Shown: positions 1 through 64,000 of the stretch, piece by piece
Layout: each line of letters starts with the position of its first letter
Numbering within the stretch: the stretch's first letter is position 1
Source of the DNA: Opitutales bacterium
Lineage (GTDB): Bacteria; Verrucomicrobiota; Verrucomicrobiia; Opitutales; JABSRG01
Length of the DNA: 64,000 bases
Reading direction: 5' to 3'
Assembly (NCBI GenBank): GCA_049599475.1
Contig: JBMYOQ010000002.1
Coordinates: forward strand, 64,001-128,000
Program-made: the position numbers and the translations under genes
Notes under the pieces: generated by a model
Databases searched by the model: none
Told to the model about the DNA's origin: nothing
Seen by the model: the letters and a program-made list of their open reading frames with translations, nothing else

Positions 1-479
1 CGTCGACACGGGGTCAGGTGCATCGCGAGAAGCTTTTTCACCGCGCAATTCACATTTTTGTCTTCAATAGCCAGGGGCAGGTCTTTCTCCAAAGGCGCTC
101 TCTGGAAAAGGACTCTGCGCCGGGTAAATGGGCGAGTGCTTGTTCGGGCCACGTTGATTCTGGTGAGGACTATGAATCGTCGGCTCGTCGGGAAATGTTA
201 GAAGAGCTTGGAGTCGAGGCTCCTGAACGCCTAGAGCCTTTGTTTAAAGAGCGCGCTCGTCGCGAAACGGGCAACGAGTTTGTCTGGGTCTACCGCACCG
301 AGCACGAGGGACCATTTGTCCTGAATGAAGAGGAAATCATGGACGGCCAATGGATCGATGTAGAAGTCTTGGATCGTTGGGTTGCGGAGAAGCCACGAGA
401 CTTTTCATGGTCTTTTGTCTTCCTGTGGGAGCGCTATCGTCGTGAATCGGGTGAAATGCAGTTGAAGGTTTCTGCATAA
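1..479 (+). CDS. NUDIX hydrolase (IPP isomerase type 1/YfcD-like), 5' end probably outside the window
   Basis: HRAIHIFVFN...LQRRS...GHVDSGEDYESSARREMLEELG Nudix box; frame is open from nt 3 to the GTG at 18. Confidence 0.85.
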   Translation, partial: STRGQVHREKLFHRAIHIFVFNSQGQVFLQRRSLEKDSAPGKWASACSGHVDSGEDYESSARREMLEELGVEAPERLEPLFKERARRETGNEFVWVYRTEHEGPFVLNEEEIMDGQWIDVEVLDRWVAEKPRDFSWSFVFLWERYRRESGEMQLKVSA

Positions 480-503
480 ATTTTACGCCGTTAGGTTTTG
501 GGC

Positions 504-1373
504 TTAGCCACCCAAAATATCCAAAATTTGGATTAGGTCTGTTACGACTCTATCTGGCTGAATATCGCCGACGATGCTGTCACCCTCACGCCAACGCAGA
601 GAGCGAGCGTCGCCTGCAAACAAGACAGTCTTGAAGCCGACCTTGTGCGCTGGAGCGACATCGTTTCTCATATCGTTGCCAATATATAGGACTTCCTCTG
701 GGGAAATCCCTGAGCTTGCGAGCGCTTCTGCCGCATTCTCGTATAGGGCAGTAGAGGGCTTGGCTTTCAGGTGAGCGAAGGACCAGTGGCTATGCTCGGG
801 CTGGAATCCCAGGGTTTCTACATCTTTATCGAAAAATGCAGTGAACATGTGAGGCGTGAAGAACTGCGCGTTGGACACAATGCCTAGGCATAGCCCACGT
901 TCCTGAATCTTTTCGAGCAGGGTGAGGGCGTTGGGCATGGGCCATACTGCGTTTACCTGGGCTTCATAGTAAGTTGCTAGGTGCTCGCAGGTCTCAATCT
1001 CTGCCTCAGGAAACCCGTAGCTGCTGATGAGGTCTCTCCAGACAAAGCGTATTTCTACCTCGGGCCAGTCAGTGCCCTGGGCTTTTTCTTTGGCCTGATG
1101 CTCTGCCACGATTTCGCGGAAGCGTTTGCTGATACCATCGCGATTGTCGTGGGGTATACCGAATCCATAGGCGGCTAAGCATCGGGCCATGACCGCATCG
1201 CGATTTTCGTCTTTGACCAGTGAGATATCTCCGACGCTGGATATAATCAGAGTGCCATAGACATCGAAAAACACCGCGCGGATTCCCGGTAGGGGATCGA
1301 TTATTGTTTTGGCGTCCGTGGGTTCCGGAGATAGTGGAGACGCGAGTCCAGTGAAAATTTTGGCGCAAGTCAT
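504..1373 (-). CDS. HAD-superfamily phosphatase (possible glucosyl- or mannosylglucosyl-3-phosphoglycerate phosphatase)
   Basis: FFDVYGTL motif I, IVSN motif II, KP...YIGNDMRND motifs III/IV; start overlaps the stop of the upstream GT gene (ATGA). Confidence 0.85.
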   Translation of the reverse strand: MTCAKIFTGLASPLSPEPTDAKTIIDPLPGIRAVFFDVYGTLIISSVGDISLVKDENRDAVMARCLAAYGFGIPHDNRDGISKRFREIVAEHQAKEKAQGTDWPEVEIRFVWRDLISSYGFPEAEIETCEHLATYYEAQVNAVWPMPNALTLLEKIQERGLCLGIVSNAQFFTPHMFTAFFDKDVETLGFQPEHSHWSFAHLKAKPSTALYENAAEALASSGISPEEVLYIGNDMRNDVAPAHKVGFKTVLFAGDARSLRWREGDSIVGDIQPDRVVTDLIQILDILGG

Positions 1374-2845
1374 GAGGATCGGAGGAGATTAAAGCGTGTT
1401 GGAGAGAGGAAACTAGAGAGCACCCCGCGAGGATCTATGTGCCCCAGCACGCGCTCCACGCGAGCGGATGCTAGAGTATTATAGATATCTAAAAGTGTTT
1501 CTGCGTAAGACTGAGGCGTGTAGCTCTTGCGGATAATAGAGTCGTTCGACTCGATCGCGTCGGAGGAGATCTCTCCACCAAAGAATGTATCAGCCAGCTT
1601 TTGAGCCCAGGCAGGGCGTTCAGAGATGACTCGCTCGATGATGGATTCCTGGAATGGTTCACTGAGTACACCAAAATCTATGTGATCGTTTTGGATCCAG
1701 GTTTCGAAGATCTCGTCAATATCCTCTTCACTATAAGCCTCACCATACTGTTCGCGAAGTTCGGCGAAATGTGTGCGGGTTTCTTCCTTCAAGGGGCCCA
1801 GATCTCCTACAAAATCCACTGGAATATCAAGACGAGCGTAAAGGTGATCGAGGTGTAGCGCCTCTTCCTTGAAGTCCTGCGTGATCTCCGGAAGGTCGCG
1901 GCCAATTACGGCTTTGCCGAAGGTCCAGGGTTCCAAGAATCCGAGGCCAAACCCCTCGGCGACCGAAGTTGTGACCATGGTTTCCGCGCGGGCTATGATC
2001 TCATCGAAAGATGCATCGGTGCGGGAGCCGAGTTCGAAAACCACGGGGAGTTCCAAGGCTTTCGCTTTCTCAATCCACGCGTCGAAGGCAGGGCGGAAAT
2101 TCGGATTGGACGGGTCTAGGGTGTTGGCCAGCCAGGTGTCCTCTGGAGCAAGTGCACCCCAGAAGAGAAGCTCTCCCAAGTTTTTGCGGCGTACTGCCCG
2201 CACTGGGTAGAGGAATAGGCGGTCGCGTTCGCAAATTGCCGAGAGATCTGCGGGAGTCTCATCGAAGGTCCCCTGGGGTGCTGGAACTGGATTCGGTAAA
2301 AGATGAATATTTGAAGCAGGAATCCCGGCCTCTCGCATGATGGCGAAGTCGCGCCCATTCAGCAGGGCATAGTGGATGTGTTCGCCAATGGGATAGAGGT
2401 CCTCTGGAGACTCCAAGCCTTCTTGGATATGTGCATAATTCGAGGGTCTGCCGTCCTCAGCAAAATCGTGGATGTGTAGGAGAAGAGGGCGTCCATCGGC
2501 CGCCAGCCGCCGAACCACTCCGGCGAATGCTTTGTTCTTCCCGAGAGAATGGTTGTGGATGTGCCAGACGTCGGGCAGTCCGTCGAAGATCTCACGGGCT
2601 GCTCCGATTATCGAAAAATAAAGAGCCTCAGGATCTATCGTTTGATTCGCCGAGGTGTACCCTAATTCATCGAGACAGCGCGATTGTGAATCATCGTCTG
2701 AATACCCTGGCGGACCGGAGATAAACCCGAACTGAATATCTTCCGACAGCTTCTCAAATCCGGAAAGGGTCGACTGCGCTACGCGGGTGACCCCTCCGGG
2801 TTTGAAGTGATAGTGGACTACGGCAATTTTCAGCCGATCGCTCAT
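1370..2845 (-). CDS. GT-B (GT4-like) glycosyltransferase
   Basis: N-terminal GGVTRV, PVRAVRRKN and TSVAEGFGLGFLE (E-x7-E) signature. Confidence 0.85.
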   Translation of the reverse strand: MSDRLKIAVVHYHFKPGGVTRVAQSTLSGFEKLSEDIQFGFISGPPGYSDDDSQSRCLDELGYTSANQTIDPEALYFSIIGAAREIFDGLPDVWHIHNHSLGKNKAFAGVVRRLAADGRPLLLHIHDFAEDGRPSNYAHIQEGLESPEDLYPIGEHIHYALLNGRDFAIMREAGIPASNIHLLPNPVPAPQGTFDETPADLSAICERDRLFLYPVRAVRRKNLGELLFWGALAPEDTWLANTLDPSNPNFRPAFDAWIEKAKALELPVVFELGSRTDASFDEIIARAETMVTTSVAEGFGLGFLEPWTFGKAVIGRDLPEITQDFKEEALHLDHLYARLDIPVDFVGDLGPLKEETRTHFAELREQYGEAYSEEDIDEIFETWIQNDHIDFGVLSEPFQESIIERVISERPAWAQKLADTFFGGEISSDAIESNDSIIRKSYTPQSYAETLLDIYNTLASARVERVLGHIDPRGVLSSFLSPTRFNLLRSS

Positions 2846-3825
2846 GCCTTAATTCCGAATTCCTTACAGTATTCAGGAACGGTGATCATCGGTGGGCGTT
2901 CGACTTCCACGATCTTCTTTGTCGTGAGTTGATAATTGTTCCCCTCAGCGACGAATGAGCGGTAGACAGTGCTCAGTTCCGGCAAACGGTCGATCATGTC
3001 GAACTTCTCAAGGCGATTTAGGAAGCTCTGGAGGATACCAAAAGACATCTTTCCGAGAGCCGATGTGGATTGATTACGGTGAACCCGTTGGTCCAGATCC
3101 GTCTGCGCAAAAGCGTCGAGTCCGAGCTCAGAATACACGTCGAGAATATGGGATGTTTCCACACCGTATCCGATTGGGAAAGCGATCTTATCGAGAATAT
3201 CGCGGCGTACAGCATATTCACCCGAAAGAGGTTGAATCAGGGCTGTAAGCTCCGGGAAGAACAAGGAAAAGAGGGGACGTACGAGGATTTCGGTAACCCG
3301 TCCACCTCCTGAAGCGCGAACGCCCGGAGAAACGTTTAGCGGCCGGTCATAGAATGCCTTCACGTATTGGACCTCATCGCGATGGATCAGGGGCGCTACG
3401 AGGCCTGTGCAGAAGCGCGGGTGAATGTTCTTAATATCTGCGTCTACGTAGCAGATAATGTCGCCTTTGAGTTGGTAGATGGCCTTCCAGAGATTTTCAC
3501 CCTTACCCGGCTTGTTGCCCACGGATGGTAGAATGTCGGAAGCCAGGTAGGTGTCGGCTCCAAAAGACTTTGCCACCTCGAGCGTGCGGTCTGTTGACCC
3601 CGAGTCGATGACTGCGAGTTCGTCCACCAGTGGGTAACGCTCCATCAATTCTGAACGGAAAATGACGATCTCTTTCCCGATCGTTTTCTCCTCATTCAGT
3701 GTAGGAATACACAGCGAAATCTTGAGGCCCTTCTTCTCTTTTTCTTTGATGAGTTTGAGAAGATCCCAGAACTCGCCGTGATGGAAGGTGTTGTTTTTAA
3801 GCCACTTATCAATTTTCTTACTCAT
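2842..3825 (-). CDS. gpgS: Glucosyl-3-phosphoglycerate synthase (GT81)
   Basis: IPTLNEEKTIG, IDSGSTD, GKGENLW, YVDAD, GGRVTE, QPLSGEYA, GYGVE, RVHRNQ motifs. Confidence 0.92.
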   Translation of the reverse strand: MSKKIDKWLKNNTFHHGEFWDLLKLIKEKEKKGLKISLCIPTLNEEKTIGKEIVIFRSELMERYPLVDELAVIDSGSTDRTLEVAKSFGADTYLASDILPSVGNKPGKGENLWKAIYQLKGDIICYVDADIKNIHPRFCTGLVAPLIHRDEVQYVKAFYDRPLNVSPGVRASGGGRVTEILVRPLFSLFFPELTALIQPLSGEYAVRRDILDKIAFPIGYGVETSHILDVYSELGLDAFAQTDLDQRVHRNQSTSALGKMSFGILQSFLNRLEKFDMIDRLPELSTVYRSFVAEGNNYQLTTKKIVEVERPPMITVPEYCKEFGIKA

Positions 3826-4984
3826 CTAAAAGACCTTTGTCGATTGCTACCACGGTTGCTACGAGCTGTGCGATGCCTTTGAAGATGGGCTCGATTTCAG
3901 CAGATTCGTTAAATTCGTGAGCATTTTCACCATGCGTGATGCCCAGTGTCAGCCCGGGGATGCCTTCATCGATCAGCGCGCTGAGTTCGCCGGTGCTCGC
4001 GCCGATATTTGGCGTGATTTCGAGCTTATCCATGAATGCGTGCACACCCTTGACGAGTGGATGCTGGTAGCCGATCCCACCTACTTTGCGGCGTGCGAGC
4101 TCTATGAGACGTACCTTTACGCGAGTCTCCGCGGAGATTTCGCTGCAGATATCCACGATTTGGTCCCGCAGTTTGGCGGCGAGTCCATCTTCCTCACTGC
4201 GCACCTCAAATTGCAGGTAACCGGTCCTAGGCAATGTGTTGAATGCAGTGCCAGCGCCGACTGATCCGAGAATGAGATTTGTGCGCGGTTCGCTGGGCAA
4301 AGGAATGGAAAGCATCTTGTTGATGACACGATTGAGAATGGTGATCGCGCCGACGTTACCCCATTTGGACCAATCTGTCTGGTCTGGGATTTCGACTTGA
4401 ATCTCGCCGCGAAGCATGCCCACAGAGCTGTAAGACATGCGTCCGAGCTGAGTGCCTTCTACACAGATAGCACCGGAGATAGGAAGCTTGTTACTAGAAA
4501 GAAAATGACGCATGCCGCCGAGATCTCCGCGACCAAGGCTGCGTGTTGTGCCCATCAGGATGACATTATTCTCCAATTGGATATCCATCTTCTCCAGCAG
4601 AGTCGGCAGAGATGCGATAACCGCGAGTCCCAGCGTGTTGTCTGATATGCCGGGCCCTACGATCTTCTCTGGGCCTACAGCCATAGCATGATCGACCGCG
4701 CTGTTGAAAACGGTGTCTGCATGGGCTAGGAGGAGGATATTCGATTTTCCCTCTTTTCCGGGAATAGTGGCGATGCCATTGCCTGCTTCGTCTGTCGCCG
4801 CATTACTGAGACCACACTCAGTAAAGCGATCGTTGAGGAAGCGAATCCGCTCGGTTTCCCCAAAAGTGGGGGCTGGAATTTCTCCTATTAATACTGCGTT
4901 CGCGAGGACCAGCTCCTTCAAGGAGCGTAGTTTTTCCTCATAAGTGGGAATGGCGTCTAGGACGTCTTTTATAATTGGGCTCAT
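3818..4984 (-). CDS. M20/M25/M40 metallohydrolase-like protein with a degenerate active site
   Basis: IPAPTFGE, AHADTVF, GPGISDN, GENAH; the usual EE position reads TTRSLG. Confidence 0.8.
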   Translation of the reverse strand: MSPIIKDVLDAIPTYEEKLRSLKELVLANAVLIGEIPAPTFGETERIRFLNDRFTECGLSNAATDEAGNGIATIPGKEGKSNILLLAHADTVFNSAVDHAMAVGPEKIVGPGISDNTLGLAVIASLPTLLEKMDIQLENNVILMGTTRSLGRGDLGGMRHFLSSNKLPISGAICVEGTQLGRMSYSSVGMLRGEIQVEIPDQTDWSKWGNVGAITILNRVINKMLSIPLPSEPRTNLILGSVGAGTAFNTLPRTGYLQFEVRSEEDGLAAKLRDQIVDICSEISAETRVKVRLIELARRKVGGIGYQHPLVKGVHAFMDKLEITPNIGASTGELSALIDEGIPGLTLGITHGENAHEFNESAEIEPIFKGIAQLVATVVAIDKGLLDE

Positions 4985-5119
4985 AATTGTAGCGGTGACT
5001 ACGCTCCGCTAGTTATACGAAGCTCCGCGGATATGGCTCCAGCAAAATTTGGCCCGATTCGTGTTAAATCCTGAAGGCAGGTCTTGGTGAAATGCTATAA
5101 GTGTTTGGTATTCAGCGCA

Positions 5120-8100
5120 CTATGCGTCTTGTGAAACCTTTAAGCAATCTTCCAGAGCTTTCCGGATCGAATCGATTCTGAAGGGTTTGGTGATGTAGTC
5201 ATCCATTCCCACACCGATCGCATGCTCTGCGTCGCCCTCCATCGCACCGGCGCTGACGCCTACAATTCGGTTGCGAATTGAGCAATCTCCGCACTTTTCC
5301 ATATCGCGGATTGCTATGGTTGCTTCATAGCCACTCATCACGGGCATTTGGCAATCCATGAAAATGATATCATAGTCTGCGCGACTTGGCTCGTTGAGAA
5401 AATCTACCGCTATTTTACCATTTTCGGCGTGATCGACGGTGGGGACCCCCAGTTTCTGGAGCATGCGTTCCAAAAGGGCTTTATTGGTAAAATTATCTTC
5501 TACAATGAGGGCTCGAGAAACTTGCTCGATCGTCTTTGTAGACTTGCGAGGTGTGTTAGGGCTGCCACTCTCGGTTTGAATGGCCGCGCGACACGCCTGG
5601 AGGATTTGGTTCGTTTTTAGGGGCTTCTCCAGGGTGGTATATCCTGTTTTAATCCTCGTGGTTTTACTCGTTGCGCGGTCCTCTATCGCGACAAAAGGTG
5701 TCTTGAACAAGCTGATGAGATCTTCGGATCGAGGTGTGCCCTGTGCGTGAGCGACGAGGAAGTCATAGTGGGCAATAATGAAATCCACTCCCTTCTCTTC
5801 GTTCATTATGGCCTCGGCGGTCTGAAAATCCGCGGCTGAGAGGACTGTGCCCCCTCCCGATTGTATCGCGTTGGCGATTAGGCGATCAGTGAAGGCGGAT
5901 GTTTCGATTATCAGGCCGGTCGACCCATTGAGGGGTCTGCGGCGTTCGAGGTCACTGCTATCGTTTTGCTGAGATGGTTTGAGTGGGAGTATTAGTGAAA
6001 AAACGGACCCTTCTCCGAGTTCACTTTCAATGCGCATCTCACCGTTCATGAGATTGCAGAGACTCTTTGATATAGCCAAACCGAGCCCTGAGCCACCGTA
6101 TTTGCGTGTTGTGGAAATATCGGCCTGAGTGAAGGGCTTAAAAATCTCTTTGAGCTTATCCTCTTCAATTCCGATTCCCGTATCGCGAACCCAGAACTGC
6201 AGCCCTTCTTCTTCACTGTAGTCTATTCCCAGTTCAACATAGCCCTCGTGCGTGAATTTTACGGCGTTTCCTGTGAAATTGATCAGGATTTGGCGAATCC
6301 GGGTGGGGTCGCCAAGCAAGTATTCAGGGCAACTGGGACTCTGAATGACTCCGATCTCAATTCCGGCAGCCCGTGCTTTGGGTGTCATGATATCCAGGAC
6401 CTGCTCCGCAATATCAAGTGGAGCGAATTCACTCTCCTCGAGCTGCATCTGGCCTGCTTCAATCTTCGAATAATCCAGCACGTCGGACACTGTAGAGAGC
6501 AGCGCATCTCCACTATTGAGGACCATTTTGATGAGCGCTTCTTGGCCTTCGTCCAAATTGGTTTCGCGCAGTAGCTCGGTGGATCCGATGATACCGTTCA
6601 GCGGTGTTCGGATTTCATGGCTCATAGCCGCGAGGAATGCGCTCTTCGCGTAGTTTGCCTTTTCCGCAGCCTTCATAGATTCAATGATGGCGCGCTCGGA
6701 GTTCTTGCGTTCGCTGATATCTTGAATCAGCGCCCAGATAAGGGGCTCACCCCCTTCATTCTCTACGAGAAAGCCGGAGAGCTGGACGTCGCATCGAGAG
6801 CCATCCTTCTTGATGTATTCTTTCTCGATGGGGCCGAAGCGTTTCTTCGATTTCAAGATTTCGACCTGGATGCGGTCGGCATCATGATACTCCTCTGGCG
6901 TCAAATCATTGTAGGTAAGATCGCGCAGTTCTGCGGCCGTATAGCCAAACATCGCTTCGCCCGCCGCGTTGATGTCTAAAAATCTTCCACTATCGAGTTC
7001 GTTTTTGGTAATCGCGATGGGTGATGATTCGTATAACTCGCGGAATTTGGCTTCCTCGGCTTTGAGTCGCATATCCGCGAGCTTTTTCTCATGGATGTCT
7101 TGAAAGGCGCCATACATCCGGACGCATTCGCCGTTTTTAAACTCCGAGACACCTTGAGCCCGCACCCACCGCTCATTCCCCTTGGCGGTGATGATTTGGA
7201 GTTCTTCGGTGTAAGAAAAGGGACCTTTCAGGGAGGAGTTCACTAGTTCTTTAATGCGATCTCTACTATAACCCTCTTTGTAGAAATTGATGGCACTCTC
7301 TACTTCGATGTGCGGGTGCTCCTCTTGATCGAGTTCGTGAATTTCGTAGGTAGTGGCCGTCCACATCAGTTCGTTATTGCTCGGTGTGAACTGCCAGCCT
7401 CCGACTTTTGCCGCCCGGCTGGTTTGCTCTAGCAGGAGCTTTAAGCGCTCAAGCTCTCGGTGAGCTTCATGCTCAAGTGTCACGTCGATGTGGATGCCCT
7501 CGACTATCAACGGGTTACCATCCGCAGTCCATTGTGTCACTTTCGCCCGAGATTTTATATAGAGTGTCTTGCCCGATTTATGTCGATAGCGGCAAACATT
7601 GATACAGGGATGTGTCCCTTTACTGACGAGGTGGGTTTCAAAATTTAAAAGAGCAGTTATCGCGTCTTCTTTGAACACGATGCTCTGCCATGCCAAATAA
7701 CCATCGGGCAGTTCATTGGGACCGTAGCCCAACATAGCTCGATAGTTGGTATCGAAGCACTGTGTGTTCTCTTTTACATTCCAACTCCATCGCCCGTAGG
7801 TGTCCGAACGCTCAGCGTTTTCTTCGGCGAGTAATTCTTCGTGAATATCCGAAGTGCTTTGAGCTGTTGCGGGGCTTTCGTAGTTTCCAGAATGCGCATT
7901 CGGTATGATGACGCTGCAAATCATCGCCGCTTTGTTGGGGTCTGAATCTACGTTCTTTATACTGAATCGATGCAGAATCTCGAATGACTGATGCATGCGG
8001 TCATGCACTGTATAGACCAGATTCAGGTTCAATACCTCCAATCGAATCAATTTTGCCAATTGTTCCGATACACGATCCTTATCTTTAGGAATGATGCGGT

Positions 8101-8296
8101 CTATCCAATCCTGCAGGCGTGTGTGGTCTAGAGAGTTGGGCAGGCTCAGGTTGCGTCGCCAGTTGTCGGAAACTTCGATCTTGTCTTCACTCACGGAATA
8201 CCACCATACACCGTCGCCAAATTCTTCGGCGGTGGATTTCCAGACATCAGCACTCGATATTGATTCAAGGGGAACGCTCGCAAAACCGTTTTGCAT
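5120..8296 (-). CDS. PAS/PAC multi-sensor hybrid histidine kinase (HisKA, HATPase, degenerate REC, REC)
   Basis: MSHEIRTPLNG H-box, QILINFTGNAVKFT N-box, DTGIGI, GGSGLGL, terminal IIFMDCQMP receiver; several PAS/PAC repeats; no obvious transmembrane segments. Confidence 0.95.
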   Translation of the reverse strand: MQNGFASVPLESISSADVWKSTAEEFGDGVWWYSVSEDKIEVSDNWRRNLSLPNSLDHTRLQDWIDRIIPKDKDRVSEQLAKLIRLEVLNLNLVYTVHDRMHQSFEILHRFSIKNVDSDPNKAAMICSVIIPNAHSGNYESPATAQSTSDIHEELLAEENAERSDTYGRWSWNVKENTQCFDTNYRAMLGYGPNELPDGYLAWQSIVFKEDAITALLNFETHLVSKGTHPCINVCRYRHKSGKTLYIKSRAKVTQWTADGNPLIVEGIHIDVTLEHEAHRELERLKLLLEQTSRAAKVGGWQFTPSNNELMWTATTYEIHELDQEEHPHIEVESAINFYKEGYSRDRIKELVNSSLKGPFSYTEELQIITAKGNERWVRAQGVSEFKNGECVRMYGAFQDIHEKKLADMRLKAEEAKFRELYESSPIAITKNELDSGRFLDINAAGEAMFGYTAAELRDLTYNDLTPEEYHDADRIQVEILKSKKRFGPIEKEYIKKDGSRCDVQLSGFLVENEGGEPLIWALIQDISERKNSERAIIESMKAAEKANYAKSAFLAAMSHEIRTPLNGIIGSTELLRETNLDEGQEALIKMVLNSGDALLSTVSDVLDYSKIEAGQMQLEESEFAPLDIAEQVLDIMTPKARAAGIEIGVIQSPSCPEYLLGDPTRIRQILINFTGNAVKFTHEGYVELGIDYSEEEGLQFWVRDTGIGIEEDKLKEIFKPFTQADISTTRKYGGSGLGLAISKSLCNLMNGEMRIESELGEGSVFSLILPLKPSQQNDSSDLERRRPLNGSTGLIIETSAFTDRLIANAIQSGGGTVLSAADFQTAEAIMNEEKGVDFIIAHYDFLVAHAQGTPRSEDLISLFKTPFVAIEDRATSKTTRIKTGYTTLEKPLKTNQILQACRAAIQTESGSPNTPRKSTKTIEQVSRALIVEDNFTNKALLERMLQKLGVPTVDHAENGKIAVDFLNEPSRADYDIIFMDCQMPVMSGYEATIAIRDMEKCGDCSIRNRIVGVSAGAMEGDAEHAIGVGMDDYITKPFRIDSIRKALEDCLKVSQDA

Positions 8297-8389
8297 AGGT
8301 TCCTGTAATTCGGCAAACGAAATGGGTCTTTTATGCTTCGGCCCGGAATTAGCGAATATTTTGCCGATTAATACGGCTGCTAATCGATC

Positions 8390-9274
8390 CTAACGAAACT
8401 CGTCTAAGCAACGCTTCCGGAAATTCGAGGGAGATTGGCCCGTCGTACTCTTAAAAACTCGATTGAACTGCGATAGACTCGAAAACCCCACATCGAATGC
8501 AATGTCTGAAATCGGTAGGTCCGATTCTACAAGCTGCTGTTTCGCGTGCATCACGCGGGCTTCATTCAAATACTGGATGAAGGTGACTCCGGTCGCCTCG
8601 TGGAATTTTCGCGAAAAGTGCTCAGCGCTGAGCGCGACGTGCTCCGCAACTTCAGCTAGACTAAGGGGCCCCATGAGATTCGCATGAATGAAGCGAATCG
8701 CAGCGGCGACCGCTGTAGGCAAGGGAACCACTTCGGACGCATGCTGATTTTGAGTGTCGTCGCTGTCTTCCGCGCGGCGTGCCTTTTCCGCAGCCTCGCG
8801 CTCAAGGAGTGAAATGACGGCTTGATAGCGGTCTTTGCTCAACCGAGGTGTCGAGGAAATGACCGATGATACGGATTCGCCCATGCGTTCGACCCAGGCC
8901 TGCTCGATATTTGGATCGTCCAAAAGGATTTGGCCCGCGAGGTAGAAGCCAATGGTGGCGCGCTCGGATTTTATGGGAATCGCTGTCTCAGTAAGTCCCG
9001 CAGGGCACGTTCGGGTCACGGTTTCGTCCTTCGCCGCAGATAGCAACGCTTGGTGAAAGGCGTCGCAGCGACGGCACCCTTCTGGGGTCGAGCGAATTTC
9101 CTGGCAAATGCCTGGTATCTCTTTGGGCGAGGGCGCGTCTACACAGTGTCCGAGATATGAAAAGACAGACACCGATACTCCGGTTGCTGAGCGGAAAAGC
9201 TTTTCGAAGGTGTCGTTGGAATCAGAGCTGAAGGAATTGAGTCCTATTTGAGTCGATTTGTGAGACGTTGTCAT
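8390..9274 (-). CDS. AraC-family regulator with N-terminal PocR ligand-binding domain
   Basis: ICQEIR...CRRCD...CPAGLTETAIPI...GQ PocR pattern; C-terminal ISDIAFDVGFSSLSQFNRVFK HTH. Confidence 0.9.
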   Translation of the reverse strand: MTTSHKSTQIGLNSFSSDSNDTFEKLFRSATGVSVSVFSYLGHCVDAPSPKEIPGICQEIRSTPEGCRRCDAFHQALLSAAKDETVTRTCPAGLTETAIPIKSERATIGFYLAGQILLDDPNIEQAWVERMGESVSSVISSTPRLSKDRYQAVISLLEREAAEKARRAEDSDDTQNQHASEVVPLPTAVAAAIRFIHANLMGPLSLAEVAEHVALSAEHFSRKFHEATGVTFIQYLNEARVMHAKQQLVESDLPISDIAFDVGFSSLSQFNRVFKSTTGQSPSNFRKRCLDEFR

Positions 9275-9615
9275 CGTCTAGTCAAAATATGCGCAGATAA
9301 AATCAAGAACTGCGGAGTAAGTCAAGGGGGGTGCATGCTATACTCTGACCCATCAACACGAGATGTGGAAGGCCGAGGTCTTCCTGAAAAAAACAGTTCT
9401 TTCTTACATTTTTCATATTTTTTCTCCCGGGTAGCCTCCCTTCTAATTCTGCTGTGCTTAAAGGTGCTCGGGAGAGAAACTTTTCCTAATTTTCAGGTGC
9501 GGAGCGAGGTCCACAATGAGGCCGCGCCTGAATGTATAAAAGGCCTGCTAGTCACAGGTCGTTTGAGCAATGAGTAACGGCCGTTCCTAAAACGGTCGGT
9601 CGAAAAAGTCAGTCA

Positions 9616-9661
9616 TACATAGAAAGGTCGATCAATAGAGCGGGTCGGCCTTTCTTGTGTA
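9616..9661. terminator. Stem-loop downstream of the ADH gene (second terminator-like hairpin)
   Basis: AGAAAGGTCGATC...GGTCGGCCTTTCT imperfect inverted repeat. Confidence 0.45.
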
Positions 9662-9680
9662 CGCATTTCACAGATGAGCA

Positions 9681-9718
9681 AAATAAAGCCGACCGAGAGA
9701 GTCCCGATCGGCTTATTT
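9681..9718 (-). terminator. Probable Rho-independent terminator of the ADH gene
   Basis: AAGCCGACCGAGA...TCCCGATCGGCTT stem flanked by A/T runs, about 27 nt after the stop codon. Confidence 0.6.
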
Positions 9719-9744
9719 GTTAACCGTATCGATTTGCCTGTAGA

Positions 9745-10902
9745 TCAGGGCAAAATGGCGAGCTTGATGCCCTTCATGGCGATGTTGTCCTGCATGGCTT
9801 GGTTGATCTCCGAGAGAGGATAGGTCTGAGTAACCAGCTCCTCAATGGGGATACCGATGCGCTCGCATTGTTGAATAAGGCCAATTGCCTCAGGATATTC
9901 CTCTGGCGTGTAGACCCAGGAGCCGACGGCGGTAATTTCCTTTTTGCATAGATCTTCGTGGGGATTGATCGGGCAGGTACCATTGTCCATGAAGAAGCCC
10001 AATTCGCATAGGCCACCGCCGCGCCGTACGTATTTCCATACATCTGCGGCCGCTGCTGCCACGCCCGTGCACTGGACGGCGAAGTCCGCACCTTTATGGC
10101 TGCCCGTCCATTCTTGGACTTGAGCGAGGCGTTCCTCGAGGCTGCTCTCGGAGATATTGAGGGTGCGTGTGGCTCCCATTTTTTTTGCCATATCTAGGCG
10201 CATTTGCACACCGTCGACCGCGATGATGTTGCGGACTCCGGCTGCCATAAGCGTTGCGATCATCATGAGTCCGATAGGGCCACAGCCTTGGACTAAAACG
10301 GTAGATGAAAAATCGAGAAGGTTTGTCGTCTTAATGCGATTCAATGCGTGGTTCGTGACGGCCATAGGCTCGATCAAGACCCTTTGCTTTACGCTCATTC
10401 CGTTTACCTTGAATACAGTGGCTCCTCCGCGGACGACCATGTGAGTCGCAAAATAACCGTTTAAATGGTAATCTTCGGTGTCCGGGAGCAAGCCGTAGAC
10501 ACCCATACCATCGCTTAGGTTTTGCTTTGCTGGGAACGTTTTTACGAAAGTGTCGTCGTCGGGAATCATAACGGATGTCACGATCTGATCTCCGACATTG
10601 AGCGGAGCGCCTGTGAAGTCTTCCTTCACGCCAGAGCCCTTTCGCACAATAGTACCCGTTCCCTCATGTCCGAGCACTACCGGAATCAAACCAAAGGGAT
10701 CGCGCTTATATTCATGCACGTCGGTTCCGCAGATTCCGCATCCCTCTACCTTAATTAGGATTTCATCTTCTCGGATTTCAGGAATGGGGAATTCTCTGAT
10801 TTCTATATTTTGTGGCCCAAGCAGCATGCTTGCTTGAGCGGTCTCTGTAGGGCTGGAGAGCCCGGAGTCTTGCTCTGTTGTTGGGTTGGATATCGTAAGC
10901 AT
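9745..10902 (-). CDS. Zinc-dependent medium-chain (polyol/sugar-alcohol-type) dehydrogenase
   Basis: CGICGTD, LGHEGTG and QGCGPIG Rossmann motifs. Confidence 0.92.
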   Translation of the reverse strand: MLTISNPTTEQDSGLSSPTETAQASMLLGPQNIEIREFPIPEIREDEILIKVEGCGICGTDVHEYKRDPFGLIPVVLGHEGTGTIVRKGSGVKEDFTGAPLNVGDQIVTSVMIPDDDTFVKTFPAKQNLSDGMGVYGLLPDTEDYHLNGYFATHMVVRGGATVFKVNGMSVKQRVLIEPMAVTNHALNRIKTTNLLDFSSTVLVQGCGPIGLMMIATLMAAGVRNIIAVDGVQMRLDMAKKMGATRTLNISESSLEERLAQVQEWTGSHKGADFAVQCTGVAAAAADVWKYVRRGGGLCELGFFMDNGTCPINPHEDLCKKEITAVGSWVYTPEEYPEAIGLIQQCERIGIPIEELVTQTYPLSEINQAMQDNIAMKGIKLAILP

Positions 10903-11122
10903 AGCACCTTCGTTCTATCCGTATACTTTTCATTAACGAACCTAATTGTTTGTAAAAGGTGTATTAGTTTATGTTCTTTTGGGCTTTATTAGAAAATCAA
11001 ACGGATTAGCGGTCTCAAATCCCACAAATTTCCACATTTATGGATTCTTTGGAGAGGGAATTAGAAGGGTTTTTGATAATAAAGATTGCCGACGAGTGTT
11101 CAAAAGTCTGACTGGGCCTCGT

Positions 11123-11788
11123 ATGAACGACGGTCATTCTGAACTCACTCACGAAAGCCTTTCCGAAACATTTGATACTTTAAAGCGAACCCAGGTCGCT
11201 GAAGAGGGGATTCGAATGGGTAAAATCGTCGATGCCGTAGCAGATCGTGGATTCGGTTTTATCTTAATGCTTTTAGCGTTACCAAGTGCGTTGCCAGTTC
11301 CCGCGCCGGGTTACAGTACTCCCTTTGGTATCGCGATCGTGCTACTAGGCGGACAGTTGATTGCGGGTGCACGCACTCCTTGGCTTCCTGAAAAGGTGCG
11401 TAATCTAAGTTTAAATAAAGGGATCGCAGAAAAGATGCTGTCTGCCGCGTCCAGCTTTTTGAAGAAAGTGGAGCACATTATTCAGCCGCGGATGCGCTGG
11501 ATCACTTCCCGTCAATCTCGACGCATCTTGGGAATCATCATTGCAGTGATGGGCTCACTCATGATTTTGCCTATCCCGCTTACCAATACATTCCCTGCAA
11601 TGGTTGTGTTTGCGTTGGCCATCGCGATTGTCGAAGAGGACGGTCTGGTGGGTATCGGAGCACTCGCTCTCGGGTGCGGGGCGGTGGCTCTATATGCAGT
11701 CATCATATATTTCGTGATCACTCAGGGCACGGAGGTGATCGATGTGGCGAAGGATCAAATTAAAGAGTGGCTGGGCCTCTCGGCTTGA
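11123..11788 (+). CDS. exoD: ExoD-family membrane protein
   Basis: DRGFG...LPSALPVPAPGYSTPFG...PWLP...LPIPLTNTFPA; the ATG at 11123 is preferred over the TTG at 10946. Confidence 0.88.
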   Translation: MNDGHSELTHESLSETFDTLKRTQVAEEGIRMGKIVDAVADRGFGFILMLLALPSALPVPAPGYSTPFGIAIVLLGGQLIAGARTPWLPEKVRNLSLNKGIAEKMLSAASSFLKKVEHIIQPRMRWITSRQSRRILGIIIAVMGSLMILPIPLTNTFPAMVVFALAIAIVEEDGLVGIGALALGCGAVALYAVIIYFVITQGTEVIDVAKDQIKEWLGLSA

Positions 11789-11818
11789 TTTGAGTGTTCA
11801 TTGAGCTAAGTTTTCCCA

Positions 11819-12247
11819 ATGCCTTCAGGACTCGCAGAAAAACGTCAGGCTCTCGCCGATGAGCTATCCTTTATCGAAGACCCGTATGAACGCTTCGCCT
11901 ACATCATAGATTTGGGCAAGCAACATCCTGCGGTTGCCGATGAATTTAAGAGGCCCATGTTTGAGGTGGAAGGGTGTACCTCGCAGCTCTGGCTTGTCCC
12001 GGAATTCAGGGAAGGGCTCTGCCATTTTCACTGCGATGCAGATGCGCAGATCGTCAAGGGCATTGCGGCCGTTGTGTGCACGTATTACTCGGGAGAAGAG
12101 CCTCAGGAGATTATTGATAACGAACCTGACTTTTTGGGCGAGCTCGGCATCACTCAGCATCTTTCTTCGAGCCGACGTAATGGCCTAGGGCTGATCCGCC
12201 AAAAGATAAAGGCGTTCGCAGAATCCTGCCTGCGCGACCAGGCTTAA
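11819..12247 (+). CDS. sufE: SufE/CsdE Fe-S sulfur-acceptor protein
   Basis: VEGCTSQLW, DADAQIVKG, LSSSRRNGL. Confidence 0.93.
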   Translation: MPSGLAEKRQALADELSFIEDPYERFAYIIDLGKQHPAVADEFKRPMFEVEGCTSQLWLVPEFREGLCHFHCDADAQIVKGIAAVVCTYYSGEEPQEIIDNEPDFLGELGITQHLSSSRRNGLGLIRQKIKAFAESCLRDQA

Positions 12248-12258
12248 GCCTTCTTCCT

Positions 12259-13056
12259 ATGGCCGCCTTGATTGATGCCCATTGCCATCTACAAGATGCG
12301 CAATTGGCGTCTTATCTAGAGGAGACACTCTCCAGCGATATCTCGACTTGGCTAGTGAATGGGACGAGCCCGTCGGATTGGGCTGCCGTCGCCTCTCTGT
12401 GTGAGCGCGATGATCGCATAATTCCGGCCTTTGGATGGCATCCTTGGCATGTATCGCGAGAAGCACCTGCGATGCAATTCGATACTCTTCTAAAATATCT
12501 CGAGCTGTATCCACGGGCGCATGTCGGAGAGATTGGGGTGGATCGCTGGAAGGCGGGACTGGATGAGGGTGCGCAAGTTGAGACTTTGGTCGTTCAGCTA
12601 GAGATAGCCGCTGCAGCGGGTCGACCCGCTACGGTGCATTGTCTCAAGGCATGGGGGCTACTCGAAGAAGCTTGGAAGCGCGCGCAATCTAAGCCGCAGC
12701 GCATCTTGCTCCATGCTTTCAATGGTTCCGCCGAAACTGCGCAAGTCTGGCTGAAGCGAGGGGCATTTTTCTCCTTTTCCACTTACTTCATTCATGCGCG
12801 TAAGTCGGCGATAAGAGAGATTTTTAGAACTTTGCCGACGGAACGAATACTTGTCGAAACGGATGCGCCGGCGATGTCTCCTCCCTTGTCCGAATGTATC
12901 CGTCCGATTGAGACAGTAGAGGGAAATGAGATTAACCACCCATTAAACCTGACGGCGGCGTACCGTGCTCTTGCTCGATTACGCTCAGTTGATTTTGATG
13001 CACTCGTCACTCAGGTGGCAGACAATTTTAATGCATTTGCGGAGGTGTCTTCATGA
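12259..13056 (+). CDS. tatD: TatD-family nuclease
   Basis: IDAHCHL, GWHPW, VGEIGVD, VHC, LHAF, ILVETDAP. Confidence 0.92.
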   Translation: MAALIDAHCHLQDAQLASYLEETLSSDISTWLVNGTSPSDWAAVASLCERDDRIIPAFGWHPWHVSREAPAMQFDTLLKYLELYPRAHVGEIGVDRWKAGLDEGAQVETLVVQLEIAAAAGRPATVHCLKAWGLLEEAWKRAQSKPQRILLHAFNGSAETAQVWLKRGAFFSFSTYFIHARKSAIREIFRTLPTERILVETDAPAMSPPLSECIRPIETVEGNEINHPLNLTAAYRALARLRSVDFDALVTQVADNFNAFAEVSS

Positions 13057-13541
13057 GCCAGACATGGATCGTGGATGGGCATAACGTGATTCACGCTAGG
13101 CCCGATCTTCAAAAGTTGTTGCGAGATGACTCAACAGGTGCGTCTGCCCAACGTGTATTGATAGAGCAGATACGCATCTTTGCGGATTTTGGGAGTGCGG
13201 GAGTAAAGGTCGCCTTTGATAGTGGGCACCTTAAAAGCCTGAGCGAAAAGTGGCAAGAGCGCCAGCGTAGCCGAGGCGTTGAGATACATTATGGTTCGGC
13301 GGAAGAGCAGGCGGATACCATTATTGAGCGTTGGGTCGTTGCCTGCTCGGACCCAAGTAAAGTGTTCGTGGTTACGGAGGATCGGGCGATTCGCCATGTG
13401 ATTGAGGCTGCCGGTGCTTTCTCTGTATCAGTCCAAGAGTTTACGCAACGGCGTGCTGCATTAGAAGTCCAGCAATCGAGGATGCTTAAGAACCAAAATG
13501 CACGAGCTGCTGATGATTTTAGAAACGGACTGCCGCTCTAG
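13053..13541 (+). CDS. NYN-domain (YacP/Rae1-like) ribonuclease
   Basis: WIVDGHNVI, VAFD, ADTIIE, VVTEDR acidic motifs. Confidence 0.85.
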   Translation: MSQTWIVDGHNVIHARPDLQKLLRDDSTGASAQRVLIEQIRIFADFGSAGVKVAFDSGHLKSLSEKWQERQRSRGVEIHYGSAEEQADTIIERWVVACSDPSKVFVVTEDRAIRHVIEAAGAFSVSVQEFTQRRAALEVQQSRMLKNQNARAADDFRNGLPL

Positions 13542-13574
13542 AAACGAACGGTTTCGAGTTATCAAAATTTCACC

Positions 13575-13940
13575 ATGGAAACAGAAAAAGAGAGGAGAAT
13601 GTCTTTCACCTTCGATCGATTGATCGACCAAATTATTGCGGGTGTAAAGACAGCGAGCACAGAGCGTGTCGACAACCAGGGAGAAGTCGACGAATGGGAT
13701 AGCGCGATGGAAGTCGGTGCCGTTTACACAGTCTATGATTCGAAGCGGGTGCCGCGCTGCAAGATACGCATCACCTCAATTCGTTTGTGCCAGTGGTCAG
13801 ATATTCCGGAGTGGCTGTGGCGGGGTGAAGGTAATTCAAATGCGGAAGAGTTTCGTGAGGATCATGATTCTTTTTTCGATTTCCCCGGGGCAGACTTTGA
13901 GTTTGTCGGTTATGAGTTTTGCTTGCTGTCTGTTCTTTAG
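13575..13940 (+). CDS. ASCH-domain protein
   Basis: LIDQIIAGVKTAST and RGEG motifs. Confidence 0.8.
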   Translation: METEKERRMSFTFDRLIDQIIAGVKTASTERVDNQGEVDEWDSAMEVGAVYTVYDSKRVPRCKIRITSIRLCQWSDIPEWLWRGEGNSNAEEFREDHDSFFDFPGADFEFVGYEFCLLSVL

Positions 13941-13988
13941 GGCTTGTCGGAATTGACTCCTTGCGCTGTTCTCTCGTGCTTTGCACGC

Positions 13989-14354
13989 ATGTACGCTTCG
14001 CTCCATAGTCTTTCGTATGCTCGCCGTTTAATAAGCGGCCTGCTTGCGGTGTGGCTGTTTTTGGCGACGCTGGGCACGGTGAGCCCTGCGATGCACGCTT
14101 GGTTGCACGGGCATGCGCACGACGGTGAATCTTGTGGCGAAGTTCACCACCATGGCGAAGTGGCTCACGATGAGGAGCATGTATGCGCGGTGACCATTTT
14201 GGCATCGGATGCTTCGGCGCCGGCCGCGGCCGTGAGTCTCGTTTTCGAGAGCAGCCTCTTTTACCAGGCTATTTCCTATGCTGAGCAGATAGATGCTCAA
14301 GGCAAAGACCTATATACTCGAAGCCGGGCCCCGCCAATAGACGCGTTGATGTAA
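13989..14354 (+). CDS. His-rich leader protein with one hydrophobic segment and C-terminal RAPP motif (DUF2946/CruR-like)
   Basis: Hydrophobic stretch, HAWLHGHAHDGESCGEVHHHGEVAHDEEHVC, ends SRAPPIDALM; 61 nt upstream of a TonB-dependent receptor. Confidence 0.75.
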   Translation: MYASLHSLSYARRLISGLLAVWLFLATLGTVSPAMHAWLHGHAHDGESCGEVHHHGEVAHDEEHVCAVTILASDASAPAAAVSLVFESSLFYQAISYAEQIDAQGKDLYTRSRAPPIDALM

Positions 14355-14365
14355 GCTGTGAATTC

Positions 14366-14393
14366 GCGACGCATCCGTCGCTTTCCATCTTTT
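14366..14393 (+). promoter_or_regulatory. Terminator/attenuator-like hairpin between the leader ORF and the receptor
   Basis: GCGACG-CATC-CGTCGC perfect 6-bp stem followed by TTTCCATCTTTT. Confidence 0.5.
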
Positions 14394-14415
14394 AAAACTA
14401 CAACTCGTCTTTAAA

Positions 14416-16641
14416 ATGCACTTTTCTCTTTCCAAGAGCGTGGTCGCCGTATGTGCCTGCTCACAAACTCTAATTTCATTCGCTCAGAATAGTTCCGAAG
14501 ACATTCAGGAGCTCGATAAATACACTGTCTCAGTGGGGCCTGTTCCTAGACTCGCTGAAGACTTTTCTCAGCCAGCGTCCATCCTAACATCAGAGGATCT
14601 GGAGAACGAAACTGCTGGGACCCTTGGCGGGATCCTGGCAGATCAACCAGGGCTCACAGCCAGCAGCTTCGGTGCAGGTGCGAGCCGCCCGATTATCCGC
14701 GGCTTCGATGGCCCCCGAGTTAAAGTCTTGCAGGCTGGACTCGAAGCGGTCGACGTCTCTTCTAGCAGCCCCGACCACGCGGTTTCTTTGGAGGCACTCC
14801 TCACAGACCGTATTGAAATTATCCGTGGACCTGCGGCTCTCCTTTATGGAAGCTCGGCAATTGGCGGTGTCGTCAATGTAGTAGGCTCGGATATCCCACG
14901 CGAATTTCGTGACGGCAGCTATGTCGGTGGGAAGGTTGAAGCGCGCTTCGACACGGTCTCCGAAGGTGAAACATTCCTCGCTCAAGGCACTGTAGGTGGC
15001 GACAACTGGGCGATTCGGGTGACAGGGCTCATGCGGGACGCTGAAGACTACGACATCCCAGGGTATGCCGAAATTCACTCCGATGAGGAGCACCATGATG
15101 AAGACGAAGAACATCATGATGAAGAGGAAGAGCACGACGAAGACGAACACGAAGAGGAGGAGCATCATGACGATGAGCACAGCGAAGAAGAAGTCTTCGG
15201 AACTCTCGAAAATAGCTTCGTCGAAACAGAATCTTACTCAGTAGGTGGCAGCTGGTTTTTCAATGATTCTAGCTTCTTGGGTGCTTCGATCTCTCAATAT
15301 GATTCCCTCTACGGAGTGCCTGGGCACGCCCATGAGCATGCTCACGAAGAGGAACATGATGAGGAGCACCATGACGAGGATGAAGAACATCATGATGAGG
15401 AAGAGCACGATGAAGAACATGGTGACGAAGAGGAGCATGGAGATGAGCACGGCGAAGAAGAGGAAATGGTCTCGATCGACCTCAAACGCACGCGCTTCAA
15501 TCTAGAACTATCCATGGGTGAACTGCCTGATTGGATCTCCGCACTGCGCGCACGTGCCTCTTACACTGACTACGAACACACTGAACTCGAAGGTGATGAA
15601 ATCGGAACGGTCTTTGAAAATGAAACAGCAGAGCTCCGCGTTGAAGCGCTGCATGGGTCATGGTTTGGGGCTGATGAGGGCGTTCTCGGGGCCCAATGGA
15701 AAGTAAGCTCATTCTCTGCAGATGGAGCTGAGGCGTTTGCGCCTGCATCTGAAACTGAAACAATGGCTGTATTTGTCTCAGAGCGCGTAGAGCTCGAGCA
15801 ATTGAGCTTCGAATACGGGGGCCGGTTGGAGCACCAAGATTCGGATGCAGAGAGCGATGCTTCAGATTATTCGGAAGTTGCTCTGAGCCTAGCTGTAGGA
15901 GCTGTGTATTCGATTTCAGATACAAACTCGGTAGCACTATCCCTCCAGCGTGCCCAGCGCCACCCTACAGCGATTGAGCTGTTTGCTGATGGTCCACACT
16001 TGGCGACCCGCCAGTACGAAGTCGGGGATGATTCTCTCGATATCGAAACGGCCCACAGTATCGACCTCAGCTACCGCTTAGACTCTGCGGATTGGGGAGG
16101 TAGCCTTACACTGTTCTTCGCGGATTTTGACGACTACATCTTTGCCGAAAATACCGGAGAAGAGGAAGACGAACTTCCCGTATACCAGTTCGGTGCAGTC
16201 GATGCGCGCTTCTGGGGTTTTGAAGGCGAGCTCGACCGTATTTTCGAAATGAGTCACGGAGCCGAGTTGAAATTGGGTGTCATTGGAGATTGGGTACGCG
16301 CAGAGGCGACAGATTCGAGCGAGGATCTGCCACGGATACCTCCATTGCGCCTGGGCGCGCGTATGTCTTACGATCTCGATGGTATTAGCCTGGGATTGAA
16401 GTTGAGACAGGCTTGGGACCAAGATCGTACCGGCGCCTTCGAGACAGAGACCGACGACTATACTGAATTTGATGCGACCCTCGCATACACCTTTGAGGCT
16501 TCTGAAAATGTGGATATGACGATCTTTATCCGTGGTGAAAATCTACTGGATGAAGAGATTCGCCACCATACTTCATACCTCAAGGATCTAGCTCCACTCC
16601 CAGGACGGAATGTGACGCTCGGAGCTCGCCTAGAGTTCTAA
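14416..16641 (+). CDS. TonB-dependent outer-membrane receptor, ZnuD-like (Zn or other divalent metal uptake)
   Basis: Signal peptide, ASRPIIRG, IEIIRGPAALLYGSSAIGGVVN plug, PRIPP, terminal F; two His/Glu/Asp tracts. Confidence 0.92.
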   Translation: MHFSLSKSVVAVCACSQTLISFAQNSSEDIQELDKYTVSVGPVPRLAEDFSQPASILTSEDLENETAGTLGGILADQPGLTASSFGAGASRPIIRGFDGPRVKVLQAGLEAVDVSSSSPDHAVSLEALLTDRIEIIRGPAALLYGSSAIGGVVNVVGSDIPREFRDGSYVGGKVEARFDTVSEGETFLAQGTVGGDNWAIRVTGLMRDAEDYDIPGYAEIHSDEEHHDEDEEHHDEEEEHDEDEHEEEEHHDDEHSEEEVFGTLENSFVETESYSVGGSWFFNDSSFLGASISQYDSLYGVPGHAHEHAHEEEHDEEHHDEDEEHHDEEEHDEEHGDEEEHGDEHGEEEEMVSIDLKRTRFNLELSMGELPDWISALRARASYTDYEHTELEGDEIGTVFENETAELRVEALHGSWFGADEGVLGAQWKVSSFSADGAEAFAPASETETMAVFVSERVELEQLSFEYGGRLEHQDSDAESDASDYSEVALSLAVGAVYSISDTNSVALSLQRAQRHPTAIELFADGPHLATRQYEVGDDSLDIETAHSIDLSYRLDSADWGGSLTLFFADFDDYIFAENTGEEEDELPVYQFGAVDARFWGFEGELDRIFEMSHGAELKLGVIGDWVRAEATDSSEDLPRIPPLRLGARMSYDLDGISLGLKLRQAWDQDRTGAFETETDDYTEFDATLAYTFEASENVDMTIFIRGENLLDEEIRHHTSYLKDLAPLPGRNVTLGARLEF

Positions 16642-16708
16642 TCAAGCTCTGGTCGACCGAGATAGAATATCCTTCCTCATTTATTTCGAAGGGCATCGAA
16701 AACCAGCG

Positions 16709-16740
16709 GGGGGCTTCGTTTACGGAGCTCCCTTTTTATT
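16709..16740 (+). terminator. Rho-independent terminator of the receptor gene
   Basis: GGGGGCTTCGT-TT-ACGGAGCTCCC followed by TTTTTATT. Confidence 0.8.
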
Positions 16741-16769
16741 GTACCGATTTACCGTCTCTTTTAATGCTT

Positions 16770-17036
16770 TAATACCGAATCCCGAAAATCTTGATCAAAA
16801 TAGGCAGAATTCAGAGGGCTTAGTGCGAGGCGCCTGAAATGGATTGGGTCGAGACCCTGTCCATTTCAGGGAACGCCGCAATCAGCCCTCTGAGTCTGTC
16901 CTTCGGATGTATGAAAATCGAAGTTTGCGGCGTTCCAGCATCAGTCAGGCATCCCGATGTCATCCTGATGCTGCGCCTTGCACTGCTTCGATTTTCATTA
17001 CACCTATTTGATCAATTTTTTCGGGATTCGGTATTA
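16770..17036. mobile_element. MITE-like non-autonomous element with ~35-bp terminal inverted repeats and two internal hairpins
   Basis: TAATACCGAATCCCGAAAA at 16770 and its exact reverse complement ending at 17036; the same ends recur at 58901-58957. Confidence 0.7.
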
Positions 17037-17113
17037 GGCCCCTGATGGAGTCTTCGTTTTGCGGCAACGATCAGTCTTATACCTATGGGATCTTAGGATT
17101 GGGACGGGGGGAA

Positions 17114-18553
17114 CTACTTTGACTTTAATTTCTTCTCGAGACGGCCTTTGAATTCGGGGCGCTTGATGAAGTCGTCCAAATAAGGCTCGTATTCGGGAGT
17201 TAAATACCATTCGCGACGCGCGGGTTGATTGGGATCAACGGCGCCTTCTGGATAGTCTTTGCCTTGGATACTGGCTTGGACGCTTTCAAACCAGGCGGTG
17301 TAATCGGCCATCATCTTTTTGAAAAGCTCTGGGTGCTTGGATGATATGTCGGTGGATTCACTGGGATCATCGCTCAAGTTGTATAGGGTGAATTTGCCCT
17401 TTTTCTTTTTCTCAGACACGAGTTTGAAATCGTTGTCAATGAGGGCTGCAGCATCCTTGTAGAAGAAGGCTAGTGGAGCTGGTCGCTCTTCAATCTCTTG
17501 GGTAAACAGAGATGCTAGGCTGATGCCATCGAGCGGTTTCAGCATGGCAGAATCGGGGAGACCTGCGAGTTCTGCGATGGTTGGAAAAATATCCATGGTG
17601 GCCGCAGGGTAATCTGTGATGCGTGGTTTGATTTTCGCGGGCCATTCGATGATGCCTGGGACACGTATTCCGCCTTCCCAGATATCGCCTTTGTAGCCTC
17701 TGAGGCCGCCTACTGTATTGGGTTTTACCTTATCGAGTCCGCCGTTGTCACTGCAGAACCATACAATCGTGTTTTCTGCGACTCCGAGGTCGCGTAAGCC
17801 TTGGCGCAGTACACCGACACTGCGGTCAAAGGCTACGAGTTCGCCGTGATGTTTTTGACTGCCAGTATCTAGTTCCGAAAAGGGGGCCATGTCCGCTTCA
17901 GTGGCGACGAAGGGGCTGTGGGGGGAACCGTCCCAAACGACTGCAAAGAAGGGCTTCTTTGCCTCCACGGATTCTTGGATGAATTTAAGCGATTCGCGCG
18001 CGATAATATCCGAGCTGTCTCCTGTGAATTCTTCGAATTCGCCCTTGCGGCTCATCAGGGGATCAATGTCGAAGAAGTTCGTGACCGTGAGCCATTCCTC
18101 AAAACCGAAGGCGCCAGGACCGTGGGTGTCTTCTTTGAGGATGGGCGCTCCGGGGCCACGAAGGGCATTTAGATGCCATTTACCGAAATGCCCCGTGGCA
18201 TATCCGGCGTCTTTGAGAGCTTGCGCAATTGTCTTCTCCTGAAGGCGCAGAGCGTATCCGTGATCGGGCACTCCGGTGCGCGGTGCCTGGCGCCCAGTGA
18301 GGACCGTTGCGCGTGTGGGAGAGCACACGGGGGCACCTGCATAGAAGCGGTCGAAACGCAGCCCATTTTCGGCCATAGCGTCGAGATTCGGCGTCTTCAG
18401 ATAGGGATGTTTATAGTAACCGGTTTGCCCCCATCCCTGGTCGTCGGTCATCACGAGCACGATGTTGGGGCGCTCTTCAGCGGGAGAGAAACTCAGAATT
18501 GATAGGAAACTAGCAACGCATGCTAGTCGGCGGATTGTATGGATCATCTGCAT
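17114..18553 (-). CDS. Secreted Cys-type S1 sulfatase
   Basis: Signal peptide, [33 protein letters not shown]. Confidence 0.95.
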
Positions 18554-18565
18554 TTTAAATTTTGC

Positions 18566-20149
18566 TTATTCGAAAGTGGGTAATTTCCAGTTCTCCGGGT
18601 ATTTCTTGGTGTGCAAATTTTTCCAGGCATCCCAGTGGTCTTCGGGACGTTCGCTGCCTGCCGGTTTCCTTTGTTTGATTGGAAGCCTATCTTTGTGTTC
18701 GGCCAATGTGTGCCAGCGCGCGGCCATGGCCTTTACACGTTCAGGATGCACGTCCGAGAGGTTGTATTGCTCAAAGCGATCTTCGGCGATGTTGTATAGC
18801 TCCCATTTGTGCCCGTAGAAACTGACAATTTTCCAATCGCCCTGGCGTAGGGCTCTGCAGAGGCCAAACCGGAAGTAAAGCTCCTCGTGTGGCTCGCGTG
18901 TTTTTCCTCGGAAAAGAGGGATGAGTGACTTGCCTTGGAGTGGCTCAATGTCCGAAGAATTTGGATACTGCGCCCCTGATATTTTGAGACAAGTTGCCAT
19001 CACGTCAATGACGTGTGCTTGGCTGCGCTCCCATGTCCCCGTGGCGGTGAGACCTTGAGGCCAGTGTGCGATGAAAGGGGTGGAAATACCTCCTTCGTGC
19101 TGAGTTTGCTTGTAGTGGAGCAGGGGCGTATTTCCAACCGTAGCCCAGCTGCTATCGTAGACATAGTAAGAATGCGCTTTCCATGGCTCTATATGAAGAT
19201 TCTTACTGCGGTCAAAGGGACATGCGCCGTTGTCAGACAAGATCATTACGAGGGTGTTCTCGTAGGCTCTTTGCTCTTTGAGGTAGTCAAGAAGGCGCCC
19301 GATTGCGGCGTCTGCGTGGTCGACCATTGCAGCGTAGATCGCCATGCGAAAGCTTTCGAACTCCTGTGCCTCGGCGCTCAATTCATCCCAGGCTTTCATA
19401 TGATTGGGGATACGGGGGAGATCCTGGGAGTCGTCGAAGAGTCCGAGTCTCTTTTGTTTCAAAAACCTCTGCTCTCTGATGGTTTCCCAGCCTATGTCGT
19501 ATTTATTCAAATACTTTTTGATCGACTCTTTGGGCGCTTGAAGTGGGTAGTGTGGGGCGTTGAATGCAAGATAATGGAAAAAGGGTTTTCCGCTATCGAG
19601 CGCTTCGCCGATGAATTTTTCTGACCACTCTACGTTAGCATCTGTTAGGTAAAAATCGTCGTCGAAATCGTTCCAGAATTCACCGTTTAAGCGGAAAGTT
19701 TTGTCTCCTTTGAAGAAATCGGTGGCGCCAGACAGATGGCCCCAGTAGCGCTCGAAACCGAAGTCGGTGGGTTCCTTGGATAAATGCCATTTTCCGGCCA
19801 TCGAAGTGAAATAGCCTGATTCGCCGAGGACTTGTGCGATGGTGGTGCCGCGGTGAAGTTTGCTATCGCCTGCTTGATTGGTATAGAGTCCGGTTAGCAG
19901 GCTCACGCGTGTGGCATGGCATTTGGATGTGTTGTAAAACTGTGAGAAGCGTAGTCCTTGCTCGGCGAGTTCATCGATACGGGGTGTTTCGATTTCACTT
20001 CCGTAGCAGCCTAGGTCTGCAAAGCCCAGGTCGTCCAACATGATGAGCAAGATGTTGGGGCGCTCTGCCTGGGCATTCTGAGCCTGCACCAGGAACAGGC
20101 ACAGGCTCAGGAGAAGACTGCTAATTACCTTAAGATGTGAGCGAGGCAT
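18566..20149 (-). CDS. Secreted arylsulfatase-type S1 sulfatase
   Basis: RPNILLIMLDD, CHATRVSLLTG, GKWHL, APHYPLQAP, SDNG. Confidence 0.95.
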   Translation of the reverse strand: MPRSHLKVISSLLLSLCLFLVQAQNAQAERPNILLIMLDDLGFADLGCYGSEIETPRIDELAEQGLRFSQFYNTSKCHATRVSLLTGLYTNQAGDSKLHRGTTIAQVLGESGYFTSMAGKWHLSKEPTDFGFERYWGHLSGATDFFKGDKTFRLNGEFWNDFDDDFYLTDANVEWSEKFIGEALDSGKPFFHYLAFNAPHYPLQAPKESIKKYLNKYDIGWETIREQRFLKQKRLGLFDDSQDLPRIPNHMKAWDELSAEAQEFESFRMAIYAAMVDHADAAIGRLLDYLKEQRAYENTLVMILSDNGACPFDRSKNLHIEPWKAHSYYVYDSSWATVGNTPLLHYKQTQHEGGISTPFIAHWPQGLTATGTWERSQAHVIDVMATCLKISGAQYPNSSDIEPLQGKSLIPLFRGKTREPHEELYFRFGLCRALRQGDWKIVSFYGHKWELYNIAEDRFEQYNLSDVHPERVKAMAARWHTLAEHKDRLPIKQRKPAGSERPEDHWDAWKNLHTKKYPENWKLPTFE

Positions 20150-20167
20150 TCAGTTCTCTAGGAAGAT

Positions 20168-21994
20168 TTAATATTTGGTAGCCAGATAGCCTAAAAAGCG
20201 CGCGATGTAGCCGCGCGGCTCTTTCGTGAAGGTGAGGCTGTTTACACGTTCGACGAGTTCCTTTCCATTATCGCCCATCCAGTCGATGATATTAAGGGCG
20301 GTTAGGGTGGCGTAGGAGTTTTGCTCGATCAGAGAGATCAGTGTGTCGGCTCCCGCTTCGGTGTCTCCGGTCTTGTATGCAAGCCATGCTGCCATCGCGC
20401 GCACTTCGTCTGAACTGTCCTTCATGGCGGTTGCGGCAACATCGGAATGGTTTAGTAGGAAACATCCGACAATTGCCCAGTACCGCTGGCCTACGTCTGG
20501 GCTGGCCAATAGGGATTCTAGCGCCGGGATATTTGCCGGATCTTCCGCGAGCGCGAGGTCAGCCGCGTCCAATAATGCGGGAAGGTTATAGAGGGATGGA
20601 GTGCGTGCGATTTCATAGGCGGTCAGGCCGGTTTCCTCGATGAGTTCAGCCATTTCCAACTCTGTAATCAGTCCCGTGTCGTTGTACTTAAGTTGTTGGC
20701 GACGGAGCTCTTTACGCAGCTTCTTCATAATCGATGCGTATTCAGGGTCGGCAGACAGGTTGTTTACATTGTCTGGATCTGTGCGCATATTGTAGAGCTC
20801 TTCGGTGACTGCGCGTGGCTTGAAGAATTTTGACTGTGCTTCATCGGTTTGCCCTTCCTTGTAGGCTTTTTCCCATGCCTGGCTGGCTGCCATGCGCCAA
20901 AGATAGTCTAGACGCTGCATCCAAGGAACGTATGGCATGTAGTTGCGGATGTATAGGAAGTCACCATCAGTAATCGCACGCGCATTGTCTAGGCGCTCAT
21001 CGGTGCGTCCCCGGAAGGCAAAGTGGTAATCACGCTTTGAGGTATCGTTTTTGCCAAGAAATACACGGCCTTGCATGGAATCTGGAATTTCAGATCCGGT
21101 GATGCTCAACCAGGTCTTAGGCATATCGACAAAGCTTACGATATCATCGATTTTGCTCCCTGGAGCTTCGGCGGGATAGAGATGTTTGAACTTCTCGGGG
21201 ATACGCACTATGAGGGGGCAGTGTATCCCTGATTGGAAGATGAAGCGTTTGCTACGAGGCAGAACACCGCCGTGGTCGGATACGTAGATGACAATTGTAT
21301 TCTCCGCCAAACCGAGTGACTCAAGCTTCGCAAGGGCTTCCCCGATCTTGGTGTCCATGCGTTTCACCGCATCATGGTATAAGGCATAATTTTTACGCAT
21401 GTCCGGCACATCTGGGTGGTAGGCGCGGAGCTGAGTATTCGCGGGATCGTGCAGAGTGCCCTCTATAGACTTAAAGGCGCGACTCTCGTGTGAATCTTTG
21501 TGGTTCAATACTTGGAAAAAAGGCTGTTTCTCAACGAGCTTATCCCATTCGATTTTACCATGATGGTCCCAGGGATCACTATCCTTACGGCCGCCTATGT
21601 TGAAATCGGTCTTTTCGTCATTAGCGACGTAGTATCCGTTTTTGCGGAGCTGATCGGGATAATAAGGAATTTTGTCATGTGGGATCTCATACCGGCTACG
21701 CATTGGGTAAGTGCCATTGGCAATTGAAAGCATCCCGGTGATCCATGTGCTGCGCGATGGGGCGCACACTGGCGCATTGGCGAAGCAGTTCATGTACTGG
21801 AAACCATCCTTTGCCATTTGATCGATATTGGGAGTATCGGCATGTGGGTTTCCGTAGGCGCCTACCCAATTAATGTTATTATCCTCACTGGTCAGCCAAA
21901 GGATGTTTGGGCGATCTTCGCCGAAAAGGCTAGCTGCGGTAAATAAGAGAAGGAAGATGGGGGATTTTTTCATTAAAATATGTTTAAAATTCAC
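20168..21994 (-). CDS. Secreted S1 sulfatase with a C-terminal HEAT-like helical extension
   Basis: RPNILWLTSED, CAPSRSTWITG, SDHGG; tail DVGQRYWA...DEVRAMAA. Confidence 0.93.
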   Translation of the reverse strand: MNFKHILMKKSPIFLLLFTAASLFGEDRPNILWLTSEDNNINWVGAYGNPHADTPNIDQMAKDGFQYMNCFANAPVCAPSRSTWITGMLSIANGTYPMRSRYEIPHDKIPYYPDQLRKNGYYVANDEKTDFNIGGRKDSDPWDHHGKIEWDKLVEKQPFFQVLNHKDSHESRAFKSIEGTLHDPANTQLRAYHPDVPDMRKNYALYHDAVKRMDTKIGEALAKLESLGLAENTIVIYVSDHGGVLPRSKRFIFQSGIHCPLIVRIPEKFKHLYPAEAPGSKIDDIVSFVDMPKTWLSITGSEIPDSMQGRVFLGKNDTSKRDYHFAFRGRTDERLDNARAITDGDFLYIRNYMPYVPWMQRLDYLWRMAASQAWEKAYKEGQTDEAQSKFFKPRAVTEELYNMRTDPDNVNNLSADPEYASIMKKLRKELRRQQLKYNDTGLITELEMAELIEETGLTAYEIARTPSLYNLPALLDAADLALAEDPANIPALESLLASPDVGQRYWAIVGCFLLNHSDVAATAMKDSSDEVRAMAAWLAYKTGDTEAGADTLISLIEQNSYATLTALNIIDWMGDNGKELVERVNSLTFTKEPRGYIARFLGYLATKY

Positions 21995-22136
21995 TATTTA
22001 AACAAAATATTTAATTTTGTCTCGAATGGAAGTCTTTTGAAAGATCGGGGTCTGCTCTTCGTGAACACCGGAGCCTCCGCTAAAGTAGCAATTTTAGCGA
22101 ATTTTCTTTCTCTAAGAGTACCGTTCTCTGGTCGCT

Positions 22137-24791
22137 TTAGTTCGAGTCGGAGGGCTTGTTTGAAAGCCGAAAGAATTTTTTCCCTAAACTGGCAGTCTCC
22201 ATTTCTGGGGAAAATTCTATATAAAGCCCCGATGCTATGGCTGAGTCTTTGTCTTCCCAGTTTTTGAGATTCTGGCTCTGCTGTAAAAAGTAAGTCTGGC
22301 CGAATAGGCTGGGACTTTTGATTCTGAGTTCGTTGAGGCCCGTGTCTAAGTTCTGAACGATTTTAGATTCGGAGATTTTGAGAGGCACTTGTTGGATAGT
22401 GATTTGTATGGAACCGATTCCTGTAGGCTTGATCCCGATACCGTTGCTATCGGTGTCGTCAGCAATTCTCAGAAGAATACCATAGTTGCTATTCGGATCC
22501 TCATACCAAGATCGGACTGTTTGTGTGATATCAAATTGATACGTTTTTTCCAAATTTCCATCTAAGTCTGTATGGATCTCACCTCCATCAATGACGTCTC
22601 CTCGGGTCGTGATTCCGTAGGGAGGCGTGGGACTTCCGCTAGGGTTCCATGCTTCGTTGAGGGCGAGTGCTTCTATACTTGCCGCTTGGCTTCCGTTTAC
22701 TGAATACGCTTGGAAACTCATGTGCGCGCTTGAGATCGGGCCATCGAGTTTCTGGGGTAAGTTGAAATTTACCAGTGCGCGGACGCGTTGGCTGGTGTTG
22801 CTATGCCCGCGGGCATAGAGGGTCGTTGTATATGGAGAGCCCGAGAATGTGCTGAGGTTGTTTCCATCCGTGGCAGGGCTGGTGTTGGTGCTGTCTACGG
22901 TTGTCCACGATGAGGCGGGAACGCTGTCTATGGATAGCGAATAGGGGAGCACGAAATCTTGAGCTGAAACGCTGTTTGAGGCCGTGCTAGGTTCTCCGGA
23001 TAGACCGATCGCAGAGCCCGCAGGTAGAGACATGCTAATCGTGTCAGCGGTCGGCACGATATACACGGTGTAGCTGCTTCCGGTGCCGCTCACATTTTCT
23101 GCGACGCCCCCAGTCACAGCGAAGTCAGAGGGAGACAGCCCGGTAACAGGTTTGCTGAAATTTACGGTGAAAGGCACTGGGGCCGTTGCGCCGTGGGCGG
23201 GAGCCGTGATGGTGGCAGATGGGCGGCTCGGGTGAATATAGAGTGTATCGTCGGGAATGGTTGCGTGCCAGGCATTCAGCTCTGATAGCATGTTATTGAA
23301 GACGTCTTGAATATCTTGGGGCCTGGATGCTAGGTCGGTGTCTGTTGCGAGCGGAGTGAGCTCAGTTTCTTCAGGACTGAGAGTCATGTCATAAAGTTGA
23401 AATTCTCCTCCTCCATTGCTGATCATTTTGTATTCCTCGGTCATCCAAGCTAGATCGGCACGAGATGCTTTATTGTGGCGAAATCCGACGGGTGTGCTGC
23501 GGGCGTTGGCTCGATCCTCAATCACTGGGCGAAGAGAAATGCCGTCCAATGCTTTGAGTCCGTCGTAGTTGATATCTAGATAATCCAGGATTGTGGGGAG
23601 GTAATCGCTGGTGACGGCGACAAAATCAGTGCGGCGTGCGTTGGGTATTGCTGCGGGCCATTCGAGCAGTCCAGGAACACGGATGCCGCCTTCCCAGAAA
23701 GTCTGTTTCCGTTGATAATAACCACCGGCTCGGATCGCTCTATTATTGTTTTGTTCGTTGGGCGAGTCGTAGCCTTTCTCGGGGCCATTATCGCTGGTAA
23801 ACCATAACATCGTATTGTCCTGCACACCGAGAGTTTGTAGGGAATTTCGTAGATTCCCCAGGGCTGTATCCATATCTTCTAGTGTGCGTTTTACGGTATC
23901 GGGATGGTTCTTACATTCGATCTCGAGGGGGTCGACCAAGGGCGAGTGGGGGGTGTTATACCACAGCACTACAAAAAAGGGTTTTTCGGCATCGACTGCG
24001 TCTTCGATGAAGGCGATTGCTTGGTCGGTAAGGAGTTTCGATGTGTCCCCGTCGGAGAGATTGTTTACTTCTTCGAGTGTCGCAGGCGTACCTTCTTGTG
24101 CTGTCTCCCAGACACCTTCCGGCATCTTCCAGTAATACGTGCCGTAGAAACTGGGATCGCTAATATGGTAGCTCAGTAATTTATTATTCACTACAACGTC
24201 TGTCTCAAATTGAGTGGGGAGTGGGTCGCCGTTTACCGGCATTCTGTAAGGGTGATAAGTCGGTAGGCTACCGATGCTCGCAAAGCAGGCGTCGTATCCG
24301 TGTTGCCATGGGGCCGAAAATTCAGACGGAGGTTTTCCACTGTTTGTGCCATCTTCTCGGATTTGAGACATTTTTCCGAGGTGCCATTTCCCGAAGTGCC
24401 CGGTGGTATATCCATGTTCGCTTAGGATCTCTGAGAGCGGTGTCTCATCGATGCCTAATTTACCCTTGCCGGCTCCAGTGACACCGACTCGGAATGGGTT
24501 GCGCCCGGTCAAACAGCTCGCTCGGGTGGGCGAGCAGACGCCAGAGGCTGAATAGAAACGATCGAAACGGAGACCATTGGCTGCCATGGCATCCGAATTC
24601 GGCGTAGAGATCCATCCGCGATCTGGGTGTGGCGAACCGTTGGGAAGATTTACATCTTGGCTGACATAGGATGGGTCTCCGTAACCCATATCGTCTGCCA
24701 TCACGAGGATGATATTCGGGCGCGTGGACGAAGCCTGCGCGTACAAGGAAAGGCAGCAGGCAAACACGGATAGTGTTCTGAACAAGGTCAT
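22137..24791 (-). CDS. Multimodular S1 sulfatase with Ig-like domain, DNRLRE/CBM-like domain and shared C-terminal domain
   Basis: CSPTRASCLTGR; FSKPVTGLSPSDF Ig module; RALVNF...FDITQTVRSW...NYGILL; ends YFLQQSQNLKNW...FFRL. Confidence 0.9.
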   Translation of the reverse strand: MTLFRTLSVFACCLSLYAQASSTRPNIILVMADDMGYGDPSYVSQDVNLPNGSPHPDRGWISTPNSDAMAANGLRFDRFYSASGVCSPTRASCLTGRNPFRVGVTGAGKGKLGIDETPLSEILSEHGYTTGHFGKWHLGKMSQIREDGTNSGKPPSEFSAPWQHGYDACFASIGSLPTYHPYRMPVNGDPLPTQFETDVVVNNKLLSYHISDPSFYGTYYWKMPEGVWETAQEGTPATLEEVNNLSDGDTSKLLTDQAIAFIEDAVDAEKPFFVVLWYNTPHSPLVDPLEIECKNHPDTVKRTLEDMDTALGNLRNSLQTLGVQDNTMLWFTSDNGPEKGYDSPNEQNNNRAIRAGGYYQRKQTFWEGGIRVPGLLEWPAAIPNARRTDFVAVTSDYLPTILDYLDINYDGLKALDGISLRPVIEDRANARSTPVGFRHNKASRADLAWMTEEYKMISNGGGEFQLYDMTLSPEETELTPLATDTDLASRPQDIQDVFNNMLSELNAWHATIPDDTLYIHPSRPSATITAPAHGATAPVPFTVNFSKPVTGLSPSDFAVTGGVAENVSGTGSSYTVYIVPTADTISMSLPAGSAIGLSGEPSTASNSVSAQDFVLPYSLSIDSVPASSWTTVDSTNTSPATDGNNLSTFSGSPYTTTLYARGHSNTSQRVRALVNFNLPQKLDGPISSAHMSFQAYSVNGSQAASIEALALNEAWNPSGSPTPPYGITTRGDVIDGGEIHTDLDGNLEKTYQFDITQTVRSWYEDPNSNYGILLRIADDTDSNGIGIKPTGIGSIQITIQQVPLKISESKIVQNLDTGLNELRIKSPSLFGQTYFLQQSQNLKNWEDKDSAIASGLYIEFSPEMETASLGKKFFRLSNKPSDSN

Positions 24792-24981
24792 AGATGGGGG
24801 GATTGAAGTCGAGCGCTTAGGTAAGCAACTTAGCTAGCGTAGACCCTATCATTAGGGCGCATTTATGAAAACTCTATCAACTGTTGAATCATGGCTGCTT
24901 TCTGATGAAAACGTGTATGTGTGTCGTGGGTCCTATGGGTGTAAGGAGTGTTCGGTCCTTGATTATAATAATCCCTCTTAC

Positions 24982-25009
24982 TTGACAAAATTTAGTAAAT
25001 AAATTTAAT
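24982..25009 (+). promoter_or_regulatory. Candidate sigma70 promoter of G8 paralog 1
   Basis: TTGACA at 24982, 16-nt spacer, TTTAAT at 25004. Confidence 0.45.
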
Positions 25010-25054
25010 TGCGAACTGCCTCCCCCGCTTCAGCTAAAACTACCTCTTTACCCC

Positions 25055-28000
25055 ATGGCGCAGGAAGCAGCTCTCTTTTCTCATAAGGCCCGTCGGAGGT
25101 TAATCTCCGAAAGTTTGTATTGCATACTCTATTTATTTTTCATGAACCATTCTGCCATCGCGCAGCATGATTCTCACGATTTGATTTGCACGTGTTCTGG
25201 TTCTGAGCACACCGACGATCCTCCTACAGCACATAGCACGCTTTCGGATTTGGTAAGCTGCGACATCGCAACCAATCGCTCTATTCAATCGGGCGATTGG
25301 TCAGTAGCGGAAACCTGGAGTAATGGGGTCCCTGTGGATGGGGATCGGGTTGTCATTGAAGCGGAACACACCGTTACACTTCGATCAGAGCTGACGACTC
25401 GCATAAACACCGTCCGTGTGGATGGCATGCTCGAATTTGCGACGGACACGAACACGCTGTTGACGGTCGACACTATTGTCGTAGATACCTGCGGAACGCT
25501 TACGATGGGCACCGAAGCGAATCCGGTATCGAAGGACTATGCGGCACGTATCATTATAGAGGATTACGCGGGATCGGGGATAAATCCGTATTTAAACGAG
25601 GATGGTACTGAGCCTGAGGACTATGATCCCTTTCAAATTGGACTCGGCCTGATTGCGATGGGGCGTGTCGAGATGCGAGGAAATTTTAAGGAGCCTGGAG
25701 GCACGATAAGCGTTGAGCCCTCAAAATTGGACGAGCACATTGATCTAGATTTTAAGGCGCGTGGCTGGGAAGTTGGAGATTTGATAGCGATTGCGGGCAC
25801 GAGTCGAGATGCCTTGGGAGATGAACTGAGAACCATCACTGCAATCAAAAACAGCAAACGCCGTATTGTGCTGGATCGACCTTTGGAGCTGGATCACCAT
25901 ACACCGAATCATGCCAAAGATGCTATTTCTGCTCGTGGAAAAGAATTAAAAGTCCATGTCATTAATTTGACGCGTAATGTTTCCATCGAGACAAAGGAAG
26001 AGTATCGGAGTGCGTATCCCGGAACGCGGGTAAACGGTGTTTTGCAGTTCAATCGCAGGGGGCACATCATGTTCATGCATGGTCAGGACGTGTCCTTGAA
26101 ATATGCCGGTTTTTATGGCCTCGGCCGGAACAATAAAGCCTTTGATGGCGAAGATACTAAGGTGCTGGAGGATGGCACTCTACAGGTCGGTGGTAATCCG
26201 ATTGGGCGATATGCGGTCCACTTTCACCAAGCGGGCAGCATGGGTGAAGCGGCCCGAGTCGAGTCGTGCGCACTGATAGGTAGTCCTAGCTGGGGCTATG
26301 TAAATCATAGCAGCCATGTCGATTTCTATCGCAATGTAGCTTATGATGCGAAGGCTGCGAGTTTTGTGACTGAGGCAGGGGATGAAATCGGCTCGTTTAT
26401 AGAAAACATTTCGATTCGCAATGATATCGATGAGCAATACAGTTCGTCCGGCGATTTACGCTTTCAGAAACGTAAAGGGAAGCAGGAATTTGCTTTCGGG
26501 GGACACGGCTTCTGGCTTCAAGGAGTAAATGTCGTATTTCAGCGTAACGTAGCTTCTGGCGCTGGGCGAGAAGCCATGACGATTTATCCATTACCTTTGG
26601 ATAACCGTGTATTGGACCGTATGCCTTTGACCCTCCTTCCCGAACCCGAACGATTCGGTGATACAGACGATATTGGAATGGGACGGGTGTCTGCCCATAC
26701 CTTTGAAGACAATGTAGCCTATGGGTCTAATATCGGTATTATGGTCGGCGAGCATCGGCCCTTTTTTCCCTCTGAAGTGAAACGCTTTTTAGGTTGGTCG
26801 ATCAAGATGGGGCTGAGCTCAAACTATTCATCAAACATCAGCTACCAGGACATTACACTTATTGGTGATTTGGATAAGCCCATGGGAGTCGCAGCCTTTG
26901 CTCACCACGGGACATCCAATGTAGAATTCATCAATCCTTACGTCGAAGGGTTTGCCATAGGAATACAAGTTCCCCGTGCTGGTAATGATCAAGAGACCGG
27001 TGGTAAAATTATGCCGGGAGTACCTTTCAATTATGGTTTAGTAGAGGATGGATATTTTAATAATATTATCAATCTACACTTCCCTTTCGTGAGGCACCAC
27101 ACTTCGCTATTGGTGGATATCGTTCAGCCTACTTTTGGAGTGATCGATGATGTCTCACTCGTAGAGGATGATTCCTACCCCGATTCAGATGGAGCTCTAT
27201 TAACGCCGCTGGATATTGGCTTAAGGAATCTCGGTCGAGTCGATAACGACGGCGACTTCAATATAGATTCTAGCAGCAAGACGAGCAATGGTTTTGGATT
27301 TTTTGAGCAGGGAGTGGCGAGTGGCGAAGTGGATCGCACTTACAATTATTTTTTCCATTACGCGGCGGGACCAGAAATTTCAGGTGAAGCGTCGAAGCAT
27401 AAGCGCAATTTTGTGCATCCTACGATCTTTATGCTAGATCTGGGAGAGGCGGGTGAATATCAACTGTTCTTCGAGGATATTCAGTCCCAAGATCATGTGC
27501 CGTATCCGGCTGCCTTGTATGAGGGGAGGACGTTCGATAATGGCACGCCTCCAGTGGAGTTCTACGATAAGACCAATGCAGAGCTAGCACTTATGTATCA
27601 ACTTGCTCAGCCGGACGACCCAGACGGACTCTTGGCGGATTTTAAGGAGTTCTTCTCGCCCTCGCACTATTGGAAATTCTCCAATTTGGCCTTTGCCCAG
27701 GCGGGCTCAATGCTGCCTCGAGATTATCTAAATTCGGATCGCTTCACTGTCATGGAGGATGCTTACAAAATGGTGGCTATGAGAATCGACGACCTTCCAG
27801 AGTATCGGAACTATCTGTCTAAACCGGAAGCTACTTTGATGGATTTTAATTTCGATTTGGAGTTTGATCCGTTGCGACCTCGCTTAGATAAACCGGCGGC
27901 ACGTTGGCTCTGGGGCGTTGAGGGCGATCTGATTGCTGATGGTAGTGGAAACAATCGACTCTACTTGAACGGTCAAGGTCAAGGGATCGACTATGAGCAA

Positions 28001-29851
28001 CCATTTCATTTGGCCTTTAAGACCTACACATTGCTCGTCGACGTATGCCCCCTCGAGGTAGCTCAAGGTGTCTTTTATGAATGGGCAAATGATGAGTCCG
28101 CATTTCAATTGTCCCTACAAAACGGGGCCCTACGTGCGACCCTTAAAAATGCCTCGGGTTCAATTGTTGAAATCAATGGAGGGCAGCTCAATCCTGGTTT
28201 CTGGCACCAAGTGGCTCTAGCCTACAATCTGTCGCTGGGTAAAGTATTCCTGTATCTCGACGGGGAGCTGCTGGGGCATGCTGACTTAGACTATATTACC
28301 AGCTTGGATCTTGGTGATGTGCGCGTTGGCCGCGGTATGGGGCATTTTGTAGAGGTCTCGCCGTATCGAGGATTTATTGACAATATTCGCTTCCTTGAGA
28401 AAACCTTCACGGTGCCAGACATGGCCGATTATTACGTGCGAACGGCTCCATCTAGCGTCGATGAAACTCTCTCAGAACCCACGCAGATGAGCCCATTGCA
28501 GGATTCTGACTCGGATTGGGTGCCTGATATCTACGATGCGTTTCCCGATGATGCTACAGAGTGGGCGGATACTGATACAGATGGAGAGGGTGACAATACA
28601 GACCCTGATATCGACAACGATACATACGTGAATGCTGTGGATGGTCTTCCCTATGACGATTCGGATCACATCGACTCAGATGGCGATGGTTTTGGGGACC
28701 TTGTGGATGTCTTTATTAACGATCCATTTGAGTGGGCTGATCTGGATGGCGATGGCTACGGAGATAATATTGATAAACTCGATCGTAGTATCGCTGAGTA
28801 CCAGGATAGTGATGACGATGGATGGGGGGATAAGCTCGATAAATATCCGCTATCTCCGTATCTTTCACAGGAGCCCAATTTATTGGAGAATTTTGGTGCC
28901 GAGGATGATTTGCTCAATTGGACGGCGGATGTAGGTAACACAACAGTTTCCAGTGAGGTCGCCGCATACTCCGGAGATCGTGGATTCTATATCGAAAAAT
29001 CTCCGAGCTACGGGACCGCAGTCCTTACTTCCAATAGCTTTCCGATTATCTTCGATGAACCTATTTATGCAGTGAATATCAGCGCTTGGGTTCGTGTGAA
29101 ATACGACGATATCAAAGACGGTAAGGTTCAATTTATTGCGGACATTGAGGGTGTTAAGCATGTGAATCGCGGAATTCCCCAAAATATACCGCGTGAGTGG
29201 ACTTATTATAGCTTTGATTTTGTGGCAAAAGATGGAGGCATAGAAGCGATTCATTCATTCAAGATTGAAGTGCAGGAAAGCAGTTTACCTGTCTATTTCG
29301 ACGATATTCACATCGCTGTAGCGCGAGCCACACCAAATGCGGATGGCGACGATATTCCGGATTTAATTGACCGTGATGATGATAATGATGGCTATCTGGA
29401 TGGTGAAGATGCTTTCGTGACGAACTCCGCAGAGTGGTTGGATAGTGACGGGGATGGTGAGGGTAATAATGGCGATCCGGACGATGATAATGATGGCCTT
29501 AAAGACCTAGCAGAACTCGAAGTAGGGCTGGATCCGCTCGACGCTCTAGACGCCTACCGGGACTTTGATGGAGACGGCCAGATAAACCGAATCGAAGTGC
29601 TCGCGGGCACTGATATCCGTGACTTTGCTTCGAAGTTTAGAGTTACCGAAGTGCGGAGTCGCCTAGATGGCTCTGTGGATATTCGGTGGGCTGGCGGATC
29701 CGAAAAGAGCTTTTACCTGGAATATTCTGATGATATGGCGGCTTGGAGTGTGCTGCCGGGTGCTTCGGACTTATCGGTCCTTGATGGATTTATCGATACA
29801 CCGCCGCTGAATGTGGAGAGTCGCTTCTATCGGGTGGGTGTCAATGAGTAG
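25055..29851 (+). CDS. Large secreted G8-domain / parallel beta-helix protein with LamG, TSP3-like Ca-binding repeats, CBM-like and shared C-terminal domains (paralog 1)
   Basis: SGDWS..TW G8 start, GRYAVHFH, WHQVAL...GFIDNIRF LamG, DxDGDG repeats, NLLENFGAE...YFDDI CBM-like module; start could be 25142. Confidence 0.85.
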   Translation: MAQEAALFSHKARRRLISESLYCILYLFFMNHSAIAQHDSHDLICTCSGSEHTDDPPTAHSTLSDLVSCDIATNRSIQSGDWSVAETWSNGVPVDGDRVVIEAEHTVTLRSELTTRINTVRVDGMLEFATDTNTLLTVDTIVVDTCGTLTMGTEANPVSKDYAARIIIEDYAGSGINPYLNEDGTEPEDYDPFQIGLGLIAMGRVEMRGNFKEPGGTISVEPSKLDEHIDLDFKARGWEVGDLIAIAGTSRDALGDELRTITAIKNSKRRIVLDRPLELDHHTPNHAKDAISARGKELKVHVINLTRNVSIETKEEYRSAYPGTRVNGVLQFNRRGHIMFMHGQDVSLKYAGFYGLGRNNKAFDGEDTKVLEDGTLQVGGNPIGRYAVHFHQAGSMGEAARVESCALIGSPSWGYVNHSSHVDFYRNVAYDAKAASFVTEAGDEIGSFIENISIRNDIDEQYSSSGDLRFQKRKGKQEFAFGGHGFWLQGVNVVFQRNVASGAGREAMTIYPLPLDNRVLDRMPLTLLPEPERFGDTDDIGMGRVSAHTFEDNVAYGSNIGIMVGEHRPFFPSEVKRFLGWSIKMGLSSNYSSNISYQDITLIGDLDKPMGVAAFAHHGTSNVEFINPYVEGFAIGIQVPRAGNDQETGGKIMPGVPFNYGLVEDGYFNNIINLHFPFVRHHTSLLVDIVQPTFGVIDDVSLVEDDSYPDSDGALLTPLDIGLRNLGRVDNDGDFNIDSSSKTSNGFGFFEQGVASGEVDRTYNYFFHYAAGPEISGEASKHKRNFVHPTIFMLDLGEAGEYQLFFEDIQSQDHVPYPAALYEGRTFDNGTPPVEFYDKTNAELALMYQLAQPDDPDGLLADFKEFFSPSHYWKFSNLAFAQAGSMLPRDYLNSDRFTVMEDAYKMVAMRIDDLPEYRNYLSKPEATLMDFNFDLEFDPLRPRLDKPAARWLWGVEGDLIADGSGNNRLYLNGQGQGIDYEQPFHLAFKTYTLLVDVCPLEVAQGVFYEWANDESAFQLSLQNGALRATLKNASGSIVEINGGQLNPGFWHQVALAYNLSLGKVFLYLDGELLGHADLDYITSLDLGDVRVGRGMGHFVEVSPYRGFIDNIRFLEKTFTVPDMADYYVRTAPSSVDETLSEPTQMSPLQDSDSDWVPDIYDAFPDDATEWADTDTDGEGDNTDPDIDNDTYVNAVDGLPYDDSDHIDSDGDGFGDLVDVFINDPFEWADLDGDGYGDNIDKLDRSIAEYQDSDDDGWGDKLDKYPLSPYLSQEPNLLENFGAEDDLLNWTADVGNTTVSSEVAAYSGDRGFYIEKSPSYGTAVLTSNSFPIIFDEPIYAVNISAWVRVKYDDIKDGKVQFIADIEGVKHVNRGIPQNIPREWTYYSFDFVAKDGGIEAIHSFKIEVQESSLPVYFDDIHIAVARATPNADGDDIPDLIDRDDDNDGYLDGEDAFVTNSAEWLDSDGDGEGNNGDPDDDNDGLKDLAELEVGLDPLDALDAYRDFDGDGQINRIEVLAGTDIRDFASKFRVTEVRSRLDGSVDIRWAGGSEKSFYLEYSDDMAAWSVLPGASDLSVLDGFIDTPPLNVESRFYRVGVNE

Positions 29852-30038
29852 TTTGTCATTAGGGTCGGCTCACAGTGGGTGCTCCAAACAAAAGATGGGC
29901 ACTTGTAGGTAAGTAGCTTTATACTTTCTCATTGGTTTTTGTATTGAATACACAAGTATAAGAATTCGGAAATTTCCGTACTAAATCTAATTTTTAAGTC
30001 CGTAACCCCCCAACTAGAATCCGCACAGTTCGGACTTT

Positions 30039-32402
30039 ATGATTAGAAAACCAATATCCACAGTGGCTGCACTCTGTGTAGGCCTCCTGTCTTGTGTACA
30101 AATCCTGGATGCGAAGCATGTATTTGTTTTGGCAGGCCAGTCCAATATGGCGAATATCGAAAAGCAGGCACTCGACGACTTTAAGAATGTCGTGAATGCC
30201 GAATACGGTACCGAAAACGTTGTAGTCCGTGTAAATGCCAAGCGAGGGCAATCCATCAAACGGTGGTTGACTTCGTGGCCGTTTGAAAACGATCAAATCT
30301 TTCCCCAGCCAGAGTCTATGGGCTCTTTGTATTTAGATCAGGGGAGTGGAGGATTGAAGAAAAATTTCAATAAGGCCATTGGTACAGGTGCATACGATAG
30401 CCTCACTCTAATCTGGATGCAGGGAGAAGCAGATTCGAAATTTGGGGACCTACGCCATTATTTCTATGAATATTCCTTTTATGAAATTATCTCACAATTG
30501 CGTAATGATTTTCCGAATATCGAACATATGAATGTCGTTATCGGGCGTATTGCAGATATTGGTGATTCGCAGGCGGATCAAACGATTGGCAATGCAAACG
30601 AGTATCGCTATCGTAATTTTGTCCGAGGCGCGCAGGTTTCTATGGCCGAAGCAGACCCCTATTGGGACTGGGTGACCACGGATGATCTCAATAATGTAGC
30701 TGTCGATCCGAGTGATCCAGCTTACACTGTGCCTCACCGTGATGCTGTCCATTACAATGAGGGGACAGTAAGTTATTACTCGGTTTTGGCCGAGCGTTTC
30801 GCTAATGCCGCGATTGCGTTGATTAACGAAAAGAAGCCGGTTTCTACTGCGCGTCAGTATATCGCGAGCGTATATCCGGATATCCTATCTGTCGCTGCAC
30901 CGGGTGTACTGACCAACGCTTATGATAAGGATGGAGCTGCTCTGACGGCGGTATTGATCTCGGGCCCGGCGAATGCGGAATCTTTCACGCTGAATGCGGA
31001 CGGTTCATTCATCTATCAGCCAGTGGATGGATTTATTGGAACAGATAGTTTCTCCTATGTGGCGAATAATGGAGCCGAAGATGGATTTGAGTCGGTGGTT
31101 ACAATTGAAGTGGAACCCACCTTATCAGACCTGTTCGTCTGGTACTCCTTTGATGAAGCGTCTGGCGCGACTGTTTCGGACCGCTCTGGTAATGGAAATG
31201 ACGGCACACTCAGTGGTGGCATATGGACAGATGGATACTTCGATGGCGCTATAAAATTCGATGCGTCCTCAATAGGAAATATTGATGTTCCAGCTGCGGC
31301 ATTTGCAGGTGTCTCCGACTCCCTTACTGTCTCCTTTTGGGCAGCAGACGATGTTTACCGTCCTGCCGCAGAATTTGTGGTCACCGATGCGCAAACAGCT
31401 TCACTCAATTCGGTAGCTCAGATATCATTCAGTGACCGAGTAGATGGCGTAGACGATATTTCTAATTACGCGAGCCCCATCACTGAAGTATCCGCCCTGG
31501 CAGGAGGAGATACAGGCTCCACAAGCTTAGGCTATGAAGAGACGTTAGACTACGCATACTGGGCGCATTGGGCGCTTACTGTGGATACTGTTCTTGGCGA
31601 ATCTAAGTTGTACAAGGACGGTGTTCTTGTCTCAAGCATCACGGGGGTAACAGATAGCCTGGCTGGGATTGATAGCTGGACAATCGGTAGTTTGGTATCT
31701 GGAGGTAATGCCTTCCGCGGGCTTCTCGATAATTATCGTGTGTATTCTCGGACGCTTTCGGAGGCGGAGATAGGCTTCCTCGCGGGTATTTCAGAATTCC
31801 CCGGCGACGGCGGATCTGGTGGTGACGGTGGATCCGGCGGTGGCGATGATGGATCTGGCGACGGCGGTAGCGGAGATACAACAGATACTGATGGTGATGG
31901 TGTGATCGATTCTCTGGATGCGTTCCCTCTGTCTCCTTACTTCGGCGAAGGGCCGTATCAAGATTATCTCTTTAATGGAGGCTTTGAAGACCCTCTAGCG
32001 GGCGGCTGGAATGTCCCAGGGGGTAATGGCGGGTTTGAGTCTGCGGAATACTATTCCGGGGCTTCTTCCTTTGCGGTAATTAATCCGGACGGCTCCAAGA
32101 TTGATTTGAATGGACAGAGGGCGTATTTCGTAGCACCGGCTACGGTTGTGAACTTCAGCGGATGGTATAAGGCAAGTATGCCATTTGCGGAAGGTAAGGT
32201 GAGCCTGATCACCAAATTGATCGGGACTGAAAGTATCAATAAGACATTTAAATTAAACTACATCGATGGTGAATGGAATTACTTCAGCTTCGATGTATTG
32301 ATGCCGACGGGTGAAGCAACACAGCTACGGAAATACAAGCTGAGAACACAAGAATCCGGATTGACAATCTGGTTCGATGATTTGTCTGTCGTCGCCTACT
32401 AG
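30039..32402 (+). CDS. Secreted SGNH (SASA/CE6-like) O-acetylesterase with Ig/cadherin-like, LamG, Gly-rich linker and CBM-like domains
   Basis: LAGQSNM, WMQGEAD, DAVHY; LNADGSFIYQP; YSFDE...DRSGNGNDG; LFNGGFE...WFDDLSV. Confidence 0.85.
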   Translation: MIRKPISTVAALCVGLLSCVQILDAKHVFVLAGQSNMANIEKQALDDFKNVVNAEYGTENVVVRVNAKRGQSIKRWLTSWPFENDQIFPQPESMGSLYLDQGSGGLKKNFNKAIGTGAYDSLTLIWMQGEADSKFGDLRHYFYEYSFYEIISQLRNDFPNIEHMNVVIGRIADIGDSQADQTIGNANEYRYRNFVRGAQVSMAEADPYWDWVTTDDLNNVAVDPSDPAYTVPHRDAVHYNEGTVSYYSVLAERFANAAIALINEKKPVSTARQYIASVYPDILSVAAPGVLTNAYDKDGAALTAVLISGPANAESFTLNADGSFIYQPVDGFIGTDSFSYVANNGAEDGFESVVTIEVEPTLSDLFVWYSFDEASGATVSDRSGNGNDGTLSGGIWTDGYFDGAIKFDASSIGNIDVPAAAFAGVSDSLTVSFWAADDVYRPAAEFVVTDAQTASLNSVAQISFSDRVDGVDDISNYASPITEVSALAGGDTGSTSLGYEETLDYAYWAHWALTVDTVLGESKLYKDGVLVSSITGVTDSLAGIDSWTIGSLVSGGNAFRGLLDNYRVYSRTLSEAEIGFLAGISEFPGDGGSGGDGGSGGGDDGSGDGGSGDTTDTDGDGVIDSLDAFPLSPYFGEGPYQDYLFNGGFEDPLAGGWNVPGGNGGFESAEYYSGASSFAVINPDGSKIDLNGQRAYFVAPATVVNFSGWYKASMPFAEGKVSLITKLIGTESINKTFKLNYIDGEWNYFSFDVLMPTGEATQLRKYKLRTQESGLTIWFDDLSVVAY

Positions 32403-32454
32403 TTTCACGGCTGCTTGCAGAGTATTGATATAAGAAATACAAGATTGCCATACC

Positions 32455-32484
32455 AAGCCTCCGTGGAAACACGGAGGTTTTTTT
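32455..32484 (+). terminator. Rho-independent terminator
   Basis: AAGCCTCCGTG-GAAA-CACGGAGG followed by a T7 run. Confidence 0.9.
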
Positions 32485-32657
32485 GTCCCTTGTGAAAATT
32501 AAGGCGTCTGTGGCATGAACCTATTGGTGGGTTAACTTTCTCATGAGAAATGTGTCATATATAACAAGCGAAGTATATGGATGAGCGAAATAGGTAGGAT
32601 ATAAGATTGGGCAAGCGAAGACTTCGCGAAAACTTCTCTACCCCCACTCTCAGTCAT

Positions 32658-35600
32658 ATGCACCTTGAACGCCCCCCCATCGTTCGTCCCTCAAGCTGTC
32701 GTTCGGCATCTCTTGACTTAATCTCTCTCCACTCACTGTTCGCCTGGGTGCTCGCATTTTGCGTGGTCACGCAGGGCTTGAATGCGCAGAACGAAGTGCT
32801 TGGGCATCCGATGGTGCATAGTCTGTTCCCGGATGCGTTAGTTACGAAGCGCACCGTGCAAGGGGGAAATTGGTCGAATCCAGCAGTCTGGGACGCCAAT
32901 ACATTGCCGACGGATGGCGATCGCATTGTCATCGAAGAAGGGCATGCCGTCGTAGTCGATTACGAGGTGCCTGAGGAGTTGATGACTCTGCACGTGAAGG
33001 GTGACCTATCGTTTAACAAGGATGTCCATACGCAACTGACAGTGGACACCATGCTGGTCGACTCAATGGGCAGCTTGACCATGGGGAAAGAGGGCGCTCC
33101 CATCAGCAGATCTGTCACCGCAAAGATCGTCATCAAAGACTATAATAATGAGGGGATCATTACGCAGTTAAATGAAGATGGCTCAGCGCCTATCGATTAT
33201 GATCCTTATCAGGTCGGTCAGGGGCTGATTGCAAAAGGTCGTGTAGATATGGAGGGCGCGACGCGGGTCCATGGCGGGACCTTGAGCCAAGCTCCTTCGG
33301 CTTTGGATGATCGAATCTACCTCGACTTCAAAGCGAAAGACTGGGAGGTCGGCGACAAGATTGTGATTGCGGGCACGACACGAGACGGGCTGGGGGACGA
33401 AGTGCGTGAAGTCGCGAAGCTAAAGAATAGTAAGCGGACAATCGTTTTAGATAGGCCTTTGGAACTCGATCACCACCTGCCAACGCATTCTAAGGAAGGG
33501 CTAATACTGAAAGTCCATGTGATCAACCTTACGCGTAATGTATGGATTGAGACGGATGCATCAGGCCGAGATCCTTTTCCGGCAGAACCGGTAGACGGTG
33601 TGATTCAATACAACCGCCGCGGTCATCTGATGTTTATGCACAACTCGGATGTCAGGCTGAAGCTTGCTGGGTTTTATGGCTTGGGTCGGTCGAATAAGAC
33701 AACAAGGGCCAAGGATACCTTTATAGACGAGGCCACTGGAGAAATTACTTTATTAGGGACTAACCCTCGTGGGCGATATGCAGTCCACTTTCACATGGCG
33801 GGATTCGATCGGACAATTGAGGTCACCGAATGTGCCGTGGATGGAAGCCCGGGTTGGGGGTTTGTAAACCACAGTAGCCGTGTCGACTTCTATCGCAACG
33901 TTGCCTACAATGCGCGGGGTGCCAGTTTTGTGACTGAAGCCGGGGATGAGCTTGGTTCATTTATTGAAAACATTTCGATTCGCAACGATGCCGACGAGGA
34001 TCAGTCAGGCAACGATCTGCGCTTCCAGAAGCGAAAGTTCAGCAGTGATCGAGCAGACGAAAATGAATTTGGGTTTGGCGGGCACGGGTTCTGGTATCAG
34101 GGCATAAATATCATAGCTAAGAGAAATGTAGCATCGGGCGCTGGGCGCGAAGCTATGTCGATATATCCTCTCCCGTTGCTTGGTCGCGTGTCCGACACCA
34201 TCCCGGTCGAAGAGGTGCGCGAGGAGAGTGCTCATTTACACGCTTCCGATGATGTGAGTATAACAGCTATGCCGGTCCTTAGTTTTGAGGACGAAATTGT
34301 GTATGGTTCGAATATCGCTTTGATGGTAGGGGAGCATCGGCCGGATTTTTACTCGCGCGTTAAAAACTTTGTAGGGTGGTCTGTGCAGATGGGGCTGAGT
34401 ACCAACTACTCGGATTTCGTGAGCTACGAAGATATCACACTGATTGGAGATTTGGATGACCCGATGGGCTTGGGCGCGTTTGCACACCATGGAACGGGAA
34501 ATGTGGATTTTATCAATCCGCACATGGAAGGCTTTGCCCTGGGGCTGCAGATGCCGCGAGGCGGAAACAGTGAGTTGGGCTCTGAATTGAGTAACCCTGA
34601 GGCGGCTCTAAAGCTGAGTTTTATAACGAATGGTTATTTTAATAATCTGATAAATTTGCATTTTCCATTGGTGCGAGCGCATACGCCGGTGAAAGTGGAA
34701 ATTACAAACCCGACATTCGGGACGCTCGCTCCCGATGCCGTGTCGCGCGCTATTACGGCCTTGGGAGAAATCGATACGAATAACGACTTAAATATCGACT
34801 CGAGTAACACGGATTCCAATGGATTTAAGAAGCTTAAAGAACTGGTGGATGGCGGAAGTATTACAAAGCAATATAATTACTTGCTCCATGATACTTCTAA
34901 ACCGGAAAATTCGGGAGGCACCACAGTCCATAAAAAGGATATTTTGAAGCCAGTTATATTTACTGTAGATTATGGCGAAGGTGGTAAGTATCACCTGATG
35001 ATGGAGGATATGCAGAATCCTCAGCATGTCCCGTATCAAGCTGATCTATACATTCCTGACGATTATGTCGAAGGGGATGAAATAGGAAAATGGGGCATTC
35101 CCATCGCTTATCTGGATAAGACGAATCGAGAAATTGCGACCTTGTTCCAGTCTGCAACGGATCCCGATAATCCATACCATAATCTATTTGGTAAGATGGA
35201 TCATTATCCGATTGGGGCGCACGGAATCGGTGGCATGATGTTTCCTCCCGATTTTGAGCAAATAGATCGCTTTGAACCTTGGGATGATGGGTTCAATGTC
35301 GTTGCGGTGCGCATCGATGACTTGGAGGATTATAAGCTAGATCTTGTCGACCCCAACCTCCCCGTTTTATTATTTGATTTCGAATACGAAGGAAATCGGC
35401 TAAAATACCGCCAAGACAAGCCTGCTGCTTGGAATGCCTTTCCGATGGAATACAAGTATGCGGATTTTAATGCATACTCGGGGACTGGAAAAGCCATGTT
35501 CCTCGATGGGAAAGGTGATGCTATTGACTACACGCTTCCCTATCGGCATGCGCATAAAACATTCAGTTGGATAGCCGATCTACGACCGCTTGAGACCACG

Positions 35601-37514
35601 TCTGGAGTGATCTATGAGTGGTCTGCGGGGGATGCATTCTATCAAATCTCAATGGATGGGGGCGAGCTGCTAGCCAAGGTTCAGACTTCTTCATCTGCGC
35701 CTGTTAAAGAAATAAGAGGGGGCTCCTTGACTGCGGGTCACTGGCACCAGATTGCCTTCAATTTGGAATATTCTTTGGGCCGCGTTTTCCTCTACTTAGA
35801 TGGTGTTCTAATCGGTTCTAGTGATGTAGATACCATTACTGTAATGGATCGTGGTATTGCCCGAATTGGGCGCGGTATCATCAATGATGATGTTTCAAAC
35901 GCGTATCGAGGATTTGTCGACAATCTGCGTGTTCTTGAACGTTCTTTCACTGTTCTTGCACTTGAAGAATATTACAATGAAACCCGCATCCAAACACCAG
36001 AGGAGTTCGATCCATCTCTTGCCGGTTTAGATGTCACGGATATCGATGTCGATGGCGATGACGTGCGCGATTTAGATGATGTGTTTCCTGCAAATGAGGA
36101 TGAAACGCTTGATAGCGACGGTGATGGCTGGGGGGATGCGTCAGACCCAGAGCCTTTCTTGGCATTCCTCGATTCCGATGGCGATCGTGTTCCTGACGCT
36201 TCAGACCCCTTTCCAAGCGATCCTACAGAGTGGAGTGATATCGATGGTGATTGGACGGGTGATTTTGATGACTCCGATGCCGATGGTGACGGTGTGCAGG
36301 ATGTTGATGATGCCCTGCCATTCGACGCTACGGAACAGGTAGACACCGATGGTGATGGCGTCGGCGATAATTCTGATGCCTTCGTTCACGATCCGATGGA
36401 ATGGCGCGATACCGACAAAGATGGTTATGGGGATAATATTGACGCGCTTGACCACAACCCTGACGAATGGAAAGACTCGGATAATGATGGCTGGGGCGAT
36501 GGACAAGATAATCACATTTATTCCCCCGCGTTCGCATTAGAAGAGAATATTTTGCCCAACCCAGGCGCCGAGGATGGAGCTACCGATTGGAAATTCTCTA
36601 ACACCGGATCAAGCGCAACCATAAATCTAGATTTCAAGCGCTCGGGAAATGCCTCATTTATCCTAAATAATGTGGGGGATGGGACCGCGAGAATGGAATC
36701 TACCGGATTGGAAGTCTCTAACCCGGCGGGACTTAAACGTGTTACCGCGAGTGGTTGGGTGCGATTGAATAAGATTGTCAAAAACAAAGAGGATAAAGTC
36801 CGCATCGGTATCGATTTCATTGGTGGACGGGTCGAAGAGCGCATCATTCTTGTCGAAAATCGAGAATGGACAAACTTCTCGTTCGATTACTTTAGCGACG
36901 ATTGGACCGGCATTGACCGATTTTTCATCTCAAATGATCTGGACAATCTTGTTGTTCATATCGACGACTTGAAGGTGAGCGTAAACAATGTTGAATCAGA
37001 CATAGATTCCGATGGTATCGATGACTATGCCGACAATGACGACGACGGAGATGGCTATTTGGACGGTGAAGATTGGTTCCCGAACAGTGCCTCGGAATGG
37101 GCGGACACGGACAATGACGGCACCGGAAATAATGAAGATACTGATGATGATGGTGATGACCTGCTGGATACCGAAGAAATCGCTGCAGGGCTCGATCCGC
37201 TCGATGCGTTGGATGCCGATTTGGATTATGACCAAGATGGGCAGACAAATCGTCTAGAAGTTCGCGCAGGCACAGATATCTTCGACTCCATGTCACGTTT
37301 CATTCTGTCGACAGTGAATGTCTTAGAAAATGGTGATGTCAGGCTCGAATGGGCGGGCGGAGATACGCAAAGCTTCTATATCGAATACTCCAATGATCTG
37401 ATGAACTGGTACGTGTTACCGGATTCGGTAGGTGTAACCGTGAGCGAAGGGTATACCGACATCAGTGTGGGAGGCGCAGCGGCTCGCTACTACCGTGTGG
37501 TGTTGAACGATTGA
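32658..37514 (+). CDS. G8 / beta-helix / LamG / TSP3 / CBM protein (paralog 2)
   Basis: Colinear with 25055 (LKVHVINLTRNV, GRYAVHFH, FVTEAGDE, AFAHHGT); the ATG at 32658 is preferred over the TTG at 32607. Confidence 0.85.
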   Translation: MHLERPPIVRPSSCRSASLDLISLHSLFAWVLAFCVVTQGLNAQNEVLGHPMVHSLFPDALVTKRTVQGGNWSNPAVWDANTLPTDGDRIVIEEGHAVVVDYEVPEELMTLHVKGDLSFNKDVHTQLTVDTMLVDSMGSLTMGKEGAPISRSVTAKIVIKDYNNEGIITQLNEDGSAPIDYDPYQVGQGLIAKGRVDMEGATRVHGGTLSQAPSALDDRIYLDFKAKDWEVGDKIVIAGTTRDGLGDEVREVAKLKNSKRTIVLDRPLELDHHLPTHSKEGLILKVHVINLTRNVWIETDASGRDPFPAEPVDGVIQYNRRGHLMFMHNSDVRLKLAGFYGLGRSNKTTRAKDTFIDEATGEITLLGTNPRGRYAVHFHMAGFDRTIEVTECAVDGSPGWGFVNHSSRVDFYRNVAYNARGASFVTEAGDELGSFIENISIRNDADEDQSGNDLRFQKRKFSSDRADENEFGFGGHGFWYQGINIIAKRNVASGAGREAMSIYPLPLLGRVSDTIPVEEVREESAHLHASDDVSITAMPVLSFEDEIVYGSNIALMVGEHRPDFYSRVKNFVGWSVQMGLSTNYSDFVSYEDITLIGDLDDPMGLGAFAHHGTGNVDFINPHMEGFALGLQMPRGGNSELGSELSNPEAALKLSFITNGYFNNLINLHFPLVRAHTPVKVEITNPTFGTLAPDAVSRAITALGEIDTNNDLNIDSSNTDSNGFKKLKELVDGGSITKQYNYLLHDTSKPENSGGTTVHKKDILKPVIFTVDYGEGGKYHLMMEDMQNPQHVPYQADLYIPDDYVEGDEIGKWGIPIAYLDKTNREIATLFQSATDPDNPYHNLFGKMDHYPIGAHGIGGMMFPPDFEQIDRFEPWDDGFNVVAVRIDDLEDYKLDLVDPNLPVLLFDFEYEGNRLKYRQDKPAAWNAFPMEYKYADFNAYSGTGKAMFLDGKGDAIDYTLPYRHAHKTFSWIADLRPLETTSGVIYEWSAGDAFYQISMDGGELLAKVQTSSSAPVKEIRGGSLTAGHWHQIAFNLEYSLGRVFLYLDGVLIGSSDVDTITVMDRGIARIGRGIINDDVSNAYRGFVDNLRVLERSFTVLALEEYYNETRIQTPEEFDPSLAGLDVTDIDVDGDDVRDLDDVFPANEDETLDSDGDGWGDASDPEPFLAFLDSDGDRVPDASDPFPSDPTEWSDIDGDWTGDFDDSDADGDGVQDVDDALPFDATEQVDTDGDGVGDNSDAFVHDPMEWRDTDKDGYGDNIDALDHNPDEWKDSDNDGWGDGQDNHIYSPAFALEENILPNPGAEDGATDWKFSNTGSSATINLDFKRSGNASFILNNVGDGTARMESTGLEVSNPAGLKRVTASGWVRLNKIVKNKEDKVRIGIDFIGGRVEERIILVENREWTNFSFDYFSDDWTGIDRFFISNDLDNLVVHIDDLKVSVNNVESDIDSDGIDDYADNDDDGDGYLDGEDWFPNSASEWADTDNDGTGNNEDTDDDGDDLLDTEEIAAGLDPLDALDADLDYDQDGQTNRLEVRAGTDIFDSMSRFILSTVNVLENGDVRLEWAGGDTQSFYIEYSNDLMNWYVLPDSVGVTVSEGYTDISVGGAAARYYRVVLND

Positions 37515-37586
37515 TAATCCTGCCTGTGTAATCGCTTTGCTTTCGAAACAATTATTCAGCTTTAGCTACCGAGTGCGCACATAACA

Positions 37587-37751
37587 CGTCCGCTCTGAGA
37601 TCGGCCGCTACCGCAACGCGTCCGATCAATTTGTATTGGGAATTTGCCTAATAAATAGATTCAAGGTAGGGGCCGACCTCCGGGCGGCCATAATTCAGCA
37701 TCAGCTGCATAGGCTGGCGTGTCTGCGTCCGCTTTGCAATCGGTTGCTACC
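37587..37751. repeat. Three GTAG-type REP-like units (one inverted pair plus a singleton)
   Basis: GGTAGGGGCCGACCTCCGGGCGGCC (+, 37665-37689); reverse-strand GGTAGCGGCCGATCTCAGAGCGGACG (37587-37612) and GGTAGCAACCGATTGCAAAGCGGACG (37726-37751). Confidence 0.65.
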
Positions 37752-37854
37752 TGAAGGATCAAGTATCGCTTAAGTACCGATATTGGAGCCTCTGAGAATA
37801 CTCCCGGTGCGCAAGTTCGCAAGGGAGGCCCTTAACCCGTTTCCATGACCTTTC

Positions 37855-39372
37855 TCAATGAGACTTTTTCTTCTTCTTTTTCCCGCCCTTGATCTTTCCG
37901 TTGCCCGGTAATCCAGAGTCCTCCATGAGGACCTTTTGTTGGGTTTGCTTCAGCTTGCCCTCAAGTTGAGCTATAATGGTTTTGTATTCGGGGTTGTTGG
38001 CTAGGTTTCGCAGTTGCTCTGGGTCGGTTTGGCGGTCGTAGAGTTCTGGAGAATGGTTTGGGACGTGAAAATAGGTGTAGCGCTCAGTGCGTATTCCATG
38101 GTGCGATGGTCCACTCCAATAGGCATACCATTGGGCATCCCGCCAATCATCAGGTGTTTCCCCTTTGAGGACGGGGACCATACTGCGACCTTGCATGGCT
38201 TCCGGGATGGGGGCTCCAGCAAGGTCCAAAAGAGTGGGGGCGATGTCTACCAGTTCACACAAATCTGTATTGATGCTCCCTGGCTTTATTAGCTCTGGAT
38301 AGCGTATCAGGAATGGGGTACGCATCGAAGATTCTAAAATGAGGCGTTTGTCAAAAAAACCGTGCTGGCCGAGCCAATATCCCTGGTCAGACATGTAGAC
38401 GATCACGGTATCGTCTAGGAGATTTTCCTTTTCTAAATATTCGAAAAGGCGGCGAATATTATCATCGTTGCCCCGGATGCAGCGGAGGTATTTTTTTGCG
38501 AGGTGCTGGTATGACACTCGGTGGCGGTCTTTCTGGTCATCTGGGTCGTGTGGGTTCAGTTTTGGCCCACCTTTTCCTTTTTTTGCTTTGTCATAATAAG
38601 TCTCTCCGTCGCCGAGTGATAGGTGGCGATCAGTTTTGATCATCGTCTGTTTCAATACAGAGCCACTCGCCGCAATATCCTCATAGAGGGATGGAGGTTC
38701 TGGTATGTCCTCGTCTTTGAAGAGGTGTTTGTAGCGGTCTGCAGATTCGTAGGGAAAATGTGGGGCCTTGAATTGAAGGCTCAGTAGAAAGGGGCGGTCT
38801 TTATCGCGCTTATCGAGCCAATTGAGGGCTACGTCTGTATAGACATCGGTGCTGTATCCAGGAAGCTGGTGCGTGTATTTTTCGTATACTTGATCGCCAT
38901 CGACACCCTTGAAGGATGGATTCGTGTATTTGCCTTGGCCATTAACGATAAGAAATTTTTCGTAGCCCTTGGGCTCGCTTTCGATATGCCATTTGCCTAC
39001 GAGCCAGGTTTGATATCCAGCCTTCCTCAGCTCCTCTGGATAGTGGGGAGCATGGTCATGAATCCCATGACTGTTGGTGCGGACCCCGTTAATATGCCCA
39101 TACTGCCCGGTTAATATGCTCGCGCGACTCGGGGAGCATATTGAGGTCGCTGTGGTCATGTTGTCGAAGCGCATGCCTTCATGCGCAATACGATCAATAT
39201 GGGGCGTCTGTGCGTAGTCTTTTAGATAGCTGTCGTATACTGAAATAGTCTCGAAGGCGTGGTCGTCGACGAGAACGATGAGCATATTGGGCTGTTTGGC
39301 GTGGAGTGCCCCGGCCAGTGCGCTGATAGCTGCGAGTCCGAGATATTTCAGGCGTTTGAGGTGATGAATCAT
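37855..39372 (-). CDS. Secreted S1 sulfatase (hexosamine-6-sulfatase-like motif set)
   Basis: QPNMLIVLVDDH, CSPSRASILTG, FKAPH, SDQGYWLGQHGFFDKR. Confidence 0.95.
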   Translation of the reverse strand: MIHHLKRLKYLGLAAISALAGALHAKQPNMLIVLVDDHAFETISVYDSYLKDYAQTPHIDRIAHEGMRFDNMTTATSICSPSRASILTGQYGHINGVRTNSHGIHDHAPHYPEELRKAGYQTWLVGKWHIESEPKGYEKFLIVNGQGKYTNPSFKGVDGDQVYEKYTHQLPGYSTDVYTDVALNWLDKRDKDRPFLLSLQFKAPHFPYESADRYKHLFKDEDIPEPPSLYEDIAASGSVLKQTMIKTDRHLSLGDGETYYDKAKKGKGGPKLNPHDPDDQKDRHRVSYQHLAKKYLRCIRGNDDNIRRLFEYLEKENLLDDTVIVYMSDQGYWLGQHGFFDKRLILESSMRTPFLIRYPELIKPGSINTDLCELVDIAPTLLDLAGAPIPEAMQGRSMVPVLKGETPDDWRDAQWYAYWSGPSHHGIRTERYTYFHVPNHSPELYDRQTDPEQLRNLANNPEYKTIIAQLEGKLKQTQQKVLMEDSGLPGNGKIKGGKKKKKKSH

Positions 39373-39401
39373 TATGGTCGGTTAAGGCGCTTAAAACGTA
39401 A

Positions 39402-41456
39402 TTATTCGTCGACTACTATGCGTAGGAATTGATTGGGCTGCGAGTCGAAGTTGATATCTGAGCGTAGTTGAATATTTTCGGTGCCATCTCCATTGGCTGT
39501 GGCAGGCGCTATTTGAGTCGTTTGCGCTGGAGACCAGGTCGCAAGGTTCGAAGAGGTCTCTATGTTGTAGAAAAAAGTATCCTCTGCATCGGTACGATAG
39601 CTATATTGAATACTCGGAGCGTGTGCGTCGACTCCTGGAATAATCCCGAGGTTCTCATCGGGCGTATTCGGATCCAGGCCGAAATAATATTCGAGCTCAT
39701 TACTCAGCTGGTCTTGATCCAGGTCATCTTTGCGCGGTTCATCTTCGATCCCGTAAGTGGAAGACCACGCTTCGTAAGGAGTCAAGGGGCGCGTCGCCAG
39801 AATGGCGACTTCTGCCGCGGAGAGGCTGCGGCCATAGATGCGGTAGTCGTCAATCTTTCCTCGATAGGAATTGGCGCCGCTTAACGAAGAGCCGATAGTC
39901 CATGTGTTGATGCCGGACATACTGTGAGTGGCTCCGTTTTGCGTCTCCACGAGGGTTCCGTTTTTATACAACTTACTCTCTCCCGTGCTTGTGTTTGAGG
40001 TAAATGCCCAGTGCGTCCATTTATAAACGTCGGATGCGTTAGCGTGGTATAGAGTAGTGTTTCCGCTATCCCCACCCGCGGTGAATATGACTTGGTCATC
40101 GTTTTGTGGCAGAGTGATCTTAGTTACAGTCTGACCTCCGCTAGTTTCAGCTTCAGTGATTACAAAATCAGCGATTGCGCGCGTAATATCGCCATAGCTC
40201 CAGAAGGTCACTGTAAGCTCTTGATCAACACTGGTCAGTGCAGCGCTGGGCACAGTGAGGCTTCCTGTGATTGTAGGGCCTCCGAAGTCCAAGGCCCCAC
40301 CCATATATCCTTTGGACCACGATCCTCCTGTTAGGGTTGCATCCATCGCGTTTCCAGAGGCATCGGTGATGTTGGTTCCGGAATTTTCGTTGAATTTATA
40401 CCATACAAGTAAATCGCTAATAGATGGTTCTACTCGAATGGATACAGTGGATTTATATCCGTCGGTCTGGCCGTTGTTTGCTGTGAAGGTAAAGCTATCG
40501 TAGCCGGTAAACCCACTGGCTGGTTGGTAGGTAAATGAACCGTCCGCGTTTAAGGTGAATTGGGCTGCGTTACTTGGTCCCTTGACGAGAACTGCGCTCA
40601 GGGGTAGGCCGTTTTTGTCGAAGGCTGTGGAGAGCACGCCGGGTGCGGCTACCTGGGTCGATTCAGGATACTGAATGGCTACATATTGCTGGTCGAAGGT
40701 TGCGGGTTTGTTGTCATTTATCAGCTGGATAGCTTTCCGCGCAAAACGTTCTCCTAGCAAGGTGTAGTTGTTGTCGGGGCCTTCGTTGTAGTGCACGCGA
40801 TTTTCTAACTCCCCGTTGTTGATGACGTTATTTAAATCGTCGGTATTTACCCACTCGAAATAGTGGGAGTGCTCAGCCATGCTGGACTGAATTTTACGCA
40901 CCTCGTCGACATAAAGATAGGTGTCCAGTTTTACGCCGATGTCGGTAATCCGACCAATCACAATATTGATGTGATCGATTCCCATATCGTTTTTCAGCTG
41001 GCCAACGAGAGTGTGGAATGCGTGGTCGTAGAACACATATTTCTCATTACGTGTATTCGCTTCGCCCTGCATCCATATGAAAGTCACCTCCGGGTCGTTG
41101 AGACTATTGTAGCCTTGAGTAGCGTCTTTCTGCAGCCAACCGCCATAAAGCGAATCTAGGCCCCCTGGCGCATCCATACTTTCGTAGGGCCAGGTCTCCA
41201 GCCAGTTAAAGATCGATTGACCGTTTTTTCCCCGGAGTTTGAAAACCTTATTCTGTCCGGGAAAGGCTTCCTGGATCATCGGTTTGAAGACAGAGTCATA
41301 GGCGCCGCTCTTGTCGAATCGAGCCATGTTGGATTGACCGGAGAGAAGGAAGAGGTGTTCGGCTTGTAAGTTACTACAGATGGGTGTGCTTATGAGTAAG
41401 CACGGCCAAAATGTACGCATACATCGAGCCATTCGGTAAAGTGCTGATTGGTGCAT
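39402..41456 (-). CDS. SGNH (SASA/CE6-like) O-acetylesterase with Ig-like, LamG and shared C-terminal domains; paralog of 30039
   Basis: LSGQSNM, WMQGEAN, WVNTDDLNN, RVHYNEG; ends YNIETSSNLATW...FLRIVV. Confidence 0.85.
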   Translation of the reverse strand: MHQSALYRMARCMRTFWPCLLISTPICSNLQAEHLFLLSGQSNMARFDKSGAYDSVFKPMIQEAFPGQNKVFKLRGKNGQSIFNWLETWPYESMDAPGGLDSLYGGWLQKDATQGYNSLNDPEVTFIWMQGEANTRNEKYVFYDHAFHTLVGQLKNDMGIDHINIVIGRITDIGVKLDTYLYVDEVRKIQSSMAEHSHYFEWVNTDDLNNVINNGELENRVHYNEGPDNNYTLLGERFARKAIQLINDNKPATFDQQYVAIQYPESTQVAAPGVLSTAFDKNGLPLSAVLVKGPSNAAQFTLNADGSFTYQPASGFTGYDSFTFTANNGQTDGYKSTVSIRVEPSISDLLVWYKFNENSGTNITDASGNAMDATLTGGSWSKGYMGGALDFGGPTITGSLTVPSAALTSVDQELTVTFWSYGDITRAIADFVITEAETSGGQTVTKITLPQNDDQVIFTAGGDSGNTTLYHANASDVYKWTHWAFTSNTSTGESKLYKNGTLVETQNGATHSMSGINTWTIGSSLSGANSYRGKIDDYRIYGRSLSAAEVAILATRPLTPYEAWSSTYGIEDEPRKDDLDQDQLSNELEYYFGLDPNTPDENLGIIPGVDAHAPSIQYSYRTDAEDTFFYNIETSSNLATWSPAQTTQIAPATANGDGTENIQLRSDINFDSQPNQFLRIVVDE

Positions 41457-41579
41457 AGGCGGGGGGAGATGGGGAGGGTAAGCTTAAAGTTTATAAACAA
41501 TACTTTAACAAAGTCCATTCGCTAAAAGGATGAGCTTTCAGAGGCAATTTGTGAGAATCGCCCCTGAAGCATACGTTAT

Positions 41580-41628
41580 TTTATAAAATACACTAAAAAA
41601 CTCAGCTAAATTTAGTATACACAATAAA
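41580..41628. promoter_or_regulatory. Paired TTTA-N10-TAAA operator candidates
   Basis: TTTATAAAATACACTAAA (41580) and TTTAGTATACACAATAAA (41611), 31 bp apart. Confidence 0.6.
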
Positions 41629-41686
41629 CAAAGCATGGAGGACACTAGAACCCATCTACAACCCTCACTAGCCCCCGTTACTCTCT

Positions 41687-43492
41687 ATGAAAAATATCCC
41701 CTGTACCCGCGTGGATGTAATTCGCGCGTACGTGTTGACTGCTCTGCGTCTGCTGGCATTGGTTTGCCTCGTCTCTCGGGCTCTATACTCTGTCGACCTA
41801 TATCCCACTCTTGAGGTGACCCGTCTCGGAGGTGGGGAGGCGCCGATTATCGATAAGCAGAGTTTTATCGATGCGGGGTTGCCGGAAGGAGGTGACAATA
41901 TTAATGGACCGACCTGTATTCGAGTTCCTGACTGGGTTGCTGTCGAAGACCGCGCACACCCGACTGCTCAGTATTATTTGTATTTCGCGAGCCATGCTGG
42001 GAATGCCTATTTTATACCGATGGCTTGGGCTGCGAAGATAGAGGGCCCATGGACCTTGTTTAATGCGGGCATTAATGATGACCCGCGGGTGGCGGGGACG
42101 GGGGTTCTCGATATGGGTGATTCTAAGCTACAAGCAAATGGTAAGCCCCAATTTTATCCACATGGTGGAGCTGAAGCTCGGTTTAAGAGCAATATAGCTT
42201 CACCGGATATCGTGATCGATCACGTGAATCAGCAGTTCATTTTATTTTTTCATAGCCCGACTGAAAAAAATAAGGGGTCAAAGCACGGGTTTACAACGGG
42301 TGGGCAGAAGACAGGTGTGGCTACGTCTGCTACCGGGCTGAATTTTAATATGCCCAATGAGCACGTAGTGCAATTTGGAGATGGAAATGATCCCGATAAT
42401 CCGGAACACGTACAGATGGGGCTTGAGGTGACGGGCGGTGTGGGTGGCGGAGAGCCCGGGCACGGCGTAAAGAACGCGCAGCTCGGAAATGCGTATTTTA
42501 GAGTATTCCAATACAATGGGGAGATGTATGCATTTTCCAATTACGGAAGATTGTGGAAATCACCAAGTGCTTCAGAGCCTTGGTTGACAAGCAATCCGCG
42601 CAAAGACGCTTGGGATGAGGCGATAGCTGCCGAAAATGCGACGACCAGCGAGGCGGCGGGTGATCCTCGCTTAGGGAATCCCATCTACAAGGACCTTACG
42701 GAAGCCTATATGGAACGGAATCCGTGGGTCACTGGGGTGAGTTCTGGAAATGTCGATCCTAGGCGCAATTTTGCGGGTAGGACGGGTTTTGAAGGTTACG
42801 ACGCAGAGGGTAACCCGATTCCCAAGTTCAATGGAAACCACGGAGCTCCACGCCACTTTGCGACTCTCCTGCAGGAAGATGGGCATACGCTTGAGGTCTG
42901 GTATACCAGTCGGGGTGATGCGCCCGAACGTATTTTCCGAACGACCATGGATCTCAGCCAAGGTGATTGGGAATCATGGCAGACCGTTGTCTCTGATGAC
43001 GATTATATCCACGACATGATGTTGACTCCCGAGCGAGATTGGGAAGGCGCTGACTTGCCCGTAACTGGAGGTTCTAACGGGCAATCGGGAGAGGCCCATG
43101 CATTTAGAGATCCACAGTTGTTCAGGGATGATGATGGGCAAGTGTATCTTTTTTACACGGCGCGTGGTGAGACAAATATCGGTGTCGCTCGCGTTCATCC
43201 GAGAGATACGGATGGGGACGGGTCTAGTGACGATGATGAGAGCGTCTCGGGTACCGATTTGAATGATCCGCAGTCGATCTTTAGAATCAGTGAAGTCATT
43301 GATGGTGGTTCTTATGTGACTGTCCGTTGGCCGAGTGTCAGTGGGCGTATGTATGCTCTAGAGACCTCTAATGACGTGAGACAATGGAGCGAGGTCGCAT
43401 CTGGAATCGCTGCGCAACCTCCGTATAACGAATATCAACTACCCAAGAGCTCTGTGAATATCTATTACCGTGTGTTGGTGACTTTTCCCTAG
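41687..43492 (+). CDS. Secreted putative beta-propeller glycoside-hydrolase-like protein (family A, copy 1) with shared C-terminal domain
   Basis: INGPTCIRVPDW, YYLYFASH, IASPD, GNAYFRVF, RHF, APERI, FRDPQLF...GVARV. Confidence 0.7.
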   Translation: MKNIPCTRVDVIRAYVLTALRLLALVCLVSRALYSVDLYPTLEVTRLGGGEAPIIDKQSFIDAGLPEGGDNINGPTCIRVPDWVAVEDRAHPTAQYYLYFASHAGNAYFIPMAWAAKIEGPWTLFNAGINDDPRVAGTGVLDMGDSKLQANGKPQFYPHGGAEARFKSNIASPDIVIDHVNQQFILFFHSPTEKNKGSKHGFTTGGQKTGVATSATGLNFNMPNEHVVQFGDGNDPDNPEHVQMGLEVTGGVGGGEPGHGVKNAQLGNAYFRVFQYNGEMYAFSNYGRLWKSPSASEPWLTSNPRKDAWDEAIAAENATTSEAAGDPRLGNPIYKDLTEAYMERNPWVTGVSSGNVDPRRNFAGRTGFEGYDAEGNPIPKFNGNHGAPRHFATLLQEDGHTLEVWYTSRGDAPERIFRTTMDLSQGDWESWQTVVSDDDYIHDMMLTPERDWEGADLPVTGGSNGQSGEAHAFRDPQLFRDDDGQVYLFYTARGETNIGVARVHPRDTDGDGSSDDDESVSGTDLNDPQSIFRISEVIDGGSYVTVRWPSVSGRMYALETSNDVRQWSEVASGIAAQPPYNEYQLPKSSVNIYYRVLVTFP

Positions 43493-43503
43493 CATTGCGC
43501 AAA

Positions 43504-43552
43504 TTTAGTATTTCTAATAAAAAAATCAGAATAATTTAGTATAGAAAATAAA
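43504..43552. promoter_or_regulatory. Paired TTTA-N10-TAAA operator candidates
   Basis: TTTAGTATTTCTAATAAA (43504) and TTTAGTATAGAAAATAAA (43535), 31 bp apart. Confidence 0.6.
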
Positions 43553-43867
43553 TTTAAAGTTAGGATTATGGGGATGACTTCTTAGAAGTGCTCCCCTCAA
43601 TGATATTCTTACCCTGTACCCGTATTTCCGCCCATTATAGGCGGTACCTCATTCTTTGTTCGCCCAAGAAGACTGGGCGGTATGTGCCTGCACAGATTAG
43701 ACTGTTGGATTCGTATCTAGGGGAATTATTTGCATCCCGAAGGGACTCTCACCAAGGTGCAGATCTTGTTTTTTCGGCTCGTTTCCGAAGGGGAAAAACA
43801 AGCACGTCAGCTGCGTTAATCGCATCGGTCGGAGATCTTAAATCGAGGGATCTTTGGGCGCCTTCCA

Positions 43868-45666
43868 ATGCGTGAACAAACTTTTGAGTGTATGAAAATT
43901 AATAGACGAAACATGTCTCAAGCCCTAGTTCTGTGTGTCCTGGGGATATCTGTATCTCTGTTGGCTGGCGACCTTTTGGGGCAGAGGCCAGGGCCGGATC
44001 CTGTGACGCTTGTTACCCCGCAGGCATTAAACAAGACGCTGAGCGTAACACGTCTGAATGGGAACCAACCGATTATCCACGGGCAGATGTTTTTGGATAT
44101 CGATCCGACCCTGACGCATGAAGCGGGGAATATTAATGGGCCGAGTCTCGTGCGTTTACCCGACTGGCTGCCTGTTGAACAAAGAGCTGATCCGAGCGCA
44201 CAATACTATCTCTATTTTGCAAGCCACTCGGACGTATATATCCGAATGGCTTGGGCGGCGGATATTGAGGGCCCCTATACGCTCTACAATACACATGCGG
44301 ATCCCTTGCTCGACGATGGTATGCCGGGACGTGGAGTATTGGATTTGATCGATAAGGATGAGCGGATTACCTTTGGTGTCCCAAAATATGCAGTAGGGGG
44401 ACTGTGGCGTCTCCGGATGTGCATATTGATCATGAGAATCAACAGTTTCTCATGTATGTCCACATGGGTTCCACAAAGTCGACTGGTTACGATAGTGGAT
44501 ATTTCAATACAGGAGGGCAAAAGAGTATGATCGCTACATCGGCATCGGGTCTAAATTTCAACCAGCCCGATGACGGCAGTGGAGGCGGAGGCGTCATGGG
44601 TGGTGAATCCGGGCATGGCTTGCGCCCCGCGTATTTGGGGAATGCGTATTTTAAAGTCTTTGAGGTCGAGTCGGGATCGAATGCGGGCCTGTATGCATTT
44701 TCGAATTATGGCCCGGTTTGGAAGGGGCCTGCATCGGGTATTCCGTGGGACACGAGTAATGTCGTCATCGATCGCAAAGTTTATGATTCCTGGACAGAAG
44801 GTCCGAAGATAGAAAGCCCGGTGTATCAGGATTTGAGAGATCACTATATACAGGACCTCTTAGATGCTGCGGATCTCGCAGGGGTTACCGATTTTACGAA
44901 TTTCGGATATAGCGAAATGGTGGCGGCGCGCGGAGAGCCCCGTGTGAGAACGCGGACGGGTAACCTAAATTGGGATGCCAATAATGAGGTGTGGAAGGAG
45001 CAAGATGGAGGTTCCCCGAGGCACTTTGGAGTATTGATGCAGGAAGACGGCAAGACGCTTGAAGTGTGGTATACGTCCCGAGGGGATAGCCCAGAGCGCG
45101 TTTTCCGGACGACGATCGATACGAGCCAAAATACCTGGGATACTTGGGATGCGGTCGTCACCGATGCCGACACTGTTCACGATGAAATGCTGCGTGCTGT
45201 CTATGATTGGGAGGGTGGAGATCTGAGCCCTACCACAGGGTCTAATGGTCAATCTAATGGGCTCGCCAATGCGATCCGCGATCCCGACCTTTTTCAGGAC
45301 GAAGATGGCAAAGTATATTTGCTCTATGTGGGAGGCGGGGAGAGCGCTATCGGGATCGCTCGTGTATTTCCCACAGATTCCGATAAAGACGGCTCTTCAG
45401 ATGACGACGAAGCTGTAGCGGGCACCGACCCACATGATTCAGAAGACACATTGAAAATTTCAAATTTAAGCATCTCAAATGGCGTCGCGACCCTCGACTG
45501 GCCCAGTGTGGTCGACCGCACCTACGGCATCGAGCAATCCACGGATATGCAGGTATGGACACCCGTTACTTCGGATATCTCGGCCCAGCCGCCAATGAAC
45601 TCACAGAATGTTCCTGTGGCAGATGCTGGGCTCTTTTTCCGCCTGTCGGTAGAGCATACACCGTAA
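43868..45666 (+). pseudogene. Family A propeller protein (copy 2) split by a 1-nt frameshift near 44396-44403
   Basis: ORF 43868 matches the paralog N-termini up to GRGVLDL...KYAVGG; homology resumes at VASPD in the 44404 frame. Confidence 0.8.
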
Positions 45667-45700
45667 GAGGGTTTAGGGCCTAATTTAAGAACAATCGATT

Positions 45701-47035
45701 ATGCTAAATTTCAAAATCTCGAAAAAACTCCTGAAATCTGCGCTCTTCATGGGGGTGGTTTTTTCGAGTATCGCGGCGAAGGCCGCAACGACGATGTCGC
45801 CAAACTTGAGCGTCATGCGCCTCAATAATGGCGAGCCGATCATTACCAAGGATATGTTCTTGGCTATAGATCCAGGCTTGGAATACCAGGGGAAGAATAT
45901 AAACGGGCCCTGCATGGTCCGCATCCCGGATTGGGTCGCGTCAAAGGACCGTGCGCACCCTTCAGCGATTTACTACCTATACTTTGCGCACCATGGAGAT
46001 GGCTTTATCCGCATGGCGTGGGCGCAGAATATTGAAGGCCCATACACCTTATATAATACACATACCAATGAAAAAGACCTGCAAAATGGCGACACACAAA
46101 ACGGCCGTGGAGTCCTGGATTTGGGGACCAAGCTGCAGAAATCAGGGAAGCCTGAAATGGTATTCAAGGGTCGGTTTAAAATTAAGAATAATATCGCGTC
46201 ACCGGATGTCATATTGGACCATAAAAACAAGCAATTCATCATGTTCTTTCATGGGCACGCCGCGAAGCCCACGTATGACTCAAGTGTAGCCAATACTGGT
46301 AAGCAGAAGAGTTTTGTCGCGACTTCACGAACGGGTCTAAATTTTAATATGCCTGATGATAACCCTGCAAATGCGGGAGGCGTGAACGGTGGTGAATCAG
46401 GACATGGAATACGTGTGGCCCATTTGGGAAATGCCTACTTCAGGACTTTTCAATATGATGGGGAACTGTATGCATTTTCAAATTACGGACCCGTTTGGAA
46501 GGCTCCTAGTTTGGAAAAGCCCTGGGACACTTCGCATATCAAAAATATCAATGATGATGTGTGGACTGAGATGGCCGATAAGAAAGAAAACCCTATCGCA
46601 CGTGCCGTAAAGCCCTACAAAATGAAGCACCGGGAGAGTCCCATTGCAGGGTTCAATAGAGGTGGGTTTCAAAGTGCGCGACATTTTGCTACCTTATTGC
46701 AAGGGGATAATAAGACACTCGAAGTCTGGTACACGGCGCGTGGAGATAGACCTGAACGGATTTTCCGGACAACAATAGATCTTAGCCAAAATGATTGGAA
46801 TTCTTGGGAAACCTCTATTCATGATCTAAAGGACATTCACCAAGAGATGCTCCGGCCTGAACTCGAATGGGAAGGCGCAAACCAACCCCTAGCCGCAGGA
46901 AAGAACGGTCAAACAGGTTTTATGAATGCTATGCGTGATCCTGACTTATTTCGAGATGCCGATGGGCAAGTTTACCTCTTTTACGTGGGTGGGGGAGAAA
47001 GCGCTATCGGTATCGCTCGAGTGAACGGGTTCTGA
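45701..47035 (+). CDS. Family A propeller protein (copy 3), lacking the C-terminal appended domain
   Basis: Signal peptide, INGPCMVRIPDW, IASPD, MRDPDLF...IGIARV then stop. Confidence 0.75.
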   Translation: MLNFKISKKLLKSALFMGVVFSSIAAKAATTMSPNLSVMRLNNGEPIITKDMFLAIDPGLEYQGKNINGPCMVRIPDWVASKDRAHPSAIYYLYFAHHGDGFIRMAWAQNIEGPYTLYNTHTNEKDLQNGDTQNGRGVLDLGTKLQKSGKPEMVFKGRFKIKNNIASPDVILDHKNKQFIMFFHGHAAKPTYDSSVANTGKQKSFVATSRTGLNFNMPDDNPANAGGVNGGESGHGIRVAHLGNAYFRTFQYDGELYAFSNYGPVWKAPSLEKPWDTSHIKNINDDVWTEMADKKENPIARAVKPYKMKHRESPIAGFNRGGFQSARHFATLLQGDNKTLEVWYTARGDRPERIFRTTIDLSQNDWNSWETSIHDLKDIHQEMLRPELEWEGANQPLAAGKNGQTGFMNAMRDPDLFRDADGQVYLFYVGGGESAIGIARVNGF

Positions 47036-47280
47036 TCCCCGGGGATATGGGGTCCGGGGGAGTTTATGTCTTTGGTAATAGAATCCCTTTGCTGAGTTAT
47101 GACTTGGATGCGCGAGATGTTTCTCCACAGATTATAAGGATGAACGCAGATTTTATTGGGTCGTTGAAGTAGAATTCTCGAGCTCAGAAAGAGCGGTTTA
47201 AATGAGCTTAGGTTTTGTTGCCGGGCTTATGTTTCTGGAAAGAGCTGAATAACGGGGGGCGTTAATGAATGTTTGTTCTC

Positions 47281-47328
47281 ATTAGTTTTTACAGTAAATT
47301 AATAAGTGTGTTTAGTAGGACTAATGAA
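47281..47328. promoter_or_regulatory. Degenerate paired operator candidates
   Basis: ATTAGTTTTTACAGTAAA (47281) and TTTAGTAGGACTAATGAA (47311), 30 bp apart. Confidence 0.45.
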
Positions 47329-47382
47329 ACTTTTCATGTAGGGTGAAATCTTCCCAACCCCCAACCCCCCCCCCTGAAAAGC

Positions 47383-50300
47383 ATGTCTTGCCCTTGGCTT
47401 CCCCTTGGTTTACCCAGCGCGCGTTCGCGTACCCACTCTAGACTCGTCCTTGCGACTTCGACTCTTCTCTTCAGACTAATCACCCTCCTGCTCCTGCCTG
47501 CGACCCTGCTGAAGGCTGAGATGGGGCATATGGAACACGGGGCCCACATGGAGCATGCGGCCCCGATGGATCAGATGGATCACAGCCATCATGATACCGG
47601 GATGCATGATAATGCGCACGCGAGTATCTTGCTGCAAGTCTCTCATGATAAGGCTACGGTGACTTCGGCCGGTAGCGGGAATTGGTTCGAAGACTCTACC
47701 TGGCATGGAGGCGTTCCTGGAGATGGGGCCCGTGTTGTCATCGGTTCTGAGCATACGGTTACCTTGAATGGTGTCTCGGACGCCAAGCTGATTACTTTGA
47801 GGGTCGACGGACACTTAGTGTTCGCAACGGATCAGAATACGCAGCTGATCGTCGATACAATGGTGGTCGGCGAACACGGTAGCCTCACTGTGGGTACGAA
47901 CGCGAATCCGGTCCCTGCAAACTTGACGGCGAAAATTATTCTGGAAGCGTACAATGGCTTGGGCTTTGAGACGGAGGATCATATGTCTGATGATTTCGAC
48001 CCCTTCCAGGTCGGCTTGGGCCTTATAAGTTTCGGGCGTGTGGAGATGCATGGTGCCAACAAGCTACATGGGGGTACCTTAAATGTGGAACCTTCCGTGG
48101 ATGATTTGACTATTAAGTTGGATGAAAAAGGCAAAGGCTGGAGGGTTGGTGATACCATCGCCATTGCAGGCACGAACCGAGACGGCCTTCAAGATGAGGT
48201 AAGGGAGATAACTGCGATCAAAGGTAGAAAGCGTGAGATCCATTTTGAAGGTGAGTTGCTCTACAACCACCACACTCCGACGTATGATAAAGCGCGGATA
48301 AGTAAGCGAGAATTAGAATTGAAAGTACATGCGATAAATCTCACACGTAATGTCTCTATCGAGACACCGGAGGCATATCGTTCTCCATTTCCGGATGTTT
48401 TCATCAAGATGGACGATAGACATCCGTTTAAGCGCTATGAGCGTCGCGCTCATGTCATGTTCATGCATACGAACGATGTGGATATCCGGTATGTTGGGTT
48501 CTACGGACTGGGCCGGACGAATAAAATCGTTCGCAACGACGGTACAGCAGTAAATGAGGATGGCACCTATTACATCGGGTTGAATCCTATTGGGCGCTAT
48601 TCCATGCACTTTCACCAAGCCGGATGGGGACCCGAGTCTGTTGATACACCGCCTGCTCGTATCGAGGGCTGTGCGCTAATAGATTCGCCGGGTTGGGGCT
48701 ATGTTAACCACAGCAGCCACGTCGGATTTTATCGAAATGTTGCACATGGGGCGAGAGCCGCAGCGTTTGTTACGGAAGCTGGCGATGAGCTAGGCGAGTT
48801 TATTGAAAATATATCGATACGGAATGATATCGATGAAGAGCACGGTAGCGGTGATCTGCGTTTTCAAAATCGGAAAAAGAGAGATGAGTTCGCATTCGGA
48901 GGGCATGGTTTCTGGTTTCAAGGGATCAATATAACTGCCATTGATAACGTCGCATCCGGTTGTGGTCGTGAAGGTATGACACTTTATCCCTTACCACTGC
49001 CAGGTAAGCTGAGAGGTGCTTTCCCCATGGCGCGCGTCGATACCGAGAATCGAAATTATGCAAAATTTGGAGATGCATTGGGAGCCGGATCAGTGCCTGT
49101 CCGCGAATTTCGAGGCAATATTGTCTATGGCTCGAATATCGCACTTATGCTGGGCGAGCATAGGCCCGTAGATTATTCGCATGTGGATAAGTTTCTCGGG
49201 TGGTCAGTCAGAATGGGCCTGAGTTCCAATTATTCTGCTGCCATTAAATATCGAGATATTACCTTGATTGGGGATGTTGCATTTCCTGAAGGCTTGGCCT
49301 CATTCGCGCATCACGGGACAGGTGACGTACAGTTTCTGAACCCTCACATCGAGGGGTTTTCTTTGGGAATTCAGATTCCACGAAGCGGGTTTAGTGGAGC
49401 AAATCGCACGACCGATGATGAAGAGTCAGAAGCTGGCGATGGAGAGTTTGACAGTGGGAATTTCGCTACGGCTTTCCAATACAGCCTGATTGAGAATGGT
49501 TTTTTCAATAACTACATCAATTTACACTACGCACTTGCGCGTGGAAAACTCCCATTGCTTGTCGATATTATTAAACCAGAGTTTGGAGACCTTACACGAG
49601 ATGTGGAGACCCTTCCACAAGGTACCGAGGCAGAAATTGAGTATTACAATACTATCAAAAAGGCCCAGGCTCGTGGCCTCGCGGCGCTAGCGGAAATTCA
49701 CCAAGAAAATGATTTTGATATCGATGCCAGTGAGAAAGACAGCAATGGCTTTGGGGAGCTGATGGATTTGGTGAGGAAGGAGGATACTTATGATGACCCT
49801 AATCCGAGGCCAATCACCCGGCCGTATAATTATCTCTTCCATGATGTGTCGAATCCTCACGCGAGAACGGGGACCAAGATCCATTTACGCGATAATTCCT
49901 TAGCTTACCGATTTTTTGTAACGGAGGCGGACGGCCGTCGATACCAACTATTTATTGAAGATGTGCAAAGACGGGAGCATATACCGTATAAGAAAATATG
50001 GAAAGATGAATACAAAGGGAATCCTGAATACGAGATAGATGGAAAGCCCGATTACAGCACTTACTTCCCAGAGGAGTATGTGGAGAAAAATGACGACAAA
50101 CGTGAAAAAATGATCTCTAAGCGGGATAGAGAGTATCATGCTAAGGCTCCGGAGGGTATCTTGGATTGGACCCCGGAGGAGCTATTTGCGAGTCTCACGC
50201 CCGAAGAACAAGCGACGTATCAGGACGATTATGATGCAGAGGATAAGACACCTTTTGTCGAAAAGGTTTATAAAAACCTCTATAATCTGAAGAAAGGTGC

Positions 50301-52866
50301 ATATTTCGGTTCAGATCGCGTTTTGGTGCATAAGGGCCGTGGTATCCCCCAGGAGTTTTATTACATTAGTAATGAGGAAATTAATACAGTTTTCCAGATG
50401 AATGCCCATAAGAAGACATTGCGTACATTGTTTGTTCCTGGAGACCCGGAGAATTATCCGACTGGCGCGGCATCCATTGCTGGCTTTATGTTGCCAAAGG
50501 ATTATGAATCTATCGACCGATACGAAGATGGGGTGAATGATTGGGATTATGAGTCTTCCTACAATGTAGTCGCTATGCGCGTCGAAGATTTGGATCATTA
50601 CGTCACATATCTTGATGAACCGAACAAGCCTCAGGCCGACTTTAGTTTTGATATTCAAGGCAACCCTTTGAAGTATCGCTTAGACCATCCTGCTGCTCGC
50701 CAGAGGTTGCCGATAGATCTCGAGTATCAGCAGATGCCTGATGGAGGCAAAACGCTCTTTCTCCCAGGGAAACTCTATGAGCATAGTCCGGAGAATCCCT
50801 TGTGGTTTCGTCAGCCATTCCCATTACACTACAAGACATTCGCAGTCTCGGCATTCTTTCGCCCGATGAAAACGGATTCGGGTGTATTGATCGAATGGGC
50901 AGATTCTGGAGATTCCGGCTACCAAATCGCGTTAGAAGATAATGAAATTGTAGCGACGCTGCGAACTAGCGCATCTCGAGTCACAGAGGTGAGGGGTGGC
51001 GTCGAGCCGGATGAGAGTGTTGTGACGGCTAATGACGAACCTCTGGTTCCTGGAGAGTGGTATCATGTGCTTATGTCATATAATTTTGGGCATGGAATGC
51101 TCTATCTCTACGTGAACGGAAAGCTTACGGCCCTTCAAGAGGTGCCTATTTGTGAACATAGTGAAGCGGAAGGCTTCGACGTTACTCTAGGAATGGGTGA
51201 TGAAGCGTTTCCGCGCACCGATGCATATCGCGGATTTATCGATGACCTTCAGATTCTTGAACGCTCTTTTACGAATTTCGCAGCAAGAAATTTTTATGAA
51301 GAGAGACTGCTTTCCGAGGGCGGGATAGCACGCTTTATCGACGGCCCAAACTCGGATATCGATGGTGATGGGTTGATCGATTTACTGGATCCCTTCCCAG
51401 TAGACGGAGACGAGACTGTTGATGCGGATCAAGATGGATTTGGTGATAACAAAAGTGATCCGAAACCCGGAAAGTCGCATAAGCCCGATAGCGATGGTGA
51501 TGGTATTCGTGACGAGTTTGATGCTTTTGATAATAATATAGCTGAATGGAGCGATACCGATGGTGATCTCATCGGGGATAATGACGATCGCGATATTGAC
51601 GGAGATGGCTTTGACAACGAGAAAGACCACTTGCCTTATGATCGCTGGGAATTCGCAGATACCGATGGCGACGGTGTCGGGGATCGTTCAGATGCTTTCC
51701 CCGAAAATCCGTATGAATGGTCCGATGTGGATGGTGATGGAGTCGGTGATAATGAAGATGCCCTGATGTATAGCGCCGCGGATTCCATCGATAGCGATGG
51801 AGATGGCTGGGGGGATTTAGTAGACCTTTATCCCTTGTCACCATACTTCAATGACGAAACCAATATATTAAATAATGGCGATGCCGAGGACGGCATGAAC
51901 GGATGGGAAACGCGAAATAACGGCGCTGACAATCCTATCTCCTCCATACGACCAAACTCTGGAAACGCGTCATTCTATATGGTCAATGACGAAAGTAACA
52001 GCCCTTCACTCATCGGGAGAGATTTTGACCCTCCCGAAAATCCAATCGAGGGCGGGTACTATCCGGAATCCATCAAGGTTGTGAATATCAGCGGTAAGGT
52101 GAGGGTTGAAAAGATTATTACCAACAAACTAGATAAGGTGCAAATTCTCGTTAAATATAAACAGGGAATTGAAGGAAGGACTAAGACTTTTTCAAAGACC
52201 GTACAGTATCGAGAACCGGTCTGGACCGATTTTAATTTCGATGTGACGAACCTCTCGAGCGTTCGTGGCATTGAGGAGATAAAATTCGTTAACCAGCAAA
52301 ACGGGATGAATGTATTTTTGGATGACATTCAGGTGCTTGTAATCGAAAGTAGTGAAGATCTAGATGGAGATACAATACCTGACTATTTAGACCCTGATGA
52401 CGATGGAGATGGGTATGCTGACGGTGAAGATGAAGACCCTCGGAATTTTCATATAAGAGGTGATCTTGACGGTGACGGTGTTGATGACAGCGTTGATGAT
52501 GACGTGGACGGCGACGGTATACTAGACGCCATCGAGGTCGCCCTTGGTTTAAACCCTCGATTCCAGCCCGATGGTCTCCTGGATCATGATGGAGACGGCC
52601 AGACCACAGCTGCTGAGATTTTGGCAGGAACCAATCCGACAAACAGAGGCGAGCGATTCGAGCTATTCCAAGACGTTATAGGGGATACGGTTAGATTCTT
52701 TTGGAACGGTAATGAGGCTAAAGCTTATGATATCGAATATTCTGAGGATCTGATCGAGTGGTTGCCTGCCCCGAATGGCCAGGGATTGAATGTCTTGGAC
52801 GGATACACAAAGCCCATGTCTTCAGAAGACGAATTATTATTTTATCGGGTGCGAATTGATGAATGA
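47383..52866 (+). CDS. G8 / beta-helix / LamG / TSP3 / CBM protein (paralog 3) with His/Met-rich N-terminus and internal insertions
   Basis: GRYSMHFH, GWGYVNHSS, FVTEAGDE, SFAHHGT, DxDGDG repeats, ends YDIEYSEDLIEW...FYRVRIDE. Confidence 0.85.
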   Translation: MSCPWLPLGLPSARSRTHSRLVLATSTLLFRLITLLLLPATLLKAEMGHMEHGAHMEHAAPMDQMDHSHHDTGMHDNAHASILLQVSHDKATVTSAGSGNWFEDSTWHGGVPGDGARVVIGSEHTVTLNGVSDAKLITLRVDGHLVFATDQNTQLIVDTMVVGEHGSLTVGTNANPVPANLTAKIILEAYNGLGFETEDHMSDDFDPFQVGLGLISFGRVEMHGANKLHGGTLNVEPSVDDLTIKLDEKGKGWRVGDTIAIAGTNRDGLQDEVREITAIKGRKREIHFEGELLYNHHTPTYDKARISKRELELKVHAINLTRNVSIETPEAYRSPFPDVFIKMDDRHPFKRYERRAHVMFMHTNDVDIRYVGFYGLGRTNKIVRNDGTAVNEDGTYYIGLNPIGRYSMHFHQAGWGPESVDTPPARIEGCALIDSPGWGYVNHSSHVGFYRNVAHGARAAAFVTEAGDELGEFIENISIRNDIDEEHGSGDLRFQNRKKRDEFAFGGHGFWFQGINITAIDNVASGCGREGMTLYPLPLPGKLRGAFPMARVDTENRNYAKFGDALGAGSVPVREFRGNIVYGSNIALMLGEHRPVDYSHVDKFLGWSVRMGLSSNYSAAIKYRDITLIGDVAFPEGLASFAHHGTGDVQFLNPHIEGFSLGIQIPRSGFSGANRTTDDEESEAGDGEFDSGNFATAFQYSLIENGFFNNYINLHYALARGKLPLLVDIIKPEFGDLTRDVETLPQGTEAEIEYYNTIKKAQARGLAALAEIHQENDFDIDASEKDSNGFGELMDLVRKEDTYDDPNPRPITRPYNYLFHDVSNPHARTGTKIHLRDNSLAYRFFVTEADGRRYQLFIEDVQRREHIPYKKIWKDEYKGNPEYEIDGKPDYSTYFPEEYVEKNDDKREKMISKRDREYHAKAPEGILDWTPEELFASLTPEEQATYQDDYDAEDKTPFVEKVYKNLYNLKKGAYFGSDRVLVHKGRGIPQEFYYISNEEINTVFQMNAHKKTLRTLFVPGDPENYPTGAASIAGFMLPKDYESIDRYEDGVNDWDYESSYNVVAMRVEDLDHYVTYLDEPNKPQADFSFDIQGNPLKYRLDHPAARQRLPIDLEYQQMPDGGKTLFLPGKLYEHSPENPLWFRQPFPLHYKTFAVSAFFRPMKTDSGVLIEWADSGDSGYQIALEDNEIVATLRTSASRVTEVRGGVEPDESVVTANDEPLVPGEWYHVLMSYNFGHGMLYLYVNGKLTALQEVPICEHSEAEGFDVTLGMGDEAFPRTDAYRGFIDDLQILERSFTNFAARNFYEERLLSEGGIARFIDGPNSDIDGDGLIDLLDPFPVDGDETVDADQDGFGDNKSDPKPGKSHKPDSDGDGIRDEFDAFDNNIAEWSDTDGDLIGDNDDRDIDGDGFDNEKDHLPYDRWEFADTDGDGVGDRSDAFPENPYEWSDVDGDGVGDNEDALMYSAADSIDSDGDGWGDLVDLYPLSPYFNDETNILNNGDAEDGMNGWETRNNGADNPISSIRPNSGNASFYMVNDESNSPSLIGRDFDPPENPIEGGYYPESIKVVNISGKVRVEKIITNKLDKVQILVKYKQGIEGRTKTFSKTVQYREPVWTDFNFDVTNLSSVRGIEEIKFVNQQNGMNVFLDDIQVLVIESSEDLDGDTIPDYLDPDDDGDGYADGEDEDPRNFHIRGDLDGDGVDDSVDDDVDGDGILDAIEVALGLNPRFQPDGLLDHDGDGQTTAAEILAGTNPTNRGERFELFQDVIGDTVRFFWNGNEAKAYDIEYSEDLIEWLPAPNGQGLNVLDGYTKPMSSEDELLFYRVRIDE

Positions 52867-52953
52867 CCTGAGTCCGATACCTCGTGCGGTGCTTGAGTGG
52901 CATCTCTGCGCCGACCTTAAGTAATCGAAGTTTCCCAGATATAGCTCTTACGA

Positions 52954-54999
52954 ATGATAAATATAATACGATCCAGTCTCTTGCTCGCTATGAGCCTGCG
53001 AGTCTTACATGCGAGCCCTGAAGTGTCTCTGTATGGCGGGACGAGCTCTGACGACGCGGAATTTCATGTCTATATTTCATTTTCAGAAGCCGTTTCTGGT
53101 CTGAGTGATGAAGATTTTGGGGTCACGAATGGAACCGTGTCGGGGACTCGATCTACATCTCAGGATAATCATGACACGCACCAAACTGCGCTTGAAAATC
53201 GCTATTATCGCACCACGGTTCGTGCAGAGAAACCGGGAACTGTGGAAGTCTCCCTGCCGGCGGGCGTTGTCCTCGCGAGTAATGGAGGAGCACCGAACCT
53301 CGTTTCTAATACGCTCTCTATAGAGTGTTTGGCGGATTTTGGAGCGGCATGGGTCGTCGACGATTCGGATGACTGGAGTACCTTTACGCATTCAAGTGTA
53401 AATATGGATGTGAGCGGAGGTCAGGCCTCGCCGACAGCGGACTCGTCGAGCCTAAAAAGTGAGATTTATACAGTGGATCGCTTGCGAAAGCCCAAGTAGG
53501 TTCGGTTTCACCAAAGTGCAGCGTGGACGAACTGGAGTGGGGCAGGGAATATTAGCCCGGATGGGGCTACGGATGCCCCTGTTCTCCTATCCGTAGCGGC
53601 AAATGATTATTATTTTCTTTCTCGAGGGCCTACCAAAGCCTACTACGCCTGGCACAGCACTGATATGTCGAACTGGACCGGGCCAGCCCGGATTACTAAT
53701 GATGGGAATGGTAATGGACAATACACGACAACGGCCGAGTACAAGGACGGGGATTTTTACATATTCTATGACAGCCCCAACGATGAAGATCCCGCCTTGT
53801 ATATCGATGATGACTTGATGGATGGTGTTGTAGGCACGAACTACGGAATTGTATTTAGTGATCCATCACATGGCTCGGACACGAGCATTATTCGGACAGA
53901 TGAGGATGGACGCTTTCATTTGATCTATGAAGAGTGGAGCCCTATCGACCCGAGCACGCATGCCTGGGATTCGCCGCTTGCGGGGCACACCAGTAGCGTG
54001 GACGGGATCAATGGTTTTACGGCTCATAAGCACCATCCCGCAGTCGATCACCGAACGAATCCTACGAATACCTTTGGCACCTATAAGCACCCGAATGACA
54101 AAAGCATCTTGCAAGAGTATGAGATTCATGAGCCTGCACAGGATGCGTATGGGGATTGGACTACGATCAAAATCGGGTCCCGCTATTATCTGTTTGGCGA
54201 TTTTGATGATCATGAGGTCGACAAGATCAAGGTGGGCATTTTTCATTCGGATTCGATATATGAAGAATTTGAGCGCGTAGGGGCTATTGGAAATGGGCAC
54301 CCAGATCCTACAGTCGCCTTTGCGGAAGGACAATTTTACCTGATCACACAGAAGAGTACCGATTATGTGAGCCCCGGACCTTGGATTAAGGGCGTCGAGG
54401 CACGCGCGGGTGTCGATATTGATGGTGATGGAGACATTGATGAGTGGACGAATTGGAAAACGGTGAAAGAGACTTATGACCACAAGCCGGGATACGCGCG
54501 TGTGGTCGATTGTGACCCGGCTCAGCTCGATTTATCCGGACTTTCTTCCGGCTACGGTTTCCGGTTCGAGTTCCGTATCGACGATACTGTGGTGAGCGGT
54601 CATTCGCCGATTATCGATCGGGTCGAATTCGCATTTGAGCCATCGGGTTTTCAGGCGTGGTCCAATGATCAGGATATTGTTGCCGACCCCCACGGTGATC
54701 ATAACCAGAACGGGCTAGAGAATTTAATAGAATTTGCGACAGGCTTAGATGCCTTGCCAGAAATTTCCTTCCCTGAGAGACGCTTGGACTTTCAATCCAG
54801 TTCTGAAGCGCTGAGCACTGGTTACGGGCTCGAAGTGGCCTTCTCGGACGACCTCAAGCTGTGGAAGCGTGCCTCGGACGAATTGCTCGAAGGCATTAGT
54901 TTAGATCAAAGCTTCTTTGACGGGAATGGAAATTACATCGAGAGCTTCCTGATCTCTGGAGACTCCAATAAGATCTTTTGGCGTATCGAAGTCGAGTAG
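52954..54999 (+). pseudogene. Ig-like domain plus putative propeller glycoside hydrolase plus shared C-terminal domain, interrupted by an in-frame TAG at 53497-53499
   Basis: After the TAG the same frame reads VRFHQSAAWTNW...DAPVLL...YYAWHSTD directly into the ATG at 53665; 681 codons in total. Confidence 0.8.
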
Positions 55000-55095
55000 G
55001 GTGCCGTTTAGGCAATTTCGCTCGATTACGGGTGTGCCGAAATGGGCCTTTATTAGGTTTCTCAAAAGTAATTTTGTAAACTCGAGTTTAAAATG

Positions 55096-55172
55096 GTTGT
55101 AGCCGCGGTACTCTGCTGCCCGCACTCGAGTCTGCTTATGTGCTGGCCCCAGCAGAGGCGGGCGGCAACAAC
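55096..55172. repeat. GTAG REP-like inverted pair between convergent genes
   Basis: GTTGTAGCCGCGGTACTCTGCTG ... CAGCAGAGGCGGGCGGCAACAAC imperfect inverted repeat. Confidence 0.5.
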
Positions 55173-55325
55173 AAGTATCAGGATGAATAGGCGAGAACAC
55201 TTTTGAGAAAGGGTCTAGAGGTAGTGACATTCTAAGGATACTCGGTCAACCGTGAGCCGGTATGACTGATGAAATTGCTTGAGAAACCTCGTGCTGCGGG
55301 TCTTGCGCCCGATTCAATGGGGGTT

Positions 55326-58300
55326 TTACGGAAGAGATACTTCTACTTTGTAGAATGCTTTGTCAGAGCTTGTGTCGCTAAAGATGAGGTCTCCGGTATT
55401 GCCACGGACGGGACCTTGACCATCTACGGCTTGCCAGGGGGTGTTTGGGCCTAGTCTGTCGGCACGAAGTAAGGTGTATTTTCGTTCCAAGGACGTGTTC
55501 GGAATCAAGATTTCGAATGCGTTCGCCTCCGATTCCATTATTGCCCCAATTTGGAGTTTGGACTGGCCGTTGGACGGGTCGGTATCTGCTAAGTATTCTT
55601 CATAATCCGATTTACCATCTCGATCGGAGTCGCTGTTGGGGGCCATGTTCAGGGGGTGTCCCGAGTGCGTCCATTCCCAGTCGTTGGGAAGCCCATCCGC
55701 GTCTGAGTCGATCTTATAGGCATCGTAGGGAGCCAGCAGTTTCTCAAGAAATGCGTCTCCATAACTCATGTTCTCAAATGATTCGCGGTTGCGACCGTAG
55801 GACATGTATTCGAATCGAGTGAAATGCCCAAGGGAATCGTCCTGCTGAACACTATCTTCTGCGAAGGGTAGATATTTCGTAGACTGATCTCCAGTGTTTA
55901 CTCCGGTCTTACTGAGCCAACCCGTGTGCCCCATTTCATGAATGGTAGTATTGATGACATTATTTAAGCTATAGGCAGCGCTACCTGTTGTTAGGTAATC
56001 TATGTATTCGGAGGGATCGGAAATATTAAGGAATGAAGACATGGATGGATCAAAGTGGTATGTTCGGTCATCGCATACAGGTTCAGTATCTTGTGTTTCT
56101 TCGATCTCGTGTGAAAAACAGCTACAGCTCTCTTCGGTATTGAGCGTAGTTGCAGGAGTATCGCAGTCATGATCTTCGTAGAATATAATGCTTGGATAGA
56201 GGCGAGTTACTTTTGTTCTGGACCCTAGGGCTCCCATAGCCTGACCCAAGGAGCCGGGGCCATCTATCCAATATAAAGTGTTTTCTTCCCCAGAAGACTG
56301 TGGCGGATATATTTTAAGAATATCTTCTGCGAATTCGGTTTCATTTTCGTAATAGTATAGCAATGTCGCGAGGTACAGGCCGTCTGCTGTATCTGTGTCT
56401 AAAATTTCCTTGCCGGGAGTTTTGGGGACAGAAGCATACCAAGCTTTTACCTTAGCTGTATTCACATTTTGGTTAACTAGAGAGAAGATTGCAGGAGGGG
56501 CCACATACTCTAATTGAAAATAACCTTTGGTGGCTTTTATGAACTCTTCTGATAATAGCATTTGGGCATCTTCTAGTTCCGAAATATTGGTCAACGAAGT
56601 ATCTCCAATTCTAACCACACGGACTTTGATATTATCAAAAACGTAATCGTTGCGCCAACTCTGGTTTGGGAACTCACGTGCATTGTAAGCGTTGAAAGTT
56701 TCTATTGGGGGTGCGGCTGTAGCGTCGTCCCAATTCGTTTCTAGGGCGAACTCATCAATGTCGCACGATACGCTCCCTTCGAGGGTGGCGTTTAGTCTAA
56801 AGTTAAAGGTCCCGTCTGTTTCATAGTATTTGAGGTGGTAAGGTGCACGGAACAGCGTATAAGCCATACCGTTTTGGTATTCCGATGGATCTATGGTTGT
56901 AGCTCCGCATTGACCGTTTCTTGATAGATATACGGGGAGTCCTGGTTGTGACCACGGCTCGCTGCGAATAACTTTAATTTTCATCATCGACTCTTTGTCA
57001 GCACCTGGGTTCGTCGGATGAATGTAATCAACGTATATTGTATTTTCGAATTGCTTGTAGTCCTCGATGTTGAGGGCCGTGATGTATACTTCGCCGGGGA
57101 GCAGGGTGGTTTGCGAAATCCCCTGTCCAAAGGATGCCAGATGGCTGCCGTCTAGTGAGTAGAGTCCGCTCAGTGTGTCGCTTAATTCGATGGTCGGCGC
57201 AGGTGTGACTGTTACGGAGTCATAGACATAATCACGGTCTGGCCCCTGCGCCTTAAGCATGAAAAAATATTCGCCAGGAGGGTAATTGAGGAGATCTACT
57301 TCGATCTCCAGTGGGGTGCCGAGTGGTAGACCCTCTTGCTCGGACACTGTCGATACAGATCCCACAAAATGTTCTTTCGACCAAATTGATGCAGCAGCGT
57401 CTGCGGGGTCCAGATCCCGATAAACCTTCATCGTCGAGAAGCGCTCGTCAGACGGAGGGTTCAGGTGAATGCTTATGATCGATCCAGATTCTACGGTGTC
57501 TGGTGTTATCTCCAGTGATCCACTTTCTGGAGGGATATAGTAGGTCGGCGCATCGGGAGATGGGTCAGTAGCCGTAATTAATAAGCGTTTAGCGAGTGTA
57601 CAATCATTGTCTGATTCCAATGCTGCATTGAGAGTAAATGAAAAGCCACGGTTGAGGCCATATAAAGAGGTGTCTGCGGGAGTCCGGAAAAATGCGTAGG
57701 CTAATTCATCTTGGTAAGCACTTGGCTCCAGAGTTCTCGCACCGCATTGTCCATTGTGAGAAAGTAGGACGAACCACGGTTGACCTTGCACGATGCTGAT
57801 AAATGAGATCTTTGATTCATTGGAGCCGGTTTCTGGGTCATAAGTATAGAAATCGATGTCATTGTTGAATTGTTTGAATTCCAGTGGATTGAGTGCCAGG
57901 ATATAGATTGAGTCGGGCACCAGGATTGGCAGTGGCCCAGCTCCATCAAATTGACTTATAAAATCTCCACCGAGGCTATAGAGTCCACTCCTGGTGTCAT
58001 TGAAGCTGATATTTGGACCGGTGATTTCGACGTGGGTGTAGACCTTTTCCCGGGTCGGAGCGAACGTCACGAAATAATAGATACCTGGCTCAAAATTTAG
58101 CACACTAATGCCGACGCTATAGGGCTCGCCCAATCCGGCTTTTTCTGACTCTGTACTTACCTGTTGGTAGCGTTGGGATGGCCAATCTCCATTAGCAGCA
58201 TCTACGGGATCCACATCCTTATACACCCAAATAGATGAGATGAACTCTAAGTCCGACGGGGGATATAAATTCACCGTGAGAGTGGTGTCGAAGTGGACTG

Positions 58301-58430
58301 TGTCTGGGATTATTTCGATTGCGCCATTCGGATCAGAGGCACTGGCATTTAAAGCCCAAAGACTTGACGCTAAGCTGCTTATTAAGAGACAGAATCTTCT
58401 AAGGGAAGAACGGGGGGATAGATTCTTCAT
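55326..58430 (-). CDS. Secreted zincin-like metalloprotease with duplicated N-terminal module and shared C-terminal domain
   Basis: Signal peptide; two ~270-aa repeats starting IEIIPDTV / LEITPDTV; TTIHEMGH and EYMSYG; ATG at 58430. Confidence 0.7.
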   Translation of the reverse strand: MKNLSPRSSLRRFCLLISSLASSLWALNASASDPNGAIEIIPDTVHFDTTLTVNLYPPSDLEFISSIWVYKDVDPVDAANGDWPSQRYQQVSTESEKAGLGEPYSVGISVLNFEPGIYYFVTFAPTREKVYTHVEITGPNISFNDTRSGLYSLGGDFISQFDGAGPLPILVPDSIYILALNPLEFKQFNNDIDFYTYDPETGSNESKISFISIVQGQPWFVLLSHNGQCGARTLEPSAYQDELAYAFFRTPADTSLYGLNRGFSFTLNAALESDNDCTLAKRLLITATDPSPDAPTYYIPPESGSLEITPDTVESGSIISIHLNPPSDERFSTMKVYRDLDPADAAASIWSKEHFVGSVSTVSEQEGLPLGTPLEIEVDLLNYPPGEYFFMLKAQGPDRDYVYDSVTVTPAPTIELSDTLSGLYSLDGSHLASFGQGISQTTLLPGEVYITALNIEDYKQFENTIYVDYIHPTNPGADKESMMKIKVIRSEPWSQPGLPVYLSRNGQCGATTIDPSEYQNGMAYTLFRAPYHLKYYETDGTFNFRLNATLEGSVSCDIDEFALETNWDDATAAPPIETFNAYNAREFPNQSWRNDYVFDNIKVRVVRIGDTSLTNISELEDAQMLLSEEFIKATKGYFQLEYVAPPAIFSLVNQNVNTAKVKAWYASVPKTPGKEILDTDTADGLYLATLLYYYENETEFAEDILKIYPPQSSGEENTLYWIDGPGSLGQAMGALGSRTKVTRLYPSIIFYEDHDCDTPATTLNTEESCSCFSHEIEETQDTEPVCDDRTYHFDPSMSSFLNISDPSEYIDYLTTGSAAYSLNNVINTTIHEMGHTGWLSKTGVNTGDQSTKYLPFAEDSVQQDDSLGHFTRFEYMSYGRNRESFENMSYGDAFLEKLLAPYDAYKIDSDADGLPNDWEWTHSGHPLNMAPNSDSDRDGKSDYEEYLADTDPSNGQSKLQIGAIMESEANAFEILIPNTSLERKYTLLRADRLGPNTPWQAVDGQGPVRGNTGDLIFSDTSSDKAFYKVEVSLP

Positions 58431-58900
58431 AGGAGTGGGGGGAGGTGTTGAGTGTGGCAAATTCTGTATAGAATTACCTCATTTGAAGAGCACTTATGAG
58501 GTGATTTTGAGAATTTGAACTAGATGTATTCAGGAGAGTGCTGATACCTGATTATTATAGGGTCGGATCTGGTATCCAATGGGAGATTCCTGAAGCATCA
58601 TTTGATTTGAAAAACATATAAAAAAATTGGATACTTGCAAGGTTCAAAACCAAAATGGATAGAGTTTGTGGGTATATTATAAATACAAAAAAATGTATTT
58701 TAAGATATTGTGCGCTATGGCTAAAATTATTGAATTAAATTCACTCAAAACAACATCTCTGTTTGTCGATCGAGTGCGGCAGATAAGGATCTCAGCAGTA
58801 ACATCAAGGTAAACGATTACAGGTATAATTAGACAAGGAACGGCTCCCGGGTGGCATTGATTCAGTCTTGGAGACTTCGTCTAACATTTTGATATTTGCT

Positions 58901-58957
58901 CTAATACCGAATCCCGAAAATATTGATTTAATCAAGATTTTCGAGATTCGGTATTAG
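58901..58957. repeat. 57-bp palindrome made only of the two termini of the 16770 element
   Basis: CTAATACCGAATCCCGAAAATATTGATT-T-AATCAAGATTTTCGAGATTCGGTATTAG. Confidence 0.8.
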
Positions 58958-59095
58958 GTAGGCGGTTCCTTGACTGATCGAACGAAGATCTCGGTTTCTG
59001 TGCTGCTACGAAATTATTCTTCGGCCTATTCCGATCCAAATGAGCTGCGCATCGGAGTTATTTGAGAAGGGATATGGGTGCTGGTTTTGCGTTTT

Positions 59096-59144
59096 TTTAA
59101 TATCAGAGATAAAAAATTCACATATTTTTAGTATAGAGAGTAAA
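59096..59144. promoter_or_regulatory. Paired TTTA-N10-TAAA operator candidates
   Basis: TTTAATATCAGAGATAAA (59096) and TTTAGTATAGAGAGTAAA (59127), 31 bp apart. Confidence 0.6.
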
Positions 59145-59194
59145 CGAAATGAGAGCATAGTTAGAGTCATCCTTCGGGATACCCCTTCCCCTCT

Positions 59195-59887
59195 ATGATT
59201 CAAAATTACTGTACCTCCGCGCTCGCGATAGTTTATCGTGGGGTTTGCTTGTTCGGCGCTTATTTAGGCATCGCTTCGTCACTGCATGCTCAGGCAGTGA
59301 GTGTCGATGTACTGGATTCTGAATGGAATTTCCATGGCCATGGTCTGAAAAAGGTAGAGCGCGGTATGCTCTACATGAAGGAGGAGCCCGGAAGCCAGGG
59401 AGCTATGATTGTCAGCCCGGAGGCCTATGCCTCTGAGGTGAATGTAAGATACGAGATCATGCCCATGAACGCGGCGAGCGTATGCGTGCTTATTTTGGGT
59501 GCGATCGACGCCGATAACTCGCGAACCTTAAGTATTCCAGAGGGATACGATGGTTCCATGGGGCATTGGATTCAGCAGGTAGATAATACCTTTTTTGCTT
59601 TTCACAATGCTGCGCACAATCGCACTCCATTTGCGATACGGTTTCCCGACCGCACGCCCCTGGGAACTGCGACAGACAACGTGATGCAGAGCGGTCGATT
59701 TTATACTATTGCTGCGGGACGGACAGGCAATCGGGTGTGGCTCGAAATCGATGGAACGCTTGTTTTCGAAGGGAAAGATACCGTACCGTCGACTGCGGGG
59801 CATATCGCATTCCGCATCCGGGGGCTGGCCGAGGAACCGGCCGCCTGCTTAATTCGCAACGTATCGGTCGAGTCCACCGGGAACTGA
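59195..59887 (+). CDS. Secreted beta-jelly-roll protein (DUF1961/YesU-like)
   Basis: Signal peptide; ends LEIDGTLVFEGKD...GHIAFR...IRNVSV. Confidence 0.55.
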   Translation: MIQNYCTSALAIVYRGVCLFGAYLGIASSLHAQAVSVDVLDSEWNFHGHGLKKVERGMLYMKEEPGSQGAMIVSPEAYASEVNVRYEIMPMNAASVCVLILGAIDADNSRTLSIPEGYDGSMGHWIQQVDNTFFAFHNAAHNRTPFAIRFPDRTPLGTATDNVMQSGRFYTIAAGRTGNRVWLEIDGTLVFEGKDTVPSTAGHIAFRIRGLAEEPAACLIRNVSVESTGN

Positions 59888-59891
59888 GTTT

Positions 59892-60713
59892 ATGAATTGG
59901 GGGAAATTCAGCCTGGGGCTTCTCATCGCCCTGTTTAACCTTGAACTCAGTGTTGGAAGCGAGCCTGCGGAGAGTGCCGCTGAATCGACATTTATGCAAT
60001 TGCTCGAGGCCGACTGGGATGAAGTCTTTTTCGATTCCGGAGCTGGAGACTGGCGAGAGCGTTGGACGCTCGATGGGGAATTTGCAACATTAGAGAATTC
60101 CGATGCGGGTATGGCTTTTACCGCAGGACCTGAAGCTTTCGAGGACGCTCATCATGCGGTGCTTTGGACAAGGCAAGACTTCGCGGGCAGTTTGAAAATT
60201 GAGTATGAGTATACGCGTCTCGACGACGTGCTGCGCATGACGACGATACTGTTCATTCAGGCCACTGGAAGTGGGGAGCCTGGGTATGATGAGGATATCA
60301 GCAAATGGGCTGACAAACGTGCCGTTCCGGCAATGAGTCAGTATTTTGGGAACATGCACCTCTACCACCTAAGTTATGCGGCATATGGCAAGCGTGCCGC
60401 GGATATTGACGACGATTACGTGCGGGCTCGGCGCTATGTCGCAAAGCGATTGGGAGGCACTCAGATTAAAGGGGACACGTTTAAAACGGGTTTATTTCGA
60501 ACCGGCGTACCTCATCGAATCACCGTCATTAAGCACCAGAAAAACATTTACATGCGCGTGAGTAGTCCGGAAAAGACGGCATTTTTCCATTTTCACAATC
60601 GCAAGCTCCCGCCTGTCGAGTTTGGCAAAATTGGCCTACGGCACATGTCTACGCGGAGTGCGCGTTACAAAGACTTTAAAGTAAGCGCCCTCGCGAGCGA
60701 CGATATGAACTGA
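59892..60713 (+). CDS. DUF1961 (YesU-like) secreted protein
   Basis: WTLDG, HAVLWTRQDF, ILFIQATG, YHLSY, GKIGLRHM...YKDFKV. Confidence 0.75.
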   Translation: MNWGKFSLGLLIALFNLELSVGSEPAESAAESTFMQLLEADWDEVFFDSGAGDWRERWTLDGEFATLENSDAGMAFTAGPEAFEDAHHAVLWTRQDFAGSLKIEYEYTRLDDVLRMTTILFIQATGSGEPGYDEDISKWADKRAVPAMSQYFGNMHLYHLSYAAYGKRAADIDDDYVRARRYVAKRLGGTQIKGDTFKTGLFRTGVPHRITVIKHQKNIYMRVSSPEKTAFFHFHNRKLPPVEFGKIGLRHMSTRSARYKDFKVSALASDDMN

Positions 60714-60717
60714 GTCC

Positions 60718-62232
60718 ATGCTACGAAATCCCGCAATACAGACCCATTTTATGTTGATACCATTTCGACTTTCAGGACTCATAGCCATGCTCTCGTTTGG
60801 GATTGCTGGGGCGTCTTCCTTGTCTCCAGAGCTAAGAGTCACACGGTTAAACAACAATCAACCGATTATTCATCAGGGCCTGTTTAAGGCGTATGCACCG
60901 GACGGACCTCCGGAATCGCTGCACCCGGAGGATTTGGAAGCCTATCAGGAGTTTTATGGCAAAGAGATTGATCGTAAGGGCAAGCCTTTCCAGGTCTCAG
61001 GCGAGGCGACGAACATCAACGGGCCCTGTATGGTGCGTGTCCCGAGCTGGCTGAAAGATCATGAAAAAGCCGATCCGCGTGCGAATTATTATCTGTACTT
61101 TGCGCACCATGGCTCGCCCTTCATTCGTATGGCGTGGGCACAGCACATTGAAGGGCCTCACACCTTGTATAATATGCATCCGGTCAATCGTGACCTGGAG
61201 GGAGGGGATACGCAGCCTGGCCGAGGCGTTTTGGATCTCGGTTCCTCATTCAAGCGCGTGATCTATGGGAAGGTCAAACCTACCGTAAAGCTCACTACAA
61301 AGGTTCATCTTAAAAATAATATAGCATCTCCAGATGTGATCATTGATGACGAGAATGAGCGGTTCATCATGTTCTTCCACAGTCATGCCGAAAAGCCGAC
61401 CTTTGATTCCCGAAAGGCCAATACCAGTAAGCAGAAGACCTTTGTCGCCACATCGCGGACTGGCCTCAATTTCAACATGCCAGGGGATCCTAAGAACCTT
61501 CCACAAGGGGGTGTTCATGGGGGGGAGCCGGGGCATGGCATCAAGCCTGCCTATCTCGGTAATGCATATTTTCGCACGTTTATCTACGGGGGACATATTT
61601 ATGCATTTACGAATTATGGACCTCTCTGGAAGGGGCCTGATGCAACCTTTACGGGAAAGTCAAATCGCCCCTTCAATTACGACGGGATCTGGGACACCTC
61701 ACTTCGCGGAAACGATGAGCGCGGGGATATCTGGATGCAGATGGAAAATCCTACTGAAAATCCGATCAAACGAGACATCGCGAGGATGAAGCCTCCGGGG
61801 ATAAGCCCTAAGGATAATTCGCCAGATTTCACCCGGGCTAGTACGCAGACCGCTCGTCACTTTGCCACACACCTCCACGCAGATGGACGGACATTAGAAG
61901 TCTGGTACACTGCGCGCAATGATAGACCGGAGCGGATCTTTCGCACGGTAATGGACCTCGCGCAGGTTGACTCGAAGGGGAATCCGGTCGATTGGCATAA
62001 TTGGTCTACGCAAGTCGATAACCCCGTAGATGTGCACCAAATGATGCTGACGCCTGAATACCCGTGGGAAGGATCGGAGCTGCCTATCAAGGGCGGGGGC
62101 AATGGGCAAACCGATTTTGCGCACGCCATGCGTGACCCGGACCTGTTCCAAGACATCGATGGAACGCTCTACCTGCTCTATGTCGGCGGGGGAGAAAGTG
62201 CCATTGGTATCGCGCGTGTAGACACACTTTAA
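60718..62232 (+). CDS. Family A propeller protein (copy 4), lacking the C-terminal appended domain
   Basis: INGPCMVRVPSW, YYLYFAHHG, IASPD, MRDPDLF...IGIARV. Confidence 0.75.
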   Translation: MLRNPAIQTHFMLIPFRLSGLIAMLSFGIAGASSLSPELRVTRLNNNQPIIHQGLFKAYAPDGPPESLHPEDLEAYQEFYGKEIDRKGKPFQVSGEATNINGPCMVRVPSWLKDHEKADPRANYYLYFAHHGSPFIRMAWAQHIEGPHTLYNMHPVNRDLEGGDTQPGRGVLDLGSSFKRVIYGKVKPTVKLTTKVHLKNNIASPDVIIDDENERFIMFFHSHAEKPTFDSRKANTSKQKTFVATSRTGLNFNMPGDPKNLPQGGVHGGEPGHGIKPAYLGNAYFRTFIYGGHIYAFTNYGPLWKGPDATFTGKSNRPFNYDGIWDTSLRGNDERGDIWMQMENPTENPIKRDIARMKPPGISPKDNSPDFTRASTQTARHFATHLHADGRTLEVWYTARNDRPERIFRTVMDLAQVDSKGNPVDWHNWSTQVDNPVDVHQMMLTPEYPWEGSELPIKGGGNGQTDFAHAMRDPDLFQDIDGTLYLLYVGGGESAIGIARVDTL

Positions 62233-62259
62233 ATGTATCCAAATCTATAGACTTTCATT

Positions 62260-63396
62260 ATGCACTCATTACTTAAAGCCCTTATTTTAGGGAACTTGTT
62301 CTTGCTCCTGAATTTCCAGGCAAATGCTCATAGTGATATTTCGGTGCATGTGATGAATACGGGAAGTCTGATCTATCGGGACATGGATTCCATGACTCCG
62401 GGGGAAACGCTCGAAAATGTTTCTCTGAACGACCTTCAAGGGCAGTGCATCGTGAAGATCAATGGCGTGTATCATATGTATTTTGCCAAGCACAAGGGAC
62501 TCAAAGTATATTTGGCAACCGCACCAGATATCGCGAGTAATGCGTGGACCTATGTCGGCGTGGTGCTGGATAGCGATGTCGGAAAAGGCCTATCCACCTT
62601 TGATCATATAGCCTTTCCAGATGTCACCATCGCGGAGAATGATCCGGGGCGCTACATCATGCTCTTTCATGGGATGCATCGGATGGGGAAGGGGGCCACC
62701 CGTAAAAAGGGGAAAAAGGAGCACATGAATTACATGGCTGTCAGTGGAGACCCGACCAATTTTAATGATGGCGTCCTGCTGCAAGACCGCTTGGGGACCC
62801 CCGCTCCTGTCTGCGTAACCGGCCCCTATGGGCGTGTATTTAAAATGTGGGACGACTACTATGCCGTTTCAAAACAAGGGGAGCTCTATGATATTCCTGA
62901 GCACTTTGAGAGCGTCTTCAAAACAGGTACGTATGAGGGGCTCGATATTTCGGGGCTAAAAACGAAAATCGATGATGTGAATTTTGATCGGATTCCATCT
63001 CCAATCAGTAAGGACCTTCTCCTCGAGAATTGGGGGCTCAAGCCGTCTGACTATAATTGGATCAATCACCCCGATTTGAACCAAATTGCCCAAACCAATA
63101 AGGCCGAATTCTATTTTTGGATTAAAAAGCCAAAAGACAGTAAATACAGCGAATTATACCGACAGGTTATTACGCTTGGAGAGCGGGGAGACTGGTTTAT
63201 CGACCCGAATGAAAAGCTCTCCACAGCGCTCACTCGCGAAGCTGTCACCGAAGCCGTGGGCAAGCCTGTTACAACGCTGGGGGATCCTTATTATTTCTAC
63301 GAAGATGGAGTCGAGTATCTGTTTTTCGGGTACAGTCATGGAAGGGCAAACTCCCCAGGCGAAGGTAATATCGGCGTAGGCCGTATCAGTCGTTAG
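62260..63396 (+). CDS. Secreted propeller-like hydrolase, family B (distantly related to family A)
   Basis: YHMYFAKHKG, HIAFPDV, YIMLFHG, YGRVF, LGDPY...GEGNIGVGR. Confidence 0.6.
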   Translation: MHSLLKALILGNLFLLLNFQANAHSDISVHVMNTGSLIYRDMDSMTPGETLENVSLNDLQGQCIVKINGVYHMYFAKHKGLKVYLATAPDIASNAWTYVGVVLDSDVGKGLSTFDHIAFPDVTIAENDPGRYIMLFHGMHRMGKGATRKKGKKEHMNYMAVSGDPTNFNDGVLLQDRLGTPAPVCVTGPYGRVFKMWDDYYAVSKQGELYDIPEHFESVFKTGTYEGLDISGLKTKIDDVNFDRIPSPISKDLLLENWGLKPSDYNWINHPDLNQIAQTNKAEFYFWIKKPKDSKYSELYRQVITLGERGDWFIDPNEKLSTALTREAVTEAVGKPVTTLGDPYYFYEDGVEYLFFGYSHGRANSPGEGNIGVGRISR

Positions 63397-63505
63397 CCTC
63401 TTCCGCAAAGTCTCCTACACAGTACAGCTCCCCCTGAGTCCCTTACCCCGCAAGCCGTTCCTTGAGAGGGCTTTATTATCTTTTATCCCTTGATTACACC
63501 TATCT

Positions 63506-64000
63506 ATGAAAAAGCTGTTGCCTTTCGCGATTGTAGCGACCGCGATACTCCCAAGTTATGCCCATGAAAACCTCGATATAACCGTCGATATTTTCAGTGA
63601 TAGCAGTCTCATTTTCCGATACATGGACTCGATCAATCCGGGAGAGGATCTGTCTGGGTATAACCTCAACGATTTGCAGGGGCAGAGCGTCATCAAAATC
63701 GACGGGGTCTATCACATGTATTTTGCGAAACACAATGGCACCCAGGTTCATCTGGCCACGACTGAGGACCTAGAAGTCGGGCCTTGGATTTATGTAGGTG
63801 TTGTTTTGGATAAAGCGGTGGGCGCCGGGCTTGCCAATTTCGACCATATCGCAGCCCCAGATGTGAGAATCGCGGAAGAGGCCCCGGGGCGCTACATCAT
63901 GCTGTTTCATGGTCAACATTACATGGGCGCGGATGCGACGGACCGCAGTGGACAGAAGGAACACATGAACTTCATGGCGATTAGTGACGATCCCACCGAC
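63506..64000 (+). CDS. Family B propeller-like hydrolase, copy 2, truncated by the window end (absent from the ORF track)
   Basis: ATG at 63506: MKKLLPFAIVATAILPSYAHE...NDLQGQSVIKIDGVYHMYFAKH...DHIAAPDV...YIMLFHG...KEHMNFMA; colinear with 62260 and no stop before 64000. Confidence 0.85.
   Translation, partial: MKKLLPFAIVATAILPSYAHENLDITVDIFSDSSLIFRYMDSINPGEDLSGYNLNDLQGQSVIKIDGVYHMYFAKHNGTQVHLATTEDLEVGPWIYVGVVLDKAVGAGLANFDHIAAPDVRIAEEAPGRYIMLFHGQHYMGADATDRSGQKEHMNFMAISDDPTD

Follow-up and report, generated by a model that had tools for sequence, protein, structure and literature searches.

A short open reading frame directly upstream of a ZnuD-like TonB-dependent receptor gene likely encodes a leader peptide that stalls its own ribosome at a C-terminal RAPP motif, which would turn on translation of the receptor under zinc scarcity, the stall being released once the peptide binds zinc (probability about 0.55). 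The two genes lie in a 64,000-nt window, the whole stretch of DNA that was analysed, and all features described here are on its forward (+) strand. In the proposed mechanism, an N-terminal hydrophobic helix would guide the nascent chain into the Sec channel, and arrest would occur with the two proline codons of RAPP in the P and A sites, by analogy with CruR, ApdA, and ApdP. The stalled ribosome is computed to cover the 5′ arm of an mRNA stem and thereby free the receptor start region. His36/His40 and His64/Cys66 would close on one zinc ion just outside the tunnel, and folding around the ion would pull the ribosome free, so that the stem re-forms and uptake falls. Comparison with relatives suggests that the leader would replace Zur control at the receptor gene.

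Leader peptide and arrest motif

The leader ORF spans 13989..14354 and encodes 121 residues from its ATG, or 136 residues from an alternative TTG start at 13944. A 61-nt spacer separates its TAA stop from the ATG of the receptor gene (14416..16641), which encodes 741 residues with two His/acid-rich inserts. The peptide has a single strongly hydrophobic stretch (approximately residues 13-31), two cysteines (Cys49 and Cys66), and ten histidines, with RAPP encoded by codons 113-116 (14325..14336), five sense codons before the stop. A sequence-only reading of this DNA had described the ORF, its hydrophobic segment, the two cysteines, the position of RAPP, and the 61-nt gap, all of which are confirmed in the sequence. 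TTGACT at 13953..13958 is the probable -35 element of the leader-receptor promoter: TTGAC occurs 120-170 nt 5′ of the first conserved histidine at 72 of 120 loci and in 2 of 120 for a control window, while a scan for the sigma-70 consensus listed no promoter for the unit. An intrinsic-terminator-like hairpin (16708..16733; 11 pairs and a T run) marks the end of the two-gene unit, and Rfam gave no match at E ≤ 1 within positions 13500-14600.

Members of the leader family occur in 123 of the 401 sampled genomes of this order, likely Opitutales. Motif counts for the family, such as those out of 125 leaders below, are of matches to a profile built from 24 leaders and are biased towards that profile, and kin among the matches are not independent. 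The leader itself has no match in Pfam or NCBIfam, and a homolog search with the single sequence returned itself alone among 37 candidates. Its nearest clusters in the ESM Atlas are unnamed, with three matches carrying DUF2946 on 12% of members. All structure matches fall below a TM-score of 0.35, and two AlphaFold runs placed helices at about residues 7-31, 33-39, and 67-75 with modest confidence (pLDDT 70, pTM 0.44-0.46). The pooled dN/dS of 0.36 (19 pairs) indicates that the leader is under purifying selection, and it is usually found as a single copy on the same strand as, and directly 5′ of, uptake genes.

The N-terminal hydrophobic helix (residues 13-31; 14025..14081) follows an Arg-Arg pair and is a predicted signal anchor or signal peptide. 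Its hydropathy is 1.77, and a value of at least 1.6 is reached in 116 of 125 leaders; 30 of 125 have a second hydrophobic stretch C-terminal of the conserved cysteine. Two motifs are predicted to supply metal ligands: H36-x3-H40 on a short helix (14094..14108) and H64-x-C66 (14178..14186). In an alignment of 124 leaders with a mean column identity of 25%, His36, Cys66, and both prolines of the arrest motif never vary, and His40 is present in at least 90%. The strict form of HxxxH occurs in 99 of 125 leaders, a histidine two residues before the conserved cysteine (the His64 position) in 72, and the complete HxxxH plus HxC set in 69. H64-x-C66 aligns with the CxxC of DUF2946-positive leaders, such that Cys66 corresponds to the first cysteine and a threonine takes the place of the second (C66-A-V-T); 1 of 125 leaders has a cysteine at this +3 position, as do 2 of 150 library representatives. 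Neither Cys49 nor the His tract (residues 42-60) was retained as a core ligand; both lie in a variable linker, which in 122 leaders has 7-38 residues, 0-6 His, and 0-3 Cys. Of the earlier description of the sensor as HVCAVT plus a His tract, the loss of the second cysteine is supported by comparison and the tract is not. The likely metal ligands are His36, His40, His64, and Cys66 rather than the tract or Cys49.

The conserved cysteine lies 45-49 residues before the Arg position of the arrest motif in all 125 leaders (46 here), and the intervening sequence varies freely while this distance stays fixed. The motif itself ends up no more than 9 residues from the stop in 124 of 125. RGPP (46 leaders) and RAPP (44) together make up 90 of the 125, the others being CGPP (16), RDPP (9), RSPP (4), QAPP (3), HAPP (2), and MGPP (1), so that Arg is absent in 22 (CGPP, QAPP, HAPP, and MGPP). 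Codon choice at the motif covers all six Arg and all four Pro codons. The genome contains 9324 frames of 90-250 aa between stops, and R[AG]PP lies no more than 10 residues from the stop in six of them. Of these six, the leader alone combines the motif with a hydrophobic helix and a cysteine 45-49 residues before it, which argues that its combination of motifs is not due to chance. Two further RAPP/RGPP matches before long genes (contigs C39 and C28) are off-frames of coding genes and were discarded as chance. Conservation of RAPP ahead of receptor relatives, which the sequence-only reading had proposed as a check, is borne out both by the RAPP/RGPP share among the leaders and by a search starting from the receptor, where a RAPP-type leader was found at 24 of 30 loci, with two of the other six lacking upstream DNA.

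Predicted mRNA stem over the receptor start

The computed stem pairs the codons just after RAPP with the receptor start region. Its 5′ arm (14339..14362) begins two bases past the second proline codon, placing its first part under a stalled ribosome, and its 3′ arm (14383..14410) ends 6 nt before the receptor ATG. Between the arms is an inner spacer hairpin (14366..14381; 6 bp with a 4-nt loop), and GC-rich inner hairpins of a similar kind occur in relatives, leaving the 61-nt spacer mostly paired in the prediction. Masking the stalled ribosome lowers the computed cost of opening the receptor start from 7.9 to 1.6 kcal/mol at this locus, a drop equalled by 1 of 150 control gene pairs. A mask-induced drop of at least 4 kcal/mol was obtained for 46 of 108 loci and 5 of 150 control gene pairs.

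The cognate duplex is computed at -12.3 kcal/mol compared with -7.1 kcal/mol for non-cognate duplexes. At 55 of 108 loci the cognate arm is better than 95% of non-cognate arms; the same test did not detect a cognate stem at the other 53, which belong mainly to families f38 and f23. Pairing in a fixed register across 29 loci of one family is marginal (0.58 vs 0.49 ± 0.03, with a shuffle maximum of 0.58). The receptor start here has no Shine-Dalgarno site, and such sites were found at 2 of 108 receptor loci; the genome shows no Shine-Dalgarno enrichment (11% vs 12% in the control, 1519 ORFs).

Zinc-type receptor and the Zur-like box

A ZnuD-like receptor lies behind 111 of 125 leaders. The remaining 14 comprise two that head ZnuA/AztC-type ABC operons, two that head operons of ABC and DUF3299 (ZrgE-like) genes, one before a His-rich lipoprotein like that in the ABC and DUF3299 operons, one before DUF3526 permeases, one before choice-of-anchor M genes, six before other TonB receptors (one of a different type and five of yet another), and one at a contig edge. 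No copper or HupE/UreJ gene was observed downstream of the 125 leaders. For the receptor encoded here, the best of 34 NCBIfam models is ZnuD (NF038289), at 472 bits and below the cut-off of 950, and the best PDB match is ZnuD 4rdr (E = 1.4e-54). The high-affinity zinc site of Neisseria ZnuD is formed by Asp99, His100, Glu340, and His499 (PMC4557270), which align with Asp120, His121, Glu390, and His528 of the receptor; these are kept in 110/110, 110/110, 105/108, and 85/85 relatives, respectively. Comparison supports the earlier suggestion of a zinc-type receptor.

In leaderless relatives, the receptor gene appears to be controlled by a likely Zur site, and the leader would take the place of Zur there. 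Among eight Opitutales receptor loci without a leader, seven have a palindrome scoring more than 22 bits (8.4 at the eighth), while 1 of 34 leader-bearing receptor loci has one above 11 bits. Receptors with the box only fall at about four places in a quick tree. Outside Opitutales, the Zur-type pattern is present in 51 of 56 leaderless homologs and absent in 6 of 8 leader-bearing homologs. The two controls are not exclusive, since the box is also present at 25 of 124 leader loci, although 19 of these are the training set. At the locus described here, there is no Zur-like box near the putative -35 element, where the best box score is -7.2. In this genome the palindrome is located before a COG0523 operon and before a HisI gene that neighbours another COG0523 gene, not before the leader, and genes of these types are typical members of Zur regulons (PMC2770081). 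The palindrome is likely a Zur box, with its owner assigned from gene context: none of four Fur-family proteins reaches a curated Zur cut-off, and the only reason for calling the one on contig C98 Zur-like is its adjoining COG0523 gene.

Zinc is better supported than nickel or cobalt as the signal because the ZnuD ligands are kept, the alternative control is a Zur-like box, and zinc-uptake genes lie behind most of the leaders that do not precede a ZnuD-like receptor. A rule in which CxxC denotes copper and a single Cys denotes zinc was rejected: in this phylum, leaders with CxxC also lie ahead of TonB receptors, genes for His-rich outer-membrane proteins, and a gene of the ZnuA family, so loss of the cysteine is no marker of the metal.

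Alternative readings and known systems

The output looks more like a translational stem, as in CutF or SecM, than Rho attenuation of the CruR type. It is rather unlikely that the same zinc-sensing arrest peptide instead acts through transcription attenuation, by Rho or by the inner hairpin and a pyrimidine run. The Rho RNA-binding domain has two matches in the genome, C is mildly more frequent than G between the RAPP codons and the end of the spacer (for example, 24 vs 14 and 22 vs 11 per 78 nt), a pattern counted without a null in 36 of 109 loci, and the start-hiding stem is missing at about half of the loci. However, the short, mostly paired spacer differs from the unstructured rut site and 162-nt spacer described for CruR (PMC9426467), and the effect of the mask on the start region is far above that in controls. 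We also consider it unlikely that the leader senses nickel, cobalt, copper, or manganese, or several of these, to tune a broader uptake system. His/Cys sites bind several metals, CutF-like clusters with His only are reported before HupE/UreJ nickel/cobalt genes (PMC9973294), the receptor scores below the ZnuD cut-off, and six leaders precede other receptor types, but all four ZnuD ligands are kept, the alternative control is a Zur-like box, and no copper or HupE/UreJ gene was observed behind the leaders.

It is quite unlikely that the peptide is a SecM/ApdP-like monitor of Sec or membrane insertion that couples receptor synthesis to export, with the His and Cys residues incidental or structural. 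RAPP peptides were first defined as localisation monitors (PMC10951233), and 30 of 125 leaders have a second hydrophobic stretch C-terminal of the cysteine; yet His36 and Cys66 are invariant in an otherwise divergent family, the downstream genes are of the metal-uptake type and do not include sec genes, and the leader alternates with a metal-regulator box. Finally, purifying selection and the richness in histidine would fit a stand-alone small periplasmic or membrane zinc-binding protein, with RAPP and the stem playing no role in receptor regulation. This reading is very unlikely given the fixed distance from Cys to RAPP across freely varying sequence, the placement of the motif no more than 9 residues from the stop in 124 of 125, a stem that begins at the predicted stall site, and the usual occurrence as one copy, immediately 5′ of uptake genes and co-oriented with them.

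To our knowledge, metal-sensing arrest leaders have been demonstrated for copper only (CruR and CutF), and in the literature searched we found no zinc-sensing version. According to the CruR paper, no riboswitch is known for copper or zinc (PMC9426467). Should the leader indeed read zinc, it would represent a zinc sensor that acts after transcription, detects the metal at the envelope instead of in the cytoplasm, and can stand in for Zur at the main receptor for uptake in roughly one third of the genomes sampled from an abundant environmental order. Its defined residues, stall site, and stem make it tractable in a cell-free system, and the copper leaders offer a natural comparison for how a nascent chain selects its metal. 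We give even odds to the wider proposal that the nascent chain senses envelope zinc at a His3-Cys site and sets synthesis of the zinc receptor through an mRNA stem over a start lacking a Shine-Dalgarno site, that this switch is evolutionarily interchangeable with Zur repression of that gene, and that Vibrio ZrgD proteins (DUF2607) are unrecognised single-Cys leaders, which would provide a candidate function for DUF2607.

In Vibrionaceae, the zrg operon for zinc uptake is repressed by Zur and begins with the ZrgD gene, whose product is described solely as a protein of unknown function (PMC9817125, PMC6103462); it has a Zur-type box as well. A single Cys and an R[AS]PP end are found at 4 of 4 DUF2607 loci, and ZrgD has in common with the leader a hydrophobic helix, a His cluster, a single Cys in HxCxLF, R[AS]PP 2-4 residues before the stop, and zinc-uptake genes behind it. 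PF10795 (DUF2607) has no match among 124 leaders at E ≤ 0.001, and hhalign of the leader family against four DUF2607 proteins gave a weak 48.7%; the two share a build and are at most putative homologs. RAPP/RGPP small ORFs before TonB receptors are reported to be universal in Gram-negative bacteria (Fujiwara et al, PMC12992588). They and ApdA/ApdP share with the leader the motif, its position near the stop, and a localisation signal, but that class is described there with no zinc assignment, sensor motif, or RNA switch, and the text of PMC12992588 contains no CGPP, QAPP, or HAPP.

CutF of Rhodobacter capsulatus precedes cutO, and 29 CutF-like clusters have been defined (PMC9973294, bioRxiv 10.1101/2025.02.05.636593). 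By the filters of PMC9973294, the leader is CutF-like, with fewer than 150 aa, a signal, PP in the last 15 residues, and a same-strand neighbour within 1000 nt; a stem that shields the next start and is opened by a stalled ribosome is found computationally here and in about half of the relatives. The leader would thus share with the CutF model an exported nascent metal sensor whose stall frees the start of the following gene from an mRNA stem, and the CutF papers foresaw His/Cys variants and non-copper signals (nickel and cobalt), with the word zinc absent from the main texts of both. CutF differs in its CxxxC, PPP, copper-induced stall, detoxification target, and Shine-Dalgarno site, where the leader has RAPP, an uptake target, a zinc context, and a start lacking a Shine-Dalgarno site.

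CruR (Bp2923, DUF2946) of Bordetella pertussis precedes the TonB-dependent transporter BfrG, for which a response to copper is described and iron and zinc were also tested (PMC9426467); its output is reported to be through Rho (PMC9426467), and its arrest has been shown (PMC12992588). Both leaders have a predicted or known export signal, a Cys motif separated by a constant number of residues from RAPP near the C terminus (45 residues after the second Cys and 48 after the first in CruR, 46 after Cys66 here), and a position as the first gene before a TonB receptor, and the expected logic is alike, with stall ON and metal OFF. The leader differs from CruR in having a single Cys and HxxxH for CxxC, a ZnuD-type receptor for one of the copper type, and a short paired spacer, and CruR/DUF2946 proteins head copper-homeostasis operons whereas the genes downstream of the leader family are of the zinc-uptake type. 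The DUF2946 search proposed with the sequence-only reading places the leader outside that family: PF11162 matches neither the leader at E ≤ 1 nor anything in its genome, although it matches 4 of 124 relatives at E ≤ 0.001, and the leader profile aligned to five DUF2946-positive leaders of the phylum gave a 96.9% match. The idea of a CruR variant survives in the RAPP near the end, the spacing, and the hydrophobic helix, and not in the DUF2946 score, the CxxC, or the copper operon. By Pfam score and CxxC, the leader stands outside DUF2946, yet in its predicted working it would resemble CruR and CutF.

Architecture of the leader-receptor unit

The layout proposed in the sequence-only reading was recovered when the sequence was re-read: a 121-aa leader ORF (13989-14354, + strand) has RAPP codons at 14325-14336 (+), followed by a five-codon tail and the stop, and a 61-nt gap separates it from a receptor gene of 741 aa (14416-16641, +). 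A terminator-like hairpin lies 3' of the receptor (16708-16733, +). The window's own genome has 9324 frames of 90-250 aa, and the window leader is the single one in which a hydrophobic helix occurs together with R[AG]PP near the stop and a Cys 45-49 residues before that motif. Same-strand ExoD, SufE, TatD, NYN/YacP, and ASCH genes precede the leader (10946-13940), but this run seemingly lies outside the unit, because genes 5' of the leader are not constant among relatives. Elsewhere in the window, 47383-52866 encodes a secreted-looking protein of 1827 aa with a His/Met-rich N-terminal stretch and Asp-rich C-terminal repeats.

The receptor had been noted to look like a zinc type, and comparison supports this. 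ZnuD is both its best model and its best solved relative, and the four zinc ligands named in the available text on ZnuD (PMC4557270) align to Asp120, His121, Glu390, and His528, which are retained in 110/110, 110/110, 105/108, and 85/85 relatives, respectively. Its nearest named relatives are Coraliomargarita, Lentimonas, and Puniceicoccaceae (Opitutales), and on a tree it clusters with genomes of its own order, which makes an Opitutales source likely. A ZnuD-like receptor lies behind 111 of 125 leaders; the others head ZnuA/AztC-type or DUF3299-containing ABC operons, a His-rich lipoprotein, DUF3526 permeases, choice-of-anchor M genes, or other TonB receptors, with one at a contig end. At L107, L111, L128, L135, and L137 the gene behind the leader encodes a TonB receptor of a second type, in which a Pfam plug match is absent (L107 scanned). 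At locus L089, a Fur/Zur-like regulator gene is directly 3' of the leader-receptor unit.

Conservation of the leader and its predicted metal ligands

With the receptor as query, 31 of 151 genomes matched and 30 loci were returned. At 24 of these the receptor is preceded by a leader whose C-terminal motif is R[AGS]PP; four loci have no leader and two no upstream DNA. A profile of the 24 leaders gave 130 matches in 123 of the order's 401 genomes; it also matched 1007 library representatives (E ≤ 0.001). We analysed 125 of the 130, the remaining five being already among the first loci. Phylum-wide, a larger leader profile matched 60/401 genomes, 51 of them in the window's own order. The motif variants were RGPP (46), RAPP (44), CGPP (16), RDPP (9), RSPP (4), QAPP (3), HAPP (2), and MGPP (1). 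Every synonymous codon for the motif's Arg and Pro occurs among these leaders, and pooled dN/dS is 0.36 (19 pairs; range 0.15-0.97). The CGPP form (L091, L096, L103, and 13 more loci) is also present in CxxC leaders L241, L243, and L254, and is absent from the available text of PMC12992588.

All 125 leaders have a Cys 45-49 residues ahead of the motif's first residue. No variation is seen at His36, Cys66, or either Pro, and almost none at His40. All of these family counts, motif variants included, are biased towards the profile used to select the leaders. Of the His cluster and two separated Cys noted earlier, the His tract and Cys49 fall in a linker of variable length (7-38 residues); the predicted ligand set is corrected here to His36/His40 and His64/Cys66.

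The suggested search for DUF2946 yielded no Pfam match for the window leader; among relatives, 5/24 match at E ≤ 10 and 4/124 at E ≤ 0.001. DUF2946 was found in 15/401 phylum genomes, mostly in CxxC leaders carrying a similar His motif. Five such DUF2946-positive leaders align with the leader family at 96.9% by profile, with Cys66 on the first Cys. The family thus looks like a DUF2946-type derivative that has lost the second Cys, which agrees with the idea that the CxxC of CruR-type leaders is replaced here. Loss of the second Cys does not mark the metal, because CxxC leaders of the phylum also precede a ZnuA-family gene.

Proposed mechanism and alternative control

We give the full mechanism of a zinc-sensing arrest leader a probability of roughly 0.55. 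A stalled ribosome would open the receptor start region, so that stalling would turn the receptor on; because the receptor is an uptake gene, metal should then release the stall. The ribosome tunnel spans about 35-40 residues, so Cys66, 46 residues from the Arg, would have just emerged. His36/His40 would lie where the inserted helix ends, and zinc closing the predicted His/Cys site would pull on the nascent chain. Sensing may be periplasmic. AlphaFold places helices at these positions with modest confidence.

In the predicted fold of 14325-14430, a stem pairs 14339-14362, just after RAPP, with 14383-14410 (z -2.1). Stem statistics cover 108 distinct loci (109/125 passed the start heuristic; one duplicate was removed). 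When the 22 nt that follow the Pro codons were paired with the 32 nt preceding the ATG, cognate arms gave -12.3 kcal/mol and non-cognate arms -7.1 kcal/mol; cognate arms were better than 95% of non-cognate ones at 55 loci, window included. Masking a ribosome stalled with its P and A sites on the two Pro codons, the geometry described in available text of PMC10951233 and PMC12992588, lowers the computed opening cost of -20..+5 in the window from 7.9 to 1.6 kcal/mol. The drop is at least 4 kcal/mol at 46/108 loci; control gene pairs from the same genome (150 of 270) change by 0.07 on average, with 5 reaching 4. Shine-Dalgarno sequences are not enriched before 1519 long ORFs of this genome (11% vs 12% in the control), and the stem would therefore act by hiding the A/U-rich start region. 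A fixed-register pairing test was marginal. Because the stem is not seen in about half of the loci, mainly in two families, leaders may have other outputs as well. CruR-type Rho attenuation is a less probable alternative output; Rho is present in this genome and the leader-receptor spacer is C-rich.

A Zur-like palindrome lies upstream of 19 leaders, 18 from one family; a genome scan did not find it before the window leader. In this genome its second and fourth best sites precede, respectively, an operon with a COG0523 gene, convergent with a Fur-family gene, and a HisI gene adjoining a second COG0523, and its first and third lie ahead of unrelated genes. According to the available text of PMC2770081, Zur typically targets COG0523 and HisI paralogs, so the palindrome, judged by the genes behind it, is likely a Zur box. 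The likely Zur regulon lies on contig C98 (L255:2351-5920; palindrome ahead of an oxidoreductase, Gate-domain, and COG0523 operon) and contig C39 (L256:2960-5130; the HisI site). Contig C39 also carries, on the minus strand at about 12050-12250, two palindrome-like sites that do not resemble this box; they lie ahead of a different TonB receptor gene and may serve another Fur-family regulator.

In an independent locus set, where at least two entries are duplicates and two have short upstream stretches, and from which 3 loci without upstream DNA are left out, 7/8 leaderless Opitutales receptor loci have a box above 22 bits within 100 nt of the start (the eighth scores 8.4), against 1/34 leader-bearing loci with a box above 11 bits. 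A quick tree puts the box-only receptors in about four positions, in one of which they nest within leader-bearing receptors (99% support). Outside Opitutales, 51/56 leaderless homologs match a Zur-type pattern, most being Stenotrophomonas and not independent; of eight leader-bearing homologs, six lack the pattern and two match poorly. Box and leader are not exclusive, since 25/124 leader loci carry both, 19 of them the training set. In the family with both (f23: L095, L098, L100-L102, L106, L108-L110, L112, L116, L118, L120, L124, L129, L130, L133, and L139), the His motif is altered to HxxxxH, the leaders carry RGPP/RDPP and a strong Zur-like box, and most of them have no stem over the start region; control has perhaps been ceded to the repressor, or another output may be used.

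Comparison with known arrest leaders

The leader type is already known: available text of PMC12992588 describes RAPP leaders ahead of TonB receptors across Gram-negative bacteria. Non-copper CutF-like sensors, for Ni and Co, were anticipated in the accessible part of PMC9973294, whose CutF-like clusters may already include this family. In a literature search mostly outside subscription journals, we found no paper assigning zinc to such a leader or describing ZrgD as an arrest peptide. DUF2607 (ZrgD) heads the zrg operon, which is induced by zinc limitation and Zur-repressed (PMC9817125, available text). All four DUF2607 loci found among 151 genomes have the same build as the window leader, with weak profile similarity to its family. 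At these loci (L260-L263, about 1450-1770 in each), a Zur-type box is followed by the DUF2607 gene, ending R[AS]PP with a single-Cys HxCxLF about 44 residues upstream, and then a His-rich ZrgA-like gene. DUF2607 proteins are thus likely unrecognised arrest leaders. This analysis contributes the box-or-leader pattern, a stem test with controls in a genome that does not use Shine-Dalgarno sequences, a revised ligand set, and the parallel to ZrgD. In CruR, metal is proposed to release the stall (PMC9426467, available text), as predicted for the window leader, whereas the reported metal effect in CutF is the opposite; the export signal is dispensable in CruR but not in CutF.
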